Shown here: one piece after another, positions 1 through 64,000 of the stretch
Layout of the letters: every line of letters begins with the position of its first letter
How positions within the stretch are numbered: position 1 is the stretch's first letter
Origin: Escherichia phage GEP101
DNA length: 64,000 nucleotides
Sequence record: PQ036202
Direction: 5' to 3' (one strand)
Program-made: the position numbers and the translations under genes
Notes under the pieces: model-generated
What the model saw: only the letters and a program-made list of their open reading frames with translations
The model's database searches: none
Told to the model about the DNA's origin: nothing

Positions 1-21
1 AGCTTTTAAGGGGGAGAATAA

Positions 22-393
22 ATGAAGTGGCTAGAGGAAGCTTTTAAAAATAATATTGGTGCAATTGTAGTTGGTATTTTTAGTGTTATTGGGATGTATA
101 CCACCATGCAAGTTTCGGAAGGTAAACAAGAAGTGTCTATCACAACAAAGTTACAGCAGTTGGATAATTATTCCAAAAGTAATTATTCAGCTATTCGTGA
201 TTTACAGTCTGATATGAGGCTGCTTCAGCTAGGGATGGAGAACCAGAAAGTCCAGTTAGAGAATGTTAAGGGTGAGAACGCAAAACTTACTAAGACTCTT
301 GATAAATTCTCTGATAGTGTGAACAATCTGGCTCAATCAGTATCAGCCCTCCAAGCTATTACTGAAAAGAACACAAAGAATACTGAAAAGTAA
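22..393 (+). CDS. membrane-anchored coiled-coil protein (hypothetical)
   Basis: N-terminal hydrophobic helix (IGAIVVGIFSVIGMY) then heptad-like Q/L/N-rich segment; hairpin terminator directly downstream. Confidence 0.5.
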   Translation: MKWLEEAFKNNIGAIVVGIFSVIGMYTTMQVSEGKQEVSITTKLQQLDNYSKSNYSAIRDLQSDMRLLQLGMENQKVQLENVKGENAKLTKTLDKFSDSVNNLAQSVSALQAITEKNTKNTEK

Positions 394-400
394 AGTTTAA

Positions 401-427
401 GGCTCCTTTTTACGGGAGCCTTTTTTG
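401..427 (+). terminator. rho-independent terminator between convergent genes
   Basis: GGCTCC...GGAGCC stem followed by T6. Confidence 0.6.
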
Positions 428-429
428 TT

Positions 430-1329
430 TTATTTACCTACTGATAAAGGTGCTTCAATCTTTCCTGCATGTTGGTAATTATTAATACCACCAATAAAAT
501 CACTTGCAGTGAGATGTTTTAAGTCACTTAAAGTATTAAGTGGGATACCAATCTCAAAAGTTGGTGCATGGAACTCTTCATTGTTCATCAGTTCATAAAC
601 CTGTTTCATATGGTTCTGATAAATCTGAGTATCTCCAAAGACACCTATCAAGTACCGTGGAGTGTATCCAGTCATCTTACAAAGAACTTCCAGAATAAAA
701 CCATAAGATGCAATATTAAACGGAAGTCCTAAAAAGGTGTCTACAGAACGTTGATACCATTGTAAGTCAACTTCACCCTCGTTAGTGATATAAATCTGAA
801 ACAGAACATGACAAGGTGCTAAAGCCATTGAGTTTGCTGCAATATCTGCTGCATTCCAAGCATTAACAAGCATGTAACGGTCTGTGATATCACCCTTCAT
901 CTTTGTTACTAAGGTCTCTAACTGGTCTACAACACAACCGTTATGGCCTTCAAAGTTTCTCCACTGGACCCCATAGATTCTTCCACCTGCATCCTCTAAC
1001 CAATCTTGCTCAGAAGAATAATTAGAGCTTAACCAGCGTTTAAAATCATCTGACCAGATAGTCCAACGTTCTCCGTCATTTTCACCCCAAGTGCGATAAC
1101 GGAGTTCGCCAAGCTTATTCTCACCATTCAGGAACCATAAAGCTTCCCCAATAACTTGCCGTGTAAACACCTGTTTAGATGTTAATAGCGGGAAACCAGT
1201 TCGCATATCAAAACGAAACTGAGGTGGAGCAAATGCAGAGATAACATCTCCAGTTCGTGTAGTACGCAGTTCACCAACGGATAAAACATGGTTCAGGATA
1301 TTTTTGTAACTTGTATCTGCTTGTGACAT
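430..1329 (-). CDS. thyA: thymidylate synthase
   Basis: Active-site LAPCH motif, DTQIYQNH, RxxGxxDxxGxQW-like segments; 299 aa. Confidence 0.9.
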   Translation of the reverse strand: MSQADTSYKNILNHVLSVGELRTTRTGDVISAFAPPQFRFDMRTGFPLLTSKQVFTRQVIGEALWFLNGENKLGELRYRTWGENDGERWTIWSDDFKRWLSSNYSSEQDWLEDAGGRIYGVQWRNFEGHNGCVVDQLETLVTKMKGDITDRYMLVNAWNAADIAANSMALAPCHVLFQIYITNEGEVDLQWYQRSVDTFLGLPFNIASYGFILEVLCKMTGYTPRYLIGVFGDTQIYQNHMKQVYELMNNEEFHAPTFEIGIPLNTLSDLKHLTASDFIGGINNYQHAGKIEAPLSVGK

Positions 1330-1330
1330 A

Positions 1331-1876
1331 TCAAAAGTGTCCTTTTAATTGTGGAACATAAATTTCAAAAGTTGCTTTACCATCCTCTGATGGTTTTGAC
1401 TGTACCTTTGTAAATACATGGTTATCATACAGCTTCTCAAAGAAGTTTTCAAAAGGTAAATGCACAGTGGCCTCTTCAGTAACTTTATGGAAAACTGTAT
1501 GGAACACTACATCAGCATACGGTAAAGCATTGACAAGGACACCTGCACCACCAATTACAAAGACATCTTCATCAATAGAGCTATCAAGATATTTCAAAAA
1601 TGCTCCAAATGACTCTTTACTGGCTTTTGCATACATTACATCATCTTTGCCAAAGTCTATGCCTAAGTATGGTACAGAATTTGTTAAGATTAGGTTTGCA
1701 CGTTCTGGTAAAGGTTTACTACCCAGAGTCTTAAAAGTCTCATTCCCCATCACTACTAAGTTGTTTTTAGTGAGTCTCTTAAACTCTTGCATATCCTGTT
1801 TATGTCGAGGCCACGGCATACCAGTTGGAGTACCAAACTCCCCATTTTCACCACTTGCAAAGATTAATTTAATCAT
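1331..1876 (-). CDS. frd: dihydrofolate reductase
   Basis: GMPWP near N-terminus, VVMGNETFKTLG, PLPERANLILT; 181 aa; immediately upstream of thyA. Confidence 0.85.
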   Translation of the reverse strand: MIKLIFASGENGEFGTPTGMPWPRHKQDMQEFKRLTKNNLVVMGNETFKTLGSKPLPERANLILTNSVPYLGIDFGKDDVMYAKASKESFGAFLKYLDSSIDEDVFVIGGAGVLVNALPYADVVFHTVFHKVTEEATVHLPFENFFEKLYDNHVFTKVQSKPSEDGKATFEIYVPQLKGHF

Positions 1877-2133
1877 TTTGTAAATCCTTTCTTAATGAAC
1901 CAGTTGATAACATTCTTCACAGCTTTATTGCTATGGTAGATTAAGTGTGGTGTAGGTTGGTATGAACCATAAGCCCAGAAAGCAATGATTTCACTACACC
2001 CTGTACACCTTGTACTCTCTTCAGCAATATGACCGTTGACTATTTCACTCACCTCACCCTGTAAGTCTGTACATCCACAATGTGGACAACGGATAGGTGC
2101 TCCATCAGACTCATAGCAGTGTTCAATTTTCAT
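1873..2133 (-). CDS. small Cys-rich zinc-ribbon-like protein
   Basis: CPHCGC ... CTGC motifs; 86 aa. Confidence 0.45.
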   Translation of the reverse strand: MKIEHCYESDGAPIRCPHCGCTDLQGEVSEIVNGHIAEESTRCTGCSEIIAFWAYGSYQPTPHLIYHSNKAVKNVINWFIKKGFTK

Positions 2134-2649
2134 CTATTTAACCTCAAAAACTGGCTCAAGAACCAATATAAAGTCCACACAGTCATCTTCTTCATCCAGA
2201 ATACCATCAAAGTTCTTAGGAACGAAGTCGAAGAGGCTCATAACAAAGCAGTCAGAAGTAACCCTAATAGTGCCTCCCATATTCTCTACAGTCAACACTG
2301 TACGGCTTTCTTTTACCTCTCTCAAGAGATTACTCACAAAGTCATCTAGGAAGTACTTCATTAGTGACTTAAAGCCTTTAGGGTAGTCTGTACCAGAGTA
2401 TGTTTCAATCTGAGGTACAAGCTTAACATTTATGATAGTCTTTGCTAAGAATGTGCTAGAGAACATGCTATCAGGTAGCTTGCAAACAATCTTTCCAGTG
2501 CCTTCATGCTCAATCTCAACAAAACCAGCTTCGTCGCCACATGTAACTATTTTAAAAGATGCTTCATTCTCACACTGTGAAGCCATAAACTTTTTAAGCA
2601 TCACTTTAAGGAAATCTGCATGAGCATCTTGTAAGTAGATATCAATCAT
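2134..2649 (-). CDS. hypothetical protein
   Basis: 171-aa ORF tightly packed in minus-strand operon. Confidence 0.5.
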   Translation of the reverse strand: MIDIYLQDAHADFLKVMLKKFMASQCENEASFKIVTCGDEAGFVEIEHEGTGKIVCKLPDSMFSSTFLAKTIINVKLVPQIETYSGTDYPKGFKSLMKYFLDDFVSNLLREVKESRTVLTVENMGGTIRVTSDCFVMSLFDFVPKNFDGILDEEDDCVDFILVLEPVFEVK

Positions 2650-2662
2650 AGTTAATCACCTA

Positions 2663-3022
2663 TTATGGGAACAGACACTTGATGTCATCATTTTTGAAAA
2701 CGAAACTTGTGTAGTTGTGACCATCAACATCCAGCCAAACAGCCTGAACATCTACACCATCAAGATTCTGGTAAAGCTCTTTGATGAAGTGGTCTTTTAC
2801 AACCTGACTGCTAGTTGTTTCCAGCTTAATGTTAGAGATTGCTGAACCTACAGCCATATAACCCATGACACGTTTCTTCTCAGTATGCTTAATCTTACCA
2901 TCTTTGTAAGCCATAATGAGATTGGAAAGAATCTTCACACCATAATACTTTTCAAGGTGAGTAGGTACACCATAAAAACCTAATGCAAAGTTTTCAGAGT
3001 GGATAATGTTTTCACGTTTCAT
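2663..3022 (-). CDS. hypothetical protein
   Basis: 119-aa ORF, operon context. Confidence 0.5.
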   Translation of the reverse strand: MKRENIIHSENFALGFYGVPTHLEKYYGVKILSNLIMAYKDGKIKHTEKKRVMGYMAVGSAISNIKLETTSSQVVKDHFIKELYQNLDGVDVQAVWLDVDGHNYTSFVFKNDDIKCLFP

Positions 3023-3023
3023 A

Positions 3024-3353
3024 TTAATCTGCCAGCCTTAAATTAAAATTAACACCAAATTTTTCGCATACCTCCAACATATACTCAAGGGATACATTAC
3101 CAGTGAGGTGGATTATGTTGGATACACGAGCCTGAGAGATACCGCAAATTTTAGCAACTTGCTCTTGAGAAAGACCTCTGGATTTAATCTCTCTCTTAAA
3201 ACGATGTGCAACGAAATCTCTCATTTCGTCTACATCCATTGGACAAATATAACTCTCCATTTCAGCCTCTCTGTCAGCCTCCCAATCATCTTGTGGAGCA
3301 TAGGGGTCAAAAACCTCATTCATCTTTCTTCTTCCGTTTTCGTGAAGTGTCAA
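3024..3353 (-). CDS. HTH (XRE-like) DNA-binding protein
   Basis: C-terminal helix-turn-helix LSQEQVAKICGISQARVSNI. Confidence 0.55.
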   Translation of the reverse strand: MTLHENGRRKMNEVFDPYAPQDDWEADREAEMESYICPMDVDEMRDFVAHRFKREIKSRGLSQEQVAKICGISQARVSNIIHLTGNVSLEYMLEVCEKFGVNFNLRLAD

Positions 3354-3528
3354 TCAATGAATCTATGTTTGTAGCCCTAACCTTTTCACGTTCATCATTA
3401 AGATAATCATCAAGAGCCTTCTCAATCTGTGAATCATCTTGACAGATGACTGTAAAGACTGTAAAGCCGTCTGTATCATCAATTATCTTACCATAACCGC
3501 TTCTGGGATGTAACTTTTTAAGAGCCAT
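3316..3528 (-). CDS. hypothetical small protein
   Basis: 70-aa ORF overlapping neighbour start. Confidence 0.35.
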   Translation of the reverse strand: MALKKLHPRSGYGKIIDDTDGFTVFTVICQDDSQIEKALDDYLNDEREKVRATNIDSLIDTSRKRKKKDE

Positions 3529-3529
3529 A

Positions 3530-3913
3530 TCAAATACCTGTGCAGCTTCTGTTTTCTAAGAAATACTCAACACCATACATAGCTTTTTGCATCAAATCTT
3601 CTTTAAACTGGATACGATGATTGAGCATAGCCTGTACATCAATATCCTCATGGTGCTTCTCTTTAATGTTTGCAGATTGCAGGAAATACTCTGCAAGAAC
3701 ACGATACTGATAGTCAGTTACTTTATCAGTCATCTCTGTTAAAGACTCTTCAGAGATTGGTTTAAGTAACTCACCATTAGCCAGAGCAACACCTTTAACA
3801 ATCTGACAAGTATCTTCTGGAACACCTGATAAGTCCACATTCGGGAGTTCTGTTGCATTGACTGGTAAATTCATTGCCATAACCATTGCAGCAGCTAATA
3901 AAATCTTTTTCAT
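3530..3913 (-). CDS. secreted/periplasmic protein (hypothetical)
   Basis: Signal-peptide-like N-terminus MKKILLAAAMVMAMNLPVNA. Confidence 0.5.
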   Translation of the reverse strand: MKKILLAAAMVMAMNLPVNATELPNVDLSGVPEDTCQIVKGVALANGELLKPISEESLTEMTDKVTDYQYRVLAEYFLQSANIKEKHHEDIDVQAMLNHRIQFKEDLMQKAMYGVEYFLENRSCTGI

Positions 3914-4215
3914 AATGACCCCAAAGTTATATTAAATTTTGTATTACATTGAGTATAAAAATAAGCTATAACACCTGACTTGTCAACAGACTTTATAGCT
4001 TATTTGGCAGATTTTTTATAAGGCTACTGCCATCCTTCCATACATTACCTTACCTTACCTTACCAGACCACACCATGCAAAACCAGACTTCACATCACCC
4101 GACTGTGCAATACTTCACTTAAAAACCCTCTTAAAAGACTCTTAAGTGATGCTGGTGAGTACCCGTTGGTTTATGCTGCTCAGTATACTCACCAAATTTT
4201 CTATGTCAACAACTT

Positions 4216-5316
4216 TTATTCATAATCTCGTATAACTAACCCAACAGGGAACTGTAAAGAACCTTTACGAGTCATCTTCTGGAACTGAACCGTCAAAGGT
4301 TTCCCGATAAACTCTTCAGGATGTTCAGCAAGATACTGTTTCTTCTCATGAGTAGTCTTCCATGAGACATCTACAAAGACGTTAGGAAGAGTCTCTACAA
4401 CGAACTTGCCATGACCACGTTTATCGGTCTTTACACCAGTCACTTTAAACTCTTCAGTGTGCATCTTCTTGTGCTTAATCAAGAAGTATGAACGGTGACA
4501 ACACTCATAGAAGGAGTCTTCAGAGATTGAACGGTACATTGCACCTTCAAACTGAGCTTCAACCCACTTATCATGGGCTTCATCAAACTCTTCCCAAGAA
4601 TTTACACGACGAGACTTAACAGGAACAACTTTACAGCCATCTCTGAAGTCATTCAATGGTGAAGTCTCAATAATGTCTCTACGCTCAGGCCACGTCTTAG
4701 TACTGTCACAAATATCGTACCAGTAGAACTGGAGTAGATGTCGGTCTGGATTGTCAGCATTCTTAATCATAGACACAATATCTTCTAAGTCCCAACCATG
4801 AGCATAAATCTCACCATCAAAGTCTTCGACTTGTGGATGCAATTTAAGCAACAAAAGCAAATCTGGGATTAGTTCTGCTGGGACGTTGTAAATAGTATTC
4901 TCACGAGAATAAGCCGTGAAGCTAACTAAATCAGCATCTCTTGAAATTCTACAACGAACACCATCAAGTTTCGGTTGAGCATCAGCAGGGAACTTCAAAT
5001 ACTTTGCATGACTAACCTTTGCAGCATCATGAGCAAGCTGCACACCTACCTTCTCAGTATTCTGTGCAGACTCTTTTGTGTAAGCATAACCTTTGCGTTC
5101 AACTTGCTTTTTATACTTAGCAGCAACTTCAAAGAGAGCTTGCTGTTCAGCGTTACGCTCATTCTTTTTACCGATGTTTTTAGGTTCTGCTGTATACTCT
5201 TCAAACATCATCTTGCCATTTTCTTTACCGTAGGTTGTAATAACTTTGTCACCTACAGCAACGCATGACCAGACGTTAAAAGAGCCGTCTTTATTTTGTT
5301 TGTACAGTATTGTCAT
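4216..5316 (-). CDS. ATP-dependent DNA ligase
   Basis: Adenylation motif I KLDGVR (PKLDGVRC); 366 aa. Confidence 0.8.
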   Translation of the reverse strand: MTILYKQNKDGSFNVWSCVAVGDKVITTYGKENGKMMFEEYTAEPKNIGKKNERNAEQQALFEVAAKYKKQVERKGYAYTKESAQNTEKVGVQLAHDAAKVSHAKYLKFPADAQPKLDGVRCRISRDADLVSFTAYSRENTIYNVPAELIPDLLLLLKLHPQVEDFDGEIYAHGWDLEDIVSMIKNADNPDRHLLQFYWYDICDSTKTWPERRDIIETSPLNDFRDGCKVVPVKSRRVNSWEEFDEAHDKWVEAQFEGAMYRSISEDSFYECCHRSYFLIKHKKMHTEEFKVTGVKTDKRGHGKFVVETLPNVFVDVSWKTTHEKKQYLAEHPEEFIGKPLTVQFQKMTRKGSLQFPVGLVIRDYE

Positions 5317-5519
5317 TTTCTCTTACCACCAATTTCTACGTCAATAACTTGAACATCACCAGCAACATCGAACTTATGGATGATGCTTTCCACAGTGTAA
5401 GTCCAACCATCAATGCGAACCAACTCACCTTCCCGTGGGACTATTGGATTACGTTGAGCTACGGTTGTAGTGGAGTGAACAACATCATAACAGTAGATAT
5501 AGTTTACTAGGACTTCCAT
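5313..5519 (-). CDS. hypothetical protein
   Basis: Track ORF 5313..5618 trimmed to internal Met (ATG at 5517-5519, GAGG upstream) to avoid overlap with next gene; start uncertain. Confidence 0.35.
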   Translation of the reverse strand: MEVLVNYIYCYDVVHSTTTVAQRNPIVPREGELVRIDGWTYTVESIIHKFDVAGDVQVIDVEIGGKRK

Positions 5520-5529
5520 CTTGAAAACC

Positions 5530-5766
5530 TCACTCAATAACAGTAGTGTGTGATTGACCATTTTTGCCATAGCTATAAGATGTTGTTGTTTGAGAGTTTG
5601 GACATCTGACAACAACAATATCTCTGCTTATGGCATCACCATGTAACTTATAGACTTTGCAATCTTGCATCTCTGGTGGGAGGCTATAAGAAGCATTTTT
5701 ATCTTCATAAGAAGGGTTGCACCCAGCTAGAAAAATAACACCAAGTGCAATTACTGCTTTCCACAT
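5530..5766 (-). CDS. putative lipoprotein
   Basis: Start moved to Met9 (ATG 5764-5766 with AGGAGAGG RBS); signal peptide ending in lipobox LAGC. Confidence 0.5.
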   Translation of the reverse strand: MWKAVIALGVIFLAGCNPSYEDKNASYSLPPEMQDCKVYKLHGDAISRDIVVVRCPNSQTTTSYSYGKNGQSHTTVIE

Positions 5767-5952
5767 AATACCTCTCCTATTACTGTTCACGATGTTCTAC
5801 TTCTCTGTACGTTCGTCGATAGTATATAATAAGCTGTGCTAACTCGTTGCTTTTAACATCTGAACGTAGCAGTTGCCAATCAAAACCTTTACCAACTCTT
5901 CCATATAAGCTAAATAATTTTACTTTGCGTTTCATTTTGGTACTCCCAATAC

Positions 5953-6180
5953 TCAGAGGCCAATGCTAATACGTTCACCCTTGAGGACTCCTGTACGGTC
6001 TCTTGCAATCTTACCGTCAACAATAAGGATATGCGCAGACTTTAAAGATTCACTATTAAAACCTTTTACGAACTTACTAGGCATCACCACAATAAGCATC
6101 TCTTGAATCAACTCTGGAGTATAGCAATTGTCGTGAAGTTGCTGAATAACGTCTGCAAGTGTCATTTTTGATGTCTCCAA
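5953..6180 (-). CDS. hypothetical protein
   Basis: 75-aa ORF. Confidence 0.4.
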   Translation of the reverse strand: METSKMTLADVIQQLHDNCYTPELIQEMLIVVMPSKFVKGFNSESLKSAHILIVDGKIARDRTGVLKGERISIGL

Positions 6181-6371
6181 TACTCAATATCAATAAGTTC
6201 TTGTGCAATGCTTTTCAGATTACCTTTCAAGAAAACCTTCTCAGAACCTGAAAGAGATGAATTGTCAATTAACCTGTTCATTCTCTCAAACAACTTCTGC
6301 TTACGATTCTTGATAGTTTCCTTTGAAGCCCCTTTCATCATTGCTGCATGGGTTCTTCCACGGTGGCTCAT
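6162..6371 (-). CDS. hypothetical protein
   Basis: 69-aa basic ORF. Confidence 0.4.
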   Translation of the reverse strand: MSHRGRTHAAMMKGASKETIKNRKQKLFERMNRLIDNSSLSGSEKVFLKGNLKSIAQELIDIEYWRHQK

Positions 6372-6422
6372 AAGACCTCCTATATAAGATATTGTATAAG
6401 GTACTCTTCCCTGAGCACCTTG

Positions 6423-6956
6423 TCAAGATAGTTTTGCAAACTCTCCGTGGAGTTTAATAGCAGCTTCACAGTAAGCTTTATGGGCTTCTTCTGGTGTGTC
6501 ATGATAACCTAAAAACATCTTCTTACCTTTATAACTTATCTGTGCGACCCACTTACCAGACTTCTTCTTAAGACTTACACCCTTGTACCCAGATTTATTG
6601 GTGACTGGTTTACCTTTATTCCAAGCACTTTGAAAGTCATCTGCTTCCCTTAAGTTTACAATCCTGTTGTCAAGTGAGTCTCCGTTGATATGGTCAATGA
6701 TACCTTTTGGCATCTTGCCATACACGTAAAGCCATGCGAGTCTGTGTGCTTTATGTGCTTTCTTGTCAAAATAGATACTAACCTGTTTATGACCACTTGA
6801 ATCAGTCTGGATATTACCTGCCACCTTTCCTGCATAATTACTGTTAAAAACACTAACAGCTCTTGATTTACCTTCTCTACGAAGCCAAGTAAAGACCCCT
6901 GTTTCGGGGTCATAGTGCAGCAGCTCCTTTAAACGTTTTTGTAAAATTAAATCCAT
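6423..6956 (-). CDS. HNH homing endonuclease with AP2-like DNA-binding domain
   Basis: HNH motif IDHINGDSLDNRIVNLR; AP2-like segment GYKGVS...KWVAQISYKGKKMFLGYHDTPEEAHKAY; starts 3 nt after DNA polymerase stop. Confidence 0.75.
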   Translation of the reverse strand: MDLILQKRLKELLHYDPETGVFTWLRREGKSRAVSVFNSNYAGKVAGNIQTDSSGHKQVSIYFDKKAHKAHRLAWLYVYGKMPKGIIDHINGDSLDNRIVNLREADDFQSAWNKGKPVTNKSGYKGVSLKKKSGKWVAQISYKGKKMFLGYHDTPEEAHKAYCEAAIKLHGEFAKLS

Positions 6957-6959
6957 TAA

Positions 6960-7519
6960 TCAATGTACCTCATACCAGCTCTTACCAACCTTTGCTGTAC
7001 CAGTTACAAGTGTTTCTTTCCTCAAACCTAAGTTTTTTGAAGCTTGTCCATACATCCAGTCAGCAATTGCTTTCATATCATGTGTCATACCCTCTGGACA
7101 TTCCCAACTATTTTCATCGTGATATGCCAGAAGTAACCTTGCTCCGATAGCTGGTTTTCGAGCATTCAGTTTTGTCAGGCCATCTTCACAGGCTTTTCTT
7201 GCTGCTAGGTTGATGGCCTCATTCTGAATCTGTGCTTCCGAACTCATCAGGAGGTAGTTCAGTAGTTTATGTGGAGATTTGCACCATATCCATGCTCCAG
7301 CGACCCTGATATAACCACCTTTAGCAATTGAAGAGTTCTTCCCAAAAACCTCTTCCAGAGCCTTTTTAGACACCTTAAAATCAGCTTCTAAGCTATCAAG
7401 TAACTTCTTAATCTTTGGCAAACGCATATAGTAAGTTTGTTTAGTCAATGCACCTTCTTCCGTAGATGATGCCTTGATAGTTTTTGCAAACTTCTCATCG
7501 CCAGCCCCGAACAATACAT
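6960..7519 (-). CDS. DNA polymerase I (family A), exon 2
   Basis: Encodes ...VLFGAGDEK (end of motif B) and motif C YHDE; first in-frame codon after proposed 3' splice site at 7519. Confidence 0.75.
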
Positions 7520-7790
7520 CTGGTCAATACACTCGCAAGGTGTACCAGTTCTCTTATGAACTTCTCCGCATTTCTACGGAGTGTCGGACTATATCACGTA
7601 GCAGTGATGCTACCGTTGCACTTGGGGATGGCCATTAGCTTACCACCCTACTCTACTCAGTTCATACATTAAGTATGCTTTTCGATAGTCTCTGAACGTT
7701 CCTCTTAAGAGGCTTCGCTGCTGATTACCATATCTTTCCAGACTTAGGCTTCCAGCAATTCACAACGTTTTACATGCGCCACTGACGCAT
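7520..7790 (-). mobile_element. group I intron (ORF-less, 271 nt) in DNA polymerase gene
   Basis: Interrupts motif B between ...KNGIY and VLFGAGDEK; exon ends in U, intron ends in G; P1 pairing U|AUGCG with CGCAUG; consensus-like P/Q/R/S elements AAUUGCUGGAAG, AAUCAGCAGC, GUUCAGAGACUA, GAUAUAGUCC. Confidence 0.75.
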
Positions 7791-9960
7791 AAATGCCATT
7801 TTTGGCTTTCTTACGACCTTTTGTAATCTCGTGAAGAAGCTCCTCATCCTGCGTCTCCCTACAACGAACAATATCATCTTCCTTGTTTAGACCAAAGTAA
7901 ATACTATTCAGTGTATGTGCATCAGTACCTGTGTAGACTTCGTAGAGGTCATTCTCAGCATCATAACGAAGATACTTATCAGTTTCTGGATTGAGGTACT
8001 TATCGAGATGCTTGCAATAGTATCTTCCATCCTCTTGCTTGGTAAATTCTACTGACTCTTTACCTTCAGTTACCGCTTTGGTGAAGTCTTTATCACCCAT
8101 AAAGTTACACAGTAAAACAAGCTGTGCAGAGTTCTGGTCAACTGAAACGATATTAGTCCCTTCCTCGCAAATCCACACCTCCCTCATAGGTGCTCCATAG
8201 ACAGCAGCACCAGACGGTACGTTTACAATACCATATTGTGTCATACGTCCAGTTGAAGTACCAAATACCATTGCACCGGCACTAAGGCGACCATCAGGGC
8301 GAATCTGGTTCAACCAACCTTTTTCATCATCCTTTGAGTTCTCAATAGTTCTACGTCGGTGCATCAAAGTGTAGTATTTCGCAATCTTCTGTCCAAGCTC
8401 ACCTTCAATCGTATCATAAGATGATTCAGTAAGTTTTGGTGAAGTACGGATTAAGCAAGGCTCAAGCAAATCTGTGTACTTCTTCACAGACCAGTTATGC
8501 TCAATGTACTGGACACCTTCATGTTCAACATAACTCAAACCACACCGTTCCACCATCTCATCCCACTTAGGATGCTTTGTAATCATCTTTTTGTTGTCTT
8601 TGAAACGACAAACTTTGACAGGACGACCGTCAGAGTCTTTCTTGTAGTTCCAGTCATCTGGAATCCAACCAACTGATTTCAAGTAGTCTTTAACAACTGC
8701 TACCTGAGTCATACGAGAAACTTCGAACTCAATTGGTGTATATGGTGCATCAATCAAACCTGTGTAGCGACTTGACTCAAGCTCAAAGTGGTTAACGACA
8801 TGGCTGTTATAGTACTTCACAGTTTTAACTGTTTTTACTGGCTTCCAGTCTTTGCACTTCTTACCAATCTTTGCATTCAACTCATTGCAAATTGCACGAG
8901 CATCCTTCATTGCTACAAAACCTTCCTTGTACTCTTCACCAGTTACAGAGTTGGTTGGTGTATAGCAATTCCGCTTTTCAATGTTAAAAATCTTTGTAGT
9001 TGGCTTACCAAATGGCTTGATTTCATATGTCTGCATCTCACCGTTACGTACCTGTTGACGATACTTTGTCTTAGGGTACTTGGTAATTCTTTTCAGTCCA
9101 TCTGCATGACCAAATGCTTCAACATACTCATTCCAAGCTTTTGCAAACTCTTCTCCAGTGACTTTACCTTTGGTCTTAATAGTTGGAGGAAGATGTGGTT
9201 CAACTTCTGAAGCAAGCTCATTAGTCAACTTGTCAAGTTCCTTTACATGAAACTCCATAAGCTCTTTATCAGCTTTCCAACCATTGATAGCCTGTTGACT
9301 CATCCAGAAAGATGTTTCTTTAGCTCGCATGTAAGTCTCATAAGTGTCTATACCACACTTCTTAAGCTTGAGATACTCGTTATCAAGTGCCCGTTTAGTT
9401 TTGGCGTTGATACGGATATCTTCCACAACACGAGTGAAGATTTCTGCATTCCACACACCCCAATGTTCAATCTCTGGTTTACGGACACCAACACGAGCAC
9501 CCCATGCTGCCAAGCCATGAGCACCTTTATAGCCCTTTGGAGTTGGTCTATCCATCCACTGAACACGAGACTGGATAAGAGAATCCTGAAAGAAATTACT
9601 CCACGGCTTACACTTTGGATTATCAAAGTTCCACAAATCAGGTGCAATGTGGTTGAAAACCCACCAGTCATAACCGAGACCGTTATGGATGCAAAGACGT
9701 TTTGCCTTTAACGCAAACTCAACACCTTCACGCAAACCACCCTTAATGTACTTGGTGTACTTGTGACCGAGGATAGGCTCATCTGTAAAGACCCATACAG
9801 GTGGCTCTTCATCGTCAGATTTATAGTCTGCGAAAGCCATGACGTGTACTTTAGTGAACTCAAGGAGTAAACCATCAGTTTCTGTATCACCAACTAAGTG
9901 TAAGTTTTTAAAATCTACGTTTTCCATTTCTACTCCCTCTAAATCATTAACCACATACAT
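7791..9960 (-). CDS. DNA polymerase I (family A) with 3'-5' exonuclease domain, exon 1
   Basis: Exo I motif DTETDG near N-terminus; motif B start RKKAKNGIY at exon end; track ORF 7744..9960 is read-through into intron. Confidence 0.8.
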
Positions 9961-9985
9961 TACTGCAAAAAATTATAAAAAGCAA

Positions 9986-10012
9986 GTTGACAATGTACTT
10001 GACAAGGTGTTA
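9986..10012 (+). promoter_or_regulatory. tandem TTGACA element (GTTGACAA-N6-CTTGACAAGGTG), putative early promoter
   Basis: Two TTGACA hexamers 12 bp apart in the divergent intergenic region; same architecture at 46825 and 57046. Confidence 0.4.
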
Positions 10013-10182
10013 ATCTTTGCGAAGTGGGTTTTTACTTAAAAGGTTACTTAACAGTTTAACTATACAGATACTTTAAAACTCTTAAAAGATTATTTAATAG
10101 CTTTTAAAAGTTTTAAAGTATAACGTATAGAATACGTTAAGATAAAAGATTAAAACTTAATAGTTACTTAAAAGAGGCTTAC

Positions 10183-10605
10183 ATGCAGAAAATGTTTGTT
10201 CACCCAGACATAGCTGACTTTGTTAGAGCTTTGCAGAAGTTGGAAGAACTTGACATTGCTGCTCAACGGGAATATGCTCACCATCACAGGAGAATGGTTG
10301 ATATACAACATGAAATAGAGTTGTCTGAAAACTATGAAGATGACTTAAAATGCTCTGTATTTGAGCATATGAAAGATGTTGCTACAGCGAGACGTAAAGC
10401 TAAAGACACAGTTGCTTTACTAGATTCTCTTAAAAAGAGGTTGCAAAGTGGTACAGACCTGTGTAATCTAGCGTCACTGATTAACGATGTTGAAACTTCT
10501 TGGGATAGACATTACTATCCACGTTCTGAAAAGACACTTGACTTTTCTTCATCAGAAAACTTAAAATGCTCTAGAAAGAAACTTAACCAACTGAGAGAGA
10601 AATAA
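10183..10605 (+). CDS. hypothetical protein
   Basis: 140-aa ORF, first gene of plus-strand block. Confidence 0.5.
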   Translation: MQKMFVHPDIADFVRALQKLEELDIAAQREYAHHHRRMVDIQHEIELSENYEDDLKCSVFEHMKDVATARRKAKDTVALLDSLKKRLQSGTDLCNLASLINDVETSWDRHYYPRSEKTLDFSSSENLKCSRKKLNQLREK

Positions 10606-10606
10606 T

Positions 10607-11407
10607 ATGAATACTACTGTAGACCAGATGCTTAAAGAAAAAGGTATTGACGAAGCATTCTTAATCAATGCCGTAGAAAGCATGGCTATGATTCTTCGTG
10701 GAAACAACTACACAGAACAGTTTATGCCTGCAAGCTATAACTTGCCTAAAGACAAGTCTGATAACGGTGCTTTTGCAGAACAGGTTAATATGATGCTGTG
10801 TGACAAAACACTTGCTTTAGCATCTATCGTTGTAGGTGTTGATGCTCTCGCAGAGTTCATTTTTTATGAGATGCAGAAAAATGACTATATTGCCATGACC
10901 TCTGAAGAAAAAGACTTGCTACTGCTCTTAGGTTATGATGAGCTAGTTGACCTGTTAATTTCGTCAACAAGTGCTGTTATGGCTGCTCTTGAGAAGCGAA
11001 TGGAAGAGAAGCTGTCACGATATGAAAAACTTGATTGGGGTGTAGAAGAGTTAAACCCACGAATCAAAGAGATTATCCAGCAAACCAAAGATTCTTTGGA
11101 AGAAGCTGTTAAAGATGATTCCGTAGCTGATGTAGAACCACTACAGGTGAAGGTCGCTCTAATGATTCCAGCTATTTCTACAATGATGAATATCGTTGCA
11201 CTAATCCAACTTTCACAGATGATGGGTGTGAGTATGGAGTTCATTGAGGAGATGACTGGTGGTGTCAGTATGCAAGCAATCAATGATGTTTTGGTGAACA
11301 TTGGTGCTTCAATCATTGAAGAGAAACTACGCATTAACTTCGGTGATGATTTTGTGAAGCAACTCTCAGCTATGGCTGAAAAAGAGTCTGCTGAGCAACT
11401 GCACTAA
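10607..11407 (+). CDS. hypothetical protein
   Basis: 266-aa ORF; terminator downstream. Confidence 0.5.
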   Translation: MNTTVDQMLKEKGIDEAFLINAVESMAMILRGNNYTEQFMPASYNLPKDKSDNGAFAEQVNMMLCDKTLALASIVVGVDALAEFIFYEMQKNDYIAMTSEEKDLLLLLGYDELVDLLISSTSAVMAALEKRMEEKLSRYEKLDWGVEELNPRIKEIIQQTKDSLEEAVKDDSVADVEPLQVKVALMIPAISTMMNIVALIQLSQMMGVSMEFIEEMTGGVSMQAINDVLVNIGASIIEEKLRINFGDDFVKQLSAMAEKESAEQLH

Positions 11408-11425
11408 GTCTTTATAAACCCTACA

Positions 11426-11450
11426 AGCCTCCTTAGTTGGGGGCTTTTTA
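11426..11450 (+). terminator. rho-independent terminator
   Basis: AGCCTCC/GGGGGCT hairpin followed by TTTTT. Confidence 0.5.
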
Positions 11451-11468
11451 GTAATTAAGGGAGATAAA

Positions 11469-12212
11469 ATGAGTAATATTATTGCATTTACTGGAAAGGC
11501 GCGTTCTGGAAAAGATACCTCATGTTCTATTGTGAAGAATATCCTAGAAGATGAGTATGGCTACAATGTTGCAGTAATGGCCTATGCAGACAATCTTAAG
11601 CTATCTGCATCAAAGATATTTGACCTGACTTGGAATGACCTGTACGGTGAAACTAAAGAGACTCCACAGGTCTTTGATTTATCATACTCTGAACTTATGA
11701 CTAAAGTTACGGAAGCTATGGAGTTCACCTTCAGAGATGAACGTTACCATATGGACTTTAAGCTTATGTCAGAGTTAACCGGACGATTAATCATGGAACT
11801 TAAGAAGGTCGCTAAACCGACTCTATTGACACGTCTGGGATTTAGCAAAAAGTATAAATTCTCATCAAGACAAATTCAACAGATTTGGGGCACTGAAGTA
11901 ATCCGTAAAGTTATGGGTGACAAGTTCTGGTCTAAAGACCTTGAAAAAAGAATGGTAAACTTCTTTGACGTTTGCTCACTCAGGAATCAAGAAGGTGTTG
12001 TTTTAATCAGTGACTTAAGGTTTGACTCTGAAGCTGAGTGGCTGAGTAGATTTGCACACCAAACTATTGAAGTAAAAAGAGACAATGTGGACAAGGTTTC
12101 ATCACATGTTTCAGAAAATGGAATTTCTACCAAATATGCGCGTGACATTATCCATAATAATGGTACTCTTGAAGACCTTGAAAGCAAGCTAAGAGCTATC
12201 CTGAAAATTTAA
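11469..12212 (+). CDS. deoxynucleoside monophosphate kinase
   Basis: N-terminal P-loop FTGKARSGKDT as in T4 gp1-type dNMP kinases; 247 aa. Confidence 0.65.
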   Translation: MSNIIAFTGKARSGKDTSCSIVKNILEDEYGYNVAVMAYADNLKLSASKIFDLTWNDLYGETKETPQVFDLSYSELMTKVTEAMEFTFRDERYHMDFKLMSELTGRLIMELKKVAKPTLLTRLGFSKKYKFSSRQIQQIWGTEVIRKVMGDKFWSKDLEKRMVNFFDVCSLRNQEGVVLISDLRFDSEAEWLSRFAHQTIEVKRDNVDKVSSHVSENGISTKYARDIIHNNGTLEDLESKLRAILKI

Positions 12213-12220
12213 AAGAGAGA

Positions 12221-12421
12221 ATGAAGATGAGAGTAAAAGATAATTTTAAAGTTATTGACCATCGTTTAGTGGAACTCTCATCTCTTTCCAATGAGGTAAT
12301 GATTGAACGTCTTAAGAGAGTTGAATCACGAAGGAAAGAGATTGCAGATGAAATTCATGAACTGGACAAGATTGAAAATGGATTGAAGGCAGAACTACAA
12401 CGAAGAGGTGCTAATGTCTAA
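12221..12421 (+). CDS. hypothetical small protein
   Basis: 66-aa ORF. Confidence 0.4.
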   Translation: MKMRVKDNFKVIDHRLVELSSLSNEVMIERLKRVESRRKEIADEIHELDKIENGLKAELQRRGANV

Positions 12422-14399
12422 AGGTCGTAAATTGAAAGAGGCTGGTCAGTTTATTGGTCATTGTGCATGTCCACGTTGTGGCTCATCAGATGCTGGTTCA
12501 ATCTACCACCATGACGATGATTCTTATTCGATGACTTGCTTTAGCTGTAACAAAGGTTTCCCAGAGTGGGATTTTGATAAAGGACAAATCGTGAGCACTT
12601 ATTCTACTGGTTCAGATAATAAAAACCGTACTTTCCGTGGAATGGATTTAGATGATGTAAAAGAAAACCTAGAAGCAATGGACTTGAAAGACAGGAAGAT
12701 TCCTGCAAAAGTTCTTGAACGCTTAGGTATCAAGGTTGACATTGACAGTGACGGCGAAATTGACGCACATTTCTATCCAACTTACAAACGTAATGAAGAT
12801 GGCAAGCTAGAACATGTTGGCTACCGTGTTCGTCACCGTTACCCAGAAGACCATCCAAAAGAACACCTGCGTGGTAAGCTAAAAGACTTTTCAGGTGGTG
12901 TTGGAGACATTAAAGGTGAACTGGCAATGTTCGGTTCATGGATTGCTCCAGAAGGTGGGAACCGACTGTTCATCTGGGAAGGTGAGATGGAATGTGCGAC
13001 AGCTATCTACATGACTTCTTTGGCGATTAAAGATAAGTCTCGTCGTAAGAATTACTGTCACGTATCTGTTCCATCAGGTGCAAACATTAAGTCTATCAAA
13101 GACAACTATCAGTACATCACATCATTTGATGAGATTTACTTGTGCTTTGATAACGATGAAGCAGGTGCTAAAGCTACCAAAGAGGCTGCTGGTATCCTAC
13201 CTATTGAGAAGGTTCGTTTGTTCCAGTATCCAGAGGGTGTAAAAGACCTTAATGAATGGTGGACAAAGTTCTACAAAGAGAAAGACACAGTTCTGGAAGG
13301 ATTTAAACAGCGTATCTACAACGCACCTCGTTACTGCCCTGCTGGTATCAAGAACTTTGCAGATGGTTTTGAGGCAATGAAGAATCGTGGTCAGATTCCA
13401 TTGATTCCTTTCCCAGAATCTTTCGGGGATTTGAACAGGTTGACTTATGGTGGTTATGGTTTAGGTGAGATTACAACTCTGGCAGCACCATCTTCAGTAG
13501 GTAAATCAGCATACACCCGTGAAATGATTTACACTGCTTGGAAGGAAACCGATTACAATATTGGTGTAATTCCAGTTGAAGATACCTATGAAGAGTTGAT
13601 GGAGATGCTCTGTGCAATTCATCTAAGCAAGCAGATTTCTGAGATTCCTTATGATGAACGTGATTGGGATGAATTGAAGGAAGCACACGCAGAACTATCT
13701 AAAGGTCGTCGTATCCATATCGTTGACCATCAAGGGGCAATTGACCAAGATAACCTACTGGAATTTGTTGACTATCTTGTTAACAGCTTAGATTGCAAGA
13801 TTATCATTCTTGACCCTATCACGTTAGCTCTGTCACGTTCAGATACGGATGAAGAGGAAGTTTTGTCTGAGCTATTGCGTCGTTGCAAACGCTACCAGTA
13901 TGCACAGGTAAACGTATGTCACGTTCGTAAGAGTGCAGGTGGTCAGAAAGCTAACTCTGAAGGTGGAGATATCTCTGAAGAGGATATTAAGGGTTCTGGT
14001 GCATACTTCCAGATTTCCATGAACAACATTCTGTTAATGCGTAACAAGGTTGACCCAGACCCAGTTAAGAAAAACTTGACAAAAATCAAGTTAACTAAGT
14101 GTCGTCGTCATGGTAAGTCAACAGGTATTGCTGGTCATACTTGGTACAATCCAGATACAGGACGTCTCATCAAAGCTTCTGGATGTGGTGTTGATATTGA
14201 TGGTGCAGCAGAAAATATTCGTCAACAGTTTGGTATTGGTGAAGCTGAAGACCATTATGATGACTCTTTGCCTCATTATGAGGATGAAGTGTTTGACCGT
14301 GAGACTGGTGAAGTCTATACTGAAGAACAGCGTCAAAGCTCAACGATTCCACCTGTATTAAGTGAGGATGCAGATGACTGCCCGTTTGAAACTGAGTGA
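12408..14399 (+). CDS. DNA primase-helicase (T7 gp4-like)
   Basis: N-terminal Cys4 zinc ribbon (CxxC...CxxC), TOPRIM acidic motif DNDEAG, Walker A APSSVGKSAYT, Walker B IIILDP; 663 aa. Confidence 0.85.
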   Translation: MLMSKGRKLKEAGQFIGHCACPRCGSSDAGSIYHHDDDSYSMTCFSCNKGFPEWDFDKGQIVSTYSTGSDNKNRTFRGMDLDDVKENLEAMDLKDRKIPAKVLERLGIKVDIDSDGEIDAHFYPTYKRNEDGKLEHVGYRVRHRYPEDHPKEHLRGKLKDFSGGVGDIKGELAMFGSWIAPEGGNRLFIWEGEMECATAIYMTSLAIKDKSRRKNYCHVSVPSGANIKSIKDNYQYITSFDEIYLCFDNDEAGAKATKEAAGILPIEKVRLFQYPEGVKDLNEWWTKFYKEKDTVLEGFKQRIYNAPRYCPAGIKNFADGFEAMKNRGQIPLIPFPESFGDLNRLTYGGYGLGEITTLAAPSSVGKSAYTREMIYTAWKETDYNIGVIPVEDTYEELMEMLCAIHLSKQISEIPYDERDWDELKEAHAELSKGRRIHIVDHQGAIDQDNLLEFVDYLVNSLDCKIIILDPITLALSRSDTDEEEVLSELLRRCKRYQYAQVNVCHVRKSAGGQKANSEGGDISEEDIKGSGAYFQISMNNILLMRNKVDPDPVKKNLTKIKLTKCRRHGKSTGIAGHTWYNPDTGRLIKASGCGVDIDGAAENIRQQFGIGEAEDHYDDSLPHYEDEVFDRETGEVYTEEQRQSSTIPPVLSEDADDCPFETE

Positions 14400-14651
14400 T
14401 AGTTATAAAAGAGAGGGGTTCATACCCTTCTTTGAAGAAAAAAGTTTAAATGAATTTCAGGAAGAGTGTTTGACAAAGATTGATAGGTTCTATAGAATGC
14501 TCCTCATGAAATGCAATGGGGAGGTTGAGATAAAAGAAGATTTCTACCAAAGCACGATTACAGTCATCGTTGCACTGCCTCAGCATAATATCAGTTGGCT
14601 GTTTATAATTAAAGAAAATGTGTTTGAATATCAAGTATATCGGAGAATATC

Positions 14652-14801
14652 ATGAAACACTCTAAAGCATTTGAAAAAGTTTTTGGGGATTCCTTAAAAG
14701 CCACTGCTGGTAAACCAGCAAAATACTATGAAGAGAAGCGTGTAAGAACTGGAAAAACTGCACGTAAAGCAGCTTCTAAAGATAAGCACAACTTCCAGTA
14801 A
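14652..14801 (+). CDS. small basic protein (hypothetical, 49 aa)
   Basis: ATG at 14652 with GGAGA RBS; below ORF-track size cutoff. Confidence 0.3.
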   Translation: MKHSKAFEKVFGDSLKATAGKPAKYYEEKRVRTGKTARKAASKDKHNFQ

Positions 14802-14873
14802 TTAATGTTTGACAATAGAGTATCAACAAATTAGAATTGGTACTCTTCATAAATTGAGATAGAGGTTTAAATA

Positions 14874-15731
14874 ATGTCTAAAGTTGTTAAAATGAAAGCT
14901 CCGGTAGAGAAGTACAATGGTACTGAACGTCAAACTCTGCGTTACCTGCTGAAAGATGTTTGGTTTTATTACCTGAACACTTCACCACGTCCGGCAAAAG
15001 GTAAATCCATTGATAAGAAATTCCCAGGAAAAGATTGTAACTACAGTGTTTCAATTCTGGCAGAAGATGGTAACAAGCTGTTTAAAGAGTTTACTAAGTC
15101 TAAGAAAAACCCAGAAGGTTGGGATAAAGTTACTACTGAAGCAGTTGATGCAGATGACTTCGAAGAGAAGTTTGGTTGCAAACCACCATTCGAAGCAGAT
15201 ACTTACCATATCTTGAAAGTAAGTCGTGCAGCAGCTTATAAAGACGGTGCTGTATGGACAGCTAAACAGTCATTCCCTGTAATGCTGATTGAAGAAGTAA
15301 ACGGTAAGCGTGTAGCTGTTAAACAGCCGATGAAGAAAATCAAAGCTCAAGCATCTGACAAACACGAAGATGACAAGAACTATGATGTAATTCATCCAGA
15401 CATTGCAGTCGGTAACGGTTCTTTTGGTAGTGTGATTCTTTCTACTCACTTCTACACTTTTGAGAACAATGTTCTGACAAAACCTATTCAGGAACAGTTT
15501 ATCATTGACACTCTTGTACCTTACAATGGTGGTAACGGTGCTAACGGCGAACCTGAACTGGATGAAGATGAACTGGCTATGCTTGGTCTTGATGGTGTTG
15601 AAGATAACGGTGAAATCACTGAAGAAGACGCAAAAGACCACAAACCTTCTAATGATTCTGATGATGGTGACGATGAAGATTTGCCAGACCCAGATGACGA
15701 AGAAGATGAAGACTTCGATACAGAAGACTAA
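14874..15731 (+). CDS. putative single-stranded DNA-binding protein
   Basis: Long acidic C-terminal tail (DDGDDEDLPDPDDEEDEDFDTED), typical of phage SSBs; no other motif recognised. Confidence 0.45.
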   Translation: MSKVVKMKAPVEKYNGTERQTLRYLLKDVWFYYLNTSPRPAKGKSIDKKFPGKDCNYSVSILAEDGNKLFKEFTKSKKNPEGWDKVTTEAVDADDFEEKFGCKPPFEADTYHILKVSRAAAYKDGAVWTAKQSFPVMLIEEVNGKRVAVKQPMKKIKAQASDKHEDDKNYDVIHPDIAVGNGSFGSVILSTHFYTFENNVLTKPIQEQFIIDTLVPYNGGNGANGEPELDEDELAMLGLDGVEDNGEITEEDAKDHKPSNDSDDGDDEDLPDPDDEEDEDFDTED

Positions 15732-15749
15732 TCTCTGAAAGTTACTTTA

Positions 15750-15777
15750 AAGCCCTGTACTCAGTATGGGGCTTTTT
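15750..15777 (+). terminator. rho-independent terminator
   Basis: GC hairpin followed by TTTTT after SSB-like gene. Confidence 0.5.
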
Positions 15778-15793
15778 CATATGGAGAGTCACA

Positions 15794-16834
15794 ATGGAGA
15801 AGTATACGCTAACAAAACTTCCCGATTCAGTTACACATGTCTTTATTGACTCTGACAGTATTGCCTATAAAGGTGCTTGTGTAGTTGAGAAAGCAAAATA
15901 TAAATACGTCAATAAACTCACAGCAGAAGAATCTGAACCATTTGATAATGCAAAAGATGCCGCAAGATGGTTAGCAGACCAGAGAATCCTTGTAGAAGAG
16001 CTTGGCCTAGCATTTGATGAAGATGAATGGGAAAGACAGACTTGGAAAGAAGCTAAGAGTGAAAAAGAAGCTATCATGGCTACTCAGCAAGTTCTTCAGG
16101 AATGGCTTAAGGTTGTTGGTAAAGAAAGAACTTGGGTAGGTTACTTAACAGAGAAGGGTGTACATAAACATAAAGACGTTAAAGGTCTTGAGCACCAATA
16201 TCAAGGTAACCGTAAAGATGCTGTCACACCAACACACTTAGTTGCTTGTCGTGAATATCTTCTGTCAAGACCAGAGTTTAAATTGATTCTTGATGGATTT
16301 GAAGCTGACTCTATCGTTATCGCTAAAGCTGAAAAGATGGGTAAAAAGGCTGCCTTAATGAGTATTGATAAAGACCTTCGCCAAGCTGAAGGTACTTACT
16401 GCATTGATATGACCTATGAAAAATCACCTTTAATTTTCATTGCTGATAACAACGTTGGTGAAATTTGGGATTGTCCAATAAAATCGACACCAAAAGCTAA
16501 GAAGACAGTTGGAGTAGGTTTTAAATTTCTTTGCTATCAAGCTGTGGCTGGTGATAATGCGGATAACTACTTCGGTTTAAAAGGTGTTGGTAAAGCTGCT
16601 GTGATGAAGGCTCTTGAAGGGAAAACAACTTACAAAGAGTGTCTTGATGCAATTTACGAGCTATATGCTAAGAAAGACTCCTACACTTATGTATCATGGG
16701 ATGGTCAGACAATCACCAGAACACCCCTAGAGTTAATGCAGCAACACTTTTTCTTAGCTTATCAGGAAAGAAATAAGAAAGACGATTTCTCTTTTAAGAA
16801 ATATAATTGGGAGCCGTGTATGAATGAAGATTAA
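15794..16834 (+). CDS. 5'-3' exonuclease / flap endonuclease (RNase H-like)
   Basis: Acidic motifs FIDSDSIAY and SIDKDLRQ, helix-3-turn-helix-like GLKGVGKAA. Confidence 0.55.
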   Translation: MEKYTLTKLPDSVTHVFIDSDSIAYKGACVVEKAKYKYVNKLTAEESEPFDNAKDAARWLADQRILVEELGLAFDEDEWERQTWKEAKSEKEAIMATQQVLQEWLKVVGKERTWVGYLTEKGVHKHKDVKGLEHQYQGNRKDAVTPTHLVACREYLLSRPEFKLILDGFEADSIVIAKAEKMGKKAALMSIDKDLRQAEGTYCIDMTYEKSPLIFIADNNVGEIWDCPIKSTPKAKKTVGVGFKFLCYQAVAGDNADNYFGLKGVGKAAVMKALEGKTTYKECLDAIYELYAKKDSYTYVSWDGQTITRTPLELMQQHFFLAYQERNKKDDFSFKKYNWEPCMNED

Positions 16835-17321
16835 AGGGTTTGGTAATTGTCCCACCTATGGTCATTGGGTATCTTTATGTGGGGAAGTTGACCCCACTAA
16901 ACATTTTGGTTTTGTCTATTTAGTACACTGTAAGAAAACCGGACAATATTACATAGGAAAGAAACAGTTTAACAGTGTTACCAAAAGAAAAGTTGCTGGT
17001 AAGACTCGGAAGAAGGTAGTCACTAAGGAAAGTGATTGGATGACTTATGAGACTTCTTCTGAGTATGTTAAAAAAGATATTGAGAGCTTTGGAAAAGAAT
17101 TTTTTGACTTTTACATTATCCAAACCTACTACACGAAAGGTGGTCTAGTTTATGGTGAAGCAAACCTCCAACATAAATTCGATGTAATGACAAAAAGGAT
17201 TGACTCTAAGCTCAGACTCTTCTACAATGCCAACATTGCAGCAATTAAGTTTATCACTAAAGAAACTTATGAAGATGCTGAAAAAAGAATCCATAAGGTA
17301 ATGAAAGCAAACTGTGCTTGA
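16824..17321 (+). CDS. GIY-YIG domain protein (putative homing-endonuclease-like)
   Basis: FGFVYLVHCKKTGQYYIGKK resembles GIY...YIG module. Confidence 0.4.
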   Translation: MKIKGFGNCPTYGHWVSLCGEVDPTKHFGFVYLVHCKKTGQYYIGKKQFNSVTKRKVAGKTRKKVVTKESDWMTYETSSEYVKKDIESFGKEFFDFYIIQTYYTKGGLVYGEANLQHKFDVMTKRIDSKLRLFYNANIAAIKFITKETYEDAEKRIHKVMKANCA

Positions 17322-17327
17322 TAACTA

Positions 17328-17591
17328 TTGAGAGAGAATAAAATGTTTAACAAAAGTAAAGCTGTGAGTCATGTAGCAAAGGTTGACAGCAAGATTGAAG
17401 AACTTGAGCGCATTCTTGCAAATGCCAGAGAGTCAATAATTAAAGAAGTTGAAGCTGTTGAATCTCAAATGCAGCACCTAATGCTCAAACGTCAAGAGTT
17501 ACGTGAGCATCTGGAATATATTGAAACACGAGAGCTAAAGGTTAACAGATATTTTAAGGAGTCCAAATGTTTAACTCAAGAGAATCAGTAA
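17328..17591 (+). CDS. hypothetical protein
   Basis: 87-aa ORF. Confidence 0.4.
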   Translation: MRENKMFNKSKAVSHVAKVDSKIEELERILANARESIIKEVEAVESQMQHLMLKRQELREHLEYIETRELKVNRYFKESKCLTQENQ

Positions 17592-18322
17592 AAAACTGGA
17601 ACCTTCGTTGTGGAAACACTCAAAAGCAACCTTACAGTGATGAGTATTGGGAATCTTTGAAATCCCAGTCTCTGTGTATGCTTGAAGAAGCAAAAGAGCT
17701 TGTAAAAGCAATTGAAGAGAAAGACCCCATTGAGACACTGGATGCTCAAGCAGATTTGCAATATGTTCTTGATGGTTTGATTTACCTGTCACAACATGAC
17801 CATAATGGTGCTATGAAAGCTGTTTGTCATAATAATGACCTGAAGTATACAGACGACTATGAAGAAGCTTTAAAACGTCTTGCAGATGTTGAGAAGCGTA
17901 CTGGTCAAGAGTGTGTTATCAGAATGTCAGTAGTTGATGGTAAAGAGTGGTATGCAATTGTTCGTGCAGCCGATGGGAAGATTATGAAGCAATCAAATCT
18001 CCCTAAAGTACAGCTTGGTGAATACATTGTAGAGCTTGAAAGCCAAGAACTTTTTGTGGTAGTATCTGAGACATGCGTTATCTGCAAAGGTATTGTAAGT
18101 AGCTTAAAGGATTTGGGTGTAGATGGTTTTGTAGAAGTTAGTCCAATTACCTCTAAAGCAGATAAAGATTTCTGTAAAGAGAATGGACTATGGATTGCAG
18201 ATATTGTCTACTACGATGGTGAGCAGTTCCATGTAACCTCATACCCGAAACTGAATTATGATGCTAATAACCTGAAGTGCTGGTTAAAAGGGGTTGGTTA
18301 TAATGGATTCACAGAACATTAA
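17567..18322 (+). CDS. hypothetical protein
   Basis: 251-aa ORF. Confidence 0.45.
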   Translation: MFNSRESVKNWNLRCGNTQKQPYSDEYWESLKSQSLCMLEEAKELVKAIEEKDPIETLDAQADLQYVLDGLIYLSQHDHNGAMKAVCHNNDLKYTDDYEEALKRLADVEKRTGQECVIRMSVVDGKEWYAIVRAADGKIMKQSNLPKVQLGEYIVELESQELFVVVSETCVICKGIVSSLKDLGVDGFVEVSPITSKADKDFCKENGLWIADIVYYDGEQFHVTSYPKLNYDANNLKCWLKGVGYNGFTEH

Positions 18323-18626
18323 TAAAGAAGGTGTGGCTCAGAAGAGCCACTTCTCAAACTACAATATCTCTATGACGGTGTTTATGTATGACCCGTTACT
18401 TGAGAAGTATGGTGAGACTCCAGATACACTTCTGGATAATGAACAAGTTTTAAAAGCAGTCCTGTACAAATATGGGATTGATATTGAGAAAGAGTATTCC
18501 TTTGAAATCTGCCTACACAGAAATACTTTTGGGAAAGTTGTGATGGCTCCACTCTTCATGGGTGTAGAAAGAACTGACTATGGTTGGCTATATCTAAAAA
18601 GAAACTTGGAGAAATACCGTGTCTAA
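18294..18626 (+). CDS. hypothetical protein
   Basis: 110-aa ORF. Confidence 0.4.
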   Translation: MVIMDSQNINKEGVAQKSHFSNYNISMTVFMYDPLLEKYGETPDTLLDNEQVLKAVLYKYGIDIEKEYSFEICLHRNTFGKVVMAPLFMGVERTDYGWLYLKRNLEKYRV

Positions 18627-18957
18627 AGCAAAAAAGCTATCTTATGATGACATTATCTCAGGTGCTAAATTAGGTGTTGATAGTATCGGACAAGATGTTA
18701 AGCACGGAGACACAGTTATGTACTGCGATGACCGAAGAGGGAGAAGTGCAATCTTGTTTGGAAGAATTGTTTGCAAGATGCGAGGTAATTACGTTGTTGC
18801 AGACATGGATGTGAATGCCACACAAAAACTTGAAACAATTTTGGATGATAATACATCATCATGGTTCTCCCTAAATTGTATGCACACTTCTTCAGTCACA
18901 AAAGTAAGTGATAAGTTTTACGATATGTGGCAGAATGAGCAAATTTTCAAGATTTAA
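18619..18957 (+). CDS. hypothetical protein
   Basis: 112-aa ORF followed by terminator. Confidence 0.4.
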   Translation: MSKAKKLSYDDIISGAKLGVDSIGQDVKHGDTVMYCDDRRGRSAILFGRIVCKMRGNYVVADMDVNATQKLETILDDNTSSWFSLNCMHTSSVTKVSDKFYDMWQNEQIFKI

Positions 18958-18962
18958 ACTAG

Positions 18963-18987
18963 GGAGCCTCTTCGGAGGCTCTTTTCA
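18963..18987 (+). terminator. rho-independent terminator (UUCG-loop type)
   Basis: GGAGCCTC-TTCG-GAGGCTC then TTTT. Confidence 0.65.
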
Positions 18988-19003
18988 TCTGTAGGATTTA
19001 AAA

Positions 19004-21238
19004 ATGATTAAGACAATTAAAAAATCAAACGGTACAGTAGTAAGCTTTGACCCAGAAAGACTGAATAAGTGGGCATCATGGGCAGACAAGCGTGGAATTA
19101 TCTGGTCAGAAGTCACTATGGAAGCTATGAAACGTGTCTATGAGGGTTGCACTACAAAAGAGATGCACCAAGCCATGATTGATGTTTGTGTTGATAAACA
19201 AACTCAAGAGTACTCAGACATGGCTGGACGACTACTTCTGGGTATTATCTACAAAGAAGCCTTTGGAGGCTTTACTAAGGTTCCTACGCTGGTCACCTTC
19301 GTTAAAAATATGGAGAGAGCAGGGCTTTGGGAGAAGATGGACTATTCTCAGGAAGAGCTTGAATACCTGCAAGGTTATATCGTGCACTCAAAAGATATCT
19401 CTTACGGTTATGCAGTCCTGAAACAGTTCAGAGACAAGTATGGTATCCGTGATATTAAAACGGGAAGACTTTTTGAGTCACCACAGTTTATGTTTATGGG
19501 TATGGCTATGAAAGCCTTTGAGAAGCAACCAAAGCACCGTAGGCTGCAAGATGTGATTAAGCTGTACACTTACCTATCTGACCTGAAGATTAACGCTCCT
19601 ACGCCTTATCTGAATGGTTTAAGAGCTACTAAATCAGGTTATGCGTCATGCTGTTTGATTAAGGCAAATGATACCGCTGAATCTCTAGGTATTGCTGCAA
19701 AGGTTGCCTATGACATGACCACAAAGCAAGCTGGTATTGGGATGCTGATGGAGACTCGCACTATTGGTGATGGTATCCGTCAAAACACTATTGAGCACAT
19801 GGGTAAACTACCTTATTACAAGCTTGTACGTTCATCTGTAGAGGCAAACAAACAGAAGAGTCGTGGTGGTTCAGCTAATAACTTCTACACTGCTCTAGAC
19901 CCGCAGATTGAAGATTTACTGCGTTTGAAGCACCCGACAACGGTTCCTTCGAAACGTATTAATGAGATGGACTACTCATTCGGCACAAATGATTATTTCT
20001 GGCAGTGTGTTCAATATGATACAGACTGGTTGCTATTCTCTTACAAGGATGCACCAAAACTTTATGACATGTTCTACACAGCATCTGCTGATGAGTTTGC
20101 TATGGCAGTTGGTCACGCAGTCCATTCAGGTGTTAAGCACAGACGGGTGAAGGCTCGTGAAATTGCTAAACTGTTTATCCAGCAGCGTTATGCAACAGGT
20201 CGTGTGTATCCATTCTTCACGAATAATGCAAACACACATACACCATTTAAAGAACCTTTGAAGATGTCAAATCTTTGTATGGAAATTGTGTTGCCAGTGT
20301 ACGGCTTTGAGAAAGAGACAGACCTTTACAGAGATGATGCTGTGAAAGAGGATGGTGAGGTAGCTCTTTGCTTCCTAGCTAGTTTGGTTGCAGGGAGAAT
20401 TTCAGAAGATGAATACGCTGACGTTGCTTATTATGCTCTTGCAATGGTTGACTCCGTTATCGACCTTATGGATTATCCGTATCCGTCGATGTGCAACCAT
20501 GTTCAGAAGCGTCGTTCTGTTGGGATTGGCCTTACAAATGTGGCTCATTACCTTGCGAAAAACTACGTGAACTACTCTTCAAGAGCAGGTAAGACAAAGC
20601 TTCATGAGCTTGCTGAAATGCACTCTTACTACTTACACGAAGCTTCTTTAAGACTTGCTAAAGAACGTGGTGTGCCTGAGTATATGCAGTTCACTAAGTA
20701 TCCTGAAGGTTGGGTTCCTCCGAAAACAGCTAACAGGAAGATTGATGAGAAGCATGATGCAAAACTTCGTTATGATTGGGATGACTTAGCACAACGTATT
20801 AAAGAAAATGGTGGAATCCGTAACTCTGTATTAGAAGCTTACATGCCTAATGAGAGTTCTTCACTGGCAACTAATACGACAAATGGCTTGTATCCAATTC
20901 GTGACTTTATTTTAACTAAAAAGTCTGCAACTGGTAACGTACTGTTTATTGTTCCAGATTACGAAGAGTTGAAGTATGTCTATGAAATTGCTTGGGATAT
21001 TGACACCTTTGACCTGATTGATTGTTATGCAATTGTTCAAAAGTTCACTGGTCAAGCTATCTCTTCAGATTTCTATGTTGACTATGCAAAGTCTAAGAAG
21101 GTATCATTGGCTCAAGCTTTGAAGTACATGATTTATGCCAACTCAGTAGGTATGAAAACCATGTACTACCTTAACAGTCGCATTGGTGTAGGTAAATCTG
21201 CACTGCAAGATGCTTATTGCGAGGGTTGTGGTGTTTAG
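19004..21238 (+). CDS. nrdA: ribonucleotide reductase class Ia large subunit
   Basis: N-terminal ATP-cone-like segment, SNLCMEI active-site region; 744 aa. Confidence 0.9.
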   Translation: MIKTIKKSNGTVVSFDPERLNKWASWADKRGIIWSEVTMEAMKRVYEGCTTKEMHQAMIDVCVDKQTQEYSDMAGRLLLGIIYKEAFGGFTKVPTLVTFVKNMERAGLWEKMDYSQEELEYLQGYIVHSKDISYGYAVLKQFRDKYGIRDIKTGRLFESPQFMFMGMAMKAFEKQPKHRRLQDVIKLYTYLSDLKINAPTPYLNGLRATKSGYASCCLIKANDTAESLGIAAKVAYDMTTKQAGIGMLMETRTIGDGIRQNTIEHMGKLPYYKLVRSSVEANKQKSRGGSANNFYTALDPQIEDLLRLKHPTTVPSKRINEMDYSFGTNDYFWQCVQYDTDWLLFSYKDAPKLYDMFYTASADEFAMAVGHAVHSGVKHRRVKAREIAKLFIQQRYATGRVYPFFTNNANTHTPFKEPLKMSNLCMEIVLPVYGFEKETDLYRDDAVKEDGEVALCFLASLVAGRISEDEYADVAYYALAMVDSVIDLMDYPYPSMCNHVQKRRSVGIGLTNVAHYLAKNYVNYSSRAGKTKLHELAEMHSYYLHEASLRLAKERGVPEYMQFTKYPEGWVPPKTANRKIDEKHDAKLRYDWDDLAQRIKENGGIRNSVLEAYMPNESSSLATNTTNGLYPIRDFILTKKSATGNVLFIVPDYEELKYVYEIAWDIDTFDLIDCYAIVQKFTGQAISSDFYVDYAKSKKVSLAQALKYMIYANSVGMKTMYYLNSRIGVGKSALQDAYCEGCGV

Positions 21239-21293
21239 TTTTAATAACTATGAGGGTCGTAAAAGACCCTCTAAAATTAACTTTGGAGAGACC

Positions 21294-21551
21294 ATGAGAG
21301 ATTTAATAGAAAAACATGAACGACCTATATACTTGCTCCACAAGCCTCGAAAAACGATGTACTATGTGAGTAGCACAGATATGATGATAAAACAAAAGGA
21401 TGACTCATGGGTTGCTGGTATCTCTTACATCTCTACAGCAGATGGTAAAATCTACGCAAGACCTTATGAGATGTTCAACAAAGAAAATTGGGAAGTTTTA
21501 GACAGAAAACAAGCCTCAGAAATGATAAAGAAAGGAGAAATCACGCTATGA
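21294..21551 (+). CDS. hypothetical protein
   Basis: Track ORF trimmed to Met with GGAGAG RBS (ATG 21294); stop overlaps nrdB start (ATGA). Confidence 0.35.
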   Translation: MRDLIEKHERPIYLLHKPRKTMYYVSSTDMMIKQKDDSWVAGISYISTADGKIYARPYEMFNKENWEVLDRKQASEMIKKGEITL

Positions 21552-22621
21552 TTAACCAGCACCCAATCTTTTTAGGTGGTGAGAGAAAAACTTTTGACTC
21601 ACTTAATAAACACTACCCAAAAATCTTTGAACTTTATAAACAACAAAAAGCACAAGACTGGTCAGAAGATGAGTTCCCTTTTGAACAATCACGTCTTGAT
21701 TTTGAGAGTGTTCCAGCATCTATGTCAGGTGTAATGCTTGAGATTCTTAAGTGGCAATGGGAAGCAGATACCCAAGTTGCTAAGAGCTTGGCATTTGCCT
21801 TTGCACCATTTATCTCTGATGACATCTATGCAACTGCAATTATGAAGCAGTCTGAGATTGAAAACCTACATGCTCTTACTTACTCGGAGATTGTCAGACA
21901 ATGTATTAAAAACCCTGAAACAATCTTAGATGAGATTAACCAGAATGTTGCTGTACAAGACCGATTAAAAACTGTGAATCGTGTTCTTGAAGAATTACTG
22001 GATGAAGGGATAAACTATCGACTGAGTTATGTGCGTGACTCGCTTCTGGACAAAGACCCTTTACACTTCCATAAAGTGATTCTGAAAGGTCTATTTGCAG
22101 TGACTGCACTTGAAGGTATTTCTTTTATGGCATCCTTTGCATGTACTTTTGCACTTGATGCTCAAGATAAATTTCAAGGTATTGCTCAAGCTGTACAGAA
22201 AATTATGCTTGACGAAATCCTTCACACTAAAATTGATATTGAAGTTTTAAAAGAAACTTTAAGAGATGATGAGTGGCAAAAAGCTTTCCAACAAATTCTT
22301 CCAGAGATTAAAGTAATCTTAGATGAAGTAGTTGAAAGTGAAGAAAAATGGTCGTATTATATCTTCTCCGAAGGACGTGCTGTAGTTGGTTTAAATACAA
22401 AACTTCTTCATGAGTGGGTTTACTATAATGCTGCCCCACTGTATGATATGTTTAGCATTCCCAGAGATTTTGTAGCTCCTAAAGAACCACCTTTGAAGTA
22501 TATGATTAAGAAGATGGAAATTGATAAAGAGCAGAATGCTAATCAGGAGCAACAGAACGGTGCGTATTTATTAAATACTGTTGTAGACGATTTGAATAGT
22601 GGATTTTTAGAGGTTCCTTAA
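21548..22621 (+). CDS. nrdB: ribonucleotide reductase class Ia small subunit
   Basis: Position after nrdA, size, ferritin-like helical composition; start set at MINQHP (ATG 21548). Confidence 0.8.
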   Translation: MINQHPIFLGGERKTFDSLNKHYPKIFELYKQQKAQDWSEDEFPFEQSRLDFESVPASMSGVMLEILKWQWEADTQVAKSLAFAFAPFISDDIYATAIMKQSEIENLHALTYSEIVRQCIKNPETILDEINQNVAVQDRLKTVNRVLEELLDEGINYRLSYVRDSLLDKDPLHFHKVILKGLFAVTALEGISFMASFACTFALDAQDKFQGIAQAVQKIMLDEILHTKIDIEVLKETLRDDEWQKAFQQILPEIKVILDEVVESEEKWSYYIFSEGRAVVGLNTKLLHEWVYYNAAPLYDMFSIPRDFVAPKEPPLKYMIKKMEIDKEQNANQEQQNGAYLLNTVVDDLNSGFLEVP

Positions 22622-22863
22622 TGACTTATGTAATTTACTCCAAAACTGGATGCCCTCAGTGTGAGACTGCAAAGAATTTTGCAAAAGCTCGTGGTATTGA
22701 CCATGTTGTGAGAATGTTAGGGCAGGACTATGAGCTATCGGAACTAATGGACATTGCACAGATGCCAGTTCGTCAGATGCCATTCATCATGAAAACTGAT
22801 GGACAAAACCTAAAACCTGTTGGGACGCTACAGAATTTTATGGCAGAGGTGAATAATGCTTAA
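22621..22863 (+). CDS. glutaredoxin-like protein (NrdH-like)
   Basis: CPQC redox motif near N-terminus; 80 aa; adjacent to nrdB. Confidence 0.65.
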   Translation: MTYVIYSKTGCPQCETAKNFAKARGIDHVVRMLGQDYELSELMDIAQMPVRQMPFIMKTDGQNLKPVGTLQNFMAEVNNA

Positions 22864-23062
22864 ACGCCTTTGGGAAGGCTTGGTTATTGATGCACCAGCT
22901 ATTGTGATTGGTATGCTTGTTGTTAACCTATTTACTGATTTTGAACAAGGTTCATTGTTTGGAGCCATGTTACTATGGGTTATCTTTGAAATATTAGAAA
23001 TACAGTTAGGCATCACTGAAAAACTAAGAGAACTCTTTTCGAAGTTTTCTAAAAAGATTTAA
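22856..23062 (+). CDS. small membrane protein (hypothetical)
   Basis: Two hydrophobic helices; 68 aa. Confidence 0.35.
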   Translation: MLKRLWEGLVIDAPAIVIGMLVVNLFTDFEQGSLFGAMLLWVIFEILEIQLGITEKLRELFSKFSKKI

Positions 23063-23068
23063 AATGAA

Positions 23069-23093
23069 AGGGTCTCTTCGGAGACCTTTTTAT
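23069..23093 (+). terminator. rho-independent terminator (UUCG-loop type)
   Basis: AGGTCTC-TTCG-GAGACCT then TTTTT. Confidence 0.65.
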
Positions 23094-23110
23094 CATGTAA
23101 AGGGGCAATA

Positions 23111-25255
23111 ATGAACAAAGTACAAATTATTAAAAAGAATGGCTCACTTGAAGAACCGGATATCAAAAAAGTTTTAGCAGCAGTAACTAAGTCAGCTAAC
23201 AGGGTTGGATATAAAGAACTTCCACCAGATGTTACCCAAGCTCTTGAGTCAGCATTTATGAGGATTCTGGTAAAGTCCACTAAGCAGAATAACTTACTTA
23301 TCTCAGTAAATGATATTCACAGCATTGTTGAGGGTGCTTTGGCAGAAGTCAATCACGAGATTTATGAATCTTATTCAACATACAGAAATTACCGTAAAGA
23401 AGTCGCTCAAAATTGGGATGAGCTTTACCAAAAGACCAGAGACACACTCTTCTTAGGTGACCGTGAAAATGCTAACTTTGACAGTAGTTTAATTTCTACA
23501 AAAGGTTCAATCATTCGTGGTTACTTGACTAAAGAAATCTTTAAACAGTACCATTTAACACCAGAGGAACTTGAAGCCATTGAAAAAGGGTTTATCTATA
23601 TCCACGATTTAAGAGACCTGATTTTTGGTGGTATCAACTGTTGCCTGTTTGACATTGGTAAAGTACTGAAAGGTGGCTTTGAAATGTCTGGCATTGAATA
23701 CTGTGAACCGAAGTCTGTACTGTCAGCCTTACAAGTTATCGGTGATGTAGTTCTTTCAGCAACTGCACAGCAATTTGGTGGATTTACTTTAGCAGAGATT
23801 GATAAGGTGCTTGTACCGTATGCTAAGAAGTCTCTACGCTATCATGCTGAGAAAGCAGCATCTTACGGTATTCCTAAAGAACATTACCATAACTATGTCA
23901 TGGAGCAGCTACAGATTGAATTAACTCAAGGCTTCCAGTCACTAGAGATGAAACTAAATACTGTACCTTGTAGCCGTGGTGATTTTGCATTCACAACTTT
24001 AACATTTGGTTTACTTGACTCAGACATGTCTAATGAAGACAACCGGCTACAATACATGATTGCAAACACCATTCTTGATGTTCGCATGAATGGACAAGGT
24101 AAGAGTAAGAAGCCTGTTGTATTCCCTAAACTGGTTTATATTCATGACCAGAAGAGACACGATGAGAATATCTGTCAAGGCCAACTGTACAGTAAAGCTA
24201 TTGAGTGTTGCTCTAAAGCAATGTATCCAGATTTCTTAAGCGTATCTGGTCATGGTGCTGTAGCAGAGGCTTTTGAGCGTTCTGGCAAGGTAATTTCACC
24301 GATGGGTTGCAGAGCTTTCTTATCCCCATATCTTAACGAGAATGGAGAAGAGTTCTACGTTGGTCGTGCTAATATTGGTGCTGTATCTTTGAACTTGCCA
24401 ATGATTTACCAGTATTCTAAAGAGAGTGGTTTAGATTTCTGGAAAGAGCTTGATAAGTACCTAGAGATGATTCGCAGCTTCCACAAGAAACGCTACGAAA
24501 TGATTGCTAATATGCCAGCAAGTTCTAACCCTCTTGCATTCACACAAGGTGGTCTGTACAAAGGGACTAAGAAACCTACTGACAAGGTTGGCTGGGATAT
24601 TGTGAAGTCTTTCACAGCTTCTTTTGGGGTTACTGCGCTTGATGAGTTATCTGTTCTTGCTGAGGGTAAACGACTTCATGAAGTTGGAAGCTGTAGTTTT
24701 GCATACGATGTTCTAGCATACATTAACATGAAAACTGAAGAGTTTAAGGATGAAGATGGCTTCTTGTATGCAGTCTATGGCACTCCAGCAGAATCACTTT
24801 GTGGGACTCAGCTAAAACAGTTCAGAGAAATGTTTGGTGTTATCAAAGGCGTTTCTGACAAGGAATACTTTACAAACAGTTTCCATATGAATGTTGCAGC
24901 AGACATCTCACCATTTGAGAAGCAGGACTTAGAAGAGCCATTCTTCCATATCTGTAGAGGTGGCAGAATCCAGTATGTAAGGGTAGCTAACCCAGAAAAC
25001 TTAACAGCACTTAAAAGTTGTATTACAAGAGGCATGTTGAAAGGCTTTTATCAGGGACTTAACTTTGACTTAGCAATCTGTGAACATTGTGGTAACAGAC
25101 CAAAGGCTGATGTTGAAGAATGTGAAGTTTGCCATTCACATGATATCTCTGTGATTAACAGGGTGTGCGGGTACTTGGGGTGGACTAAGATTAAAGGCGA
25201 ATCCCGAATGAATGATGCAAAAATTGCTGAGATTCGTGACAGGATTTCTATGTAA
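23111..25255 (+). CDS. nrdD: anaerobic ribonucleoside-triphosphate reductase
   Basis: C-terminal glycyl-radical motif RVCGY, Cys cluster CEHCG...CEVCH; 714 aa. Confidence 0.9.
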   Translation: MNKVQIIKKNGSLEEPDIKKVLAAVTKSANRVGYKELPPDVTQALESAFMRILVKSTKQNNLLISVNDIHSIVEGALAEVNHEIYESYSTYRNYRKEVAQNWDELYQKTRDTLFLGDRENANFDSSLISTKGSIIRGYLTKEIFKQYHLTPEELEAIEKGFIYIHDLRDLIFGGINCCLFDIGKVLKGGFEMSGIEYCEPKSVLSALQVIGDVVLSATAQQFGGFTLAEIDKVLVPYAKKSLRYHAEKAASYGIPKEHYHNYVMEQLQIELTQGFQSLEMKLNTVPCSRGDFAFTTLTFGLLDSDMSNEDNRLQYMIANTILDVRMNGQGKSKKPVVFPKLVYIHDQKRHDENICQGQLYSKAIECCSKAMYPDFLSVSGHGAVAEAFERSGKVISPMGCRAFLSPYLNENGEEFYVGRANIGAVSLNLPMIYQYSKESGLDFWKELDKYLEMIRSFHKKRYEMIANMPASSNPLAFTQGGLYKGTKKPTDKVGWDIVKSFTASFGVTALDELSVLAEGKRLHEVGSCSFAYDVLAYINMKTEEFKDEDGFLYAVYGTPAESLCGTQLKQFREMFGVIKGVSDKEYFTNSFHMNVAADISPFEKQDLEEPFFHICRGGRIQYVRVANPENLTALKSCITRGMLKGFYQGLNFDLAICEHCGNRPKADVEECEVCHSHDISVINRVCGYLGWTKIKGESRMNDAKIAEIRDRISM

Positions 25256-25408
25256 AACTTGACAAGGTGGTGTGAGTCTTGATAGGCTTACATCACCTTT
25301 TTTATTGGATGTTAGACATGGCAGAGAATATTATTGGGTTGTTCATAGGTTCTGTTTTACTAGGGTTCTTTTAGGACTTTCTTATTGTGAATTGAGAGAT
25401 AAGTTAAA

Positions 25409-25609
25409 ATGTTTAAAATATCAAAAACGTTGATATACATACTCCACATTCTAATCTTCTTCTTTGGGGTTAGTGTTATGGTATGGGGTTTTTCAGACCC
25501 ACAATGGAGTTTATCATATCATGGGCAAATGGATTTATGGTCATGCTTCAAACCATTTTTAGGGTTAGCTATAGCATTCAGTGCATTACCAACTAAGGTG
25601 AAATTATGA
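25409..25609 (+). CDS. small membrane protein (hypothetical)
   Basis: 66 aa, hydrophobic. Confidence 0.35.
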   Translation: MFKISKTLIYILHILIFFFGVSVMVWGFSDPQWSLSYHGQMDLWSCFKPFLGLAIAFSALPTKVKL

Positions 25610-26001
25610 TTAAGTTGAACAAAAAACAGCTAGAGTGGATTAAAGATTACGCCTCAGAGTGTGGCTCTTGCGAAAAGAATCACGTAAGATATTCAACATT
25701 CCATATAACCTTCACATTGTACATCAGTAACAGTGTTCTAAGTGATTCCGTAGAAGACGGTGTAGTATTGCCTAATGAGTTACTTGATAAACTAGCTGTA
25801 GTCACTGGAACTTGGTCTGAAGAAGATGGTCACGAACTCTCTGATGATGTTGTCTTCTGCACTCTTGAAAACATTATGAATCCAGAGTACATTATGCTAA
25901 TGACGTGTGCACAAGACTGTGTACCATTACAAAACTTCATTAAAGAACACTGTGAAGAATTTATTACTAAACAGGTTCCTTGTCAGGTAGTGTTTGAATA
26001 A
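25606..26001 (+). CDS. hypothetical protein
   Basis: 131-aa ORF. Confidence 0.4.
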   Translation: MIKLNKKQLEWIKDYASECGSCEKNHVRYSTFHITFTLYISNSVLSDSVEDGVVLPNELLDKLAVVTGTWSEEDGHELSDDVVFCTLENIMNPEYIMLMTCAQDCVPLQNFIKEHCEEFITKQVPCQVVFE

Positions 26002-26036
26002 GTAAAACAATTAAATAATATTGGTGAGGTAACTAG

Positions 26037-26522
26037 ATGAATTACATGGAGATTCGACCATTTGACACAGCTAATGGTGAAGGGGTTCGGGTAAGCCTCT
26101 TCGTAGCTGGCTGTAAACATCACTGTGAAGGCTGCTTTAACAGGGAGTCTTGGAAGTTTAATGCTGGTAAAGAGTTTACTTATGCAAACCTCTACGGCAT
26201 CATTAAATTAATGGATGATGAGGCCATCAGTGGGTTGTCAATACTCGGTGGAGAACCTCTTGATGACAGAAACATTCAAGAAGTCACCAACATATGTAAA
26301 CGTATTAAAACTGTTTACCCAGAAAAGTCTATCTGGCTCTGGACAGGTTTTCAGTTACACGAAAAAATTCATCTAGATGTGATGAAATATGTTGACGTGG
26401 TGATTGATGGTAAGTATGATTCTTCTAAACCAACAGTTAAACCATATCGTGGTTCTGATAACCAAAACCTCTGGAGAAAAGAGTATGGATGGCAAGGCGA
26501 TTGTCAATGGCGAGCAGAGTAA
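26037..26522 (+). CDS. nrdG: anaerobic RNR activating enzyme (radical SAM)
   Basis: CxxxCxxC cluster CKHHCEGC near N-terminus; 161 aa. Confidence 0.85.
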   Translation: MNYMEIRPFDTANGEGVRVSLFVAGCKHHCEGCFNRESWKFNAGKEFTYANLYGIIKLMDDEAISGLSILGGEPLDDRNIQEVTNICKRIKTVYPEKSIWLWTGFQLHEKIHLDVMKYVDVVIDGKYDSSKPTVKPYRGSDNQNLWRKEYGWQGDCQWRAE

Positions 26523-26559
26523 ATCTCGTCGTAAAATTGGTTACGGGAAAGGTGAGATA

Positions 26560-26862
26560 ATGGTTATCTCTTTTAACAGTGCTTTATTAGGTACTTATAA
26601 GGTTAAGACTGAACTCCTTGATGAGTGGAAAAAGTATACAAACTCACTCTTCGGTAATGTTGGAATGGAAGCCTTAGCAGAGATTGAGAAGGCTGGAACA
26701 TTCGAAGTTGTTGGTAAAGGCCACTTTACAATGTTCTACAAAACAAATTTAAACGTTGGTGACAGTATTGTTGGTGTCACTGAAGAAGAACTTAAAACAT
26801 TTTGTGAAAAGATTGAGAGAGATGCGAAATGGGAATCTGGAACAGTTTTAAATCAAAAATAA
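26560..26862 (+). CDS. hypothetical protein
   Basis: Track ORF trimmed to Met with AAAGGTGAG RBS (ATG 26560). Confidence 0.4.
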   Translation: MVISFNSALLGTYKVKTELLDEWKKYTNSLFGNVGMEALAEIEKAGTFEVVGKGHFTMFYKTNLNVGDSIVGVTEEELKTFCEKIERDAKWESGTVLNQK

Positions 26863-27086
26863 AAGCAGCACTGGCATCACTAGGTATGCTCACTGGTGTT
26901 GACGTTACTCATCTCATGCAGAACTTCAAGATGGATGAGAAGCTGGCTAATGAGATTATGAAAAGTATCTATGTAGGCCGTGGTAAAGGTGGTAAGAAAC
27001 AAGCCCACCGTCCGTCTGGTGCAGCAGCTATTAAACGAGCAGCTAAGAAAGCTCGTAACCGTAAACGTAACAAGAAGGCTAAATAA
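26829..27086 (+). CDS. small protein with highly basic C-terminus
   Basis: C-terminal KRAAKKARNRKRNKKAK. Confidence 0.35.
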   Translation: MGIWNSFKSKIKAALASLGMLTGVDVTHLMQNFKMDEKLANEIMKSIYVGRGKGGKKQAHRPSGAAAIKRAAKKARNRKRNKKAK

Positions 27087-27088
27087 TC

Positions 27089-27409
27089 ATGAGCAAAGTT
27101 TATAACACTCGTAAATTACAGATTTTCGTACTGTGCCAGTTTATGGCTAGAGAGTATAACTGCTACTATTGTGGTACAGGGTTCATTAGTGATAATGACG
27201 GCTCATATCTACCATTCAAAGAGGCTGTAAAACTCTTCAATGAAGAGAAAAGCTCTAAGAAAGATATTGAAAAGGTTAAGCTAACCTACAGCAAGAAAGA
27301 TAAGAAGATTATCTGCCTAGATAACTTTGTAAAAGTTACTGGAGAAGCAAAAGAGTTTATGGATGAGAGTGAGATTTCATTCACAAGCATCTTGAAAGTA
27401 GCTCAGTAA
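27089..27409 (+). CDS. hypothetical protein
   Basis: 106-aa ORF; terminator downstream. Confidence 0.4.
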   Translation: MSKVYNTRKLQIFVLCQFMAREYNCYYCGTGFISDNDGSYLPFKEAVKLFNEEKSSKKDIEKVKLTYSKKDKKIICLDNFVKVTGEAKEFMDESEISFTSILKVAQ

Positions 27410-27420
27410 ACAGATACTAT

Positions 27421-27450
27421 AAGGGGACTGTAAAGGTTCCCTTTTTATTT
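27421..27450 (+). terminator. rho-independent terminator
   Basis: GGGGA...TCCC hairpin then TTTTTATTTT. Confidence 0.55.
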
Positions 27451-27598
27451 TGGAGATAATATGTATCTGTCAAATCTGAAACGTTCTGCTGCAATGTCTG
27501 TCCTAAGACTGAGCTTTGAAGAACGTCAAGAGTTCATTGATTCCCACCAATACGACCCTTCTAACTCGAATTACTGATTAGAAAGATTCAAAATGATA

Positions 27599-27628
27599 TT
27601 GACGGACTCGTCAAAGATTGGCTATAGT
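27599..27628 (+). promoter_or_regulatory. sigma70-like promoter upstream of methyltransferase
   Basis: TTGACG - 18 bp - TATAGT. Confidence 0.45.
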
Positions 27629-27661
27629 TAGCTCATTGGAACGAAACACAACGGAGTAAAA

Positions 27662-28383
27662 ATGATGGATATTAAAACAGAGAATGCGTGGTTAATGTTT
27701 GGTGACTGTCTGGAGCGCATGAAAGAAATACCGGACGGTAGCGTGGATATGATTTTGTGTGATTTGCCGTATGGTACGACGCGGAATAAATGGGATTTAG
27801 TAATACCTTTCGATAAACTTTGGGCAGAGTATAAGCGGGTGTGTAGCGGCGCCGTGGTTCTCACTGCCGCGCAGCCCTTCACCTCCGCCCTTATAATGAG
27901 TAACCAAAAGGATTTCAAGTATACGTGGGTGTGGGATAAGGCTACAGCACCGGTTTTCTTAATGCTAAAAAGCAGCCCCTTCGCCAGACAGAAGATATTG
28001 TCGTTTTCGGTAAGGTTAAGACTTACAATCCAATAATGGAAGTTAGGGGAAAGCCACGCAAGAAAGGAGGGCATAATAAGCCAGGAGGCTCTGATAACTA
28101 CGGCCGGTTCGGTGACGCAGTTTCTGTCAATAACGAATATTACCCTACCAATCTGTTGCGCATATCCAACGCGGTGCGCAAGGGTAGGCTGCACCCTACA
28201 CAGAAGCCAGTGGCCTTGATGGAATACCTTATCAAGACGTACACCAACGAAGGGGATGTGGTTCTTGATAACTGCATGGGCAGCGGTACAACTGGTGTGG
28301 CATGTCGCAACACAAACCGTAAATTCATCGGTATTGAAATGGACCCGACTTATTACGGCATTGCGTGTGGGAGAATTTTATGA
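27662..28383 (+). pseudogene. DNA methyltransferase (N6A/N4C beta-class), interrupted by a frameshift
   Basis: N-terminal ORF carries DLPYG (DPPY-type), C-terminal ORF carries HPTQKP and CMGSGTTG (SAM motif); frames differ by 1 nt near 27940-27955; locally GC-rich. Confidence 0.65.
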
Positions 28384-28556
28384 CACCAACACTCCTCGAA
28401 TGGCAACGTAAGCACGGTATCACGGCTGAGGCTCTGGCTGACCTTGTGACAAAACCAGTACCAGATGGCATAGGTAAATGTTCAGTGATTTATCACGTTG
28501 TAGACCCTGCAAAATGCAAATCTGCAATGGCAGTAACAAACGTAACTTTTGATTGA
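28365..28556 (+). CDS. hypothetical small protein
   Basis: 63-aa ORF. Confidence 0.3.
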   Translation: MWENFMTPTLLEWQRKHGITAEALADLVTKPVPDGIGKCSVIYHVVDPAKCKSAMAVTNVTFD

Positions 28557-28570
28557 GAGAGAGAGAAACT

Positions 28571-29452
28571 ATGAAAACATCTATCCGTGTTACAGTTCAT
28601 TCACCAACTAAAGGGACTCATGAAGAAGAGTTTAACATCATCCAATTCCCTTCTGGTGAGATTGGTGGACACTTTTCACCAGAGTTTGTTGATTTTACTA
28701 CCTATGCAGCATCATCTATCAACAATGTGATTATGATTGTAAAAGGCTATGATAAAGATATATTGTTTGCTGTGGCACTTGCTAAAGAGGCAGTGGACAA
28801 CTTAGTACCTCATAAGTTTGCTATGAAGACTGTTATCTTTTACTATTTACCAAATGCACGTTATGACCGTCACATGTTTAAAGGTGATGCAGCAGCTTTG
28901 AAAGTGTTTGCACAACAGGTTAATGCAATGGGTTTTGATGCAGTCTGTGCAGTTGACCCTCACAGTTATGTGCCAGATAACCTGTTTAACTGCTTCCAGA
29001 GCATTCCTCAAAAGGAAATTGCAGTCCACTATGCAAATGACCCACTGGTTGATTACTTAGTAGCCCCAGATGCAGGTGCTTCTAAGAAGATTGCAGAAAC
29101 TGCTAAAGAAGTGGATAAACCATACATCACAATGTCTAAAGTACGTAACCTTAAGACTGGTGAAATTACTGGTATGCGAATCCTTGATGATGTTGATTTG
29201 ACCGATAAAACTGTTATGATTCTCGATGATATCTGTGATGGTGGTCGAACCTTCATAGAAGCAGCTAAACATCTTCGTGAAGCAGGTGCAAAACGTGTGG
29301 AACTCTATGTAACTCATGGTATCTTCTCTAAAGGTGTTGAAAACTTACTTGACAATGGTATTGACCATATCTACACTACAAACTCTTTAGGGGAAGCTAA
29401 AGACCGTGGCTTAACACATTATGCCCAAGTTACTGTAGCAAACCTTGATTAA
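28571..29452 (+). CDS. prs: ribose-phosphate pyrophosphokinase family protein (Prs-like; possible ADP-ribose pyrophosphokinase)
   Basis: PRPP-binding motif ILDDICDGGRT, VDPHS; start set at ATG 28571 with GAGAGAG RBS. Confidence 0.8.
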   Translation: MKTSIRVTVHSPTKGTHEEEFNIIQFPSGEIGGHFSPEFVDFTTYAASSINNVIMIVKGYDKDILFAVALAKEAVDNLVPHKFAMKTVIFYYLPNARYDRHMFKGDAAALKVFAQQVNAMGFDAVCAVDPHSYVPDNLFNCFQSIPQKEIAVHYANDPLVDYLVAPDAGASKKIAETAKEVDKPYITMSKVRNLKTGEITGMRILDDVDLTDKTVMILDDICDGGRTFIEAAKHLREAGAKRVELYVTHGIFSKGVENLLDNGIDHIYTTNSLGEAKDRGLTHYAQVTVANLD

Positions 29453-29497
29453 AACTTTATAGGGGCTTTTAAGCCCCATTTTGAGAGAGATTAAAAG

Positions 29498-31279
29498 ATG
29501 ACTAAATCACTTTATGCAGTGCCAGCAGGTTTAAACGCAGATGCTTACAAGGCATCACATATATATCAGTATCCAGATGCCACACAGTACCTTATGCTGA
29601 ACCTGACACCACGTAGTGATAAATGGTTTAACAGTCCTTTAGCCATTGACGGTGTAGTTGCTTTTGGTATTCAACGTTTTGTTAAAGATTATTTAATAGA
29701 CCACTGGAATGCCACCTTCTTTGAACGTGACAAAAAAGAAGCAATTGACGAAATCTTAGAAGTCATGAACGGTGTTCTGGGTAAAGATGCTATTGGTCGA
29801 GAACACTGGGAAGCACTACATGACTTAGGTTATCTACCAGTTGAAGTGTACGCTGTAGAAGAAGGCACAGTTGTACCTATGCGTGTACCAATGATTGTCT
29901 TCCAGAACACTGTTTCAGGTTTCCATTGGGTAGCTGGGTATCTGGAAGATGCTTTCTCTGCTGAGATTTGGAAGGCTTGTACCATTGCAACTATTGCATT
30001 GCACTACAAACGTATCTGTAAGAAGTGGTCTGACCTTACTTGTGACAATGACTTGCATTTGCCTTATCAGTGCCATGACTTTGCTATGCGTGGTATGTCT
30101 GGCTTTACTGATGACGCATTTAACGCTGTAGGCCACTTAACCAGCTTTAAAGGAACTGATAGCTTCCCTGCTGTATATACAGCTAAACGAATCTATGGAC
30201 AGTCCTACCCAATCTCTGATATTGGCAGCTCTGTACCAGCCACTGAACACTCTGTAATGTGTGCAAACATTGCTTGGGAAGGTGGTAATGAGTTGATTGA
30301 AGAAGAAAGACGCTTTAAAGGTGAGTTACAAACCTTCCGTCGTTTCTTAACAGAAACTTACCCAACTGGTATTGCAAGTGTTGTTTCAGACACTTATAAT
30401 TTCTGGAGAACTGTATCAGAAATCTTACCAGCACTTCGTAAAGAGATTATGGAACGTGATGGTAAACTGGTAATTCGTCCTGACTCTGGAGACCCTGTAC
30501 ATATTGTCACAGGTTATAAAGCAATCCACTTAGAGTGTGCTAAAAAGGCTTATTACGAACACCTAAGCAAGCTGGAAGCCAGCGACACAAAGTTGAATGC
30601 TGTTCTGAACATGAATCTTGAAGACATTCACTATATTATGGCTGGGTGGTTACGTACAGAAGGCTATGAAATGGTGGTTGACAGAGAAGACTTTGAAGTA
30701 GCTGATACAGTGCTTCTGAAAGATGCCTACATCAATGGCTCTGCAAACGTTGTAACACGTCCTGTAGCAGAGATTGATGGGGCTATTAAGACCCTGTATA
30801 ACATCTTTGGAGGGACTATCAACTCTAAAGGCTTTAAGGTACTGGATGAGCACATTGGCCTTATCTATGGTGACTCTATCACGTTGGAACGTGCAAACGA
30901 AATCCTGAAGCGTTTGTATGAAATGGGTTTTGCAAGCTCTAACGTAGTGTTTGGTGTAGGTTCTTACACTTACCAGTACATGACTCGTGACACCTTTGCA
31001 TTTGCTGTCAAAGCAACTCTTGCAAGCATTGGTGGTAAAGAGATTATGCTTGCAAAAGACCCTAAAACAGATAGCGGTGTTAAGAAGTCTGCTTTTGGTG
31101 GTGTAGCACCTATGTGGGATGGTGATAAGCTGAAAGCTGTAGATGGCTATGGATTCCAGAGCTTTGCAGATGTGCTTGAACATCCAGCTTGTGCTTTACG
31201 TTTAATCTTTAGTGACTCTGAGCAGTTCGGTTACACAACTCTTGGTGATATTCGAAATAATATTGACAAGCAGCTTTAA
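29498..31279 (+). CDS. nadV: nicotinamide phosphoribosyltransferase family protein (NadV/NAMPT-like)
   Basis: NAMPT-like motifs DAYKASHIYQYP, HDFAMRG, SFKGTDS, VPATEHSVM, VVSDTYN, IRPDSGDP; 593 aa. Confidence 0.8.
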   Translation: MTKSLYAVPAGLNADAYKASHIYQYPDATQYLMLNLTPRSDKWFNSPLAIDGVVAFGIQRFVKDYLIDHWNATFFERDKKEAIDEILEVMNGVLGKDAIGREHWEALHDLGYLPVEVYAVEEGTVVPMRVPMIVFQNTVSGFHWVAGYLEDAFSAEIWKACTIATIALHYKRICKKWSDLTCDNDLHLPYQCHDFAMRGMSGFTDDAFNAVGHLTSFKGTDSFPAVYTAKRIYGQSYPISDIGSSVPATEHSVMCANIAWEGGNELIEEERRFKGELQTFRRFLTETYPTGIASVVSDTYNFWRTVSEILPALRKEIMERDGKLVIRPDSGDPVHIVTGYKAIHLECAKKAYYEHLSKLEASDTKLNAVLNMNLEDIHYIMAGWLRTEGYEMVVDREDFEVADTVLLKDAYINGSANVVTRPVAEIDGAIKTLYNIFGGTINSKGFKVLDEHIGLIYGDSITLERANEILKRLYEMGFASSNVVFGVGSYTYQYMTRDTFAFAVKATLASIGGKEIMLAKDPKTDSGVKKSAFGGVAPMWDGDKLKAVDGYGFQSFADVLEHPACALRLIFSDSEQFGYTTLGDIRNNIDKQL

Positions 31280-31294
31280 AAGTATATGATAAGA

Positions 31295-31316
31295 GGCTCC
31301 TACGGGAGCCTTTTTA
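31295..31316 (+). terminator. rho-independent terminator
   Basis: GGCTCC-TACG-GGAGCC then TTTTT. Confidence 0.65.
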
Positions 31317-31332
31317 ATTTCTGGAGAGGATT

Positions 31333-31668
31333 ATGAAAATCAAAGAGATGAATATCAATATTGTCTTAGAAGAACGTTGGGAGAACATCAAGAAGCCTGA
31401 AAATGGTCATAAGTTCCTCAACAAAATCTTAGTAGCAGCTAAAGAAGAACTGACTGGCAAGGTTGCAGCAGCAATCACAATAAAGGTGTGTGTAAAGGGT
31501 CTTCCAGACAATCACCAATTTGCACTTGACGAGTTTAAAGAAAGCTTCTACAATCCAAACAAACAGATGTTTGAAAGTAACTTTGCAGTATCTACAAGTA
31601 TCGTCCATGACAGAAGCTTTATCCTTTACAAGAATATGAGAGGTGAGTCATGCAAGCATATTGGATAG
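31333..31668 (+). CDS. hypothetical protein
   Basis: 111-aa ORF. Confidence 0.4.
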   Translation: MKIKEMNINIVLEERWENIKKPENGHKFLNKILVAAKEELTGKVAAAITIKVCVKGLPDNHQFALDEFKESFYNPNKQMFESNFAVSTSIVHDRSFILYKNMRGESCKHIG

Positions 31669-31826
31669 AAATTTTACTGTCACTTGGTAGTGTAGCAGTC
31701 TTTGTTTACCTTCTTTGCAAGTACTACGCAGAGCACAAAAAATGTGACTTCTGTAATGGAGAGGGCTATACAAGAGCAGGTTGCTGCCCTATGTGTGGTG
31801 GTTCTGGTAAAATGTTTAATAAGTAA
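31650..31826 (+). CDS. small membrane protein with CxxC...CxxC zinc-ribbon tail (58 aa)
   Basis: ATG 31650 with AGAGGTGAG RBS; TM helix then CDFCNGEGY...CCPMCGGSG; below track cutoff. Confidence 0.3.
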   Translation: MQAYWIEILLSLGSVAVFVYLLCKYYAEHKKCDFCNGEGYTRAGCCPMCGGSGKMFNK

Positions 31827-31854
31827 TTCAACAGTAAACTAAGAGGAAAGTATT

Positions 31855-34221
31855 ATGCGCATGGTAAACGACCACGCAGAAGTGATTAAGAGTTCAACTT
31901 CTTTAGAGACGTCGCAAGCACAGATTACAATGACACCTGAAATGTTCAGCCTTCTGAGTTCTGGTGTATATACATTTAAAGAGCGAGCAGTAATTCGAGA
32001 ACTGTCATGTAACGCAGTAGATGCTCAGAAAGAAGCTGGAAAAGAGAACATCCCGTTCCATGTGCATTTACCTACTCGTTTTGAACCTTACTTTGAAGTC
32101 CGTGATTTTGGAACTGGATTGACTCATGATAAAGTTATGAGTTTGTATCTAAACTACGGGGCTTCTACAAAGAATGACTCTAATGACTACATTGGTGCAA
32201 TGGGTATCGGTTCAAAATCTCCATTTGCAATTGCTCAGTCATTCACAGTATCTAGCTATGTTGATGGTATTGTTAATAAGTACTCTGTTTACCTTGAGAA
32301 TGGTATCCCTCAAGTAACTAAGCTGACCACCAACCCAACAAAAGAACCTAACGGTTTAGCTGTACGTGTAGCAGTTGCTGACCATCGTATCTCAAAGTTC
32401 TTTGAAGAAGCTGGTCACGTATACTCATACTTTGCTGTAAAACCAGAAAGTAATATCGAGTATGACGATGTATTAGCAGATATGAATGTCATTGCCCGTG
32501 AAGAAGGTATTTATGATGCCATGATTCATAAGCAAAGCTGGCGCTCTAGCAGTAACAGGACAGGGTTTAATGTGGTGATGGGTAACATTGCCTATCCAGT
32601 TAACATGGAAGCATTACTTGGTGATGATTTCTTCAAAATCTTGCCAGAATTTTTCCGTAGGAGTGTAGACCTTGTAAACATCTACATGCCTATTGGTTCA
32701 GTTGCTATAGCAGCTTCTCGTGAAGCTTTGCAGATGAATGATACGACAAAAAATGCTATCATTGAAGCTACTAAAAAGATAACTGAAGCAATCACAAAGG
32801 ATGTTATCAAGAAAGTTAATAACCAACCTACACTCATGGATGCTGCACAGGCTTATGCTGAGTTACGTTTAAACTCACGAGAGATGTTTAATGCTGTGTG
32901 TCCAAAGCTAGAGTGGGGAGGCGTGAAGCTTGATTCTTTGGAAGAAGAATTGCTAAACATTCGTCGTGGAATTATCTACGCAGAAGACGGCTCAGTCATT
33001 TACGAACGTGACGGTAAAGGCAATATTAAGGTTGATAGGAACGGGAACAATATCCCTAGAGTGGATTACCTTTATGACCCAGTTGCTTATGTCAAGTTCA
33101 ACTCTTTAGAGAGTAAGATTCGTGCAACATCACTTTCCTACACTCAAGAGGCAAGTATGTTCAATATCTTTGGCGCAATGCGTAAAAGCCAAATTGAACA
33201 GTTTTTGTTTGTCATAAATGACCGTCGCAATAAAAACGGTACTGAGAAGACTGTAGGACGCAATCAAATCTTGCGTGGTGCATGTCGAGACTATGCCAGT
33301 GAGTCGGATATGTTTCACAGATACAATGGTATTGTCTTTGTATTCTCTACTGAGGAAGAGCTAGATGATTTAATCAATCTGCACAAACTTGATAAAAGCT
33401 TGTTAAAGATTGTGAAGATGTCTGATAAGGAACATCATTATCAGCGTAAAGAAGCTGTAAGAGGTGTTGTAAAACTTTGGAAAGCTGTTCCAGCAGAAGG
33501 TGTAGCTTCATACACAGAGGTGTCAGAAGACTTAGACACGATTGAAGAGCCTCAGCTTTATATTAAGGCAGTTGGTGACACAGTTGATGGCGAATGTTTT
33601 TGCTCATCTCCAGAAGATGTAGCTAAGTCAGTTGCTAATGTTACAGGTAAGACAGTCTATGTTTTCCGAAAAGCAAATTGGAAAAAGATACCAGAAGACT
33701 GGATTGAAGTAGATGAGAAGCTCTTGAACGACAGCTTAACTGATGTTCACTGGATTAATCATAACAGGTATATGACACGTATCTATATCAATGGTGTCCT
33801 AGACCTTACAAGCAGTTGGATTATTGCCAGAAACTTTACTTTCAATAACAGGAAGATTTCTCGTGGTTATTGCTATTCACGAGACACAAACAAAACTATC
33901 TTCTTAGAAGGTAATGAAGATGCTGTTGAGGCAATGTTCGGTAAAATCCAATACGTTGCTGCACCATTTGCATACACTTACACTATTAGTGTGTTGCAAG
34001 ATTTGAAAAGGTGTCTTGACAACGATACAAAGCTGTACAAGAAAATCAAGAAGGCTGGTGACCGTATGGTTATTAAGGTGACAAACTATCTTTTAAAAAG
34101 AAAACAAGAAAACTTCTTGCTTTCTCATTTAGATTGGAATAAAGTGTCACCCATCGAAGTGAGTAAGTTCTTAGGCTTTGATGTGAAGTGTGTTCCAGAA
34201 GGGACTACAATTTACGATTAA
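31855..34221 (+). CDS. rIIA: rIIA-like protein (GHKL-ATPase-like N-terminus)
   Basis: 788 aa; N-terminal ELSCNAVDA and DFGTG resemble GHKL ATPase motifs; followed by rIIB-like gene. Confidence 0.5.
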   Translation: MRMVNDHAEVIKSSTSLETSQAQITMTPEMFSLLSSGVYTFKERAVIRELSCNAVDAQKEAGKENIPFHVHLPTRFEPYFEVRDFGTGLTHDKVMSLYLNYGASTKNDSNDYIGAMGIGSKSPFAIAQSFTVSSYVDGIVNKYSVYLENGIPQVTKLTTNPTKEPNGLAVRVAVADHRISKFFEEAGHVYSYFAVKPESNIEYDDVLADMNVIAREEGIYDAMIHKQSWRSSSNRTGFNVVMGNIAYPVNMEALLGDDFFKILPEFFRRSVDLVNIYMPIGSVAIAASREALQMNDTTKNAIIEATKKITEAITKDVIKKVNNQPTLMDAAQAYAELRLNSREMFNAVCPKLEWGGVKLDSLEEELLNIRRGIIYAEDGSVIYERDGKGNIKVDRNGNNIPRVDYLYDPVAYVKFNSLESKIRATSLSYTQEASMFNIFGAMRKSQIEQFLFVINDRRNKNGTEKTVGRNQILRGACRDYASESDMFHRYNGIVFVFSTEEELDDLINLHKLDKSLLKIVKMSDKEHHYQRKEAVRGVVKLWKAVPAEGVASYTEVSEDLDTIEEPQLYIKAVGDTVDGECFCSSPEDVAKSVANVTGKTVYVFRKANWKKIPEDWIEVDEKLLNDSLTDVHWINHNRYMTRIYINGVLDLTSSWIIARNFTFNNRKISRGYCYSRDTNKTIFLEGNEDAVEAMFGKIQYVAAPFAYTYTISVLQDLKRCLDNDTKLYKKIKKAGDRMVIKVTNYLLKRKQENFLLSHLDWNKVSPIEVSKFLGFDVKCVPEGTTIYD

Positions 34222-34302
34222 AGTGTTTGACAAGGGGCTTCAAAGCCCCTTAGAATAACCTCACAAAATGATTTATTAACTAACAAGAGAGAGAGTAATA
34301 AG

Positions 34303-35409
34303 ATGACTACTAAAACTAAAGCACAGATTGACGCAGAAATTTACAAACTGGTTAAAGAAGGTAAGCTGACTAAAACAGCTATTGCACAGAAGTTCAATAC
34401 TTCAACCCGTTCAGTTGGTCGTGCTGTAGAGCGTCATGAAGCAACCTTAAAAGGTAAGAAAAAGGTAGTTTCTAAACCAGCTACAAAGACTTTGAAACAA
34501 GTTGCCAAGACCTTTAAAAAGAAAGCTGACAAACCAGTTGAAAAGGTTGTTAAAGACACTGTACAGAAAGCTCCAGTAAATAAACTGCATGAAGCTATGC
34601 AGAAAGATGACAAGATTGAGTACATGATTACTGGTGACTCTGTAATTATGACTTATGGTTCAGAATCTGAAATTGTTGAGTCCACTCATCCGAACTATCA
34701 AGAGATTGTAGTTCATGTTGTGAAAGGTGAGTTCAAGAAAGCCTTTGAACTGATGAACATTCGTAAGTCTATCGAAAACTTCACTCAGGGTGCTATCACA
34801 ATCAAAGGTGATAAGCTATTCTACGGTGCTGTTGAGATGCGTTCTACTCTGGTTGACCGTATCCTTCACATGATGAAGACTGGTGATAAAGGTTTTGAAC
34901 GACTTGTAATGTTCTTCGAAAAACTGATGGAAAACCCATCTAAAGGCTCTGTAGAACAACTGTGGGGATTCATATCTCACCTTGATGTTGAAATTGATGA
35001 AGAAGGTTACATTATCGGTTGGAAAAAGGTACAAAGTAAAGCTGACGGTTCTCTGGTAGACAGCCACACCCATAAAGTACCTAATGACTTGGGTAACCTA
35101 GTTGAGATGCCTCGTTGGATGGTTGATAATGACCCTAACCGCACTTGCTCTCAGGGTTTACATGTTGGTGCATGGGGATATGTATCATGTTTTGGAGGTG
35201 ATACCATTCTGAAAGTTCGTGTCCATCCACGAGATGTTGTATCTGTTCCGACTGATTACAATGATATGAAGATGCGTGTATCAGCTTATGAGTCTTTTGC
35301 GATTGTTGACAGCAACCGTAAAGTTATCAAGGCTCACTCCGGCTCTGGTGGGTATCGTGTAGTGATTGGTTCTCACGGTGAGTTAATCTCCAAGACAGTA
35401 CGCGTTTAA
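34303..35409 (+). CDS. rIIB: rIIB-like protein (tentative)
   Basis: Position after rIIA-like gene; 368 aa; N-terminal HTH-like, Lys-rich linker. Confidence 0.35.
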   Translation: MTTKTKAQIDAEIYKLVKEGKLTKTAIAQKFNTSTRSVGRAVERHEATLKGKKKVVSKPATKTLKQVAKTFKKKADKPVEKVVKDTVQKAPVNKLHEAMQKDDKIEYMITGDSVIMTYGSESEIVESTHPNYQEIVVHVVKGEFKKAFELMNIRKSIENFTQGAITIKGDKLFYGAVEMRSTLVDRILHMMKTGDKGFERLVMFFEKLMENPSKGSVEQLWGFISHLDVEIDEEGYIIGWKKVQSKADGSLVDSHTHKVPNDLGNLVEMPRWMVDNDPNRTCSQGLHVGAWGYVSCFGGDTILKVRVHPRDVVSVPTDYNDMKMRVSAYESFAIVDSNRKVIKAHSGSGGYRVVIGSHGELISKTVRV

Positions 35410-35420
35410 TAGTTTACAAT

Positions 35421-35443
35421 AGGCTACTTCGGTAGCCTTTTTT
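35421..35443 (+). terminator. rho-independent terminator (UUCG-loop type)
   Basis: AGGCTAC-TTCG-GTAGCCT then TTTTTT. Confidence 0.65.
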
Positions 35444-35458
35444 GATATGGGAGGATGA

Positions 35459-36358
35459 ATGGCTAAAGCAGAACTTGATAAATACTACACACCAGATGAA
35501 GTAATAAGAGTGTGTGAATATAAGCTACAAAAGGTCTTTAAAGGCTCTATTTCGTGCATTATAGACCCCTGTGCAGGTGACGGAAGATGGAAAGATTCTT
35601 TTAAGAGGGTTTGTCAAGATGTTGTGCTATACGACATCGAACCAGACTCTGAGGATGTTAGTACAAGAGACTTCCTGAAAGATGACTTAGAGATTCCAGA
35701 TAAACCTTTTGCGATTGTTACCAACCCTCCATTTGGTAAGGCAAATAGTCTGTCTACAAAGTTCTTTAACAAGGCTGCTACAATGAATCCAGACTACATT
35801 TGCTTCTTAGTTCCTATTAACTTTGGGAAGAAGAATCTTAGCAGACTTAGCAGAGAGTACACCTGCATTGACGAAGTAGAACTACCTAACCTTCATTTTG
35901 AAAGGATTGATGGAGTTACCTACTCAGCAAAAGAGTCGTCACTACGCTGTAACTTCCAAATCTGGAAGAGACAAAAGCGGACAGATGAAACTTGTAAGAT
36001 TGTTCCTGTGATAGTTGATGGTGTAAGAGTCTATAAGCGTGAGAAATTCACACTATACAGGCCACCATGTCACAAGATTGATGGTAAAGAACAGCCAGTA
36101 GGTGTTTTAGGCAAACTGGATGGAAAAGATTTGTTCACGATTATTACACATGGTCGTAAGGCTGGTACTGTGAAGGTCTTTGAACCAGATAAAGATAAGG
36201 TGTCTGTGAAACAATTTATCGAGCCTCACATAGAAGGGCTTTACTCAGCAATCAAACAGGATTGGTTCGAAGATTTAAGAGATGGTTTTGCGCTGAGTTA
36301 TGCAGGTTCGATAAATTCACAGGAAATCATAGAAACCATAGAAAAACATTTGCATTAA
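35459..36358 (+). CDS. DNA N6-adenine methyltransferase (gamma-class-like)
   Basis: SAM motif IIDPCAGDG followed by catalytic VTNPPFG. Confidence 0.6.
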   Translation: MAKAELDKYYTPDEVIRVCEYKLQKVFKGSISCIIDPCAGDGRWKDSFKRVCQDVVLYDIEPDSEDVSTRDFLKDDLEIPDKPFAIVTNPPFGKANSLSTKFFNKAATMNPDYICFLVPINFGKKNLSRLSREYTCIDEVELPNLHFERIDGVTYSAKESSLRCNFQIWKRQKRTDETCKIVPVIVDGVRVYKREKFTLYRPPCHKIDGKEQPVGVLGKLDGKDLFTIITHGRKAGTVKVFEPDKDKVSVKQFIEPHIEGLYSAIKQDWFEDLRDGFALSYAGSINSQEIIETIEKHLH

Positions 36359-36413
36359 TAAAAGAATGTGTGTAGTATACCTGTAAACAAACCAAGTAGA
36401 TGAGAGAGTAATC

Positions 36414-37253
36414 ATGAAATTCAAAGAGTTCCAGAGCAAAACACCTTGTAAGATTGATTTCGTTTGTGGTGTAGCCTCATTCTTCATGGGGTACATGGAC
36501 TGGGCTAACTGTGCAAAACCTTACTCAGCAAACCGTAGCATCGAGCGACGTATTACAAAACCATATCTTAATGAAGACCTTCGTGAGGTGGATTTACGTT
36601 CCCGTGTTACGGGTGTACTGTTCAATGGAGAAGTTATCAACATTGATTCTCATGCTCGTGTAGAGAACTGGAAGAATGGTAAATTAGGTGCTCCCAAGAA
36701 CGGCCTTGTCTATGTGACCCTGTTTGCTGTTAATTCACAGGAAGAAGTAGATTTCCTCTACGACCAAGAAAACTCACTGGACTCACGAGCTACGAATGGT
36801 GACCAAATTACAACTGCAATACTACGCTCTGGTTATAAGCCACAGACAGCGTTCACCAAGAAATTTACTGGTGCTGGTGTGTGGGCCTTATTAGGTCTCC
36901 GTGGATGCCTTGATGAAGCATTTGTACTCTATCAAGAAGAGCTTAAACTTATTGATGCACTTGGCATTGATAAGGATGAGATGGATAAGTACAAAGAGAA
37001 GACTGTAAATGGTGTTAAGCAGAAGTGTGAACTGCGTAAAAAGTACTCTGCTCCAATTATGGCAGCAATGCTTAAGAGCTTCAAAGAAAACCCTGAAAAG
37101 GCTACAAAGTTCTGGTTGGACTACCGTGATGATGATGAGTCTGTAAGCAGCTTCTTAGATGCCATGAAGACCCAGTATGACCAGAATGGTGGTGTGTTTC
37201 AAGGTTATGTAATGTCACAAGCTGACGTTGCATTTAGAGCTTATAAGGACTGA
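36414..37253 (+). CDS. hypothetical protein
   Basis: 279-aa ORF. Confidence 0.45.
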   Translation: MKFKEFQSKTPCKIDFVCGVASFFMGYMDWANCAKPYSANRSIERRITKPYLNEDLREVDLRSRVTGVLFNGEVINIDSHARVENWKNGKLGAPKNGLVYVTLFAVNSQEEVDFLYDQENSLDSRATNGDQITTAILRSGYKPQTAFTKKFTGAGVWALLGLRGCLDEAFVLYQEELKLIDALGIDKDEMDKYKEKTVNGVKQKCELRKKYSAPIMAAMLKSFKENPEKATKFWLDYRDDDESVSSFLDAMKTQYDQNGGVFQGYVMSQADVAFRAYKD

Positions 37254-37488
37254 TATGCAAGTTAAAAAGATGATGGTAAGAGTTGCTCTCAAGTATCTGG
37301 GGGCAGCTACACAATACGAAGTAGCAGAGTACCTCTCTGCAAAGTTTGGTAAAAAATATCTCCCATCGGATTTTACACAGACTTTTATAGACTTAGAGAA
37401 GACGAAGACTATCACTAAGTTACCTGTTAAGCGTCGTAACTTTCGTAATGGGAAACCTACAGGTTTTGGGAACCTCTACGTAATGTAA
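37228..37488 (+). CDS. hypothetical protein
   Basis: 86-aa ORF, terminator downstream. Confidence 0.35.
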   Translation: MHLELIRTDMQVKKMMVRVALKYLGAATQYEVAEYLSAKFGKKYLPSDFTQTFIDLEKTKTITKLPVKRRNFRNGKPTGFGNLYVM

Positions 37489-37494
37489 CTAAAA

Positions 37495-37518
37495 GGCTGC
37501 TTCGGCGGCCTTTTTTAT
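37495..37518 (+). terminator. rho-independent terminator (UUCG-loop type)
   Basis: GGCTGC-TTCG-GCGGCC then TTTTTT. Confidence 0.65.
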
Positions 37519-37546
37519 TTGTATTTTGTGCAGAGTGCTGTATAAT
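37519..37546 (+). promoter_or_regulatory. sigma70-like promoter
   Basis: TTGTAT - 16 bp - TATAAT upstream of transglycosylase gene. Confidence 0.45.
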
Positions 37547-37577
37547 TGTTGTCACGATAAACTAAACAGGAGAACCA

Positions 37578-38126
37578 ATGAAGAAGTTGATTCTAGGTTT
37601 GTGCTTAATGTTTACAGCACACTTATCTTATGCAGTTGACTGCCCAGAGCTATCAATTAGCCAAAAAGTAAATATGTTAAAAGCTTACCAGTATGGTGAG
37701 AATAATATGGGTAAAGGGTGGGGCATCACTCTAGCTGCTATAGCCTTACAAGAGTCAGAGTTAGGTCTGAATATGGAGAATAAAAAGACCCATGACTATG
37801 GTATCTTCCAGAATCACTTGAAGACTGTTGTAAAGCGTAACAAAATCAGTCCTAATGTGGCTAAAAAGAAACTCTTAAAAGATTTTGACTATGCTGCAAA
37901 GGAAACACACAAAGAGCTTGAGTTTTGGACGAAGGTACATGGTCAACCAAAGTCAAAGAAGACTTTACAAAAAGTTTTAGCGTCATATAATGCTGGGTAT
38001 TCGTACAAAATCCCTAAAGCTAAGAAATATTCTCAGGATGTCTATAACAATATGAAAGTTATCGCTCAATGTGAATTTGCAACAAACATTTCTAAGGTAA
38101 ATCATGAAAAAATTAAGAAAGTTTGA
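37578..38126 (+). CDS. secreted lytic transglycosylase (SLT-domain)
   Basis: Signal peptide, catalytic-region pattern ALQESELG ... DYGIFQ ... YNAGY. Confidence 0.55.
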   Translation: MKKLILGLCLMFTAHLSYAVDCPELSISQKVNMLKAYQYGENNMGKGWGITLAAIALQESELGLNMENKKTHDYGIFQNHLKTVVKRNKISPNVAKKKLLKDFDYAAKETHKELEFWTKVHGQPKSKKTLQKVLASYNAGYSYKIPKAKKYSQDVYNNMKVIAQCEFATNISKVNHEKIKKV

Positions 38127-38799
38127 TGAAGTACTGTGTCATGCTTATGACTTGCATCCTCATGAGTTAGGTCTTGATTCCTGTGTATGGACGTCAGAAC
38201 AGTGCAGGGATTTTGAAGACACTGCAAGAGAAGTTGTATGTTCACTTGAAGAGTTCCACACATCAGAACCAATCGTGAACGTTGTGGACAAAGAGACTGG
38301 ACAAACTGTAGGAGTGAGACGTGACAGTCTAGTCATAGTCAATAAAGACCTTGTAGAAAAAGGTAACCTCATCTTAGCAGATATTGATGGCGTTCTTACA
38401 AATTTTAATCACGAAGATTACTCCACAGAGTTGACTGACGGGTCATTTTCACAGTACACTAATCTTCTTGACTCTGTAAGAGCAAAACCAACATACATTT
38501 TCAATATCATTGATGCAATTGCTAATCATGCTACTATCGGACTCTTGACAGCAAGAGGTGAAACTCAGAGAATACCTACTGAGATGTTCTTGAGGCACAA
38601 TATAGAGCATGATTACATGCTTTTTATGCGTGGTTTTGGAACTAACTCTCTAAGTGCAGAAAGTTTAAAAGTGAGGATGATTCAGTCTTGCATTCTGCCT
38701 TACTTTAATATAGTATGTTTTATAGAAGATACAGAGAAGAATGTTCAGAAGGTAAACAGAATCCTTCCACACATTAAAACCATGTTAGTTAAACATTGA
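38104..38799 (+). CDS. HAD-like hydrolase (putative nucleotidase/phosphatase)
   Basis: HAD motif I ADIDGVLT, downstream LLTARG and EDTEKN; true start may be an internal Met. Confidence 0.4.
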   Translation: MKKLRKFDEVLCHAYDLHPHELGLDSCVWTSEQCRDFEDTAREVVCSLEEFHTSEPIVNVVDKETGQTVGVRRDSLVIVNKDLVEKGNLILADIDGVLTNFNHEDYSTELTDGSFSQYTNLLDSVRAKPTYIFNIIDAIANHATIGLLTARGETQRIPTEMFLRHNIEHDYMLFMRGFGTNSLSAESLKVRMIQSCILPYFNIVCFIEDTEKNVQKVNRILPHIKTMLVKH

Positions 38800-38809
38800 G
38801 AGAAAACTT

Positions 38810-39274
38810 ATGAACAATATCATTACGGTAGCACTGGACGTTACGGAAAACAAATCTGAAGTAGTTCGTAACATTATCAAGAGCAACTTTGAGGGTAAAA
38901 TCTTCCGTGCTGTCAATGTAAAAGCAGACGGGAACATCCGGGAATATCGTGCTCTTCTGAATGTTAAGAAACATGTCAAAGGTGCTGGTTCAACGACTGC
39001 ACACAAAGAAAACCTGATGACTATCTATGATATGGGTATGGCTTCAGAGTTAGGTGCTGAAGGTATTGTTAAAGAAGGTGCTCCGTATCGCTCTTTCAAT
39101 CTGGAAACTGCTCTTATGCTTTCCTTTACAAGTGGTTCTAAAACAACTACTTATCTCTTTACTGATGCTGCAACGGTATCTGCTATTAAGGATAGCACTG
39201 TCAAAGCTGGGGTAGCTGCTGCTGCAAAAGCTTCTTCGATGGCTGCAAATGTCCTTGCTAAAGTCCTCAGTTAA
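38810..39274 (+). CDS. hypothetical protein
   Basis: 154-aa ORF, Ala-rich C-terminus. Confidence 0.45.
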   Translation: MNNIITVALDVTENKSEVVRNIIKSNFEGKIFRAVNVKADGNIREYRALLNVKKHVKGAGSTTAHKENLMTIYDMGMASELGAEGIVKEGAPYRSFNLETALMLSFTSGSKTTTYLFTDAATVSAIKDSTVKAGVAAAAKASSMAANVLAKVLS

Positions 39275-39285
39275 GGTTAAGATAC

Positions 39286-39308
39286 AGGCTCCTTCGGGAG
39301 CCTTTTTC
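39286..39308 (+). terminator. rho-independent terminator (UUCG-loop type)
   Basis: AGGCTCC-TTCG-GGAGCCT then TTTTT. Confidence 0.65.
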
Positions 39309-39326
39309 ATTTCAGGAGGTTGTTAA

Positions 39327-39674
39327 ATGACATTTAAAGAGTTCTGTCAAGCTACTTTCATAATTGTTTTCTTAGTTGGGGCAGGTGTCTGGGGAGGATA
39401 CTCCTACAGAGACTACCAAGTTGCTGAAGCTGAGCTAAACAATGAGAAACTGATAAGTGTCGCTAAAGATGCTTATCAGGAAGGTTTAGTCACACTCAGC
39501 ACCAATTACAAAAATGATTTGAAAGACGTGCTTGCTAAGAATAAGCATACAAAAGAGGTACTAACATATGAAAAAACTAAGCCAGAGTTTTATAATGTTT
39601 GTGTTACTGATAATTATGTCAGGGTGTTCAACGAACAGAGTGAACAGTACATTCAAAAACTCCCAAGTAAGTGA
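39327..39674 (+). CDS. i-spanin-like protein (N-terminal TM + periplasmic coiled coil)
   Basis: TM helix FIIVFLVGAGVWGG then charged helical region; lipoprotein ORF embedded in its 3' end. Confidence 0.4.
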   Translation: MTFKEFCQATFIIVFLVGAGVWGGYSYRDYQVAEAELNNEKLISVAKDAYQEGLVTLSTNYKNDLKDVLAKNKHTKEVLTYEKTKPEFYNVCVTDNYVRVFNEQSEQYIQKLPSK

Positions 39675-39837
39675 GAGTGACAAGTACACTCAAGAAGAAT
39701 CAAGATTCACTGTCAAAGGCAACACCGGTAGTGATGTGGCAGCAGCCCTTGAGTTTTATCGTGATGGTTTTTACCAGTGCACAATCAAAGCTAATAATCT
39801 TATTGACATGATTTTATTAGGGAACAAACAGCAATGA
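39568..39837 (+). CDS. o-spanin-like lipoprotein (embedded/overlapping)
   Basis: Signal peptide with lipobox-like IMSGC; begins inside previous gene in another frame with AGAGG RBS. Confidence 0.35.
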   Translation: MKKLSQSFIMFVLLIIMSGCSTNRVNSTFKNSQVSESDKYTQEESRFTVKGNTGSDVAAALEFYRDGFYQCTIKANNLIDMILLGNKQQ

Positions 39838-40103
39838 CAGAGAACGAAGACACTTTCTATGTAGAAGGGTACTTACTGCTACCACGACCAAAAGAAACTT
39901 ATATGCGGGTTGATTTTTCACCAACCATTATGGATAACGTGATGTGTCATATCTTTATGCAAGGTGTCACAGCACAACTTAAGCATGTTGGTAAAGAGTG
40001 CAAAATAAAGGTTGACACTCATCCAGAAATCAAAGAGAATCACTACACATGGTTCTTACCAGACTCTAAAGAAATCTTAGCAGTTCTTAAAACGAGGAAA
40101 TGA
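39834..40103 (+). CDS. hypothetical protein
   Basis: 89-aa ORF. Confidence 0.4.
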   Translation: MTENEDTFYVEGYLLLPRPKETYMRVDFSPTIMDNVMCHIFMQGVTAQLKHVGKECKIKVDTHPEIKENHYTWFLPDSKEILAVLKTRK

Positions 40104-40414
40104 TTATGCAATTCCAGCCAACAAATCGTGGATTTTCTTATGCAGAATTTAAAGATGCTAAAGGAGAGATTTGTACTTTACAAGAAAGTTCATCATATGA
40201 ACCATGTATCTGGTTAGGTGCTAAAGAGGTCTCTGTTCAGTACCTAGATGGTGGCTGGAAAACACTTGATATCCCAGCATTAGTAGGCAAAGATTTTGTA
40301 GGTAACCAAAGAATGAAACTCAACCAAGAACAGGTGAAAGAGTTGTTACCATACCTTCAGTACTTTGCTGAAAATGGTGAATTACCAACAGAGGAACTTA
40401 CAAATGCAGATTAA
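40100..40414 (+). CDS. hypothetical protein
   Basis: 104-aa ORF. Confidence 0.4.
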   Translation: MIMQFQPTNRGFSYAEFKDAKGEICTLQESSSYEPCIWLGAKEVSVQYLDGGWKTLDIPALVGKDFVGNQRMKLNQEQVKELLPYLQYFAENGELPTEELTNAD

Positions 40415-40727
40415 TGGAAGAGACTTTGTAGCCGTTTACTACGAGAAAGATAAAGAAGTTGGCGTAGCACAAGTATCTTATGGTAATGGTAAGTGGTTGT
40501 ATGGGACAATCGCAGTAGTCGGAACAAGAAGCGATACAAAAACTTTTAAAGATTGTGTTGACCTTCTTGAAGAATCCATCCACAATCATTGGTGTCTGAT
40601 ATGGATGACTGACAACGAAGTGATAGAACGCTTCAAAAAGATTGGTATCAACATTGATAGCATTGAGCATGTTGATTTGTATGAATTAACCGAAAAGGTA
40701 AACTATGAAAGCTCTAGAGGTAGTTAA
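40404..40727 (+). CDS. hypothetical protein
   Basis: Track ORF trimmed to ATG 40404. Confidence 0.4.
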   Translation: MQINGRDFVAVYYEKDKEVGVAQVSYGNGKWLYGTIAVVGTRSDTKTFKDCVDLLEESIHNHWCLIWMTDNEVIERFKKIGINIDSIEHVDLYELTEKVNYESSRGS

Positions 40728-40932
40728 CAAAGACACTGGAGAAGTCATATCTGCATGTGTTTTCATAAGCGATGGCACAGTGATACCGTTTTACAACCTT
40801 GATGGTTTTAGTTTTACAGGGATAACTCCAGAAGAATACTTTGAAGACCTCACCTTTGCCAGAATCTCTATAGACACATTCTATAAATGCTTCTATGATG
40901 AAGGTAAAGAGTTACGAGAAACTGAACTATAA
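40705..40932 (+). CDS. hypothetical protein
   Basis: 75-aa ORF. Confidence 0.35.
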   Translation: MKALEVVNKDTGEVISACVFISDGTVIPFYNLDGFSFTGITPEEYFEDLTFARISIDTFYKCFYDEGKELRETEL

Positions 40933-40943
40933 GGCGTATATTT

Positions 40944-41144
40944 ATGGCTGACTTCTGCAAAGATTGTGCTATCGAAATGTTCGGACGTGATACAGGGGAC
41001 TTAAAAGGTCTTATCACTGAAGATGACTTTAAAGCTGGCTATGCAATGCCAGTAATCTGTGAAGGTTGTGGATGTATCTGGGTAGACCACGAAGGACAAC
41101 GTGTAAAACCTTCAGAAGATAAAGAATCTTGGGAGAGATGCTAA
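40944..41144 (+). CDS. small Cys-rich protein
   Basis: CKDC...CEGCGC pattern; 66 aa. Confidence 0.4.
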   Translation: MADFCKDCAIEMFGRDTGDLKGLITEDDFKAGYAMPVICEGCGCIWVDHEGQRVKPSEDKESWERC

Positions 41145-41930
41145 ATGGGTATTGTAAAAATCATCAATGGGGATATCTTCTCCGCATTTGATAAAGGTAA
41201 GTTTGATATCATTGGTCACGGTTGCAACTGTATGAACTTAATGGGTGCAGGTATCGCTGACAAGATTTCTAAACTTTACCCAAAAGCATATGAGACTGAT
41301 ACAGAAGTTTATCTGTATGCAGGTGGTATAGGCCACAAACCCTGTGAAAATTTACTAGGTAATTTCTCTGTAGCACGTTTAGAACAAGGCCGTATAGCTA
41401 ACCTTTACACTCAGCTTAAGACTGGTAAAGATGCCCGATACAGTGCTTTAGAGTCATCTTTGAAACAGCTTAACAGATACTGTGAAGTCAATCAGTTGAA
41501 GAAAGTTGGGTTACCTATGATTGGCGCAGGTATCGGTGGGCTAGACCCTCAAGCCGTCACAGTTATCATTAATCAGGTGATGAAGAGCGTAGATGTTTAC
41601 CTGTATGTCTACGAGACAGAGATGTACAACGAGTTACACTCAGGTTGGAAGAACTACTGCGAACCGGAATACTTTGCAGGTGTAGTAACGTTCACAGACA
41701 ATACAGTTACCCTCTTCAGACGAAGAAAGGGTAAGGTACATCAAAGTAACCCTCCGGTTGAAAAGATGTCCCTAAGTAACGCTCTAGTTACCCACCTGTC
41801 GAAGAGCAATCACAGAATTGCCGTGACATTTGGCAGTGATGCAGATACGTATATCTATGCAAGAACTGATGAGGATGTTGAGGAAATTTTCTCTTCACAG
41901 GAAGTTACCTTCTTAGACGCAAAGAACTAA
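41145..41930 (+). CDS. macro-domain-like protein (putative ADP-ribose binding/processing)
   Basis: N-terminal INGDIF...DIIGHGCNCMNLMGAGIA resembles macro-domain core (GDIT...AIVNAAN...GGGV). Confidence 0.4.
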   Translation: MGIVKIINGDIFSAFDKGKFDIIGHGCNCMNLMGAGIADKISKLYPKAYETDTEVYLYAGGIGHKPCENLLGNFSVARLEQGRIANLYTQLKTGKDARYSALESSLKQLNRYCEVNQLKKVGLPMIGAGIGGLDPQAVTVIINQVMKSVDVYLYVYETEMYNELHSGWKNYCEPEYFAGVVTFTDNTVTLFRRRKGKVHQSNPPVEKMSLSNALVTHLSKSNHRIAVTFGSDADTYIYARTDEDVEEIFSSQEVTFLDAKN

Positions 41931-41989
41931 GAAACTCTGTAGGATATTCACAATAGACTAAGCCTTTCTTATCTGGTAAATTTTTCAGG

Positions 41990-42195
41990 TAAGGAGGGCT
42001 TTTTCATTTCAGGATTGTGCAGGTAGAGTTCTATAGAGAAATCTGTAGAGAGAATTTTGAACTCCAAAGAGAAAATTCATTTTCAAACTGTGCAGGTAAT
42101 CTCCAAAGAGCTTTTTCATTTTCAAAACGTGCAGAGAAAAATCAGGTCGGGCAAGAAAAATCATTTTAGAATTGTGCAGGTAGGTGGGTGCAGGT
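41990..42195. repeat. four ~40-bp direct repeats (TTTTCATTTTCAAA-CTGTGCAGGTA units)
   Basis: Repeated units beginning near 41990, 42060, 42102 and 42150, in a non-coding gap. Confidence 0.6.
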
Positions 42196-42359
42196 GGGGA
42201 TGTCGCCATTTCTCACAAGGCTACCACATCTGAAAAGAAAAGTCAACAGAAAAATTTGTAGCGGATTGAAAAATAATTCTTGATTGTAGTTCTGTTTTGT
42301 GGTAGTCGCGTGCGCCCGTTTCATTACAGTTTTTTGCCAAAATATTTTTAAAATTTTTC

Positions 42360-42452
42360 TTGACTATTCGAACGGGGTTATCTAGTATTTGCATCAACGG
42401 GGAGGAAATGACTTCCCCACTAAATAAAACCCTTAAACTAGGAGATTCTAAA
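42360..42452 (+). promoter_or_regulatory. promoter-hairpin-RBS cassette (type A, divergent copy)
   Basis: TTGACT-17-TAGTAT, GGGGAGG...CTTCCCC hairpin, conserved CCTTAAACTAGGAGATTCTAAAATG. Confidence 0.55.
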
Positions 42453-42644
42453 ATGGCATCAAGAAAAATCAAAGTTGGCGACGAGGTTAACGTAAAACAT
42501 GAATACTCTTACAAAATGTTAACTATTCGCTCTTACAAGGTTTATCAGGTGGAAGCTATCCACGAAGATGGAACATTTTCACTAAAAGGATATAGTGAAC
42601 GTTTCCCTGCTGAATTGTTCGAAAAATGGAGCACTAAAAAATGA
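42453..42644 (+). CDS. hypothetical small protein (cassette-array gene)
   Basis: Start reassigned to ATG 42453 behind conserved RBS. Confidence 0.55.
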   Translation: MASRKIKVGDEVNVKHEYSYKMLTIRSYKVYQVEAIHEDGTFSLKGYSERFPAELFEKWSTKK

Positions 42645-42847
42645 TTTACAGCCGTGAATTGATGGCCACAACTAACGTTAACACAAAGGTAAAACGTTTT
42701 TATATGCAAGTATGCGGCGCATGGCGTAGAATATCAGAATCTGACTATTGCAACTATGTAGAAACGGCTATTAATTCTAATTGCTATCTTACAAGAACTA
42801 CACGGAATTTTATAAAACATACAGCGGTTTACTATTACGATAAATAA
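42641..42847 (+). CDS. hypothetical small protein (cassette-array gene)
   Basis: ATGA start/stop overlap with previous gene. Confidence 0.45.
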   Translation: MIYSRELMATTNVNTKVKRFYMQVCGAWRRISESDYCNYVETAINSNCYLTRTTRNFIKHTAVYYYDK

Positions 42848-42935
42848 AAAGTACTTTACAAGGGGCTTAAAAGTTGATATCTTAAGCCCCAGAAAAAGAG
42901 CTTTACTAACAACCTTAAACTAGGAGATTCAAAAA
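42848..42935 (+). promoter_or_regulatory. type B intergenic element (palindrome + conserved RBS leader)
   Basis: AAAGTACTTTACA, 9-bp-stem palindrome GGGGCTTAA...TTAAGCCCC, AGAAAAAGAGCTTTA, CCTTAAACTAGGAGATTC; four copies. Confidence 0.5.
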
Positions 42936-43316
42936 ATGGCTTATCGTGCACCGAAATTCATCAACAAAGACAACTTTCGCAACGTACTGGAAAAGACACT
43001 TGATGAAAAATTTAACAGCAAATTGATTGTTGTTCACGCATTTAATTTCAAGTATGATATCAACGGGAATAAAATCAATCATTACACGGCAACAATGGTA
43101 GATGGTACACTATCAAGTGAAAAAGCCATACTGAATGCGCTTGCTGGACGTGGTAAAAACCTGATAAGATGTGATAAGAGACGTTATCAAGGCGGCGCAT
43201 ATGGTTATGATGATACTGTTTACCATCTTGAAAATATGGGCTATCAAGTAGAAAAAGCTGGAGTGTCGCAAATCATTGGTAGCGATGGTTATGTGACAAT
43301 CTTCAAAATTAAATAA
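42936..43316 (+). CDS. hypothetical protein (cassette-array gene)
   Basis: 126 aa behind type B element. Confidence 0.5.
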   Translation: MAYRAPKFINKDNFRNVLEKTLDEKFNSKLIVVHAFNFKYDINGNKINHYTATMVDGTLSSEKAILNALAGRGKNLIRCDKRRYQGGAYGYDDTVYHLENMGYQVEKAGVSQIIGSDGYVTIFKIK

Positions 43317-43405
43317 AAAGTACTTTACAGGGGGCTTATAAGGCTGTACAGTAAGCCCCAGATAAAGAGCTTTATCACTCAATCCTTAAACTAGGAGATT
43401 CAAAA
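43317..43405 (+). promoter_or_regulatory. type B intergenic element
   Basis: Copy 2 of palindrome + leader. Confidence 0.5.
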
Positions 43406-43918
43406 ATGAAAACTGTAGACGCTACCTTTGAAGTTGTAAAAGAAAAATTCACCATTATTTATGAGGCTGTTAATTGCTACGAAGCAAGCTATAATATGGA
43501 TAATTGGGAATTTACAAACAACCATAAAGGCGGGGTAACTATCAAAAATCCTAACTATCGACACAATGCATTTAAATATGCAATCCCTTTACATTACAGC
43601 CTAAAACAGCTTTCAAGTGACTATGCAAAACAAGGCCGTGAAAATCCATCGAAAGAGGCTTACATCAGCTTACAGAAAGAACTAGAAAGAGATTTAGAGG
43701 CTTCAGAATATTACCTATCTGCAAAAGTTGTAGACGCAAACGGGAAAACGGTTTTAGATAGTTTTTCTATTGGTTACGCTTTCGATTGGTGCTATAGCGA
43801 CGGCGTCGATTTAGCGGATAGACTAGAAGAGGAAGTGAGCAATTCAGGCGCAGAATCTGAAGTTATGGAACAATTAGAAGCCTTAAAAGATTCAGTGCTG
43901 AATATCTTTCAAAATTAA
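43406..43918 (+). CDS. hypothetical protein (cassette-array gene)
   Basis: 170 aa. Confidence 0.5.
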   Translation: MKTVDATFEVVKEKFTIIYEAVNCYEASYNMDNWEFTNNHKGGVTIKNPNYRHNAFKYAIPLHYSLKQLSSDYAKQGRENPSKEAYISLQKELERDLEASEYYLSAKVVDANGKTVLDSFSIGYAFDWCYSDGVDLADRLEEEVSNSGAESEVMEQLEALKDSVLNIFQN

Positions 43919-43934
43919 ATTAAGAGGAAACACC

Positions 43935-44267
43935 ATGTTAATGATGGGTATCACTGCAATCATCGCCATTATAGCACTTTACAAGGCTTATAGCGCATAT
44001 AATTTGGCAAGTAAGGCAATCACACAACAGGTTAGCGATAGCCTTGTAATGAGCTTTCTTGGGCGTTTAAGCGATGAGCAATTGAAACGGCTAGAAATGA
44101 GCTTCAGATTTCAATCAAAAACTTATCAAATCAGCGACATTTTCAAAGAGGATTTTCAGCTTGTCGATGATTATAACTCCCTGATAAATGCTTTAAATAT
44201 CAGTGACTTAAAAGATTATTACGCTGTAATTGTTCAAGAAATGAGCAAACGAAAACAAAACAGTTGA
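43935..44267 (+). CDS. hypothetical protein (cassette-array gene), N-terminal TM helix
   Basis: 110 aa, own AGAGGAAA RBS. Confidence 0.45.
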   Translation: MLMMGITAIIAIIALYKAYSAYNLASKAITQQVSDSLVMSFLGRLSDEQLKRLEMSFRFQSKTYQISDIFKEDFQLVDDYNSLINALNISDLKDYYAVIVQEMSKRKQNS

Positions 44268-44356
44268 CACTGATTTTTAGATATATTAAATTACACATCA
44301 ACGGGGAGGGAATGACCTCCCCCACTAAGTAAAACCTTAAACTAGGAGATTCAAAA
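44264..44356 (+). promoter_or_regulatory. promoter-hairpin-RBS cassette (type A)
   Basis: TTGACA-17-TAAATT, hairpin GGGGAGGGAATGACCTCCCCC, identical RBS/start context. Confidence 0.55.
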
Positions 44357-44629
44357 ATGTATACTACTAACAATGGCCGTACTCTAAATGTCACTCTACG
44401 CCACTATGTAGACGGCGTGATGAACTTTGAGGATTTACAAGCGGAACAACATATTTTGGATTGGCAACTTGCTGGATTCCAAAAAACTGCTACGGGATAT
44501 GGTAAAAAGATTCCAACTAGTTGGAAAGTATACTATAAAGGCCGTTTGCGCAGAATTTATCAGGATGTTTGCAGCAATAGCGCATCAACCTACATCATAG
44601 TAAAAGGTAAAAAATTACACTTAGTATAG
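44357..44629 (+). CDS. hypothetical small protein (cassette-array gene)
   Basis: 90 aa. Confidence 0.5.
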   Translation: MYTTNNGRTLNVTLRHYVDGVMNFEDLQAEQHILDWQLAGFQKTATGYGKKIPTSWKVYYKGRLRRIYQDVCSNSASTYIIVKGKKLHLV

Positions 44630-44717
44630 AGTACTTTATAAGGGGCTTATAGTTCGATAAAGTAAGCCCCAGAAAAAGAGCTTTATCGCATTAACCTTAA
44701 ACTAGGAGATTCAAAAA
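44630..44717 (+). promoter_or_regulatory. type B intergenic element
   Basis: Copy 3. Confidence 0.5.
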
Positions 44718-45122
44718 ATGGCTATCAATAAACGCGAGTTATCAATTTTAAAAGCACGTTTGACCGTTAACCGGATTAATGTTATCACGTCAGCAGCACC
44801 GGATGAAATACTACAAAACATTATTGGGAAGATTCAAAGTGTTATCTTAGACGTTGAAAGCGTAAAAAACTCACTGATTGACGTTGCAGCAGGTATCACG
44901 CTAGAAGGTGCACAATATGAAATGGTGGACATGTTAGGTAAATCTAAGGTAATGAATAGGGAGTTAGATTTGAAAATGTTTCGTTTTGCTGTTAAAGTAT
45001 GGCTATCCGTCGAGTATGGCGCGAATTTTGCAATCGCTGACTTTTTCGCAACATGGTTACAACGTAATTTGACAAATCATGATTTTCGTGATATCTGCGA
45101 TGCAATTTATGCAGAAATCTAA
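44718..45122 (+). CDS. hypothetical protein (cassette-array gene)
   Basis: 134 aa. Confidence 0.5.
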   Translation: MAINKRELSILKARLTVNRINVITSAAPDEILQNIIGKIQSVILDVESVKNSLIDVAAGITLEGAQYEMVDMLGKSKVMNRELDLKMFRFAVKVWLSVEYGANFAIADFFATWLQRNLTNHDFRDICDAIYAEI

Positions 45123-45132
45123 AAATTTTTTA

Positions 45133-45227
45133 TTGACACTGATTTTTAGATATATTAAATTACTAATCAACGGGGAGGGAATGACCTCCCCCACTAAGTA
45201 AAGTCCTTAAACTAGGAGATTCTAAAA
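45133..45227 (+). promoter_or_regulatory. promoter-hairpin-RBS cassette (type A)
   Basis: Near-identical to 44264-44356. Confidence 0.55.
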
Positions 45228-45425
45228 ATGGCTATTATTAACGGTTTAAACATTGAAACTACTCACATCAAAGATATCAAAGTCGGCGATATAGTCCTTT
45301 TTCACGGCGTAGAAAAAACCGTCACTGTAAAGGATATCAAAGAGGATTCTTTCATGGGCCGGACTCTTTTCGGTGATTCGTATTGCTTAGGCTATCTTGC
45401 AGTTTTAAAAGTTGTCAAAAATTAA
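45228..45425 (+). CDS. hypothetical small protein (cassette-array gene)
   Basis: 65 aa. Confidence 0.45.
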   Translation: MAIINGLNIETTHIKDIKVGDIVLFHGVEKTVTVKDIKEDSFMGRTLFGDSYCLGYLAVLKVVKN

Positions 45426-45518
45426 ATAAAAAGTACTTTACAGGGGGCTTAAAAGCTGATATCTTAAGCCCTAGATAAAGAGCTTTATCACTCAATCCTT
45501 AAACTAGGAGATTCTAAA
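45426..45518 (+). promoter_or_regulatory. type B intergenic element
   Basis: Copy 4. Confidence 0.5.
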
Positions 45519-46061
45519 ATGAAATGCTTTCACGGTACTACTCAAGAAAATTTTATCAACCTGATTAATAACGGTGATAAACCATCAGGCGCATGGAATT
45601 GTTCGGATATGGACGGGAATTTTTACGTTTATCCAGAAAATAAAATCTATGGCGACGATGAGGAAGAGATAATCTCTGAAGGTATCCAGCAAGCTCTGGG
45701 CAATGCCGCTATCACCGCAGCTTTCCAGATGAAAACTCAAAATATTGTTATCTTAGAACTTGATATTCCAGAAGATGAGTTAAATGATGATTATTCTTGC
45801 GATAATATGTCGAACATGGCAAGTTTTACGGAATATTTCGATTTAAACTGGATTAAAAAGGTTTATACCACTGAATTTAATGCTATGTTTTCGCCTTTTT
45901 GTCTTCCTTCACTGGATAACCCAAATTTAAATTATATTGATGAGTCTCTGGAACTTCTCGCTAAAAGCGTTCAACAGTTCGACAGTATTCAAGTTTTTTG
46001 GGACATCATGGACACACTGACGGGAAACATCGCAGAAAGAGATTTAAAGGGCTTTTTCTAA
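45519..46061 (+). CDS. hypothetical protein (cassette-array gene)
   Basis: 180 aa, acidic. Confidence 0.5.
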   Translation: MKCFHGTTQENFINLINNGDKPSGAWNCSDMDGNFYVYPENKIYGDDEEEIISEGIQQALGNAAITAAFQMKTQNIVILELDIPEDELNDDYSCDNMSNMASFTEYFDLNWIKKVYTTEFNAMFSPFCLPSLDNPNLNYIDESLELLAKSVQQFDSIQVFWDIMDTLTGNIAERDLKGFF

Positions 46062-46091
46062 AACCTATACAATCACCTTATAAACACTATT

Positions 46092-46113
46092 CAGCCCCTT
46101 GTAGGGGCTTTTA
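46092..46113 (+). terminator. rho-independent terminator
   Basis: AGCCCC-TTGT-AGGGGCT then TTTT. Confidence 0.55.
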
Positions 46114-46126
46114 AAGGGCTTAAAAC

Positions 46127-46360
46127 ATGCTTACAACCATTTATCTCATCCTTTCTATCTGTAACGGTCATTCATGTGATTTTAAAGGTCTCGAGGAGTT
46201 TACAGGGAGTAAAGAAAATGCTATTCAGGTTTGCCAGATAGCAAGACAAGACTACCCCGCCAGTGATGATATACAATGTTATTTTAAGACAGAAGACAGT
46301 GACGGCGTTTATTTTGACAGTGTTGACGGTCAATATGAAATTATCATAGAAAAAGACTAG
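46127..46360 (+). CDS. hypothetical small protein (cassette-array gene)
   Basis: 77 aa. Confidence 0.45.
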   Translation: MLTTIYLILSICNGHSCDFKGLEEFTGSKENAIQVCQIARQDYPASDDIQCYFKTEDSDGVYFDSVDGQYEIIIEKD

Positions 46361-46451
46361 ACAAGCCGGATAAAAGTCTGTAAATTACTAATTAACGGGG
46401 AGGGGATGACCTTCCCCACTAAGTAAAGCCCTTAAACTAGGAGATTCAAAA
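46358..46451 (+). promoter_or_regulatory. promoter-hairpin-RBS cassette (type A variant)
   Basis: TAGACA-17-TAAATT, hairpin GGGGAGGGGATGACCTTCCCC, conserved RBS. Confidence 0.5.
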
Positions 46452-46793
46452 ATGGCTTATGTAACCGTAATCACCGACAAGGTTGGCTCATCTTGGTCAA
46501 CTCAAGTAAGCGATAAGATGACACCTATGCAGTGCCTAAAATACTTTGAGCAATGGAATAAAGGCGAAGGTGTCAGCCCCTTTCAAGTGATGCGTATCGT
46601 TCACACTGACAAGGAAGGGAATAAAACGGCCTTAAATAGTGAGTACTACGCAACCAGATTCGAAACTAGAAGTAAAACAATGAAACTTTTACGTGAATCC
46701 GGTTATACCCATATCGCCGCATTAATCTGGGATGACTTGCTAAAAAACCAACGTATCAGCTATGTAAAACCTGAAAAAATATTTATCAGCTAA
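46452..46793 (+). CDS. hypothetical protein (cassette-array gene)
   Basis: 113 aa. Confidence 0.5.
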   Translation: MAYVTVITDKVGSSWSTQVSDKMTPMQCLKYFEQWNKGEGVSPFQVMRIVHTDKEGNKTALNSEYYATRFETRSKTMKLLRESGYTHIAALIWDDLLKNQRISYVKPEKIFIS

Positions 46794-46824
46794 TCAATAA
46801 CTTACAAAAAACTTTTAAAAAAGT

Positions 46825-46850
46825 GTTGACAATACCCCTTGACATTGGTA
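46825..46850 (+). promoter_or_regulatory. tandem TTGACA element (GTTGACAA-N5-CTTGACA)
   Basis: Same double-hexamer architecture as 9986 and 57046. Confidence 0.4.
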
Positions 46851-46923
46851 ATGTTGTTCGAGGGGGGTTTATCTAAAAGGGATTAACTTAAAAGATTCTT
46901 TATAGATAAACTTAAAAAATTGC

Positions 46924-47017
46924 TTGCAATCAGCTATCAAAACAAGTAAATTACTAATTAACGGGGAGGGGATGACCTTCCCCACTAAGTAAAGTCCTTA
47001 AACTAGGAGATTCAAAA
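46924..47017 (+). promoter_or_regulatory. promoter-hairpin-RBS cassette (type A variant)
   Basis: TTGCAA-17-TAAATT, hairpin, conserved RBS. Confidence 0.5.
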
Positions 47018-47548
47018 ATGAACAAGTTCAAAGCCATCAATTACATCCGCTCAAATAGTGTTATGTCAAAGCCTGTTAAAGACACCTATGAATTCCGTTG
47101 TAATGGTGTACACTTTGCAACCATCACCAAATCAGAAAACGGGGCTTATTACATTCATCGCCGTAATGTTGCAACCGTTGTAGTCTCTCATTTTATGCAA
47201 GCTGTCGCGGAACTCCTCCCGATGTTTTTAGGCCTTTACTTGGATGAGTGCAAAAACGTTCACAATCACGTTAAAAACCTTTTAAATAGTTATAAAATGG
47301 CTTATGAACGTTCTCTCAAGTCATTGAACAAGTTTTACAACGCACCTGAAAACACCATATCAATGGCCTATGCTGTAAATGGTGAAACAGTGAGTCTCTT
47401 TGAAGTGGAAAAAATCAAGCTGTACGATTTACTCCCTAGCGGTTACGCTAAAACCATCGGTGAAGGCTTAACGTTCAATATCAAGAACTTAGAAAAAACT
47501 TTAAAAGATATTGAAAAAGATATTGACGAGACAATCAAAAATCTATAA
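47018..47548 (+). CDS. hypothetical protein (cassette-array gene)
   Basis: 176 aa; last gene before non-coding repeat region. Confidence 0.5.
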   Translation: MNKFKAINYIRSNSVMSKPVKDTYEFRCNGVHFATITKSENGAYYIHRRNVATVVVSHFMQAVAELLPMFLGLYLDECKNVHNHVKNLLNSYKMAYERSLKSLNKFYNAPENTISMAYAVNGETVSLFEVEKIKLYDLLPSGYAKTIGEGLTFNIKNLEKTLKDIEKDIDETIKNL

Positions 47549-49272
47549 ATTGTCAATCAACGGGGCTAAAATAGCCCCAGATACCTTTTACAGCCCCTTT
47601 CCATATTGATTCGATAGAATCTATCTCATAGGGGCTTTTTTACGTCCTATCAAATCCCTTTCCCTTTCCCTTTCCAGAATCTATCCCACTAATTCGATAG
47701 AATCTATCTCATACCTTAAAAAGCAATAACTCTATAGCTTACTCTATAGCCTTTTATTAAATCAACTTAAATAAAAGCCAATACCCCCAGAAAGGGGATG
47801 GCCCATTTAAACGCTCTATAAAGCCCTATAACGGCCTTATTAACATAACTTAAGGGATTGCATTAACTCACCATTAAAAGCCCTTTATAAAGCTTTCTAG
47901 GGGCTTAAAAGAGCCTTAAAAGAATCTTATAAGGGTGTAAGCTTTATCATCTCGTTAGTTATCTTATTGGCATTGTTACAATTCCTAGTGAACTACTAAA
48001 AAGGGCTTGCTAGTGTCTTAAAAGTATGTTATAGGGGCTATAAAGTTGCTTAAAAGTAGCTTAAAAGTTACTTCAAAGTTACTTCAAAGTTACGTAAATG
48101 CTAGCCCCCTTAACAATTTCTTAACAAATCCTACAAAGTTATGCTTATTAGAGACTTGTTAGCAACTTGTTAGCCCCTTGTTAAATCTCTGTTAAAACCA
48201 TGTAAAGCCTTGTAAGAACCTTTGACATAGCCTTTAAAGCTCCTGAAAAGCCCTATAAAGAGCTTTCTACATAGTTGGGGTGCAATTACTAGGGAGAGAC
48301 TAAAAAGGGCTTATAAAGAGCTATAGAGAGCTTTTAAGAGGGCTATTTAAAGAATCACTAAGAGGGAAAGGGAACGATAAGAAAGAGATAGTGACCATGT
48401 TAATGGCTTGTTAAAAAGTTTAAACACTTGTTAGAAACTTGTTAATTATCTTAACAAAATAACTCTTAAAAATTAACTTCTTAACTCTTGTTAGTCATCT
48501 GTTAAGACTCTGTAAAGACCATGTAGCAACTGTTAAGGAACTGTTACATCCTTGTTAGTTCTGTTGAGAATCTGTTAAGACCTTTGAAGAGTTGTTAAGA
48601 AGATGTGAGAACTGTTAAGAGATTGTTAATGATATTTTAAAATTTTGCAAAGGGGGTGTTACAGGGATGTTAAGGGCTACCAAGCAGATATACATCTTTT
48701 ACAGATATTTTTGAGTTCCTTCAAAGACCCTAAAAAATGACTTGATAGTCCTATTTTATAAAAATTTTAAAATTCTGAATAATTACCTATACAGTCTTCT
48801 AAAAATACAGGCATAAACAGGCTTATAAGATACCTTGTTAATACCGTGTTAGACCTTGTGAGATAAGGTCTGCAAAGATATTCCTGTTAAGTTTGTTAAA
48901 ACAGTCTATATAGAGGCTTAGTAATACCTAGTGAACACCTATAGAGGGTAACATAGCTGACATAGAGATTAAGAGGTGTATAGGGGCTTCTAAGAGGTTA
49001 TAGAGAGATGGTTAAGGTGATTGTATAGGTTGTTAAGAAGGCTTGTTAGAAGAGTGTTTAGAAGGGCTATACAGAGGGGCTATTAAGACCACTAGATAGA
49101 TACTAAGATACTATATAGTACTATATAACTATATATAGAGAGTAAGCTTAAGAAGGTTGTTAAGAAGGGTAGATATTTTTATTCACATATGATGGTGACC
49201 CAGAGGTTGGGACAACCGATGAAATTTTATAAAAATTAAAAAGCCCCCAATTAAGGAGGCTCTTAAGATATT
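47549..49272. repeat. 1.7-kb ORF-free region with arrays of ~11-bp phased short motifs
   Basis: No ORF of 60 aa or more on any frame; TGTTAAG/TGTTAGC-type runs at ~11-bp spacing (48150-48200, 48400-48650), TATAAAGAG/TAAGAGG runs (48240-48360, 48910-49140), 11-bp x5 repeat at 48030-48100, 21-bp direct repeat at ~47608/47693, (CCCTTT)3. Confidence 0.7.
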
Positions 49273-49866
49273 TTAAATCAGTGTTTCCAGAACTGTCTTC
49301 AGTGATGACTTGGTTGTCTGATAAAAATGAGTAAATCCATTGTTGTTATCGAATACCTGCATCATGATGTCATCTCCCTTGATTGGGTACACTCGGATAT
49401 CATAGTGGAACCCATTAAAGACAGCAGAACCATTACAGAATAAACTAAAGTCATCCACTGAGATATACTCTTCATGTCCTGTGATTTTTATACAGATGCC
49501 TTTACTCGGTCTCTTAGGGTTAATATCTTCCATCACAGACATATTCTGTCCACCAAGAGATACCATAGTGACTACTTTACGGTTCTTCTGTTTAAAGTAC
49601 ATCTTAACTTTCTGTAAAGTGTCTTCATAGAACGGATACGACTTCTCTACAAAGATTCCTTCAAGTGGGTCTTTACCATTTTTAACTTCTCTGTAACCCC
49701 GTACTGCAAAAACAATCTGTTTTAATCTGTCAAGACTTTCTTCAGAGAGTGCTTCTTGAGCATCACTCCAATCAAGGACTAGGTAGTTACCTTCAACTTC
49801 TTTTAAGTTATCTTTTTCCATATCTATCACACCATTATCGTAAAACTTGGTAAGCTGGAACTGCAA
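49273..49866 (-). CDS. hypothetical protein
   Basis: 197-aa ORF, last gene of minus-strand block. Confidence 0.45.
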   Translation of the reverse strand: MQFQLTKFYDNGVIDMEKDNLKEVEGNYLVLDWSDAQEALSEESLDRLKQIVFAVRGYREVKNGKDPLEGIFVEKSYPFYEDTLQKVKMYFKQKNRKVVTMVSLGGQNMSVMEDINPKRPSKGICIKITGHEEYISVDDFSLFCNGSAVFNGFHYDIRVYPIKGDDIMMQVFDNNNGFTHFYQTTKSSLKTVLETLI

Positions 49867-50299
49867 ACTTGTTGCCGTTGTTCTTAATGAGGTCTTCTTC
49901 TGTTACTAAGAATGTAATCCCACATAAGTGTGTGTAGTGGCTATCATACTCAAATATTTTAAATAAGTATTTACCATCATGATAAACAGATTCTACTACA
50001 CCTTTTGCAACAATCTTCCCAGTCTTGAAGTCTTTAAGGTGGTATACATTACCAACTTTGGGGACTGTTTTCATCTCAGGTTCTTTTAGCTTCTCACTAG
50101 CTTCTACATCACCTAGTAAGCTAGAACTTTCAAAAGCTCTGAATCTCATATAAGCTTCTGAACATTCCCAGATAAAACAATGTACAAGAACCTTAGCAGC
50201 ATGTCTTGAGCAATTCAACTCATCACAGATTTCTTTGTACATTTCATCTTTAGTTGAATTGGTAAGCATTGCTTTTCGAACTGTTTCTTTAATTTTCAT
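49835..50299 (-). CDS. hypothetical protein
   Basis: 154 aa. Confidence 0.45.
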   Translation of the reverse strand: MKIKETVRKAMLTNSTKDEMYKEICDELNCSRHAAKVLVHCFIWECSEAYMRFRAFESSSLLGDVEASEKLKEPEMKTVPKVGNVYHLKDFKTGKIVAKGVVESVYHDGKYLFKIFEYDSHYTHLCGITFLVTEEDLIKNNGNKFAVPAYQVLR

Positions 50300-50717
50300 A
50301 AGCTCTCCGAATAATCCTATTAAGCATCTCTAAAGTCAGCTTTCCAGATTCTAAATGTGGCATAACAAGCTTTAAAGCTTTTTCAACATCATGCACAACA
50401 TCTATTATACCCTCTTCATAGGCTTCTACAAGGATATCTTTTACGTTTTGTGGGTTATCTTTTTGTGGTATTGCTAGACGCATATTAAACTCATTTGCTT
50501 GAGGGTGGTCACTACCACGCCAGTAACCATCTTTGTTAAAGCTGATGTAGTCACCGTGGTAAAAGTGTACACCATTAGCTTTAAACTTCTCCAGCACAAG
50601 GCATTGAATTGGGTATTCAGTATTCCACTCCCTGACTCCTATAACCTTCACTGTTGCGATGTACTCCTGTGTTTTTACATCTATGATGTCAAGTTCTTGA
50701 CCAGCTATGATTTGCAT
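50289..50717 (-). CDS. hypothetical protein
   Basis: 142 aa. Confidence 0.45.
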   Translation of the reverse strand: MQIIAGQELDIIDVKTQEYIATVKVIGVREWNTEYPIQCLVLEKFKANGVHFYHGDYISFNKDGYWRGSDHPQANEFNMRLAIPQKDNPQNVKDILVEAYEEGIIDVVHDVEKALKLVMPHLESGKLTLEMLNRIIRRAYEN

Positions 50718-50771
50718 ATTCGCTACCTTCTAAGTTTCTACAAAGGGGCTATCAAGTAACCCCTCAAGTTA

Positions 50772-50996
50772 CTACTCAGGCTTTTCAGTCTTCTTATCGG
50801 ATTTCTTACTAGTCTTCTTCTCAACTTTCTGCTCAGGTTCCTTCTCAGAAGTTTCCTTGATAATCATATCAAGAAGCTCTGACAGGTCACTCTTCAGCAG
50901 AGTAACAGGCTGCTCATTGTAGAAGTTTTTATCAAGATAGACTTTGAACTCTTCAATAGATGGAAATCCAAAAATTGGTACAGGTGTCTTAATCAT
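50772..50996 (-). CDS. hypothetical small protein
   Basis: 74 aa, Lys-rich C-terminus. Confidence 0.35.
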   Translation of the reverse strand: MIKTPVPIFGFPSIEEFKVYLDKNFYNEQPVTLLKSDLSELLDMIIKETSEKEPEQKVEKKTSKKSDKKTEKPE

Positions 50997-51072
50997 TACT
51001 TAGTTTCTCCATAAGCATCTTTCAAGATTGCCTTGTTAATCATTTCAGCGATTGCAAAACGAACACATACAG

Positions 51073-51606
51073 CTATAATTGTAGGTTGCATTCTTTACTT
51101 ACCTCTTCAAGTTTAACCTCAGAGTCCTTAAGTCGTTTCTTATGAACTCTGAATCTCATTAGTGAGATGATGATACCAACTAAAGGAACAGCATACAAGT
51201 ACCAAACATCATATACCTTTGCGGTAACCTGTGTAATGGTCAAATCTTGAGCTATGGAACTGATTGCTGATACTGCCAGCAATGTTGCTAAGAAAAATGC
51301 CAGTACCATTACCGTACTTAAACAACCTCTGGCATGGTGTTCATGCTTAATGCACTTATTCTTTTCGTCAACGACCCTGTTGTAGTCATTTGTAAAGTCT
51401 CTGTAGAAAGCTTTCAAGTATTCTTGAGTGTATCCTTCAAAGCAACCTGTACCGTACCAATAATCACCACCAAAATGAGCTATGATACCAGTATCTCCGT
51501 TTGGTTTTGTTACTCTTAGGGAGACATGATGACCAGTCTTCTGGTAATCTATCTTGTATCTTTCTTCGTAAATCATTTTCCAATCCCTCTCAATCGTTTG
51601 TTCCAC
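51073..51606 (-). CDS. membrane protein (hypothetical)
   Basis: Two hydrophobic helices (VMVLAFFLATLLAVSAISSIA ...). Confidence 0.45.
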   Translation of the reverse strand: MEQTIERDWKMIYEERYKIDYQKTGHHVSLRVTKPNGDTGIIAHFGGDYWYGTGCFEGYTQEYLKAFYRDFTNDYNRVVDEKNKCIKHEHHARGCLSTVMVLAFFLATLLAVSAISSIAQDLTITQVTAKVYDVWYLYAVPLVGIIISLMRFRVHKKRLKDSEVKLEEVSKECNLQL

Positions 51607-51791
51607 TCAAGGTCAACAAGTCTTTGTAGGACTTTACCTCTAGGTGTTATACCTTTTAAATCTGCGTCATAGCAATGGTAAAAATCACCTTCAGCGTGTC
51701 TGCCATAGCATCTTCTTATACTCTGACTTCTACGATATTGTTCTAATAGAGACAGCTTGTAGTAATCTTCAACTGTAGTTAGTTTTTTCAT
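51573..51791 (-). CDS. hypothetical small protein
   Basis: 72 aa. Confidence 0.35.
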   Translation of the reverse strand: MKKLTTVEDYYKLSLLEQYRRSQSIRRCYGRHAEGDFYHCYDADLKGITPRGKVLQRLVDLEWNKRLRGIGK

Positions 51792-52333
51792 TCTTTCACC
51801 ATAGCATTTCTGAACTGACGTTGAGTTTCTCTTGTAATTTCGTCTGGAGTAAACCCTGCTTTCAGCATATCTCTGAAAAGAACTTCTAAGTGATTCTTTT
51901 CAATAATGTAAATTGCATTCTGCACAGATGTTTTAAGTTCCTTCAGGTCACTGCTAATTTCTTCGCACTTGTTGACAATCTCTGTATCAACTTTCTTAAA
52001 GACTGGCATGGTATATCTACTACCACCATTAGCAGCATCCATGAAAAATTTAAAAGATTCCTCAGAGTCCTTTAAAGCAATCCCAATAAAGTTCTTGTAA
52101 GCACCTGTGAAAGCTAAAGACTCAATCTCAGCAGTTGAGTATACAGTTCCTGCACACAGTCTTGCGGAGGTACTAAATGTGTGGTTTGGTGTTATGTCAA
52201 AGTCTAAGTTCTTCAGTGGTCGAAAATAAACTGTGCCAGTATGCGAGACATGTGTTACAACAGCCTCCACACTCTTTGAAGGGTTCTGTTTAACATACAG
52301 AATAATTTTATCGTGTTCTTTCACTTTAGGCAT
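51788..52333 (-). CDS. hypothetical protein
   Basis: 181 aa. Confidence 0.45.
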   Translation of the reverse strand: MPKVKEHDKIILYVKQNPSKSVEAVVTHVSHTGTVYFRPLKNLDFDITPNHTFSTSARLCAGTVYSTAEIESLAFTGAYKNFIGIALKDSEESFKFFMDAANGGSRYTMPVFKKVDTEIVNKCEEISSDLKELKTSVQNAIYIIEKNHLEVLFRDMLKAGFTPDEITRETQRQFRNAMVKE

Positions 52334-52405
52334 ATCTATTCTCCAGAAACTAAAAAGGGAACTACCTCTCGATAGCTCCCATCATAGTTAATATTGTATA
52401 CTTGG

Positions 52406-52987
52406 TCAAGAGTATTTTTTAGGCAGTAATGCGCTACGCTTGTTACTCTCTTCACTCAATAGGGCGATAAATTCATCACCTTTCCCTTTCCACGGACTGA
52501 ATGTAGGGATGTGCTCTCTGATAGCCTCAATCACTGTTTTCAGGGCATTGTTCTTTAACCACCAATCAGACACTGCCGAAGCTACAATGTAGTAAGCTCC
52601 ATCATCTGTGAAGATTGGCTCAGAGATACATGGTGAAATCATAGTTGTAATGATAGAACCATTATTCATGTAGTATGTTCTTTTTTCAACCTTGTCAAGA
52701 AGTTTATGAAGGTCTGCAAAGAGACTTACCACCTCTTTATGGTCAATATCTTTTTCAAGATTTGCCCTGTATTTCAATAGTGCAGCATCAACCTCTTTAT
52801 CATTGAATTTGAAGTATTGGACTTCTTCATTCACACATACACTGATATTGTTGGTGTTTATCGTCAATTTGCACAGTTTGACTGGAGAGTTGATGTTGGT
52901 CTGGAAAAGTGCTACACAGCCTTCTACATTCCCGAAATGTTTGACTAGTGTAACTTCTGGTTGAATGTGCTCATGCTCTTCTGACAT
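52406..52987 (-). CDS. hypothetical protein
   Basis: 193 aa. Confidence 0.45.
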   Translation of the reverse strand: MSEEHEHIQPEVTLVKHFGNVEGCVALFQTNINSPVKLCKLTINTNNISVCVNEEVQYFKFNDKEVDAALLKYRANLEKDIDHKEVVSLFADLHKLLDKVEKRTYYMNNGSIITTMISPCISEPIFTDDGAYYIVASAVSDWWLKNNALKTVIEAIREHIPTFSPWKGKGDEFIALLSEESNKRSALLPKKYS

Positions 52988-53331
52988 TACAGTTTCCTCA
53001 TTAAATACTTTTTAAGTTGTGTGTTAGGTTTCTCAAAAACTTCTATAGAAGATATCTTGACAGATTCACCACGCATACCTGTGTGTTTGAATATGTAGTA
53101 CTCCAACATACCTATGTATTTTGCTGGTAAGTCATATTTGACGTACACCGTTATAGAATCTTCAAATTCAACAACCTTTGTACCATCTTTGTAGTTAAAC
53201 TCTTTAGGATGGTTGTAATTGTCGATGTCGTACATTAAAAAGAGTCTTTTACGCTGCATATCTAGCTTATTTGTCAAAGACTCTTTGATATCTGAGAAGT
53301 TTTTATAGACTATGACATGGAGCTTACTCAT
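52987..53331 (-). CDS. hypothetical protein
   Basis: 114 aa. Confidence 0.45.
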   Translation of the reverse strand: MSKLHVIVYKNFSDIKESLTNKLDMQRKRLFLMYDIDNYNHPKEFNYKDGTKVVEFEDSITVYVKYDLPAKYIGMLEYYIFKHTGMRGESVKISSIEVFEKPNTQLKKYLMRKL

Positions 53332-53617
53332 CGTTAAACTCTCTGACGAAGAAATAGTTGACTTTGTTATTACCTACCATAAGGTCAAAGCAGGTGTTCT
53401 CAAAAGGTTTGTTGTAAGCATCATATGAAGTGTACGTATCAGCTACTTGTTTAGTGTTGAGCTTTTTACTTGATGGGTTTAAGAGGCCACCATACAGTTT
53501 CTTGATAGCCTCTTCTACAACAGACCAGATGATTTCGTCAGTAATTTCTTCGTACAGGTCAAGTTCACGCTCTAGTGAGAAGTCACAAATAGGGAAAATA
53601 ACCTGTACTTTACTCAT
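53324..53617 (-). CDS. hypothetical protein
   Basis: 97 aa. Confidence 0.4.
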   Translation of the reverse strand: MSKVQVIFPICDFSLERELDLYEEITDEIIWSVVEEAIKKLYGGLLNPSSKKLNTKQVADTYTSYDAYNKPFENTCFDLMVGNNKVNYFFVREFNDE

Positions 53618-54033
53618 TAACGAATAACCTGTGTGACTTGAATTGCTTCAGTTACGGACAAATCACCTACTTTCTCTTCTTTGATAAAAGTGAAGGTGAG
53701 TTCAACAGGTTCTTCCTCTTCTTCTTCTTCTTCTTCTTCTTGCTCAACTGGAACACCATTAAGCTCATCAAAGATTGATTGGGTTGTCCAGTCTTCACCA
53801 CCATCTGGGTAGTGGATTGCGTAGAGAGGAAACTCCCTGTCAAACCAACCAAATACAGGGCAGCCATCTTCATCATCTCGCACTCGATGAAGGGTGCTTC
53901 CAGACCCTGTAAAACGAAGGAATAAATCTCCATTGCACTTGAATATTACTGCGTCGGCAAAACCAATGTCTTCTCGACCATCATGACCAAATGTGTCCAC
54001 CTTTACTTGGATATCTCTAACATCTTTATTCAT
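53617..54033 (-). CDS. hypothetical protein with poly-Glu tract
   Basis: EQEEEEEEEEEE encoded by (CTT)n run at 53712-53741. Confidence 0.45.
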   Translation of the reverse strand: MNKDVRDIQVKVDTFGHDGREDIGFADAVIFKCNGDLFLRFTGSGSTLHRVRDDEDGCPVFGWFDREFPLYAIHYPDGGEDWTTQSIFDELNGVPVEQEEEEEEEEEEPVELTFTFIKEEKVGDLSVTEAIQVTQVIR

Positions 54034-54424
54034 AAAAACCTCTCTCTGCTTGTTCGATTTTCGCTTTTAGAACTTCACACCGTTCAATGTGATATCTGGC
54101 TTCATGTTCATGTGTCGCCAAAGTTCTTTCAAGAATGGTTTTATAGTAACCTGCAAGTTGCTCTCTTGTCAATGGGTTCTCTGAAATAATATCGAGACCA
54201 CTTTCACCTAGAGTATTAAACTGTCCATGCTCATTTACATGGTAAGTTTCAAACTTGAATAAACCATTATTAGCAGACTCAATAGGTGATAGCTCAACCA
54301 ACTCAACAGTAAATCTTGTATGCACCCTATCTCCAACTGTAACAACGTTACTTCCAATGATGCGTACAAGCGAGCCATTACGAGTGTATTTGAAAGTCCC
54401 AAAGTCACTAGCCCAAAGCTTCAT
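54026..54424 (-). CDS. hypothetical protein
   Basis: 132 aa. Confidence 0.45.
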   Translation of the reverse strand: MKLWASDFGTFKYTRNGSLVRIIGSNVVTVGDRVHTRFTVELVELSPIESANNGLFKFETYHVNEHGQFNTLGESGLDIISENPLTREQLAGYYKTILERTLATHEHEARYHIERCEVLKAKIEQAERGFYE

Positions 54425-54440
54425 AGTTTTCTCCTTAGAA

Positions 54441-54466
54441 AATAAAAAGGCTCCCGAAGGAGCCTA
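54441..54466 (-). terminator. rho-independent terminator (UUCG-loop type, minus strand)
   Basis: On minus strand AGGCTCC-TTCG-GGAGCCT then TTTTTATTTT, downstream of lysozyme gene. Confidence 0.6.
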
Positions 54467-54474
54467 TGAAGATA

Positions 54475-54939
54475 TTACTTTGGGTATACACTGTCAAGAT
54501 AAATGTCAGCTTCCATTTTACGTCTGTTTTTCAGACCGTTTGAAGTGACCTTCTTACCTTTGACTGTAACCTTGTTCCACCACTGCATAGCTTCTGCACA
54601 GCCTACCTTATTACCAGCATTGTGGCGCTTGATAAATGTAGAATCCTGCATAGCTGTGATACCGATGTTGTATGTTTCACTTACAAGTGCATCGAACTCA
54701 TTCTGAGAAGTTGGAACCTTGATAGCTTTGTTCACTGCTGCAACAAACTTCTCAACATCTGCGAGAAGATAATGTTCAGCCTGTTCAGCCGTGATTTTCA
54801 TACCCATCTTAACAGGTTTTCCGTCAATACGGATTGTACCATACCCAATTGTTGGGATTCCGGCAGAGTCTTCGTAAGCCTCTAACTTCAGACCTTCAAA
54901 GAACTTAATAGCTTCTAAACCTTTTCTTGAGAGTTGCAT
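54475..54939 (-). CDS. lysozyme (T4/lambda-type endolysin)
   Basis: N-terminal catalytic pattern FEGLKLEAYEDSAGIPTIGYGT (E...D...T triad spacing). Confidence 0.8.
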   Translation of the reverse strand: MQLSRKGLEAIKFFEGLKLEAYEDSAGIPTIGYGTIRIDGKPVKMGMKITAEQAEHYLLADVEKFVAAVNKAIKVPTSQNEFDALVSETYNIGITAMQDSTFIKRHNAGNKVGCAEAMQWWNKVTVKGKKVTSNGLKNRRKMEADIYLDSVYPK

Positions 54940-55571
54940 TATACCTCCCCTGTTGGATTAACTGTAACTGTTGCTGCATTAGACGTTACAGAGCCACCTG
55001 CACCAGTAACTACACAGGTGTAGCTTCCTGCGTCAGTAGTAGTTGCACTTTCTTTGGTGTAAGTTGCAGCAGTTGCGTCTGGGATGTTTTCCTCACCCTT
55101 CTTCCACTGATAGCCTGTTGCATCAGTAGCAACAACACTTAGTGTCAAGGTGTCACCTTCAGTGATTTCTTGATTGGTTGGCTGCTGAGTGATTGCTGGT
55201 GGTTTGACAGCAGCCTTCAGCTTAGCATTCAACATTGAGAATGGTTTAACTCTTGCCAGCCATTCACAGTAAATTGTGTCAACATCTTTACCGTTGATGA
55301 TTGCATACTGTAAATCCATGAAGAAATCAGCAGTCCTCATCTGTGCACCAACACTGTAAAGGAGTTCATCACTAAAAGGGACTTTGTAGTCTGGTTTGTA
55401 GTCAAGCTTCTTAACTTCTGCGATATCAGCTTCAGGCCAATATGAGCTATAGGTGAGTGGTAAAATAGCTTCTTGATATGTTCTAAAATCATATCTCTTA
55501 CCAGCCTTTACATTTGCGATGAAGCCCTTCACAAATTCTTTGAAGTCTGGGTAAGTCTTTGCTTTAATCAT
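54939..55571 (-). CDS. protein with C-terminal Ig-like domain; N-terminus paralogous to upstream gene
   Basis: C-terminal ITEGDTLTLSV...YQW...DAGSYTCVVT...TVTV; N-terminal ~120 aa alignable with 55568-55939 product. Confidence 0.5.
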   Translation of the reverse strand: MIKAKTYPDFKEFVKGFIANVKAGKRYDFRTYQEAILPLTYSSYWPEADIAEVKKLDYKPDYKVPFSDELLYSVGAQMRTADFFMDLQYAIINGKDVDTIYCEWLARVKPFSMLNAKLKAAVKPPAITQQPTNQEITEGDTLTLSVVATDATGYQWKKGEENIPDATAATYTKESATTTDAGSYTCVVTGAGGSVTSNAATVTVNPTGEV

Positions 55572-55939
55572 TTCTTTTTAGCCTCTAAACGTGCGTTTAA
55601 TCTAAAATAGTCTTTATGCTGTGGAGACACATCACTAACAACAACACCTTCAACTTTATAGCCCTTACCAATTACATACTGGATATCCATAAGAAACGTA
55701 CCAAGCCCAACAATGTGGAACATTGGGTATAGCAACTTATCTGAATCTGGGAGTTTAATTTCTGGGTTATAGGTGGGTTGTTCGGCAGTTGGTGTAATGT
55801 CCTCTTCAGGCCATTTACTCATTCTCCATGTTAAAGGTGATGCAATAACATCGTTGAGATTATATCTTTCACCGTTCTCCACGGAATTGATATAGGATTG
55901 TAGGAAGCAATAAAAGTCTTTTGCACTCTTAGCCTTCAT
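55568..55939 (-). CDS. hypothetical protein (paralog of N-terminal domain of 54939-55571)
   Basis: Shared motifs KDFxxFxxxxIxxVxxGxRY, SxxWPExDI, LLY...FxMDxQYxI. Confidence 0.45.
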   Translation of the reverse strand: MKAKSAKDFYCFLQSYINSVENGERYNLNDVIASPLTWRMSKWPEEDITPTAEQPTYNPEIKLPDSDKLLYPMFHIVGLGTFLMDIQYVIGKGYKVEGVVVSDVSPQHKDYFRLNARLEAKKK

Positions 55940-55986
55940 TAAATATCCTTATAAATAGATAAAGGGGCATTAGCCCCTGTTTATAC

Positions 55987-56577
55987 TTAAGCTTTGGTCT
56001 TAAGTAGGTTCTTAAGTTTTTTGAGATTCATGCTCTCGTCAAACTTAAAACCAAATCCATTGACATAATCAATGAACTCAGATTTCTTACTAAGTGATAG
56101 CGCGTAACTCATATCAAAGTTATTACTTGTTTCTGCGTCTGGACTAGAGTTCACATCAAATGAAATTTCTGTAGGCTCTTGCTTGCTACTTCTCATATTA
56201 TCAATTAATAGGCATGTATAGTTCGCTGGATAGAAGTTTGCACTGCCATCAACATACCCATACTTATTGTTGTGAATAAGGTTTGAAAATACCTTAAGAA
56301 ATGTTTCTGAGTCGTGGCATACAAGTTTGAATTGACTGCACTCTCCAAGAGCAACTAAAGAGTAAGGGCTTTCACTATCAATGTCGTAGTTTGGATTTGA
56401 TGTTGTAACCGTCACACGCATCAAGTTATTAGCGATGGTCTTCTGTTTAAAAGAATTTGGGACATAGTGAAGACCTCTATCACACTGGTTAACTAACTCT
56501 TTAAGTAGGTCGTTTGCATATGGTGAATTAATTGATACAGAGCCATCACTATTATAATTAAAACTTACTGTTAACAT
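55987..56577 (-). CDS. hypothetical protein
   Basis: 196 aa. Confidence 0.45.
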   Translation of the reverse strand: MLTVSFNYNSDGSVSINSPYANDLLKELVNQCDRGLHYVPNSFKQKTIANNLMRVTVTTSNPNYDIDSESPYSLVALGECSQFKLVCHDSETFLKVFSNLIHNNKYGYVDGSANFYPANYTCLLIDNMRSSKQEPTEISFDVNSSPDAETSNNFDMSYALSLSKKSEFIDYVNGFGFKFDESMNLKKLKNLLKTKA

Positions 56578-56804
56578 TTTTCAGTTCTCCTGCGATTTAT
56601 GATTTTGCTGCAATAGAGAAACGAAGTAAACTCACTGGAAGAAACCATTAAGTGTTGTTCACTAGACTGAGCCATTGCCCTGAAATACATTCCAGTCAAA
56701 GCATCGTAGTGACTATTCTTTCCAATTGAGGTTATATAGCCATGACTCTTTGCAGTTTTATATAAATCTATAATATCTGCGATTTCTAATTGGGAACTAC
56801 ACAT
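56571..56804 (-). CDS. hypothetical small protein
   Basis: 77 aa. Confidence 0.35.
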   Translation of the reverse strand: MCSSQLEIADIIDLYKTAKSHGYITSIGKNSHYDALTGMYFRAMAQSSEQHLMVSSSEFTSFLYCSKIINRRRTEKC

Positions 56805-57045
56805 AGATAATCCTCTTGTCTTCTGTAATTTTGAAAGAACAGGTACAGACCAATTTCAGAGGATGAATAGTAGAGCAACTCTACCCTTTTTGATTCCTTA
56901 CAGTGATTGGTATTTTTACCTTTCTTCGGGTTGTTTGATTTTCTCATTAAGTCTCCTTTGTAGAACAAGGCAGACCTACAGCTTTAAATAAGATGGTACA
57001 GTAATCCATACAACAAGTCAAGAACTATTGCAAGTTAAAAAAGTT

Positions 57046-57072
57046 GTTGACAAAGGGCTTGACAAGGTGTAG
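57046..57072 (+). promoter_or_regulatory. tandem TTGACA element (GTTGACAA-N6-CTTGACAAGGTG)
   Basis: Divergent intergenic region; same architecture as 9986. Confidence 0.4.
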
Positions 57073-57196
57073 GCTTATAAATACTTAGAAGATAACTTAA
57101 AAGGTTCCTCTAAAAAGGCTATTTAAACAGATATCTTTCTGGATATCTATCTTTTATCTTAAAAGCCTTTTAAGAGGTCTTATAAGAGGCATACCA

Positions 57197-57568
57197 ATGA
57201 AAAACAGAACAAACAAAGGCCAGTTTAAAAAAGGCCAGTCTGGAAACCCATCTGGAAGACCAAAAGGCTCTCGTAACAAAAGTTCACTTGTAAAAGCTCA
57301 ACTGACCATTGATAATTCTGCTGAGTTTGCTGCAAAGTTGTTTGAAGCGATTGTTACAAGGGACGCTGCTAAGCTTGCAGAGTTCGGGTTAAACACAGAT
57401 GACGTAACCATCAAGAGCATGATTGAGGTCGGTAAAACTATCTTTACTCACTCAGCAGGTGAGATGAAAGCACTTGCAGCAGACACTAAGAAGACTTCTG
57501 ATAATGGTGGTCAGCCACAGACAGATAACAAACCAACGTTCTCTGCTGTAGCGACTCTCAAAAAATAA
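57197..57568 (+). CDS. hypothetical protein
   Basis: 123 aa; N-terminal Gly/Lys-rich GQSGNPSGRPKG. Confidence 0.45.
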   Translation: MKNRTNKGQFKKGQSGNPSGRPKGSRNKSSLVKAQLTIDNSAEFAAKLFEAIVTRDAAKLAEFGLNTDDVTIKSMIEVGKTIFTHSAGEMKALAADTKKTSDNGGQPQTDNKPTFSAVATLKK

Positions 57569-57648
57569 TTTTAAAAGGTGTTGACAGACTCTACAAAGTT
57601 GCTCTAAAGTCTGTCACATCAAACAACAAATGAGAGAGGAGAGTAAAT

Positions 57649-64000: not shown

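Follow-up and report, generated by a model that had tools for sequence, protein, structure and literature searches.

In phage T4, the free-standing HNH enzyme MobE cuts away from the insertion site of an adjacent intron and mobilises that intron by co-conversion (PMC2790892). Inheritance of the T4 nrdB intron, the endonuclease of which (I-TevIII) is defunct, is MobE-dependent and has been termed 'trans homing' (Wilson & Edgell 2009, PMC2790892), and co-conversion in T4 reaches up to ~2 kb (PMC2790892). A second arrangement is that of cyanophage S-PM2, in which F-CphI, as summarised in PMC6083498, cuts intron-less psbA at the insertion site while the intron prevents self-cleavage (Zeng, Bonocora & Shub 2009). 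Endonucleases that combine HNH and AP2 domains have been known since 2004 and, in the summary of that work given in PMC4237383, are named from Felix O1, RB49, Trichodesmium and Tetrahymena (Magnani et al. 2004). Phage family-A polymerase genes are the home of a further group, the intron-encoded HNH nicking endonucleases I-HmuI, I-HmuII, I-BasI, I-PfoP3I and I-TslI; the I-PfoP3I and PhiI/W31 introns hold their ORF in a P6-type stem, and the reported phage polymerase intron sites correspond to E. coli Pol I positions 674, 676 and 881 (PMC3428280).

The stretch of DNA analysed here (the window) comprises 64,000 nucleotides of Escherichia phage GEP101 (sequence record PQ036202). Its region 5900-10100 was matched by 260 phage records at 80-99% identity, nearly all of them from Felixounavirus, the genus to which the window belongs. 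Felixounavirus comprises Felix O1-like myoviruses that infect Salmonella, E. coli and Shigella, and the genus is in wide use for typing and biocontrol. In the window, a gene for a protein with HNH and AP2 domains follows a DNA polymerase gene that is interrupted by a group I intron. In our reading, to which we give a probability of roughly 0.6, this gene at the 3' end of the polymerase gene encodes a homing endonuclease that is free-standing and independent of the intron; the intron, at a distance of 557 nt, is probably mobilised by it through co-conversion, as in trans homing.

The comparative set consisted of 38 related loci, 16 from IMG/VR and 22 from GenBank. Because IMG/VR yielded merely 16 related loci, a census was built on GenBank phage records and the 22 fetched regions, using designed synthetic and chimeric BLAST sequences as queries for GenBank. 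The census counts rest on samples of GenBank records, and the genomes in them are non-independent samples. Loci carry labels, among them L003 (MBP4696116), L004 (D1-2), L010 (UAB_Phi87), L021 (GEC_vB_B1), L024 (Felix O1), L025 (tootiki), L029 (VpaE1) and L030 (Tribble). A neighbour-joining tree of the 5' 1.7 kb of the polymerase gene was star-like, with character states scattered over it and rampant mosaicism, which made a formal phylogenetic correction of the association between intron and endonuclease impossible. The features of the region are listed in Table 1.

Table 1. Features at the polymerase-endonuclease locus of the window, in window coordinates.
Feature	Position	Strand	Basis
Conserved motif TTGACAAGGTGCTCAGGG, downstream edge of the insertion; endonuclease stop TGA lies within TTGACA	6409..6426	(-)	Conserved among relatives
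Free-standing HNH_3 + AP2 homing endonuclease gene, 'type A' of four	6423..6956	(-)	Pfam, PHROG, annotation of relatives
GC-rich hairpin GACCCCGAAACAGGGGTC inside endonuclease codons YDPETGV	6894..6911	(-)	Terminator-like match
Polymerase stop TGA (6960-6962) and 3-nt spacer TTA (6957-6959), upstream edge of the insertion	6957..6962	(-)	Read from sequence
Family-A DNA polymerase, exon 2	6960..7516	(-)	Pfam DNA_pol_A; colinear with the intron-less polymerase genes of bumzen and Felix O1
ORF-less group I intron, 268 nt, in O-helix / motif B codons (KNGIYA/LLFGAG)	7517..7784	(-)	Rfam RF00028, relatives
DNA polymerase, exon 1; start at 9960 (relatives annotate an ATG at 9927)	7785..9960	(-)	ORF, spliced product

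The endonuclease ORF begins with ATG and encodes 177 aa. Its product matched Pfam HNH_3 (PF13392) at aa 69-104 (54.4 bits against a gathering score of 24.8; E = 9e-15) and, toward the C-terminus, Pfam AP2 (PF00847) at aa 122-171 (47.2 bits against 33.3; E = 3e-12), and the ORF also matched PHROG 99, 'HNH endonuclease' (2e-72). In the relatives that matched best, the gene is labelled 'HNH endonuclease', 'homing endonuclease' or 'HNH endonuclease motif protein', and its CDS sits between two CDSs that are both annotated 'DNA polymerase'. The gene itself is ordinary and is already annotated in dozens of GenBank Felixounavirus records. A search of PDB sequences with the endonuclease returned plant AP2/ERF domains (WRI1, 3.5e-7) and no solved HNH_3-AP2 endonuclease. 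Read on the minus strand, the junction is ...GAG GTA CAT TGA TTA ATG GAT..., in which 3 nt separate the polymerase stop from the HNH start. This reading and the two Pfam domains bear out the statement of an earlier note on this DNA that a free-standing HNH-AP2 gene starts 3 nt after the polymerase stop and outside the intron. With its ATG this close behind the stop, the endonuclease would probably be translated from the polymerase transcript.

The motif DH..G..N..NLR is invariant in all four of the endonuclease types described below, so that the catalytic HNH motif is kept, and dN/dS within types is 0.09-0.25. The gene is intact, under purifying selection and, as far as can be judged from such features, apparently functional. 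The motif at its 3' edge, TTGACAAGGTGCTCAGGG, may be the -35 box of a promoter for the downstream genes; a sigma-70 scan called no promoter there, so its designation as a promoter was dropped and we describe it as a conserved promoter-like motif and no more. Within the 5' part of the gene, the GACCCCGAAACAGGGGTC hairpin is followed by a T-rich stretch (6885-6914 (-), codons YDPETGVFTW), and the ~36 nt around the hairpin are 94-97% identical to other HNH genes elsewhere in related genomes. A transcript-limiting element has been reported in the coding region of T4 mobE (PMC2790892).

The earlier note was also right that the window holds a second HNH gene among its tRNA genes. This ORF, which runs from 61076 or 61121 to 61468 (+) and encodes 115-130 aa depending on the start chosen, matched the HNH endonucleases of PHROG 2255 (6e-40) and, weakly, Pfam HNH (E = 0.0085). 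It has no AP2 domain and is unrelated, also in architecture, to the polymerase-adjacent gene. The surrounding tRNA array (59230-63794 (+)) gave 22 Rfam tRNA matches, two of which, at 61024-61102 and 61702-61789, flank the second HNH ORF and score barely above the gathering score. As a separate observation, four relatives (tootiki, GEC_vB_B1, D1-2 and Tribble) have an ORF of 192-219 nt directly upstream of, and overlapping, the DNA ligase gene, and this ORF is annotated either 'DNA ligase' or hypothetical.

That the adjoining polymerase gene contains an intron, as the earlier note had also stated, was confirmed by a match to the Rfam group I intron model RF00028 (62.1 bits against a gathering score of 50), the one such match in the window, and by an element of 268 nt without an ORF. 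The limits of the intron were taken from alignment with intron-less relatives, using the uninterrupted polymerase of bumzen. The boundaries of the Rfam match itself (7564-7847) were rejected in favour of this alignment; the match is shifted ~60 nt to the 5' side of the true intron and misses the last 47 intron nt. The covariance model had placed exon codons in P1/P2, so boundaries drawn from the Rfam match alone would be wrong. Splicing out of the 268 nt is predicted to give a polymerase ORF of 910 aa with a single terminal stop. P1 can be formed between AUGCGU at the end of exon 1 and GCGCAU in the intron, with a U.G pair at the 5' splice site, and P10 between CAGUG at the intron start and UAUUG in exon 2; the last base of the intron is G. 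The element is precisely absent from bumzen, Felix O1 and other relatives. Together, its score, U.G pair, terminal G, P1/P10 pairings and precise absence mark it as a predicted group I intron. By alignment to RRSAKAINFGLIYG, the insertion point presumably corresponds to about residues 763/764 of E. coli Pol I, in the O-helix. From the 3' end of the intron to the polymerase stop the distance is 557 nt.

A BLAST search with the 268-nt intron found it in ~96 Felixounavirus records and in three forms: the 268-nt ORF-less form, a form of 780-805 nt with an ORF in P6, and a form of 311 nt. The ORF of the 780-805 nt form lies in the P6 loop, encodes 160 aa and matched Pfam Endonuclease_7 (1e-19). In sibling phages, an intron 97% identical to that of the window carries its own ORF of this Endonuclease_7 family, which makes the intron an independent element with a canonical mobile form. 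The core intron haplotypes are common to the ORF-less and ORF-containing forms. All intron alleles have GCGT/TATTG at the junction, the sequence that forms P1 and P10, in wider exon flanks that are mosaic, and the exon flanks of one intron allele differ from intron-less alleles at just five positions. A shared junction in mosaic exon backgrounds indicates that the intron has moved among backgrounds. The 311-nt form (L023, L028 and L038) keeps the final codons (..LSK and the stop) of the Endonuclease_7 ORF and shows an apparent deletion between short GACT(A/C)CCTAA repeats; the retained codons identify it as a deletion derivative. The intron ORF of VpaE1 is frameshifted by a 22-nt deletion. By their sequences, the 311-nt form and the VpaE1 ORF look like snapshots of the decay of the intron-encoded endonuclease.

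The endonuclease gene lies outside any intron or intein, and among close relatives it shows a clean presence/absence polymorphism at a fixed site. From the polymerase stop to TTGACAAGG, the distance is 6 nt in the 10/38 loci that lack the endonuclease and 481-534 nt in the 28/38 that bear it. At this point the sequence of endonuclease-less relatives is CAC TAA TTAGTA TTGACAAGG, and in the 28 endonuclease-bearing loci the insertion lies exactly between the polymerase stop and TTGACAAGGTGCTCAGGG, with the endonuclease stop within TTGACA. Four types of insert occupy this one site: A (177 aa, as in the window), B (171 aa), C (183-187 aa) and D (167 aa). They are mutually 39-53% identical at the amino acid level and all have HNH_3 and AP2 domains. 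Type D is ORF95 of Felix O1, which occupies the same site after the polymerase gene and is 47% identical to type A of the window. Two type-A alleles are pseudogenes, one through a W-to-stop change (MBP4696116) and one through a frameshift (D1-2). The last 72 nt of the insert (6426-6497 (-) in the window, with the equivalents in L008, L009 and Felix O1) are 89-99% identical in DNA across the four divergent types, and may serve as a homology arm for cassette exchange or as an overlapping regulatory element for the downstream genes.

The flanking polymerase sequence carries a trace of exchange. Divergence between intron-plus and intron-less genomes is 0-1% over the type-A cassette and the adjoining ~370 nt of the polymerase 3' end, compared with 2-5% in the background, and this low-divergence patch ends ~190 nt downstream of the intron insertion site. 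Type-B cassettes follow a type-A-like 3' end of the polymerase gene, and the switch falls ~20 nt upstream of its stop. The recombination boundaries of the cassettes are found at the polymerase stop rather than at the intron site. The precise insertion/deletion, the four types, the near-constant 3' 72 nt and the low-divergence patch are signatures of a free-standing homing endonuclease, with gene-conversion events that appear to be anchored at the polymerase stop.

On a wider scale, nucleotide identity among Felixounaviruses ranges from 73 to 100% in the 3' third of the polymerase gene (~6960-8130 (-) in the window), which begins ~350 nt before the intron site and extends to the stop; between 400 and 1000 nt before that site, identity is a uniform 95-97%. 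This mosaic hot spot is bracketed by the intron and the endonuclease cassette.

Every endonuclease type (A-D) occurs both with and without the intron. Approximately 57 GenBank records have type A or A', and 32 of these have the intron, which leaves ~40% with an uninterrupted polymerase. Type A at 97-99% amino acid identity lies downstream of an uninterrupted polymerase in bumzen, L005 and L007, and L015 and L016 are other intron-less examples of type A/A'. At the insertion site, intron-less carriers of types B and C are identical to endonuclease-less genomes or differ from them at 1-2 positions in the 105 nt around the site. The insertion-site allele of intron-less type-A carriers departs, synonymously, at ~9/30 positions from that of endonuclease-less genomes. 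In the sampled loci and records, no endonuclease-less genome had a type-A-like haplotype at the insertion site or in exon 2.

The form of the intron, on the other hand, is associated with the presence of the cassette. Among the best 60 of 94 intron-bearing records, the HNH-AP2 gene was found in 26/26 phages with ORF-less introns, whereas phages with ORF-containing introns had it in 7 cases and lacked it in 17 (Fisher p = 4e-8, or 6e-6 with near-identical isolates collapsed, kinship being otherwise uncorrected). A chimeric BLAST query was built to give a one-piece match to any genome that combines an ORF-less intron with the absence of the endonuclease, and no such match occurred in the same best 60 of 94 records. 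In a systematic sample, the HNH-AP2 gene accompanied 11/11 ORF-less introns, 1/6 ORF-containing introns and 14/25 intron-less Felixounavirus rows; the corresponding counts for the fetched loci were 14/14, 2/6 and 12/18. ORF-less introns occur with all four cassette types. The combination that is missing is an ORF-less intron without a downstream endonuclease. In addition, the window, MBP4696116, D1-2 and L006 have in common a near-identical block of ~1.6-1.8 kb that contains intron and cassette and runs from ~300-450 nt upstream of the intron to the end of the endonuclease gene, within a polymerase 5' region that is 3-5% divergent.

We propose the following mechanism for this pattern. The HNH-AP2 gene would be a selfish element that the phage can dispense with, a cassette with its insertion point exactly between the polymerase stop and TTGACAAGG. 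Its enzyme most likely cuts endonuclease-less genomes, or genomes with another cassette type, near its own insertion point at the polymerase 3' end; the mosaic boundaries point to a target site close to the polymerase stop. By repair of the double-strand break, the cut genome would then receive a copy of the cassette and of the DNA flanking it. The 268-nt intron is a separate element, an ORF-less member of a family that otherwise encodes an Endonuclease VII-type enzyme in P6. It is non-autonomous and lies 557 nt from an apparently functional endonuclease gene, which is within the ~2 kb limit of co-conversion in T4 (PMC2790892). Because the intron is well inside the normal co-conversion range, the HNH-AP2 gene probably takes it into new genomes as a passenger, with no cut at the intron insertion site. 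The coupling would be loose, since the type-A cassette has been moved or retained without the intron. A passenger relationship of the MobE kind is plausible on these sequence comparisons. A further claim, that the ORF-less polymerase intron survives and spreads solely as a passenger of whichever of the four HNH-AP2 cassettes is present, and that introns in cassette-free genomes need their own Endo VII-type enzyme, is tentative, and we rate it at somewhat less than even odds. The complementary distribution could also arise without benefit to the intron, since efficient HNH-AP2 homing would convert endonuclease-less alleles in any infection shared with an endonuclease-bearing phage and so make endonuclease-less recombinants with an ORF-less intron rare anyway.

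Of the other explanations, the one that survives best holds that there is no functional link: two selfish elements, each independent of the other, would by chance have come to lie 557 nt from one another in a region that is hypervariable and prone to recombination, the ORF-less intron being a decayed Endo VII-encoding intron that the HNH-AP2 enzyme mobilises to no meaningful degree. It gains from the existence of all combinations of endonuclease type and intron state except one, from the ongoing decay of the intron-encoded endonuclease that is seen in the 311-nt form and the frameshifted VpaE1 ORF, from the occurrence of the type-A patch in intron-plus and intron-less genomes alike, and from the general mosaicism of the polymerase 3' third (73-100% identity, compared with 95-97% further upstream). 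The one exception is what it explains poorly. The ORF-less intron without endonuclease is absent (26/26 phages among the best 60 of 94 records; p ~1e-6 to 1e-8), yet endonuclease-less genomes make up ~45% of the intron-less Felixounavirus rows and ~70% of the phages with ORF-containing introns. Moreover, the block of intron and endonuclease is intact across backgrounds, and co-conversion over 557 nt is to be expected from known phage homing biology (PMC2790892). We consider the absence of any link unlikely.

Far less probable is the strict form of collaborative homing, in which intron-less polymerase alleles are recognised and cut by the HNH-AP2 enzyme, at the insertion site or close to it, and in which the intron, by interrupting that site, protects its carrier. 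The earlier note had called the placement of the gene consistent with collaborative homing; the gene order is that of F-CphI and the psbA intron of S-PM2, and this arrangement stands, as does the finding that the sampled ORF-less introns always occur alongside an HNH-AP2 gene. Protection by the intron does not agree with the data, since types A, A', B, C and D all coexist with an uninterrupted polymerase, in the case of A/A' in ~40% of carriers (57 records, 32 with the intron), and the insertion site of intron-less type B and C carriers is the same as in endonuclease-less genomes or 1-2/105 nt off. The divergent, synonymous allele of intron-less type-A carriers (~9/30 positions) leaves a resistant site as an option for type A alone. 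Cassette boundaries at the polymerase stop, a type-A patch that ends ~190 nt short of the intron site, and the Endo VII-type endonuclease that the intron family has of its own in sibling phages all argue further against the strict form. What remains of the proposal that the endonuclease mobilises the adjacent intron is its looser, co-conversion version, which has support at the population level.

The least probable alternative, that the HNH-AP2 protein has been domesticated for exclusion of competitor phages or as an AP2-based regulator of the downstream genes and that its adjacency to the polymerase is unrelated to homing, can draw on the purifying selection (dN/dS 0.09-0.25), the 89-99% identity across types of the last 72 nt abutting TTGACAAGG and the match of the AP2 domain to plant DNA-binding transcription factors, but it is opposed by the retention of the catalytic HNH motif and by the hallmarks of a dispensable mobile cassette, namely presence/absence polymorphism, four competing types, pseudogenes in viable phages and 10/38 loci without the gene.

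The comparative picture, rather than the gene itself, is what has some value. Within ~2 kb, these phages have three forms of an intron and a cassette site with four endonuclease types and an empty state, and one combination is missing. The region of intron and cassette explains the polymerase 3' third as a mosaic hot spot. If the further claim, of an ORF-less intron that persists solely as a passenger, is true, the locus would be a natural, population-scale demonstration of a partnership between intron and free-standing endonuclease. Sequenced phages, among which every intermediate state is found, would then offer a ready system for testing the gain and loss of endonucleases by mobile introns. 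If the missing class reflects endonuclease-dependent persistence of ORF-less introns, trans homing and collaborative homing could be put to the test in simple crosses of these phages of E. coli and Salmonella, which grow easily. Our literature searches did not find the relationship between the Felixounavirus polymerase intron and the HNH gene described; one paper on phage SPJ41 merely mentions 'two introns' and variable HNH genes.

The locus shares features with each of the known systems. Like the intron-encoded enzymes of the I-HmuI group, it involves group I introns in conserved motifs of phage family-A polymerase genes that are, or would be, mobilised by enzymes of the HNH superfamily. Unlike those introns, that of the window presumably lies at ~763/764 in the O-helix rather than at 674, 676 or 881, it has no ORF, and the ORF of its siblings is of the Endonuclease_7 family. 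The endonuclease has the same HNH and AP2 architecture as the enzymes of Felix O1, RB49, Trichodesmium and Tetrahymena. It differs from ORF95 of Felix O1 in being type A rather than type D, and the two are merely 47% identical although they occupy the same site. We know of no member of this HNH-AP2 group with a mapped cleavage site.

The resemblance to F-CphI and psbA is one of layout, with an ORF-less group I intron in an essential gene and a free-standing endonuclease gene immediately adjacent. The two differ in that the endonuclease of the window often coexists with an uninterrupted polymerase and its mosaic boundaries suggest a target at the polymerase stop. They also differ in domain content; F-CphI has an Endo VII motif, whereas the free-standing gene here is HNH_3 + AP2 and Endonuclease_7 is the family of the enzyme encoded within the introns of sibling phages.

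For MobE and nrdB of T4, crosses and nick mapping established the case, whereas the present one is known from sequence alone. The window intron has lost its ORF entirely, and that of T4 carries a defective one; the window endonuclease, unlike MobE, has an AP2 domain, lies downstream of the interrupted gene and belongs to one of four types that compete for the site. In both phages, a free-standing gene of the HNH family lies beside a gene interrupted by a group I intron that lacks the means of its own mobilisation. As with MobE, the route proposed here is co-conversion, for which the intron, at 557 nt, is within recombination distance, and the pattern in the phage population fits this proposal.

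Follow-up and report, generated by a model that had tools for sequence, protein, structure and literature searches.

The region described here lies on the minus strand of the window (i.e. the whole 64-kb stretch of DNA that was analyzed) and consists of a family A DNA polymerase gene in two parts, an intervening sequence, and a gene for a homing endonuclease. The upstream part of the polymerase gene, exon 1, occupies 7785..9960 (minus strand) according to the list of open reading frames (ORFs) and to intron-less alleles, which align up to 7785. Its longest ORF starts at 9960, with the start used in the annotation of relatives 11 codons downstream (MENVDF), and its last base, U7785, is the first base of a split Leu codon. 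When left unspliced, this frame reads as a 738-aa ORF (7744-9960, minus strand) ending in RKKAKNGIYASVAHVKRCELLEA before the stop codon. Exon 2 (6960..7516, minus strand) begins UA UUG UUC, runs to the stop codon at 6962-6960, and encodes the remainder of motif B together with motif C. The mechanical ORF list contains it as a TTG-initiated 184-aa ORF at 6960-7514 (minus strand), beginning MFGAGDEK. Directly after exon 2, as the initial annotation had reported, follows a gene for an HNH endonuclease (6423..6956, minus strand), whose start codon follows the stop of the polymerase after 3 nt and is 561 nt away from the 3′ splice site, within co-conversion distance. This free-standing gene encodes 177 aa with an HNH_3 domain (PF13392, residues 69-104, 9.3e-15) and an AP2 domain (PF00847, residues 122-171, 2.7e-12). 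Further along the same strand, after a run of small ORFs, a 366-aa ORF is located at 4216-5316, where relatives annotate a DNA ligase.

A total of 258 phage records match the 3.6 kb around the intron, nearly all of them belonging to Felixounavirus (Felix O1-like myoviruses) and comprising phages of Escherichia, Salmonella, Shigella and Citrobacter. The best match of this region is Salmonella phage SPJ41, at 98.2% identity. Judged from these matches, the window is Felixounavirus (Felix O1-like) DNA. Two records labeled 'Campylobacter phage A132/A126' (MG065664 and MG065668) are 96% identical to the felixounavirus polymerase–intron–HNH region over 3.6 kb, which suggests that they are mislabeled or contaminated. 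At the other end of the window, about 22 tRNA genes above the Rfam threshold are clustered at 59230-63794 (plus strand), as is typical of Felix O1-like genomes. One long-arm tRNA in this cluster (61701-61789) has a weak tRNA-Sec score (36.9 bits against a threshold of 47) and is probably a type II tRNA.

The sequence between the two polymerase ORFs was recognized as a group I intron by Rfam at default settings. The RF00028 model (group I intron) matches 7847..7564 of the minus strand with 62.1 bits (E 2.4e-13), over its whole length and above its curated gathering score of 50 bits; this covariance-model search had been named as a check in the initial annotation, and it bears out the minus-strand group I intron called there. 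A sensitive Rfam pass over the 64 kb returned RF00028 as the sole non-tRNA family at or above its gathering score, and no second group I intron in the window, even at relaxed thresholds. In minimum-free-energy calculations, the region did not fold significantly better than shuffled sequence (z = -1.58). This weak folding energy is expected because the ribozyme is pseudoknotted, and the case is thus carried by the covariance model and the comparison with relatives. No ORF is present inside the 268 nt, as had been claimed. We estimate a probability of roughly 93% that 7517-7784 (minus strand) is an ORF-less, 268-nt phage group I intron of IA2 type in a Felixounavirus family A DNA polymerase gene. 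The core of the initial call, an ORF-less intron breaking motif B of the polymerase, was therefore right, while its borders required correction.

These borders follow from comparison with intron-less alleles, another check that had been proposed beforehand. In 26 intron-less felixounavirus alleles (bumzen, TP1, skuden and 23 others), the polymerase is a single continuous ORF that is exactly 268 nt shorter and has A-L-L at the site. Phage bumzen, for instance, reads AAT GGC ATC TAC GCC CTG TTA TTT GGA GCC GGA GAC GAG AAG (encoding NGIYALLFGAGDEK) in a single ORF, and between common anchors the window is longer by exactly 268 nt. Because the intron-less relatives are shorter by this length and encode GIYALLFGAGDEK, the intron is placed at 7517..7784 (minus strand), with exon 1 ending at U7785 and with G7517 as the terminal (omega) G. 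It begins CAGUGGCGCAUG and ends GACCAGAUG, its borders being GCG U|CAGUG at the 5′ side and CCAGAUG|UAUUG at the 3′ side. The predicted junction in DNA is ATTTATGCGT|TATTGTTCGGG, and the spliced message would read GGC AUU UAU GCG U|UA UUG UUC GGG. This register was chosen since it is the only one that combines the 268-nt difference with a U at -1, a terminal G and the conserved Ala-Leu-Leu. Because the Rfam alignment assigns the P1 and P2 of the model, at low confidence, to exon sequence, the 5′ end was set by the comparative evidence and not by the Rfam model.

In this register, a P1 hairpin (7773..7791, minus strand) pairs the exon sequence UAUGCGU (7791-7785) with the guide GCGCAUG (7779-7773) over 7 bp, with U7785·G7779 as the splice-site wobble pair. 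The P1 loop, CAGUG (7784-7780), serves as the P10 guide and pairs over 5 bp with UAUUG, the first five bases of exon 2 (7512..7516). The initial annotation had instead proposed an intron of 271 nt at 7520-7790, spliced after U7791 and G7520 to give GIY|VLFGAGDEK. Its P1 helix (AUGCG with CGCAU) holds, and its error at the splice site can be traced to this helix: P1 has a U·G pair at both ends, and the outer one (U7791·G7773) was taken where the inner pair is the splice site. This moved the 5′ site by 6 nt and the 3′ site by 3 nt. G7520 is indeed a G and the resulting junction is in frame, yet all 26 intron-less relatives examined are shorter by 268 nt and encode GIYALLFGAG. Joining 7791 to 7519, which had been thought to restore a contiguous motif B, gives GIYVLFGAG, with one residue missing between the equivalents of T7 Y526 and Y530, and so breaks an otherwise gapless alignment to T7 DNA polymerase. 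The exon also pairs poorly beyond U7791, where the next position is a U-U mismatch, compared with the 7-bp exon–guide pairing and 5-bp P10 of the 268-nt form. On the grounds of the length difference, the lost residue and the gap opened against T7, the 271-nt junction was rejected, and we consider it extremely unlikely that this version is spliced. An exact look-up of the spliced polymerase of phage Meda, with either the 268-nt or the 271-nt junction, found neither sequence in the collection searched.

Within these borders, the intron contains a complete set of helices from P1 to P10; the core helices P3–P8 could all be located and are fully paired, and the P, Q, R and S consensus elements are present. 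The four elements, which the initial annotation had also listed, are found at their expected positions in the window sequence (minus strand): P is AAUUGCUGGAAG (7760-7749), Q is AAUCAGCAGC (7726-7717), R is GUUCAGAGACUA (7697-7686) and S is GAUAUAGUCC (7595-7586). According to the Rfam alignment and our helix map, P3 is formed by 7767-7761 and 7620-7614, P4 by 7757-7752 and 7724-7719, P5 by 7749-7747 and 7729-7727, P5a by 7743-7740 and 7735-7732, and P8 by 7613-7608 and 7603-7598 (all minus strand). P6 is short and is followed by a minimal P6a hairpin, CCUC-UUAA-GAGG (7701..7712, minus strand). P7 (7690-7685 and 7592-7587, minus strand) encloses P7.1 (7677-7663), P7.2 (7648-7643 and 7631-7626), the 3′ strand of P3, and P8. 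Downstream on the minus strand follow P9 (7581-7575 and 7570-7564), which is closed by a GAAA loop, and two peripheral helices, P9.1 (7562-7558 and 7551-7547) and P9.2 (7546-7540 and 7532-7526). The presence of P7.1 and P7.2 between P7 and the 3′ strand of P3 is a mark of subgroup IA, and by resemblance of layout the fold looks like subgroup IA2. These two helices lie within an insert of about 65 nt that the Rfam alignment leaves unmodeled.

The same insert occurs in the closest relative of the window intron that was found outside the felixounaviruses, i.e. an intron of phage vB_EcoP-ZQ2, which is 71% identical and scores 91.8 bits with RF00028. Between the two introns, 45 of 46 core pairs are kept, including 13 double changes (three in P3, one each in P5, P5a and P6, five in P8 and two in P9), as counted by a script comparing pairs in helices assigned by hand rather than in a fitted alignment. 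A 311-nt variant of the intron in phage Tf (RF00028, 62.9 bits) adds two more compensatory changes, in P6a and P8. A MAFFT alignment of the introns of the window, Meda, Tf, ZQ2 and two from a Vibrio phage misaligned the variable helices and was not used for pair counting. As for these distant relatives themselves, ZQ2 is a podophage (Gamaleyavirus) in which the intron (460-703) splits a gene annotated as 'RNA polymerase' and is followed by a 214-aa 'hypothetical' ORF; its record annotates no intron. Vibrio phage 11895-B1 has two group I introns of 82-84 bits (2403-2682 and 3326-3577) in and around its large terminase gene, one inside an annotated two-piece join and the other before the annotated start, beside an 'endonuclease' ORF.

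At the protein level, the spliced product aligns without gaps to R518-G533 of T7 DNA polymerase (gRKKAKNGIYALLFGAGDEKF vs tRDNAKTFIYGFLYGAGDEKI). In family A polymerases, the O-helix (motif B) residues R518, K522, Y526 and Y530 of T7 are the established counterparts of R754, K758, F762 and Y766 of E. coli Pol I. From the gapless alignment and this residue correspondence, the insertion is a phase 1 interruption of a Leu codon between two conserved O-helix aromatics, at the equivalent of T7 F528 and of E. coli Pol I L764.

Since SPO1, phage polymerase genes have been known to harbor group I introns. For phage family A polymerases, three insertion sites have been listed: 674 (SPO1, SP82, Bastille and Pf-WMP3), 676 (phiL7) and 881 (PhiI and W31) (PMC3428280), and multi-intron polymerases have been described in Bastillevirinae (PMC11878797). 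Compared with the former list, the L764-equivalent site inside the O-helix is a fourth. All introns in the family A polymerase comparison have been assigned to subgroup IA2 (PMC3428280; PMC11878797). Those of PhiI and W31 resemble the window intron in residing in the family A DNA polymerase gene of an enteric phage and in having an IA2-type fold, and they and the Pf-WMP3 intron carry their ORF in P6a, the same place as the ORF of felixounavirus sister alleles (PMC3428280). They differ in that they are inserted at E. coli position 881 rather than at the 764 equivalent in motif B, in that their ORF is of the HNH type where the felixounavirus sister alleles have an Endonuclease_7 (PF02945) ORF and the window copy has none, and in that their splicing has been shown experimentally, whereas the window intron is known from sequence. 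The introns of SPO1, SP82, Bastille, Pf-WMP3 (674) and phiL7 (676) are likewise self-splicing group I introns in conserved finger-domain sequence (PMC3428280; PMC11878797), self-splicing being predicted for the window intron. These lie about 90 residues upstream of the window site, carry nicking HNH endonucleases inside the intron and, unlike the window intron, occur in phages of Gram-positive bacteria, cyanobacteria or Xanthomonas.

The splicing pathway can be inferred from this structure. In the pre-mRNA, the internal guide CAGUG-GCGCAUG would pair with the end of exon 1 (UAUGCGU, forming P1) and with the start of exon 2 (UAUUG, forming P10). An external guanosine would then attack after U7785, and the freed exon 1 would in turn attack after G7517. 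The joined exons (GGC AUU UAU GCG U|UA UUG UUC) would encode GIYALLFGAGDEK within a contiguous polymerase of about 900 aa. From unspliced RNA, translation of the polymerase would end 14 codons into the intron, at the in-frame UAA 7746-7744, and not directly after GIY as the initial annotation had it. This product would be truncated, with no motif C and only half of motif B, so splicing would be needed for phage replication.

Most GenBank records of these phages annotate two separate 'DNA polymerase' CDSs, although the record of phage Meda gives a joined CDS. This annotation implies that no splicing occurs and that the polymerase is assembled from two polypeptides (738 aa and 184 aa), a reading that is in line with the many records listing 'DNA polymerase (x2)' and with the TTG-initiated ORF in the mechanical ORF list. 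The break, however, would fall inside the O-helix, and the sequence upstream of the TTG at 7514 contains no Shine-Dalgarno sequence. Intron-less relatives, moreover, have one continuous protein across the site, and the intervening 268 nt form a high-scoring group I ribozyme with pairing kept by compensatory change. Two assembling polypeptides hence seem barely conceivable, and the truncated unspliced product and the missing Shine-Dalgarno sequence make the two-CDS annotation an artefact. Decay into a non-splicing or protein-dependent remnant, tolerated by the phage through some other route, is also very unlikely for this ribozyme. Such decay would agree with the loss of the homing endonuclease ORF and with an Rfam score of 62 bits, compared with 82-92 for the ZQ2 and Vibrio phage introns, but this lower score is mainly due to the P1/P2 of the model and the large P7.1/P7.2 insert. 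All core helices are intact, dozens of felixounavirus records that were deposited independently share the intron at 96-99.6% conservation, and the polymerase gene is presumably essential.

Introns of at least 90% identity are present in about 96 GenBank felixounavirus records, many of which list a bacterial host, which we take to mean that they represent cultured phages. The junction reads TATGCGT|TATTG in all ten intron-bearing alleles examined. Empty sites occur in several forms, i.e. TATGCAC|TGCTG (TP1 type), TACGCCC|TGTTA (bumzen type) and TATGCGT|T(A/G)CTG. In alleles with otherwise TP1-like flanks (PMBT20 and EC6), intron-linked differences are confined to the P1 and P10 pairing partners at positions -2, -1, +2 and +3. 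This pattern would be expected if the flanks arrive with the intron and are needed for splicing.

The alleles of these phages can be arranged in five states. Besides the empty site, there is an intron of about 800 nt with an extended 12-bp P6a stem (UCUCUGUUAGGA/UCCUAACAGAGA) that encloses a 160-aa Endonuclease_7 family ORF (PF02945, 1.1e-19) together with a Shine-Dalgarno sequence. This endonuclease VII-type ORF is inserted in the P6a loop, between positions corresponding to 7708 and 7705 of the window. Phage VpaE1 has the same intron with the ORF split into pieces of 101 aa and 52 aa, apparently a decaying homing endonuclease gene. In Tf and GEC_vB_NS7, the intron measures 311 nt and retains the long stem and the last ORF codons, which looks like the result of a deletion between two CCTAA repeats. 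The 268-nt form of the window, with its minimal P6a, completes the series and is either ancestral or the product of a further deletion. Together, these states fit the usual life cycle of a homing endonuclease, which passes from invasion through decay to loss. The window intron, which cannot move alone, is a minimal version; in sister phages, the same element has an endonuclease VII-type ORF. As cited in PMC11878797, a study from 2000 described a full-length, ORF-bearing intron and several shortened forms in one phage population, as is seen here; according to that citation, the host gene, the phage group and the endonuclease differed from those of the felixounavirus case.

The adjacency of the HNH gene and the intron holds as initially described, and the link between them that this seemed to imply does not. 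In a comparison of the window with 35 relatives, 17 of the 26 loci without an intron carry an HNH gene in the same slot and nine do not, which rules out strict linkage of the gene to the intron and indicates a separate, free-standing homing endonuclease gene. Phage bumzen, for example, has an empty intron site yet carries an HNH gene 99% identical to that of the window. In the same comparison, ORF-less introns are accompanied by an HNH gene in all three cases, while introns with an endonuclease VII-type ORF have one in two cases and lack it in five. Counting the ORF-less introns that were fetched (the window and loci L003, L010 and L038), all four are HNH-bearing. The trend is also visible in a spread sample of 59 GenBank records, out of about 258 felixounavirus records known. 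Here, with classes assigned by coverage pattern, an HNH gene accompanies about 13 of 13 ORF-less introns vs three of nine ORF-bearing ones, with a Fisher probability of 0.0011 that is uncorrected for shared ancestry. This association is suggestive; it is compatible with trans or collaborative homing, and equally with simple linkage. The slot behind the polymerase stop is shared by four families of HNH_3 + AP2 genes whose proteins are only 40-50% identical to one another, which marks it as a hot spot for free-standing homing endonuclease genes. ORF-less introns are found with three of the four families, and some of the HNH genes (e.g. in skuden and Tf) overlap the end of the polymerase gene.

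Traces of recombination were sought by comparing 6957-8200 of the window (minus strand) with the 35 related loci (L001-L035). The 3′ third of the polymerase gene is mosaic: in 60-nt bins, identity is 52-90% between about -420 nt and the stop codon, and 92-100% upstream of this stretch. No sharp recombination boundary was found at the insertion site in this comparison, as the mosaic zone starts about 420 nt upstream of it. Compared with bumzen, the window differs at -8, -5, -2, -1, +2, +5, +8, +11, +14, +17 and +20, with the next difference only at +96; from +2 to +20, these are synonymous changes at every third base. Either co-conversion or recoding for resistance to a nuclease could account for this patch.

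By analogy with known systems, the HNH-AP2 gene may move the intron in trans by co-conversion. The T4 nrdB intron with the free-standing HNH endonuclease MobE (trans homing; PMC2790892) likewise combines an endonuclease-less intron with a nearby free-standing gene, and the psbA intron of cyanophage S-PM2 with F-CphI (collaborative homing; PMC2790892, PMC6083498) has the same arrangement as the window. F-CphI uses an Endo VII-type motif, whereas in felixounaviruses the Endo VII-type gene is the intronic one. In contrast to both pairs, most relatives with an empty intron site carry an HNH gene in this slot, so protection against the HNH endonuclease does not require the intron. A trans-homing unit, in which the HNH endonuclease cuts sensitive polymerase alleles near motif B and the ORF-less intron is spread by co-conversion, is a tentative proposal that we rate as unlikely. 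If it were true, the endonuclease VII-type gene of the intron would be dispensable and hence repeatedly lost, the synonymous changes clustered at the empty site in phages that carry an HNH gene would be an immunity allele, and the 3′ region of the polymerase gene would be an arena in which two unrelated nucleases compete over a highly conserved site.

In the literature searched, no description of the intron, of its junction or of the allele series was found. The paper on SPJ41, the 98%-identical phage, lists "two introns" among the non-coding RNAs without detail (PMC9951933); the second of these either lies outside the window or is not of group I. Felix O1 itself has been reported without introns (PMC3185647), and in a comparative-genomics study, the intronic endonuclease is interpreted as an enzyme of repair or integration (PMC8300805). 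The element is of a well-known phage kind and leaves the current understanding of group I introns unchanged. Its exact junction permits correct annotation of the polymerase as a single CDS in the approximately 96 intron-bearing records. Furthermore, the felixounaviruses include coliphages and Salmonella phages that are easy to grow and in which the allele series occurs naturally, each state being possible with or without a free-standing HNH gene, which makes them convenient material for studying the homing-endonuclease life cycle and trans homing.

Follow-up and report, generated by a model that had tools for sequence, protein, structure and literature searches.

A frameshifted beta-class DNA methyltransferase gene in a mosaic accessory cassette of the Felixounavirus Escherichia phage GEP101

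We analysed a 64,000-nt stretch of DNA from Escherichia phage GEP101 (PQ036202), referred to below as the window. It comes from a Felix O1-like myovirus (genus Felixounavirus), and a 24-kb stretch of it around the gene described here is 93-96% identical to Shigella phage Z31, the Salmonella phages SEP1 and S19cd, and many other phages. The gene order at the locus is nrdG, DUF7390, methyltransferase, prs, NAMPT, rIIA, rIIB. Here, positions 27662-28383 hold a beta-class N6A/N4C DNA methyltransferase gene (Pfam PF01555), which is split into two plus-strand ORFs that lie in different frames. ORF1 (27662-28036, +) encodes 124 aa, of which residues 1-94 are a genuine methyltransferase N-terminus with the motif IV sequence DLPYG (27761-27775, +). 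A GGAG ribosome-binding site, read from the sequence, is located 5 nt 5' of the ATG at 27662 (27653-27656, +). From 27944, ORF1 continues as an out-of-frame tail to a TAA at 28034-28036 (+). The C-terminal 145 codons of the methyltransferase, from S96 to the stop, are found in the -1 frame (27946-28383, +). This frame has a stop immediately 5' of the break (27937-27939), and the next ATG, GTG or TTG is the ATG at 28036, the first available start, at which ORF2 begins (28036-28383, +; 115 aa). ORF2 carries HPTQKP (28192-28209, +) and the AdoMet motif CMGSGTTG (28273-28296, +). A first-pass annotation, made from the sequence alone, had described DLPYG in the first ORF and the other two motifs in the second, and the coordinates agree with this division.

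The frame break was located by DNA alignment with intact alleles. One A is absent at 27944/27945 (+), where the window reads GGCTACAGC and phage S19cd and the contigs L005 and L006 read GGCTAACAGC; the 1-nt frame change that had been proposed near 27940-27955 is thereby borne out. Addition of one A to the window gene restores a 240-aa protein, which differs from the S19cd protein in 5 residues. Two substitutions are peculiar to the window, S46L and N221K. Neither clearly points to decay, and K is the residue that the family most often has at position 221. The only homopolymer of at least 5 nt in the gene is an A5 run (27967-27971, +), 21-23 nt downstream of the break. The break is outside this run, which codes for the conserved Lys-Lys pair in the family motif LNAKKQP.

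The surroundings of the gene have a clear structure. Upstream, the DUF7390 gene (27089-27409, assigned by Pfam) is followed by a terminator-like hairpin with a T-tail (27421-27443, +), which is a pattern match from a consensus scan. Downstream of the hairpin we found a 38-codon stump of a resident 171-aa ORF (27461-27577, +), with 3 differences from the first 38 aa of that ORF in SP116. Homology with the methyltransferase-less phages SP116 and dune ends at ~27579 and returns at ~28452. Between these points lies an inserted cassette of 872 bp (27580-28451), comprising a promoter-like site, the methyltransferase gene and the 5' part of a small downstream ORF, and it replaced ~560 bp. The promoter-like site is a candidate sigma-70-like promoter, TTGACG-18 nt-TATAGT (27599-27628, +), with 10/12 matches; a consensus scan of the region found 4 such sites against 4.1 expected by chance. 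The candidate is conserved in S19cd and SP4 and is absent from methyltransferase-less genomes. After the methyltransferase gene, the consensus scan found no terminator, and an Rfam scan of 20000-30000 found no RNA element.

The small ORF at the downstream end of the cassette is chimeric (28380-28556, +; 58 aa) and overlaps the methyltransferase stop (ATGA). Its N-terminal 23 aa are borne by the cassette and its C-terminal 35 aa are the end of a resident 92-aa ORF; in S19cd this ORF is annotated as a Felix01p233-like hypothetical protein. Two small differences among phages were observed on either side of the cassette. In S19cd, a 10-nt deletion (L001 ~1560; window 27459-27468) removes the ATG of the 38-codon stump, which fits the view that the stump is non-functional debris. 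Upstream of the prs start, in its ribosome-binding region, a (GA)n tract (28547-28560) varies in length among phages. The window reads GAGAGAGAGAGA, the tract of S19cd is 3 nt shorter, and those of SP4, SP116 and dune are 1-3 nt shorter.

We then compared the slot across related phages. About 260 of the 265 related phage records match the flanks only and carry the 171-aa and 92-aa hypothetical ORFs at this position, and the methyltransferase cassette is present in only ~4 of the 265 related Felixounavirus records. Patchy presence at a fixed slot, together with a deviating base composition, fits an accessory cassette of the 'moron' type. No cognate endonuclease gene was found at the locus, where the neighbours are the DUF7390 gene, the 38-aa stump, the 58-aa ORF and prs. 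Since no endonuclease gene adjoins it, the methyltransferase is an orphan and not part of a complete restriction-modification system.

Base composition sets the gene apart from the rest of the window. Its GC content is 47.1% vs 38.9% for the window, which makes it the GC maximum of the whole stretch; a second comparison gave 47.0% vs 39.3% (z 3.1). When GC was computed in sliding 722-bp segments, 6 of the 1266 segments reached the value of the gene, and all six overlap it. GC3 of the gene is 53.1%, compared to a mean of 36.3% for the long ORFs of the window (z = 2.5). The first-pass annotation had called the gene GC-richer than its surroundings, and the windowed GC and GC3 both confirm this.

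The gene is a mosaic. At its two ends (the first ~100 nt and the last ~120 nt) it is 92-98% identical to the allele found in SP4, SEP1 and SP2, three Salmonella phages from one laboratory. These phages carry the gene at the same locus with the same promoter region, and there too it is annotated as two ORFs (SP4_12/SP4_13). Their allele is a different one: its central ~450 nt are divergent (30-70% identity), and its GC content is lower (44.0%). The core of the window gene (nt ~100-330) is instead 92-100% identical to methyltransferase genes on two ~48-kb phage contigs, L089 and L091, whose sampled loci have a GC content of 47.2-47.6%; the homology is restricted to 27671-28343. The proteins encoded there, P0004 (L089) and P0002 (L091), share 83-85% identity with the window protein, and the GC of their genes matches that of their loci. 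Both genes are intact. They adjoin a ParB-like gene, have different N- and C-termini, and stand in a context unrelated to that of the window.

Judged from these alignments, the identity of the core to genes of 47%-GC phages supports an exchange of the gene's centre with a pool of 47%-GC enterobacterial phages, in line with the earlier suggestion of acquisition from a higher-GC source. A donor cassette common to the window and the 48-kb phages was also considered and was rejected, since the homology ends within the ORF and the 57-aa ORFs that follow it are unrelated. Among 5,426 complete E. coli genomes, we found only 115-nt matches of 73% identity, and thus no bacterial or prophage donor there.

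To place the protein in its family, we used the PF01555 (N6_N4_Mtase) profile, which has a cut-off of 26.7 bits. The intact S19cd allele scored 111.3 bits and ORF2 of the window scored 87.5 bits, so the beta-class assignment of the first-pass annotation holds. ORF1 by itself stayed below the 26.7-bit cut-off of this profile. The repaired protein shows the permuted motif order, with DLPY at residues 34-37, HPTQKP at 178-183 and MGSGTT at 206-211. An AlphaFold model of the intact allele (pLDDT 82.4, pTM 0.81) was matched by Foldseek with a probability of 1.0 to M.BceJIV, CcrM, M1.HpyAVI, M.MboIIA, M.RsrI and the N4-cytosine enzyme M.PvuII, with E-values from 1e-13 to 4e-16. A sequence search recovered the same solved beta-class enzymes. 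M.BceJIV (8URK), CcrM (6PBD), M1.HpyAVI (5HFJ), M.MboIIA (1G60) and M.RsrI (1EG2) share the fold of the phage protein (TM 0.6-0.7) and its permuted order, with motif IV (D-L-P-Y) N-terminal and the AdoMet motif C-terminal, but they are only 22-28% identical to it. In addition, CcrM has a C-terminal domain, whereas the phage methyltransferase is without one.

The S19cd record carries an 'M.BabI' note, which prompted us to consider GANTC/CcrM specificity. We rejected it: the CcrM equivalog profile (NCBIfam NF050803) gave 78.8 bits vs a cut-off of 830, and only the C-terminal AdoMet region was aligned. Because the protein is not a CcrM equivalog, its target sequence is not transferable from CcrM, and the 'M.BabI' note is unreliable on the target. 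Selection for gene loss by Mrr-type restriction was likewise rejected, as unsupported.

The deletion leaves a conserved part of this fold out of both products. Residues 94-124 (31 residues) are encoded by neither ORF. In an alignment of 39 homologues, this segment holds six invariant residues (G98, N101, A102, P106, F116 and Y122) and six nearly invariant ones, and in the AlphaFold model it forms a conserved loop (95-109) and a core beta-strand (110-117). ORF1 keeps the catalytic motif IV without the AdoMet motif and ORF2 the reverse, so that the 1-nt deletion leaves the window gene with no uninterrupted polypeptide that contains all core motifs. With the six invariant positions and the core strand lost, the product of the window gene is predicted from sequence and model to be non-functional. 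A functional enzyme assembled from the two ORF products is very unlikely, since residues 94-124 are in neither of them and motif IV and the AdoMet motif are on separate pieces.

Intact versions of the gene are found in close relatives. S19cd (MZ150758.1) has the same allele in the same cassette at the same locus. Its gene (70354-71076) is an uninterrupted 723-bp ORF for a 240-aa 'modification methylase' (QVW09179.1), whereas the window gene is without one A; nucleotide identity is 97.9% over 27590-28390, and 5/240 residues differ from the repaired window protein. L005 (DRR831822) and L006 (SRR18693200), Logan assembly contigs from separate sequencing runs, hold an intact allele at the same Felixounavirus locus with 99% protein identity. 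The gene is uninterrupted in the cluster members P0122 and P0123 too. If the missing base is set aside, no difference separates the window from S19cd, L005 and L006 over the central ~450 nt (100% identity). The best match over the locus is 96.5%.

The broken allele of the window was unique among all collections searched. Among ~15 billion proteins we found no exact copy of the products of ORF1 or ORF2, of NAMPT, or of a second methyltransferase-like protein encoded in the window; in all, exact look-ups of three proteins from the neighbourhood gave no match. The exact pattern of the deleted version had zero matches in viral_contigs. In metagenome_contigs and genome_contigs both versions (GCT[A]ACAGC) had zero matches, so neither allele is recorded there. 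More generally, no interruption was seen in the best 120 full-length homologues or in 80 IMG/VR loci, the IMG/VR relatives being only 52-62% identical and too distant to inform on this allele.

Other parts of the window also vary among these phages. The second methyltransferase-like protein is encoded by an uninterrupted 299-aa ORF (35459-36358) whose motifs, a DPCAGDG resembling motif I and the motif IV NPPF, follow the gamma-class order. Its Pfam N6_Mtase match is marginal (E = 2e-4, 21.1 bits vs a cut-off of 20.4), with no single stretch passing the threshold; there is no NCBIfam match, and its GC content of 39.1% is ordinary. This ORF is present in the window, L005 and SEP1 and absent from S19cd and L006. 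A further case is nrdD, for the anaerobic ribonucleotide reductase, which in the window is a continuous 714-aa ORF (23111-25255). S19cd, L005 and L006 have ~315 nt more in this gene, which divide it into ORFs of 399 aa and 284 aa, and in L005 an Rfam group I intron (RF00028) was identified at 5708-6089 (56.4 bits vs a gathering score of 50, E = 2e-13). The window therefore carries the intron-less allele of nrdD.

The methyltransferase gene is broken in other lineages as well. SP4, SEP1 and SP2 have an extra A in the equivalent A-run (GCCAAAAAAACAACC; L002 (SP4) ~2050-2070). This insertion lies ~25 nt downstream of the break in the window and is an independent frameshift. A third broken allele, P0125, shifts frame just after LNAKKQP, as judged from its protein sequence. 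Intact and split versions of the gene are thus already annotated in GenBank phage records. We also observed many truncated N-terminal fragments of the family, several of them on 28-46 kb contigs; a number of the fragments end at or just after the LNAKK(Q)P poly-A motif (P0127, P0131, P0143, P0180, P0202 and P0203). The equivalent site in the window is 27959-27976, and the break of the window is upstream of the A-run, not within it. These truncated relatives were sampled by an ORF1 search, which is biased to fragments of query length and includes truncations at contig ends, and in which sequencing errors and mutations are inseparable; because of this bias, we make no statistical claim on the clustering of breaks. 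The observations suggest that the LNAKK poly-A run is a family-wide indel hotspot or a site of recurrent homopolymer sequencing error.

Taken together, we consider it probable that the locus holds an accessory, horizontally acquired orphan beta-class methyltransferase gene, which is dispensable and has suffered a very recent loss-of-function mutation. According to this explanation, the slot between the DUF7390 gene and prs lost two small resident genes to the 872-bp cassette, which has its own promoter-like site. The methyltransferase gene shares its ends with the SP4-type Felixounavirus allele and its GC-rich core with methyltransferase genes of unrelated ~48-kb enterobacterial phages. The missing A at 27944/27945 would then lead to translation of ~30-31 out-of-frame codons up to the stop at 28036, and the only downstream start, the ATG at 28036, would yield a C-terminal piece without the catalytic motif IV.

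The main alternative is that the missing A is a sequencing or assembly artefact of the deposited sequence and that the phage has an intact 723-bp gene. To weigh the two, we audited reading frames across the window by tblastn, using all ORFs of at least 80 aa from S19cd (whole genome), L005 and L006. About 110 ORFs gave a single full-length match, and the methyltransferase gene was the only annotated CDS with a frame-breaking indel. Besides the methyltransferase gene and its antisense shadows, the frame switches in the audit were an indel near 44.7 kb, located 5' of a start codon, and a spurious ORF over the tRNA cluster at 60.5-60.9 kb. Partial matches at ~6.0-6.4 kb and 40.0-40.7 kb are ~200-290 nt apart and are not simple frameshifts. 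The tRNA cluster itself comprises 23 tRNA genes on the plus strand (59230-63798), as is typical of Felix O1-like phages, and explains the spurious signal.

Since only one annotated CDS in the 64 kb is frame-broken relative to its relatives, the assembly is not indel-prone, and this favours a real mutation. Further arguments point the same way. The break falls at an AA dinucleotide and not in a long homopolymer. The gene makes up 1.1% of the window, so that a random error would more likely have fallen elsewhere, whereas a true frameshift persists only where a gene is dispensable, as this one is. Independent breaks of this gene are known from SP4, SEP1 and SP2 and from P0125. On the other hand, identity to intact alleles over the central ~450 nt in all but one base is what an error would give, S46L and N221K give no clear indication of decay, and the deletion was seen in the window alone among the collections searched. 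An isolated error is therefore possible, though we regard it as rather unlikely, and a real, very recent mutation is the favoured and probable reading. The first-pass annotation had offered a decaying anti-restriction gene as one possibility, beside a phase-variable switch and a sequencing error. Inactivation agrees with our prediction; 'decaying' is overstated, because the identity of the central ~450 nt to intact alleles means that any inactivation is very recent.

Several broken alleles of independent origin end at or near the LNAKK motif, and for this reason we entertained a more specific idea, namely that the W-D-K...L-N-A-K-K-Q-P poly-A stretch is a family-wide contingency locus for self-methylation, with the deletion in the window as one 'off' state. 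If so, frequent indels would turn self-methylation on and off, and phage populations could spread their risk over hosts whose restriction is methylation-sensitive and hosts whose restriction is methylation-dependent (Type IV). The evidence supports this idea no further than homopolymer sequencing errors and ordinary mutation would, and we hold it to be very improbable.

The first-pass annotation had named a phase-variable switch. In such a model, reversible indels would trade protection against methylation-sensitive restriction for exposure to methylation-dependent (Type IV) restriction. The nearby independent frameshifts, namely the added A in the A-run of SP4, SEP1 and SP2 and the shift just after it in P0125, are compatible with such a switch, as are the several truncated family members whose ends fall at the LNAKK poly-A motif. 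This survey of truncated forms is, however, subject to the biases described above, and the best full-length homologues and IMG/VR loci show no interruption. More directly, the break in the window is a change from AA to A within GCTAACAGC, in a plain dinucleotide where intact relatives have no repeat and where no simple-sequence repeat was found in the window. Such a change is not readily reversible, and the local run is only A5. Phase variation at this site is thus not supported and appears highly improbable.

The least probable explanation, which we consider hardly credible, is that the two ORFs are joined by a programmed -1 ribosomal frameshift or by transcriptional slippage, or that their products form a split enzyme. 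The shift needed is indeed -1, the A5 run lies shortly downstream of the break, and the overlap TAATG of the ORF1 stop and the ORF2 start (28034-28038) could permit termination-reinitiation. However, the frame overlap (27940-28036) contains no X_XXY_YYZ heptamer, in accordance with the earlier remark that no obvious slippery site is visible, and even with a shift at the A5 run 8 residues would be replaced, among them the invariant G98, N101 and A102. TAATG is a by-product of the P-I-M-E codons in the intact frame, and no Shine-Dalgarno sequence was found within 5-12 nt of the ATG at 28036. A split enzyme would be without strand 110-117, which is in neither fragment. The break is also not conserved, as S19cd, L005, L006, P0122 and P0123 are uninterrupted with identical flanks. 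As a slippery heptamer and a repeat are both absent and relatives do not share the break, recoding is not supported.

The role of the intact enzyme can be proposed from its family and from phage orphans that have been tested. It would methylate the phage DNA at a short target and shield it from matching host restriction enzymes, so that evasion of such restriction is its most likely function by analogy. In lactococcal 936-type phages, the orphan methyltransferases M.Phi93I/M.Phi145I and M.Phi93DAM protect DNA from HphI and DpnII (Murphy et al. 2014, PMC4190342). The 936-type orphans are likewise accessory and patchily distributed, occur in lytic phages and have no partner endonuclease (PMC4190342). 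They differ in their hosts and genome positions. Lactococcal phage homologues of the window gene were matched by DNA similarity, and these are not necessarily the tested M.Phi enzymes.

The split gene of the window is a case of ordinary recent gene loss or a single sequence error, and not a new mechanism. A frameshifted pseudogene is the appropriate annotation, or a corrected gene if reads show the A, in place of two methyltransferase genes. The relevance of the finding is mainly for annotation and for phage-therapy bookkeeping. Beyond this, the locus is a clean small case of within-gene mosaicism, in which the centre of a methyltransferase gene was exchanged between unrelated phage lineages. 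Felixounaviruses are reportedly unusually sensitive to restriction. If the deletion is true, this phage would be without the protective methylation predicted for S19cd, and its loss could narrow the host range on strains with matching restriction.

Follow-up and report, generated by a model that had tools for sequence, protein, structure and literature searches.

NAD+ reconstitution pathway 1 (NARP1) was defined from genes 79-80 of Bas63 (JohannRWettstein), a Felixounavirus (Osterman et al., 10.1101/2024.02.11.579819). [quoted passage not shown] Activity of the Prs-like enzyme, ADP-ribose pyrophosphate synthetase (Adps), was demonstrated in vitro for SPbetaL1 and in vivo for Bas63 through its metabolite ADPR-pyrophosphate (ADPR-PP, m/z 720.010), which appeared only when wild-type Bas63 was combined with a defence system (10.1101/2024.02.11.579819). 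SPbetaL1 Adps pyrophosphorylates ADP-ribose and makes no PRPP from ribose-5-phosphate (10.1101/2024.02.11.579819), and its Nampt-like partner, nicotinamide ADP-ribose transferase (Namat), favours ADPR-PP as substrate over PRPP and forms NAD+ directly (PMC12774641; 10.1101/2024.02.11.579819). Bas63 lacking genes 79-80 formed approximately 20-fold fewer plaques on SIR2-HerA hosts, and the effect of its NARP1 was independent of the host genes pncC and nadR (10.1101/2024.02.11.579819).

The DNA analysed here (the window) is a stretch of 64,000 nucleotides from Escherichia phage GEP101 (PQ036202), identified by sequence comparison as a Felixounavirus (FelixO1-like) genome. It matched 304 phage records and was 96.6% identical to Salmonella phage S19cd. 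A sequence-only reading of the window had pointed to a Prs-like gene directly followed by a NAMPT-like gene, and both were found as described on the forward strand: adps (28571..29452, 293 aa; listed as an open reading frame from 28553 to 29452, with the annotated-type ATG at 28571) and, after a spacer of 45 nt, namat (29498..31279, 593 aa). The four motifs it quoted were all located in the translations, DDICDGGRT in Adps and HDFAMRG (aa 193-199), VVSDTYN (aa 295-301) and IRPDSGDP (aa 326-333) in Namat. Its proposal that the pair represents NARP1 was borne out by identities of 80% and 96% to Bas63_0079 and Bas63_0080 of the same genus, in both cases over the full length and with no gaps. It is very probable that adps-namat is the core two-gene NARP1 operon of a Felixounavirus; sequence similarity makes it an orthologue of the pair in which NARP1 was discovered, and the system is a re-sighting of a published pathway in the same phage genus.

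Under NARP1, infection of a host with an NAD+-depleting defence, such as SIR2-HerA/Nezha, type I Thoeris, DSR1/2 or SEFIR, would be the trigger, with NAD+ cleaved to ADP-ribose and nicotinamide. Adps would then transfer pyrophosphate from ATP onto the free ribose C1 of ADP-ribose to yield ADPR-PP, and Namat would replace that pyrophosphate with nicotinamide. As NAD+ would be regenerated directly by Namat, host NadR and PncC would be dispensable. Bas63 orthology, conserved catalytic and adenine-clamp residues and the operon anatomy were all observed here, and by analogy the GEP101 alleles probably behave like the SPbetaL1 and Bas63 enzymes.

Homology of the two proteins to Prs and NAMPT, as first claimed, was far beyond chance. 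Adps belonged to the PRPP-synthetase family (PF14572, phosphoribosyltransferase fold), matching PF00156 (1.8e-11), PF14572 (2.5e-9), phrog_619 (2e-98) and Prs structures in the PDB (1e-18 to 1e-9); only its C-terminal half matched Pfam models, and the Pfam Prs N-terminal domain was not detected in it. The S19cd homologue was 98% identical. Library representatives with E<=1e-30 to Adps numbered 481, and most of the best 150 were 260-300 aa long. In phmmer comparisons, the window protein scored 90 bits with SPbetaL1 Adps, 68 with Fado Adps and 51 with E. coli Prs. Similarity scores (these bit scores, the identity to Bas63_0079 and the failure of Prs equivalog models described below) thus placed it in the phage Adps clade as opposed to the cellular Prs clade. 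Its position 45 nt upstream of namat is also typical of that clade, 97% of which has a Namat homologue in the immediate vicinity (10.1101/2024.02.11.579819).

The alignment of the Prs-like protein with characterised Adps and housekeeping Prs, proposed earlier as a check, was informative in part. The catalytic lysine aligned, and the protein was closer to Adps than to Prs: K190, in MSKVRN, corresponded to SPbetaL1 Adps K162 and E. coli Prs K194, and is the equivalent of B. subtilis Prs K197. Activity of SPbetaL1 Adps is lost in the K162A mutant (Osterman et al., 10.1101/2024.02.11.579819). The catalytic Lys190-Val-Arg192 (29138..29146, +) lies within the flexible-loop signature KxR[DN]xxTGEI, and K190 and R192 were 100% conserved among the aligned closest representatives (approximately 144 of the best 150). 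This signature, together with PHS and PDAGA, was common to the window, Bas63, SPbetaL1 and Fado Adps and differed in E. coli Prs; as the comparison involved one cellular Prs, we do not claim these motifs as diagnostic of Adps. The other part of the check, a common ADPR-pocket signature across validated Adps, was not definable because the two validated types of Adps have different ribose-phosphate loops. In the window this loop is DDICDGGRT (aa 219-227; 29225..29251, +), a signature of its phage group (C222 97%, G224 98% and R226 59% conserved), compared to DDMIDTGGT in E. coli Prs and DDLSSFGGT in SPbetaL1 Adps; Gly224 and Arg226 thus stand where Prs has Thr and Gly.

The sequence-only reading had also held that sequence could not separate the pair from a combination of ordinary PRPP synthesis and nicotinamide salvage, in which a true PRPP synthetase and a true Nampt would make NMN and host NadR/PncC would convert it to NAD+, as a NARP2-like or metabolic boost. 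That statement was too cautious: two Namat-specific clamp elements were present in the Nampt-like protein, and the Prs-like protein failed the Prs equivalogs. Against the Prs equivalog and subfamily models, Adps scored 105 (cut-off 296), 94 (297) and 57 (536), whereas among the controls E. coli Prs scored 533 (cut-off 297) and SPbetaL1 Adps scored 81. The window protein thus fell below all curated Prs equivalog cut-offs, by about 200 bits or more, like the biochemically proven non-Prs SPbetaL1 Adps, and it had neither the equivalog score nor the N-terminal Prs domain of a housekeeping class I Prs. In favour of ordinary salvage, Pfam, PHROG, NCBIfam and GenBank names all denote Prs and Nampt/NAPRTase, and Adps narrowly passed the broad TIGR01251 subfamily cut-off (123 vs 113). 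Namat enzymes can also still convert PRPP to NMN in vitro (PMC12774641; 10.1101/2024.02.11.579819), so a degree of ordinary salvage may persist. However, the Bas63 orthologues require neither host pncC nor nadR and yield ADPR-PP in vivo, and the Nampt of NARP2 phages forms a separate clade without an Adps partner (10.1101/2024.02.11.579819). The flanking open reading frames scanned (26404-28556 and 31333-31826) contained neither an Nmnat-like gene nor a nucleotidyltransferase domain. Together with the adenine clamp described next, these observations make ordinary salvage highly improbable as the main function of the operon.

Namat matched PF04095 (5.5e-35), PF18127 and phrog_448 (3.3e-201), and its best PDB sequence matches were the Namat structures 9w5w and 9w5x (2.5e-128). 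The same two structures were the top fold matches (E 3e-54, TM 0.95) of its AF2 model (pLDDT 93), and structural similarity to NAMPT was lower (E about 1e-38). The Nampt-like catalytic core (F195, R198, D221, R327, D329, H251, D15 and Y17) was identical to SPbetaL1 F189, R192, D215, R306, D308, the catalytic His, D13' and Y15', and was invariant in 56 homologues. R327 and D329 lie in the catalytic strand RPDSGDP (30476..30496, +), and the R306G and R306A substitutions abolish activity of SPbetaL1 Namat (PMC12774641; 10.1101/2024.02.11.579819). From its conserved ATEH motif, His251 (in ATEHS; 30248..30250, +) is probably the counterpart of the Nampt catalytic His that is phosphorylated for activation. 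At each of the 22 listed SPbetaL1 ligand contacts the window protein had an identical residue or a conservative substitution (S190 to A, A362 to S, F392 to Y, and R40 to K with W43 following), so that the nicotinamide, ribose and AMP contact residues were all kept.

Both elements of the adenine clamp that argue against ordinary salvage were located by alignment. In the selectivity-clamp loop (SCL, aa 38-51; 29609..29650, +), SPbetaL1 R40 aligned to K42, which is followed by Trp43 as in Bas63. Where Lys occupies this position, the following residue stacks on adenine, with Bas63 as the example (NAR 2026, PMC12774641); Lys42-Trp43 would accordingly fit the pattern of Arg, or Lys/Tyr plus a stacking residue, predicted to supply the third stacking residue. 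The selectivity-clamp helix (SCH) was found as GSYTYQYMTRD (aa 488-498; 30959..30991, +), with aromatic residues Y490 and Y494 and with Met as Phi3 instead of the usual Asn or Val, as is also the case in Bas63. To our knowledge, human Nampt lacks the SCH aromatics. The helix agrees with the Namat-specific motif GSxPhixPhixPhiTRD, part of an aromatic adenine clamp that is absent in Nampt (NAR 2026, PMC12774641).

At 593 aa, the Nampt-like protein had been suspected of carrying insertions, and alignment to the crystallised 491-aa SPbetaL1 Namat indeed revealed two, of approximately 14 aa at residues 258-274 and of 77 aa at residues 351-427. The smaller (30269..30319, +) was variable in length among Ounavirinae homologues. 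Most of the extra length was accounted for by an Ounavirinae-type alpha/beta domain of 77-84 aa (aa 344-427; 30527..30778, +) situated directly after the catalytic RPDSGDP strand, where SPbetaL1 has a short loop (GDPEA and 7 further residues). Sequence and fold searches detected no relative of this domain, and it had no ligand-binding motif and no RyR or Macro similarity. The NARP1 papers cited here do not cover it. One tentative suggestion is that it is a functional module, either docking Adps for handover of the hydrolysis-prone ADPR-PP or serving as a lid or regulator at the AMP entrance; if so, the Felixounavirus pathway would be a mechanistic variant of NARP1. Adps and Namat of SPbetaL1 do not form a complex. 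More broadly, the domain might add or alter an activity, whether through a different ADPR-derived substrate, Adps docking or regulation. Its confident fold (pLDDT 95.7), its place beside the catalytic strand, its conservation across Ounavirinae-type homologues under purifying selection (dN/dS 0.20) and its lack of a known relative would all suit such a variant. Conversely, the domain evolves about 5-fold faster than the Namat core, and other lineages carry unrelated insertions at this same loop, an intein-like one among them; the site may thus be no more than a surface loop that tolerates insertions. Bas63, furthermore, has the same domain, and all published assays of its pathway fit plain NARP1 (10.1101/2024.02.11.579819). 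Given these points and the missing ligand-binding, RyR and Macro features, we regard a functional variant as rather doubtful, and plain NARP1 as the preferred reading.

The operon's surroundings were also evaluated. The 45-nt spacer contained a GC hairpin, GGGGC-UUUUAA-GCCCC, followed by AUUUU (29462..29477, +), with a spacer fold of -12.6 kcal/mol (z -2.6). The stem was kept in Bas63, S19cd and Seyj1-1, and in VSe11 an inserted HNH gene replaces it; it may act in attenuation or serve to stabilise the transcript as a stem. An intrinsic-terminator-like hairpin (31291..31314, +), in which a run of T comes after a 10-bp stem, began 12 nt past the namat stop codon and folded at -16.6 kcal/mol (z -3.2), with none of 200 shuffles folding equally well. 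Matches to sigma-70-like promoters in the region were about twice as frequent as in shuffled sequence (20 vs 11 expected), and the match at 27599-27628 can be put forward as a suggested promoter. A frameshifted DNA methyltransferase cassette occupied the slot immediately upstream of adps. The neighbouring small open reading frames (28365-28556, 31333-31668 and 31650-31826) had no relevant domain and were rejected as NARP1 accessories. Macro domains gave no match at E<=10 in any flanking open reading frame or in the Namat insertion, and RyR (PF02026) was absent from the flanking open reading frames, its fold being absent from the insertion too. Both genes were under purifying selection (dN/dS against Bas63: Namat core 0.04, Adps 0.15).

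This setting bears on whether NARP1 chemistry might serve mainly housekeeping, with ADP-ribose recycled (from any source, for example phage or host ADP-ribosyltransferases or NUDIX-resistant pools) and NAD+ sustained for phage replication. The operon stands among nucleotide-metabolism genes, with nrdD and nrdG upstream, and its occurrence across essentially all FelixO1-like phages does not depend on the host (229 records covered at least 80% of the query). NARP1-type pairs are also found on bacterial chromosomes. Yet in Bas63 both ADPR-PP and the deletion phenotype depended on the defence, and nearly all members of the Adps clade are carried by phages (10.1101/2024.02.11.579819). We therefore consider a mainly housekeeping role very unlikely, and favour NARP1 as a response to NAD+-depleting defences.

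Since NARP1 was published in 2024 from the same genus, and FelixO1-like genomes in GenBank carry the operon almost without exception, its identification here adds little, and the one scientific point that it leaves is the role of the inserted Namat domain. The database names are functionally misleading, with GenBank, PHROGs, Pfam and NCBIfam giving ribose-phosphate pyrophosphokinase and nicotinamide/nicotinate phosphoribosyltransferase, and no Adps or Namat model was present among the curated family models. We predict that GEP101 resists NAD+ depletion of the SIR2-HerA, Thoeris-I, DSR and SEFIR types but not aRES. Because no Macro-domain or RyR protein is encoded in the flanking open reading frames, the NARP1 locus would be expected neither to overcome the ADPR-1P-producing aRES defence nor to degrade cADPR. 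Such a defence profile is relevant to the choice of therapeutic Felixounaviruses.

Among the described systems compared are the cellular enzymes. E. coli Prs (b1207) shares with the window Adps its fold, FxxGE, ARxDR, the His, KxR and the DD...GxT loop, but the two are only 25% identical and differ in length (293 aa in the window vs 315 aa), and it is Adps that fails the Prs equivalog models. Nampt/NadV (human NAMPT and Haemophilus ducreyi NadV, 9ke8) share the fold, the nicotinamide/ribose pocket and the catalytic His with Namat, which differs in its aromatic clamp on adenine, reported as absent in Nampt (PMC12774641). NARP2 combines Nampt and Nmnat without Adps, whereas in the window adps adjoins namat and the flanking open reading frames scanned lack a nucleotidyltransferase domain. 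NARP1-AP of Vibrio phage Gary (Adps, the Macro phosphatase Adpp, and Namat) shares the core pair, but the genes flanking the window operon, to a distance of about two genes, include no Macro-domain phosphatase for ADPR-1P. The core pair is likewise shared with NARP1 accompanied by RyDEP in phage DyoEdafos, the RyR/R12 domain (PF02026) of which has no counterpart in the open reading frames flanking the window operon.

SPbetaL1 NARP1 has the same two-gene arrangement, and its Adps catalytic Lys, Namat contacts and SCH motif are shared with the window, with its Namat crystal structures superposing closely on the window model. It differs in that its genes abut, with no 45-nt hairpin spacer, its Namat lacks both insertions, its Adps has another ribose-phosphate loop, and its SCL uses Arg40 directly where the window has Lys and then Trp. 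Identity between the window and SPbetaL1 enzymes is only 28% for Adps and 46% for Namat, and it is on these SPbetaL1 homologues that the NARP1 chemistry presumed for GEP101 rests. Bas63 differs in the N-terminal third of Adps, which is another allele (approximately 63% amino acid identity over residues 1-92, and 58-67% nucleotide identity over the first 270 nt of adps), and in carrying bas63_0077/0078 where the window has the methyltransferase cassette. Between Bas63 and the window, the genus, both protein lengths, the spacer hairpin and the locus order (nrdD/nrdG, small open reading frames, 0079, 0080, rIIA, rIIB, with nrdG upstream and rIIA downstream of the pair) are the same, and the near-identity of its Namat extends to the inserted domain, SCL K42-W43 and the SCH motif.

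GEP101 encoded, on the + strand, a Prs-like gene, adps (ORF 28553..29452, annotated-type ATG start at 28571; 293 aa), and a Nampt-like gene, namat (29498..31279; 593 aa), separated by a 45-nt spacer. All motifs quoted in the sequence-only reading were found: DDICDGGRT at residues 219-227 of Adps, and HDFAMRG, VVSDTYN and IRPDSGDP in Namat. Pfam domains (PF00156 and PF14572 in Adps; PF04095, 5.5e-35, and PF18127 in Namat) were accompanied by PHROGs matches to phrog_619 'ribose-phosphate pyrophosphokinase' (2e-98) for Adps and phrog_448 'nicotinamide phosphoribosyl transferase' (3.3e-201) for Namat, and the predicted Prs-like and Nampt-like assignments lay far beyond chance. Megablast of 28400-31400 matched 304 GenBank phage records, nearly all FelixO1-like (Felixounavirus, Ounavirinae) and with Escherichia, Salmonella, Shigella or Citrobacter as hosts, the top match being Salmonella phage S19cd at 96.6% identity. 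A cluster of 23 + strand tRNA genes, including Met x2, Lys x2, Gln x2 and Leu x3, was situated at 59230-63798; large tRNA clusters are typical of FelixO1-like phages.

Among the Megablast matches was Bas63 (JohannRWettstein; MZ501086.1), a BASEL collection phage of the same genus as GEP101, in which NAD+ reconstitution pathway 1 (NARP1) was discovered and 'operon 79-80' deleted (bioRxiv 10.1101/2024.02.11.579819). Bas63 without genes 79-80 formed ~20-fold fewer plaques on SIR2-HerA cells, whereas the wild type restored NAD+, an effect that needed neither host pncC nor nadR, and ADPR-pyrophosphate (m/z 720.010) appeared only when wild-type Bas63 and the defence system were combined (bioRxiv 10.1101/2024.02.11.579819). 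Both phages shared the locus order nrdD, nrdG, small ORFs, 0079 (293 aa), 0080 (593 aa), small ORFs, rIIA and rIIB, and direct comparison gave gap-free identities of 80% (233/293) between Adps and Bas63_0079 and 96% (568/593) between Namat and Bas63_0080. Given the same gene order and these identities, the GEP101 genes are orthologues of the founding NARP1 genes. The earlier proposal that the pair may constitute NARP1 was thus supported and can be put more strongly: by orthology to the Bas63 operon, this is NARP1 in its plain two-gene form.

Compared to Nampt, Namat conserves the catalytic core and additionally has a two-element adenine 'selectivity clamp' (NAR 2026, PMC12774641), comprising a helix (SCH) and a variable loop (SCL) that provides a third stacking residue, either Arg or, as exemplified by Bas63, Lys/Tyr followed by the stacking residue (PMC12774641). 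Residues listed in PMC12774641 were mapped onto GEP101 Namat via the operon sequence of Bacillus phage SPbetaL1. Identical residues were, in the core, F189, R192, D215, A242, R306 and D308 (F195, R198, D221, A248, R327 and D329 in GEP101), G360, D361, G390, S391, R399, D13 and Y15 (G458, D459, G488, S489, R497, D15 and Y17), and, in the clamp, Y396, T398 and D400 (Y494, T496 and D498), with conservative swaps at S190 (A196), A362 (S460) and F392 (Y490). The SCH read GSYTYQYMTRD, and in the SCL R40 of SPbetaL1 corresponded to K42 followed by W43, as in Bas63. The catalytic histidine, H251 (ATEH), was invariant across 56 homologues. The AF2 model of Namat (pLDDT 93) most closely matched the Namat crystal structures 9w5x and 9w5w (E 3e-54, TM 0.95 on target), with H. 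ducreyi NadV and human NAMPT ranking below them (E about 1e-38). Chromosomal homologues of 496 aa from Klebsiella, Cronobacter, Kosakonia, Phytobacter and Erwinia (P0065-P0119; 45-48% identical to GEP101 Namat) had a Namat-type SCH, GSYTYQYNTRD, together with an SCL that follows the pattern (G/S)(N/D)R(Y/F)F, and appear to be enterobacterial NARP1-type enzymes.

No Adps structure was present in the PDB searched, where archaeal and bacterial Prs were the best matches. When aligned with its counterparts from Bas63, SPbetaL1 and Fado and with E. coli Prs, GEP101 Adps retained the pyrophosphokinase machinery (FxxGE, ARxDR, His and K190-x-R192), K190 corresponding to K162 of SPbetaL1 Adps, an enzyme inactivated by K162A (bioRxiv 10.1101/2024.02.11.579819). 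Comparison of Adps with Prs had been proposed as a check, and three approaches all grouped the GEP101 protein with Adps. Firstly, phmmer gave 521 bits against the Bas63 protein, 90 and 68 against the SPbetaL1 and Fado Adps, and 51 against E. coli Prs. Secondly, it scored 105 and 94 bits against NCBI curated Prs equivalog/subfamily models with cut-offs of 296 and 297, for which SPbetaL1 Adps scored 81 and 74 and E. coli Prs 533. Thirdly, 481 proteins reached E<=1e-30 when 1.84 billion representatives were searched exhaustively, and most of the best 150 were 260-300 aa long. In an alignment of about 144 of these 150, the ribose-phosphate loop formed a group signature, DDICDGG[R/G/A]TF (C222 97%, G224 98%), the E. 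coli Prs counterpart being DDMIDTGGTL. A flexible-loop signature, KxR[DN]xxTGEI, was common to GEP101, SPbetaL1 and Fado Adps and not found in the one Prs aligned, that of E. coli. The biochemically characterised SPbetaL1 Adps was only 28% identical to that of GEP101, and the ribose-phosphate loop differed between these two Adps types; purification of the Bas63 enzyme was unsuccessful (bioRxiv 10.1101/2024.02.11.579819). NCBIfam release 20 contained no Adps or Namat model, Namat passed the equivalog NF006629 'nicotinate phosphoribosyltransferase' and Adps narrowly passed the broad Prs subfamily model TIGR01251, so mislabelling of NARP1 genes by automated annotation is expected to persist.

Shine-Dalgarno-like (GA)n runs containing GAGAGAG preceded both adps (28553-28570) and namat (29483-29497), the former differing by 3 nt in length from that of S19cd, which alters its distance from the start codon. 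Many relatives, Salmonella virus VSe11 (L007:1508-1999) among them, have a free-standing HNH homing endonuclease gene between adps and namat. The GEP101 spacer (29453-29497; -12.6 kcal/mol, z -2.6) lacked it and instead held a GC hairpin followed by AUUUU (29462-29477), the stem of which was kept in Bas63, S19cd and Seyj1-1. A strong terminator-like hairpin (31291-31314; -16.6 kcal/mol, with 0/200 shuffles folding as well) was located 12 nt past the namat stop. As the nearest upstream terminator-like (27421-27443) and promoter-like (27599-27628) sites, both consensus matches, precede a methyltransferase gene, the methylase, a 63-aa ORF, adps and namat may form one transcription unit.

The slot directly upstream of adps was hypervariable among Felixounaviruses (27450-28570 in GEP101; L001:3320-4106 and L006:615-2341 in relatives), containing a methylase cassette in GEP101 and S19cd, bas63_0077/0078 in Bas63 and four small genes in Seyj1-1. 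The N6/N4 DNA methyltransferase gene (27662-28383) was broken into ORFs 27662..28036 and 28036..28383 by a single-base deletion near 27944 (GGCTAACAG in S19cd versus GGCTACAG in GEP101); in S19cd it is an intact 723-nt ORF, and the split gene is a pseudogene unless the deletion is a sequencing error. Positions 28400-28452 matched 'nuclease' genes from Klebsiella phages of 48 kb at 98% identity and most Felixounavirus matches started no earlier than 28452, so the 63-aa ORF (28365..28556) looks chimeric. Within adps, the first 270 nt (28571-28840) shared 58-67% nucleotide identity with Bas63, compared to 87-92% in the 3' part; judged by these values, the first ~90 residues are a different allele, which suggests that recombination from the variable slot extends into the 5' third of the gene. 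Tblastn identities to Adps fell into bands of 95-99% (92 records), 90-95% (62) and 80-90% (28), consistent with two N-terminal allele types circulating in Felixounavirus.

Insertions had been suggested to account for the length of Namat, and MAFFT and HMMER indeed identified two relative to the 491-aa SPbetaL1 enzyme: a small variable one (residues 258-274) and a large one (351-427 by MAFFT, 344-427 by HMMER) in the loop immediately past the catalytic RPDSGDP strand. The large insertion also occurred in Bas63 and in homologues of ~590-610 aa with identities as low as 46%, among them those of phiSUSP1, Yersinia P778, Pectobacterium Arno162 and Salmonella SB18, but was absent from 491-498-aa Bacillus-phage enzymes and 496-aa enterobacterial chromosomal homologues. 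It was confidently predicted (pLDDT 94-97 in context; 95.7 alone, pTM 0.85) as a small beta-alpha-alpha-alpha-beta-beta-alpha-beta domain and, since its loop follows a catalytic barrel strand, probably sits near the active-site face. Although 13 of the 25 Namat differences from Bas63 fell within it, the insertion is, on its dN/dS of 0.20 (0.04 in the Namat core), under purifying selection. The same loop held unrelated insertions in other lineages. In a metagenomic homologue (P0064, 843 aa), a ~350-aa insertion beginning with Cys directly after RPD and ending ...SGN|SG split the catalytic RPD|SGD, and resembles an intein that contains a homing-endonuclease core. These cases mark the loop as a permissive site, so the inserted domain should be read with caution.

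Further downstream, a 58-aa ORF (31650-31826) had a hydrophobic segment in its N-terminal part and a zinc-ribbon-like CxxC...CxxC motif in its C-terminal part, with weak Pfam matches to DUF5351, Lar and the DnaJ CXXCXGXG domain; its Bas63 counterpart is annotated 'putative membrane protein'. Extended NARP1 operons have been described in two recent preprints: in one, the additional gene encodes Adpp, an ADPR-1P phosphatase with a Macro domain that acts against aRES; in the other it encodes RyDEP, a glycosidase with an RyR domain that produces ADPR from cADPR signals. A domain search of the flanking ORFs and the Namat insertion found no match to the Adpp (Macro) or RyDEP (RyR) families. NARP1 is already known, and the inserted domain of Ounavirinae-type Namat is a modest lead rather than a new system; compared to the extended operons, the locus represents the core two-gene form.

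Follow-up and report, generated by a model that had tools for sequence, protein, structure and literature searches.

We propose that two overlapping genes of a Felix O1-like phage (Table 1) very probably encode an overlapped-class two-component spanin, machinery that would disrupt the outer membrane of the host in the last step of lysis. The DNA analysed here, a stretch of 64 kb referred to as the window, is the genome of a Felixounavirus, that is, of a Felix O1-like myophage. The first gene, ORF1, would supply the inner-membrane component (i-spanin), and the second, ORF2, the outer-membrane lipoprotein (o-spanin). Such a pair is already known and catalogued in this phage group, and the finding is correct but ordinary. 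The original prediction described a spanin pair with the embedded architecture of lambda Rz/Rz1. Its assignment to the spanins agrees with PHROG families, curated relatives and the survey of Kongari et al. 2018, whereas the word embedded has to be given up, because the two genes share 107 nt and ORF2 continues for a further 163 nt after the ORF1 stop codon. The architecture is overlapped.

Table 1. Positions in the window of the overlapping gene pair, its expression and targeting signals, and the dispersed lysis genes.
Feature	Position	Strand	Description
Candidate holin	22..393	+	123 aa; one N-terminal hydrophobic segment
Terminator-like GC hairpin AGGCTCCTTCGGGAGCCT with T-tract	39286..39309 (hairpin 39286-39303)	+	Ends the upstream gene just 5' of the spanin pair
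ORF1 Shine-Dalgarno sequence AGGAGG	39314..39319	+	7 nt upstream of the ATG; read from sequence
ORF1, i-spanin gene	39327..39674	+	ATG start; 115 aa
ORF1 predicted transmembrane domain codons	39342..39398	+	Residues 6-24; hydropathy maximum
ORF2 ribosome-binding site GAGG	39555..39558	+	Inside ORF1, 9 nt before the ATG; read from sequence
ORF2, o-spanin gene	39568..39837	+	ATG start; 89 aa; +1 frame relative to ORF1
Stretch read in two frames	39568..39674	+	107 nt common to ORF1 and ORF2
ORF2 predicted signal peptide	Residues 1-19; Cys codon 39625-39627		Lipobox MSG-C20 (...IIMSG-C20); Ser at +2
Endolysin, T4-lysozyme-type	54478..54942	-	15 kb from the spanin pair, on the other strand

The ORF1 product has the predicted membrane anchor expected of an i-spanin. 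Hydropathy gives it a short N-terminus followed by a single predicted transmembrane helix, its strongest hydrophobic 19-mer being FCQATFIIVFLVGAGVWGG (residues 6-24, Kyte-Doolittle mean 1.75), and a hydrophobic N-terminal segment is kept in all aligned relatives. Outside the 19-mer, 25% of the residues are charged. Models of both proteins were built by AF2 with family alignments, and since their confidence is low (pLDDT 64.5 for the i-spanin, 60 for the o-spanin) we used the secondary structure alone. ORF1 is modelled with helices at residues 3-81 and 95-111, the first of which is, in this model, the membrane anchor and periplasmic stalk. Behind the N-terminal transmembrane helix the original prediction saw a charged helical region; the charge is confirmed, and the helices appear in the model at low confidence. 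The loop between the helices holds a conserved EKTKPEFYNVC92 (alignment and AF2 secondary structure), and the C-terminal helix (DNYVRVFNE...) holds Y97 and F101-N102-E103. Over its full length (residues 1-115) ORF1 matches PHROG 1152, annotated as 'Rz-like spanin' (1.1e-41), and tblastn places homologues in 402 phage records. A Foldseek search of viral models placed the I-spanin from Salmonella phage SP069 first, a weak hit (E 0.017) with nothing but noise behind it. An AGGAGG Shine-Dalgarno sequence upstream of the i-spanin gene is also recorded for Felix O1 in SpaninDB.

The window has a GC content of 39%, a composition at which chance alone yields open frames of 80-90 codons; one of this type, 86 aa long, lies at 39050-39310 on the minus strand. 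Because the length of an open frame is not beyond chance at this composition, the significance of the pair is carried by the signal peptide, the lipobox and conservation. The ORF2 N-terminus, MKKLSQSFIMFVLLIIMSG-C20-ST, conforms to a PROSITE PS51257-type lipoprotein rule, whose elements are a basic residue close to the N-terminus, a hydrophobic stretch free of charges and [AGS]-C; in a screen of all six frames of the whole 64-kb window, 168 ORFs were at least 60 aa long and only 3 of these conformed. The signal peptide and lipobox of the original prediction are therefore both recognised by rule, and its further statement that ORF2 starts inside ORF1, in another frame and behind a ribosome-binding site of its own, also held: the frame is +1, and in phage Meda a ribosome-binding site is annotated at the place equivalent to the GAGG. 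In the AF2 model the signal helix is followed by a low-confidence linker (residues 20-44), predicted to be disordered, and by helices at 54-75 and 77-87. These two helices hold a conserved EFYRD..Y.C71...N.LID motif, and the invariant C71 (codon 39778-39780) falls within this conserved C-terminal helical region. Mature ORF2 contains no proline, and neither do the mature o-spanins of other Felixounavirus members, so the remark in the original prediction that the lipoprotein lacks the usual proline richness was accurate. ORF2 matches PHROG 4180, which carries no assigned function, over residues 1-88 (1.3e-50) and, more weakly, PHROG 456 'Rz-like spanin' (6e-5). Its homologues are found by tblastn in 317 phage records, and the ORF1 and ORF2 matches overlap each other wherever both are listed.

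Scans of ORF1 and ORF2 against Pfam and NCBIfam gave no match to a spanin model, only sub-threshold noise, and the Pfam Rz and Rz1 families were absent among matches with E up to 1. Below threshold, the ORF2 N-terminus weakly resembles the signal peptides of assorted lipoproteins in these collections. Profile searches of PDB sequences returned nothing meaningful (best E 0.34-0.71). In SpaninDB (Kongari 2018, PMC6139136) the Felix01 pair is entered as 'ovl', with the i-spanin at 5330-5678, the o-spanin at 5571-5841, an overlap of 107 nt and products of 115 and 89 aa, and the i-spanin sequence given there is almost identical to ORF1. Kongari et al. 2018 (PMC6139136) group Felix01, FO1a and UAB_phi87 together as identical, within the overlapped class, and their tables list the Felix01 i-spanin with 66% helix and zero predicted coiled coils. 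In the Center for Phage Technology record of Meda, an I-spanin and an O-spanin are annotated with the same lengths and offset as ORF1 and ORF2, and i- and o-spanin annotation is likewise present in skuden, Mordin, Mijalis, Sf14-18 and others. Our literature search found annotation-level reports only and no experiment on the Felix O1-type spanin family.

The orthologues in Felix O1 itself (NC_005282, Felix01p014/p015, ORF6/ORF7) measure 348 and 270 nt, lie at 5331-5678 and 5572-5841 with the same offset and the same 107-nt overlap as in the window, and match over their full length. The Shine-Dalgarno context is the same, the proteins are near-identical, and the neighbours agree: an SLT-like gene, polynucleotide kinase, a hypothetical gene and the spanins. 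The few substitutions, such as A34 and E39 in the i-spanin of the window for T34 and Q39 in Felix O1, include none that is structural.

Conservation of the second frame in relatives, which the original prediction named as a check on itself, extends well beyond this group. We assembled 90 loci, comprising the window and 89 relatives from annotated phage records and IMG/VR contigs, which span Felixounavirus, other Ounavirinae, Gordonclarkvirinae podophages, Gorganvirus siphophages and prophage-like contigs of ~30 kb. A single-sequence search of a large protein collection had recovered close relatives only, and the distant ones were reached by profile searches. A lipoprotein ORF in the +1 frame is present in 90/90 loci, always overlapped, this count coming from a loosened lipobox screen, as some loci have Asn at -4/-5 or non-ATG starts. 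In every one of the loci the codon for the lipid-attachment Cys lies inside the i-spanin gene (the lipobox being mostly MSGC or TSGC), the o-spanin frame runs 85-166 nt beyond the i-spanin stop, and the C-terminal o-spanin motif has its invariant Cys. At +2, 89 loci have Ser and one has Thr; none has Asp, in keeping with outer-membrane sorting. Mature o-spanins outside Felixounavirus have one to six prolines in this set. Distant homologues with 26-46% identity, the most distant at 26-33% to the window, keep the +1 overlapped pair; they come from Hafnia and Erwinia Ounavirinae, Gordonclarkvirinae EP335, the Proteus Gorganvirus PM-CJR, Klebsiella phi_270 and the ~30-kb prophage-like contigs. The conserved regions of both products are their C-terminal parts, with one nearly invariant cysteine each, which hints indirectly that these parts may bind each other.

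Variation among close relatives points the same way. Across 24 distinct Felixounavirus sequences, 28.6% of sites vary in the part read as ORF1 only and 33.1% in the part read as ORF2 only, against 12.1% in the shared 107 nt, where diversity is thus ~2.5-fold lower and a third-position share is not applicable. In each single-frame part the variable sites fall preferentially on third positions of its own frame (47/69 for ORF1, p=4e-9; 38/54 for ORF2, p=3e-8). The few changes in the shared stretch for the most part leave the ORF1 protein unaltered, and in the ORF2 signal peptide they amount to conservative replacements (K/R, I/T, N/S). The third-position bias in each frame, together with the mildness of the changes in the overlap, argues that both frames are under purifying selection as proteins. 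Within these 107 nt, frame 0 carries the most conserved i-spanin motif and frame +1 the signal peptide and lipobox of the o-spanin. The ORF2 N-terminus (MKK/RL followed by a hydrophobic stretch) is kept in distant relatives, with L4 invariant, and we attribute this unusual conservation of a signal peptide between distant phages to the dual constraint on the 107 nt. Kongari et al. 2018 (PMC6139136) describe three mixed-architecture families in which the i-spanin has diverged in the overlap, whereas the Felix O1-type i-spanin is most conserved there.

The genomic setting is characteristic of the genus. With positions 37400-40200 as the megablast query, 257 phage records matched, the top one at 97.9% identity; 245 of them had at least 80% query coverage, and nearly all of these are Felixounavirus (phages of Escherichia, Salmonella, Shigella and Citrobacter). 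The genes run in the order rIIA, rIIB, an SLT-like gene, polynucleotide kinase, a hypothetical gene, ORF1, ORF2, small hypotheticals and a phosphatase, an order also annotated in skuden, AYO145A, Meda and Felix O1. The pair therefore sits amid early-type genes such as rIIA/rIIB and polynucleotide kinase, and not inside a lysis cassette. AYO145A and Meda have a terminator annotated at the place equivalent to the hairpin that precedes ORF1, and a promoter scan found none between terminator and ORF1, with an overall count not above shuffled expectation.

Other lysis functions of the window lie elsewhere. The recognised endolysin, a lysozyme, matches Pfam PF00959 (Phage_lysozyme, 9e-41) and PHROG 7 endolysin (1.6e-57) and is 96.8% identical in a tblastn comparison to the 'lysin' of skuden. 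The candidate holin is 97.6% identical to skuden_38 'holin', a label given in relatives by homology only, and belongs to PHROG 4038, to which no function is assigned; the authors of the Meda genome paper identified no holin. Linkage to holin and endolysin genes, usual for spanins and not obligatory, is absent from the window, and the genome announcements of Moogle and Meda likewise describe the endolysin and the inner- and outer-membrane spanins of Felix O1-like phages as scattered, with no cassette. The original prediction had pointed to a transglycosylase gene upstream of the pair (37578-38126). The Pfam SLT match there is weak, at E 0.0055 and 16.7 bits against a cutoff of 21.3 bits, and we reject the gene as the cognate endolysin, that role belonging to the lysozyme gene; an SLT-like gene nearby is no evidence for a lysis cassette.

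Among distant homologues, the pair occupies the spanin slot wherever a lysis cassette exists. The PM-CJR cassette runs from a holin (PF16931) through a small ORF and a CHAP peptidoglycan hydrolase to the i-spanin, whose overlapped o-spanin partner has no annotation. Klebsiella phage phi_270 has a GH108+PG_binding_3 muramidase and small membrane proteins ahead of the pair, and for ~30-kb prophage-like contigs, L033 being an example, the genes immediately 5' of the pair are those of a holin (Phage_holin_3_2) and an endolysin (Peptidase_M15_4). Holin matches in these cassettes are to PF16931 and PF04550. The overlapped module is found in myophage, siphophage and podophage backbones, the podophages including Gordonclarkvirinae EP335.

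This distribution bears on three other ways of reading the locus. ORF2 might be a lipoprotein with a different role, for example superinfection exclusion or receptor blocking in the manner of T5 Llp or Cor, with ORF1 an unrelated membrane protein and the overlap a matter of gene packing. The company of early-type genes beside rIIA/rIIB, away from the endolysin, would suit such a role, as would the lack of a function for PHROG 4180, the main family of ORF2, and the absence of a proline-rich region. Against it, ORF1 and ORF2 travel together with the same overlap across at least five unrelated phage backbones, in three of which the pair sits immediately after holin and endolysin, and ORF1 belongs to a PHROG annotated as spanin. 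We know of no requirement of exclusion lipoproteins for a co-inherited type II membrane partner, which also counts against this reading, and we consider it very unlikely.

Doubts of another kind concern ORF2 as a gene. It could be a chance open frame that happens to resemble a signal peptide, since frames of 80-90 codons arise by chance in an AT-rich window (that at 39050-39310 on the minus strand among them), and many automated annotations omit or truncate it. The conservation pattern effectively refutes this idea, the least credible of those weighed here: variable sites of the ORF2-only part fall mostly on third positions of the ORF2 frame, the frame, lipobox Cys, Ser/Thr at +2 and C-terminal Cys motif persist in all 90 loci down to 26% identity, and a ribosome-binding site stands 5' of the start. 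Alternatively, the o-spanin may be real and start later, at M17 (39616, 'MSGC...') or at a GTG at 39640, and so have no signal peptide. Existing annotation lends this some colour, in that skuden starts the gene at the equivalent of 39616 and AYO145A at GTG 39640, and a cluster of 303 gene calls in a large protein collection has a 73-aa form beginning at MSGC. A product starting at MSGC, however, would lack a signal peptide and could not reach the periplasm; moreover, the MKK/RL N-terminus is conserved in distant relatives, GAGG precedes 39568, and the 89-aa form is used by Meda, by Felix O1 ORF7 and by SpaninDB. Precisely such a gene-caller bias is described by Kongari et al. 2018 (PMC6139136). 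A late start thus appears highly improbable, more so than a different role for the lipoprotein, and we retain the overlapped spanin pair with the full-length ORF2.

How such a pair would act can be outlined from the lambda Rz/Rz1 paradigm, by analogy with which we infer lipidation, complex formation, disulfide bonding and membrane fusion. The N-terminal helix of the i-spanin would anchor it in the inner membrane as a type II protein, its mostly helical body extending into the periplasm. The o-spanin would be translated from its own start inside ORF1, exported, lipidated on Cys20 and cleaved by signal peptidase II, and its destination would be the outer membrane, in the inner leaflet, as expected for a lipoprotein with Ser, not Asp, at +2. 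Binding between the C-terminal parts of both proteins, probably stabilised by intermolecular disulfides, would form a complex that spans the periplasm through the peptidoglycan mesh. This mesh would hold the complex extended until the wall is removed. Wall breakdown would fall to the lysozyme-type endolysin (54478-54942), which the holin would allow to act; no longer confined, the complexes would then collapse, bringing about fusion of the inner with the outer membrane and release of the progeny.

The experimentally characterised spanin is lambda Rz/Rz1, in which homotypic disulfides are combined with a proline-rich region. The pair in the window shares with it a predicted type II inner-membrane protein and outer-membrane lipoprotein, their encoding in two frames of the same DNA, periplasmic cysteines, and the same presumed function of fusing inner and outer membranes after peptidoglycan breakdown. 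The differences are several. Lambda Rz1 is wholly embedded in Rz and rich in proline, with a penta-proline stretch; the window pair is overlapped, and its mature o-spanin has no proline and a C-terminal region predicted to be helical. The window proteins have no Pfam Rz-family match, and the Kongari table gives no predicted coiled coil for the Felix O1 i-spanin. The lack of a proline-rich region and of a predicted coiled coil, together with a single nearly invariant periplasmic Cys in each subunit, raises the unlikely though not negligible prospect that this family joins or fuses membranes by a variant mechanism, one possibility being a covalent heterotypic disulfide between i- and o-spanin or a helical-bundle junction of their C-termini.

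Two other phages can be compared. Phage P2 LysB/LysC is the prototype of the overlapped class, which was reportedly defined by Summer in 2007 (as also by Kongari in 2018). Compared by description, P2 LysB/LysC and the window pair have the same predicted topology and role, and in both the o-spanin start codon falls within the 3' part of the i-spanin gene, in a different frame, with the o-spanin stop lying past the end of that gene; the P2 genes, however, lie in a lysis cassette, whereas the window pair is isolated from the endolysin. Phage T4 has no lysis cassette. For its PseT.3/PseT.2 genes, Kongari et al. (PMC6139136) describe an o-spanin family that has no proline-rich region and has conserved cysteines, and on this description T4 resembles the window in all three respects. 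The two are set apart, again by description, by the separation of the T4 spanin genes, those of the window being overlapped, and by an o-spanin described as beta-alpha-beta in T4, whereas that of the window is predicted to be helical by the low-confidence AF2 model. We regard these departures from the textbook spanin as variations within a known kind.

The scientific addition made by this locus is small; it shows that a dual-frame lysis gene pair is recognisable from raw sequence. Many records of Felix O1-like phages still lack the o-spanin, leave it hypothetical or truncate it, and because PHROG 4180 carries no functional label, automated pipelines report an 'Rz-like spanin' plus a hypothetical protein. 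Correct o-spanin calls matter since Felix O1-like phages are used for biocontrol and diagnostics of Salmonella and E. coli. For the biology of overlapping genes, the family offers a clean natural example in which a conserved protein motif and a lipoprotein signal are written on the same 107 nt.

The second protein of the overlapped spanin pair, the outer-membrane o-spanin, is easily lost in databases. Gene callers often shorten it, as seen in protein cluster P0008 and in further clusters: a 73-aa form that starts at 'MSGC' has 303 members, other forms have 68 aa, and those of Gordonclarkvirinae relatives have 57 aa. Records of the Felix O1-like phages skuden and AYO145A (our comparison loci L001 and L002) are among those with truncated calls. 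'Hypothetical protein' is a frequent label, and PHROG 4180 is the o-spanin family yet carries no functional label. Overlapped spanin pairs are also found outside Felix O1-like genomes, as an IMG/VR contig (L033, 723-5985) and ~50 similar prophage-like contigs of 28-34 kb carry a lysis cassette composed of a PF04550 holin, an M15 peptidase, and such a pair, an insertion with the tape-measure gene on one side and tail sheath/tube genes (DUF2586, HP1 Orf24) on the other.

Features of the window discussed here
Feature	Coordinates	Strand	Details
Candidate holin gene	22-393	+	123 aa; one N-terminal hydrophobic segment
Predicted lipoprotein ORF	5530-5790	-	lipoprotein-signal rule; LAGC lipobox
SLT-like protein gene	37578-38126	+	182 aa; putative Sec signal and sub-threshold SLT match
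tRNA gene cluster	59230-63798	+	23 tRNA genes

The SLT-like product carries a cleavable-looking Sec signal, MKKLILGLCLMFTAHLSYA before VD, and a sub-threshold match to SLT lytic transglycosylases (E 0.0055). It belongs to PHROG 600, a family without a functional label, and its gene is named 'putative lysin' or 'lytic transglycosylase domain protein' in relatives. We consider this product a candidate second exported muralytic protein, separate from the lysozyme endolysin. The candidate holin shares 97.6% identity with a skuden gene product named 'holin' and falls in PHROG 4038. Because that family has no assigned function and the genome paper of the relative Meda states that no holin could be recognised, it looks unsettled which gene encodes the holin in Felix O1-like phages.

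Just 3 ORFs in the window pass the lipoprotein-signal rule, including, besides the o-spanin gene, a second one that adjoins the DNA ligase gene and matches PHROG 902, a family without a functional label, at 1e-17. Its start is likely an internal ATG, which yields MWKAVIALGVIFLAG followed by the lipobox cysteine of LAGC. The tRNA cluster, of a kind expected in Felix O1-like phages, includes Met x2, Gln x2, Lys x2, and Leu x3. Felix O1-like sequence 96-100% identical to the studied region of this enterobacterial phage also lies inside two GenBank records, the 147-kb GU169904.1 of Staphylococcus phage SA1 and MG065668.1 of Campylobacter phage A126, whose implausible host assignments suggest mixed or contaminated assemblies.

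Within the spanin pair, the same nucleotides (39568-39674) encode both the most conserved i-spanin motif, EKTKPxFxNxC...Y...FNE, and the o-spanin signal peptide and lipobox. Kongari et al. 2018 (PMC6139136) saw the reverse in three spanin families, where the overlap region has diverged. Co-encoding with the i-spanin motif explains why the o-spanin signal peptide is unusually conserved across distant phages.
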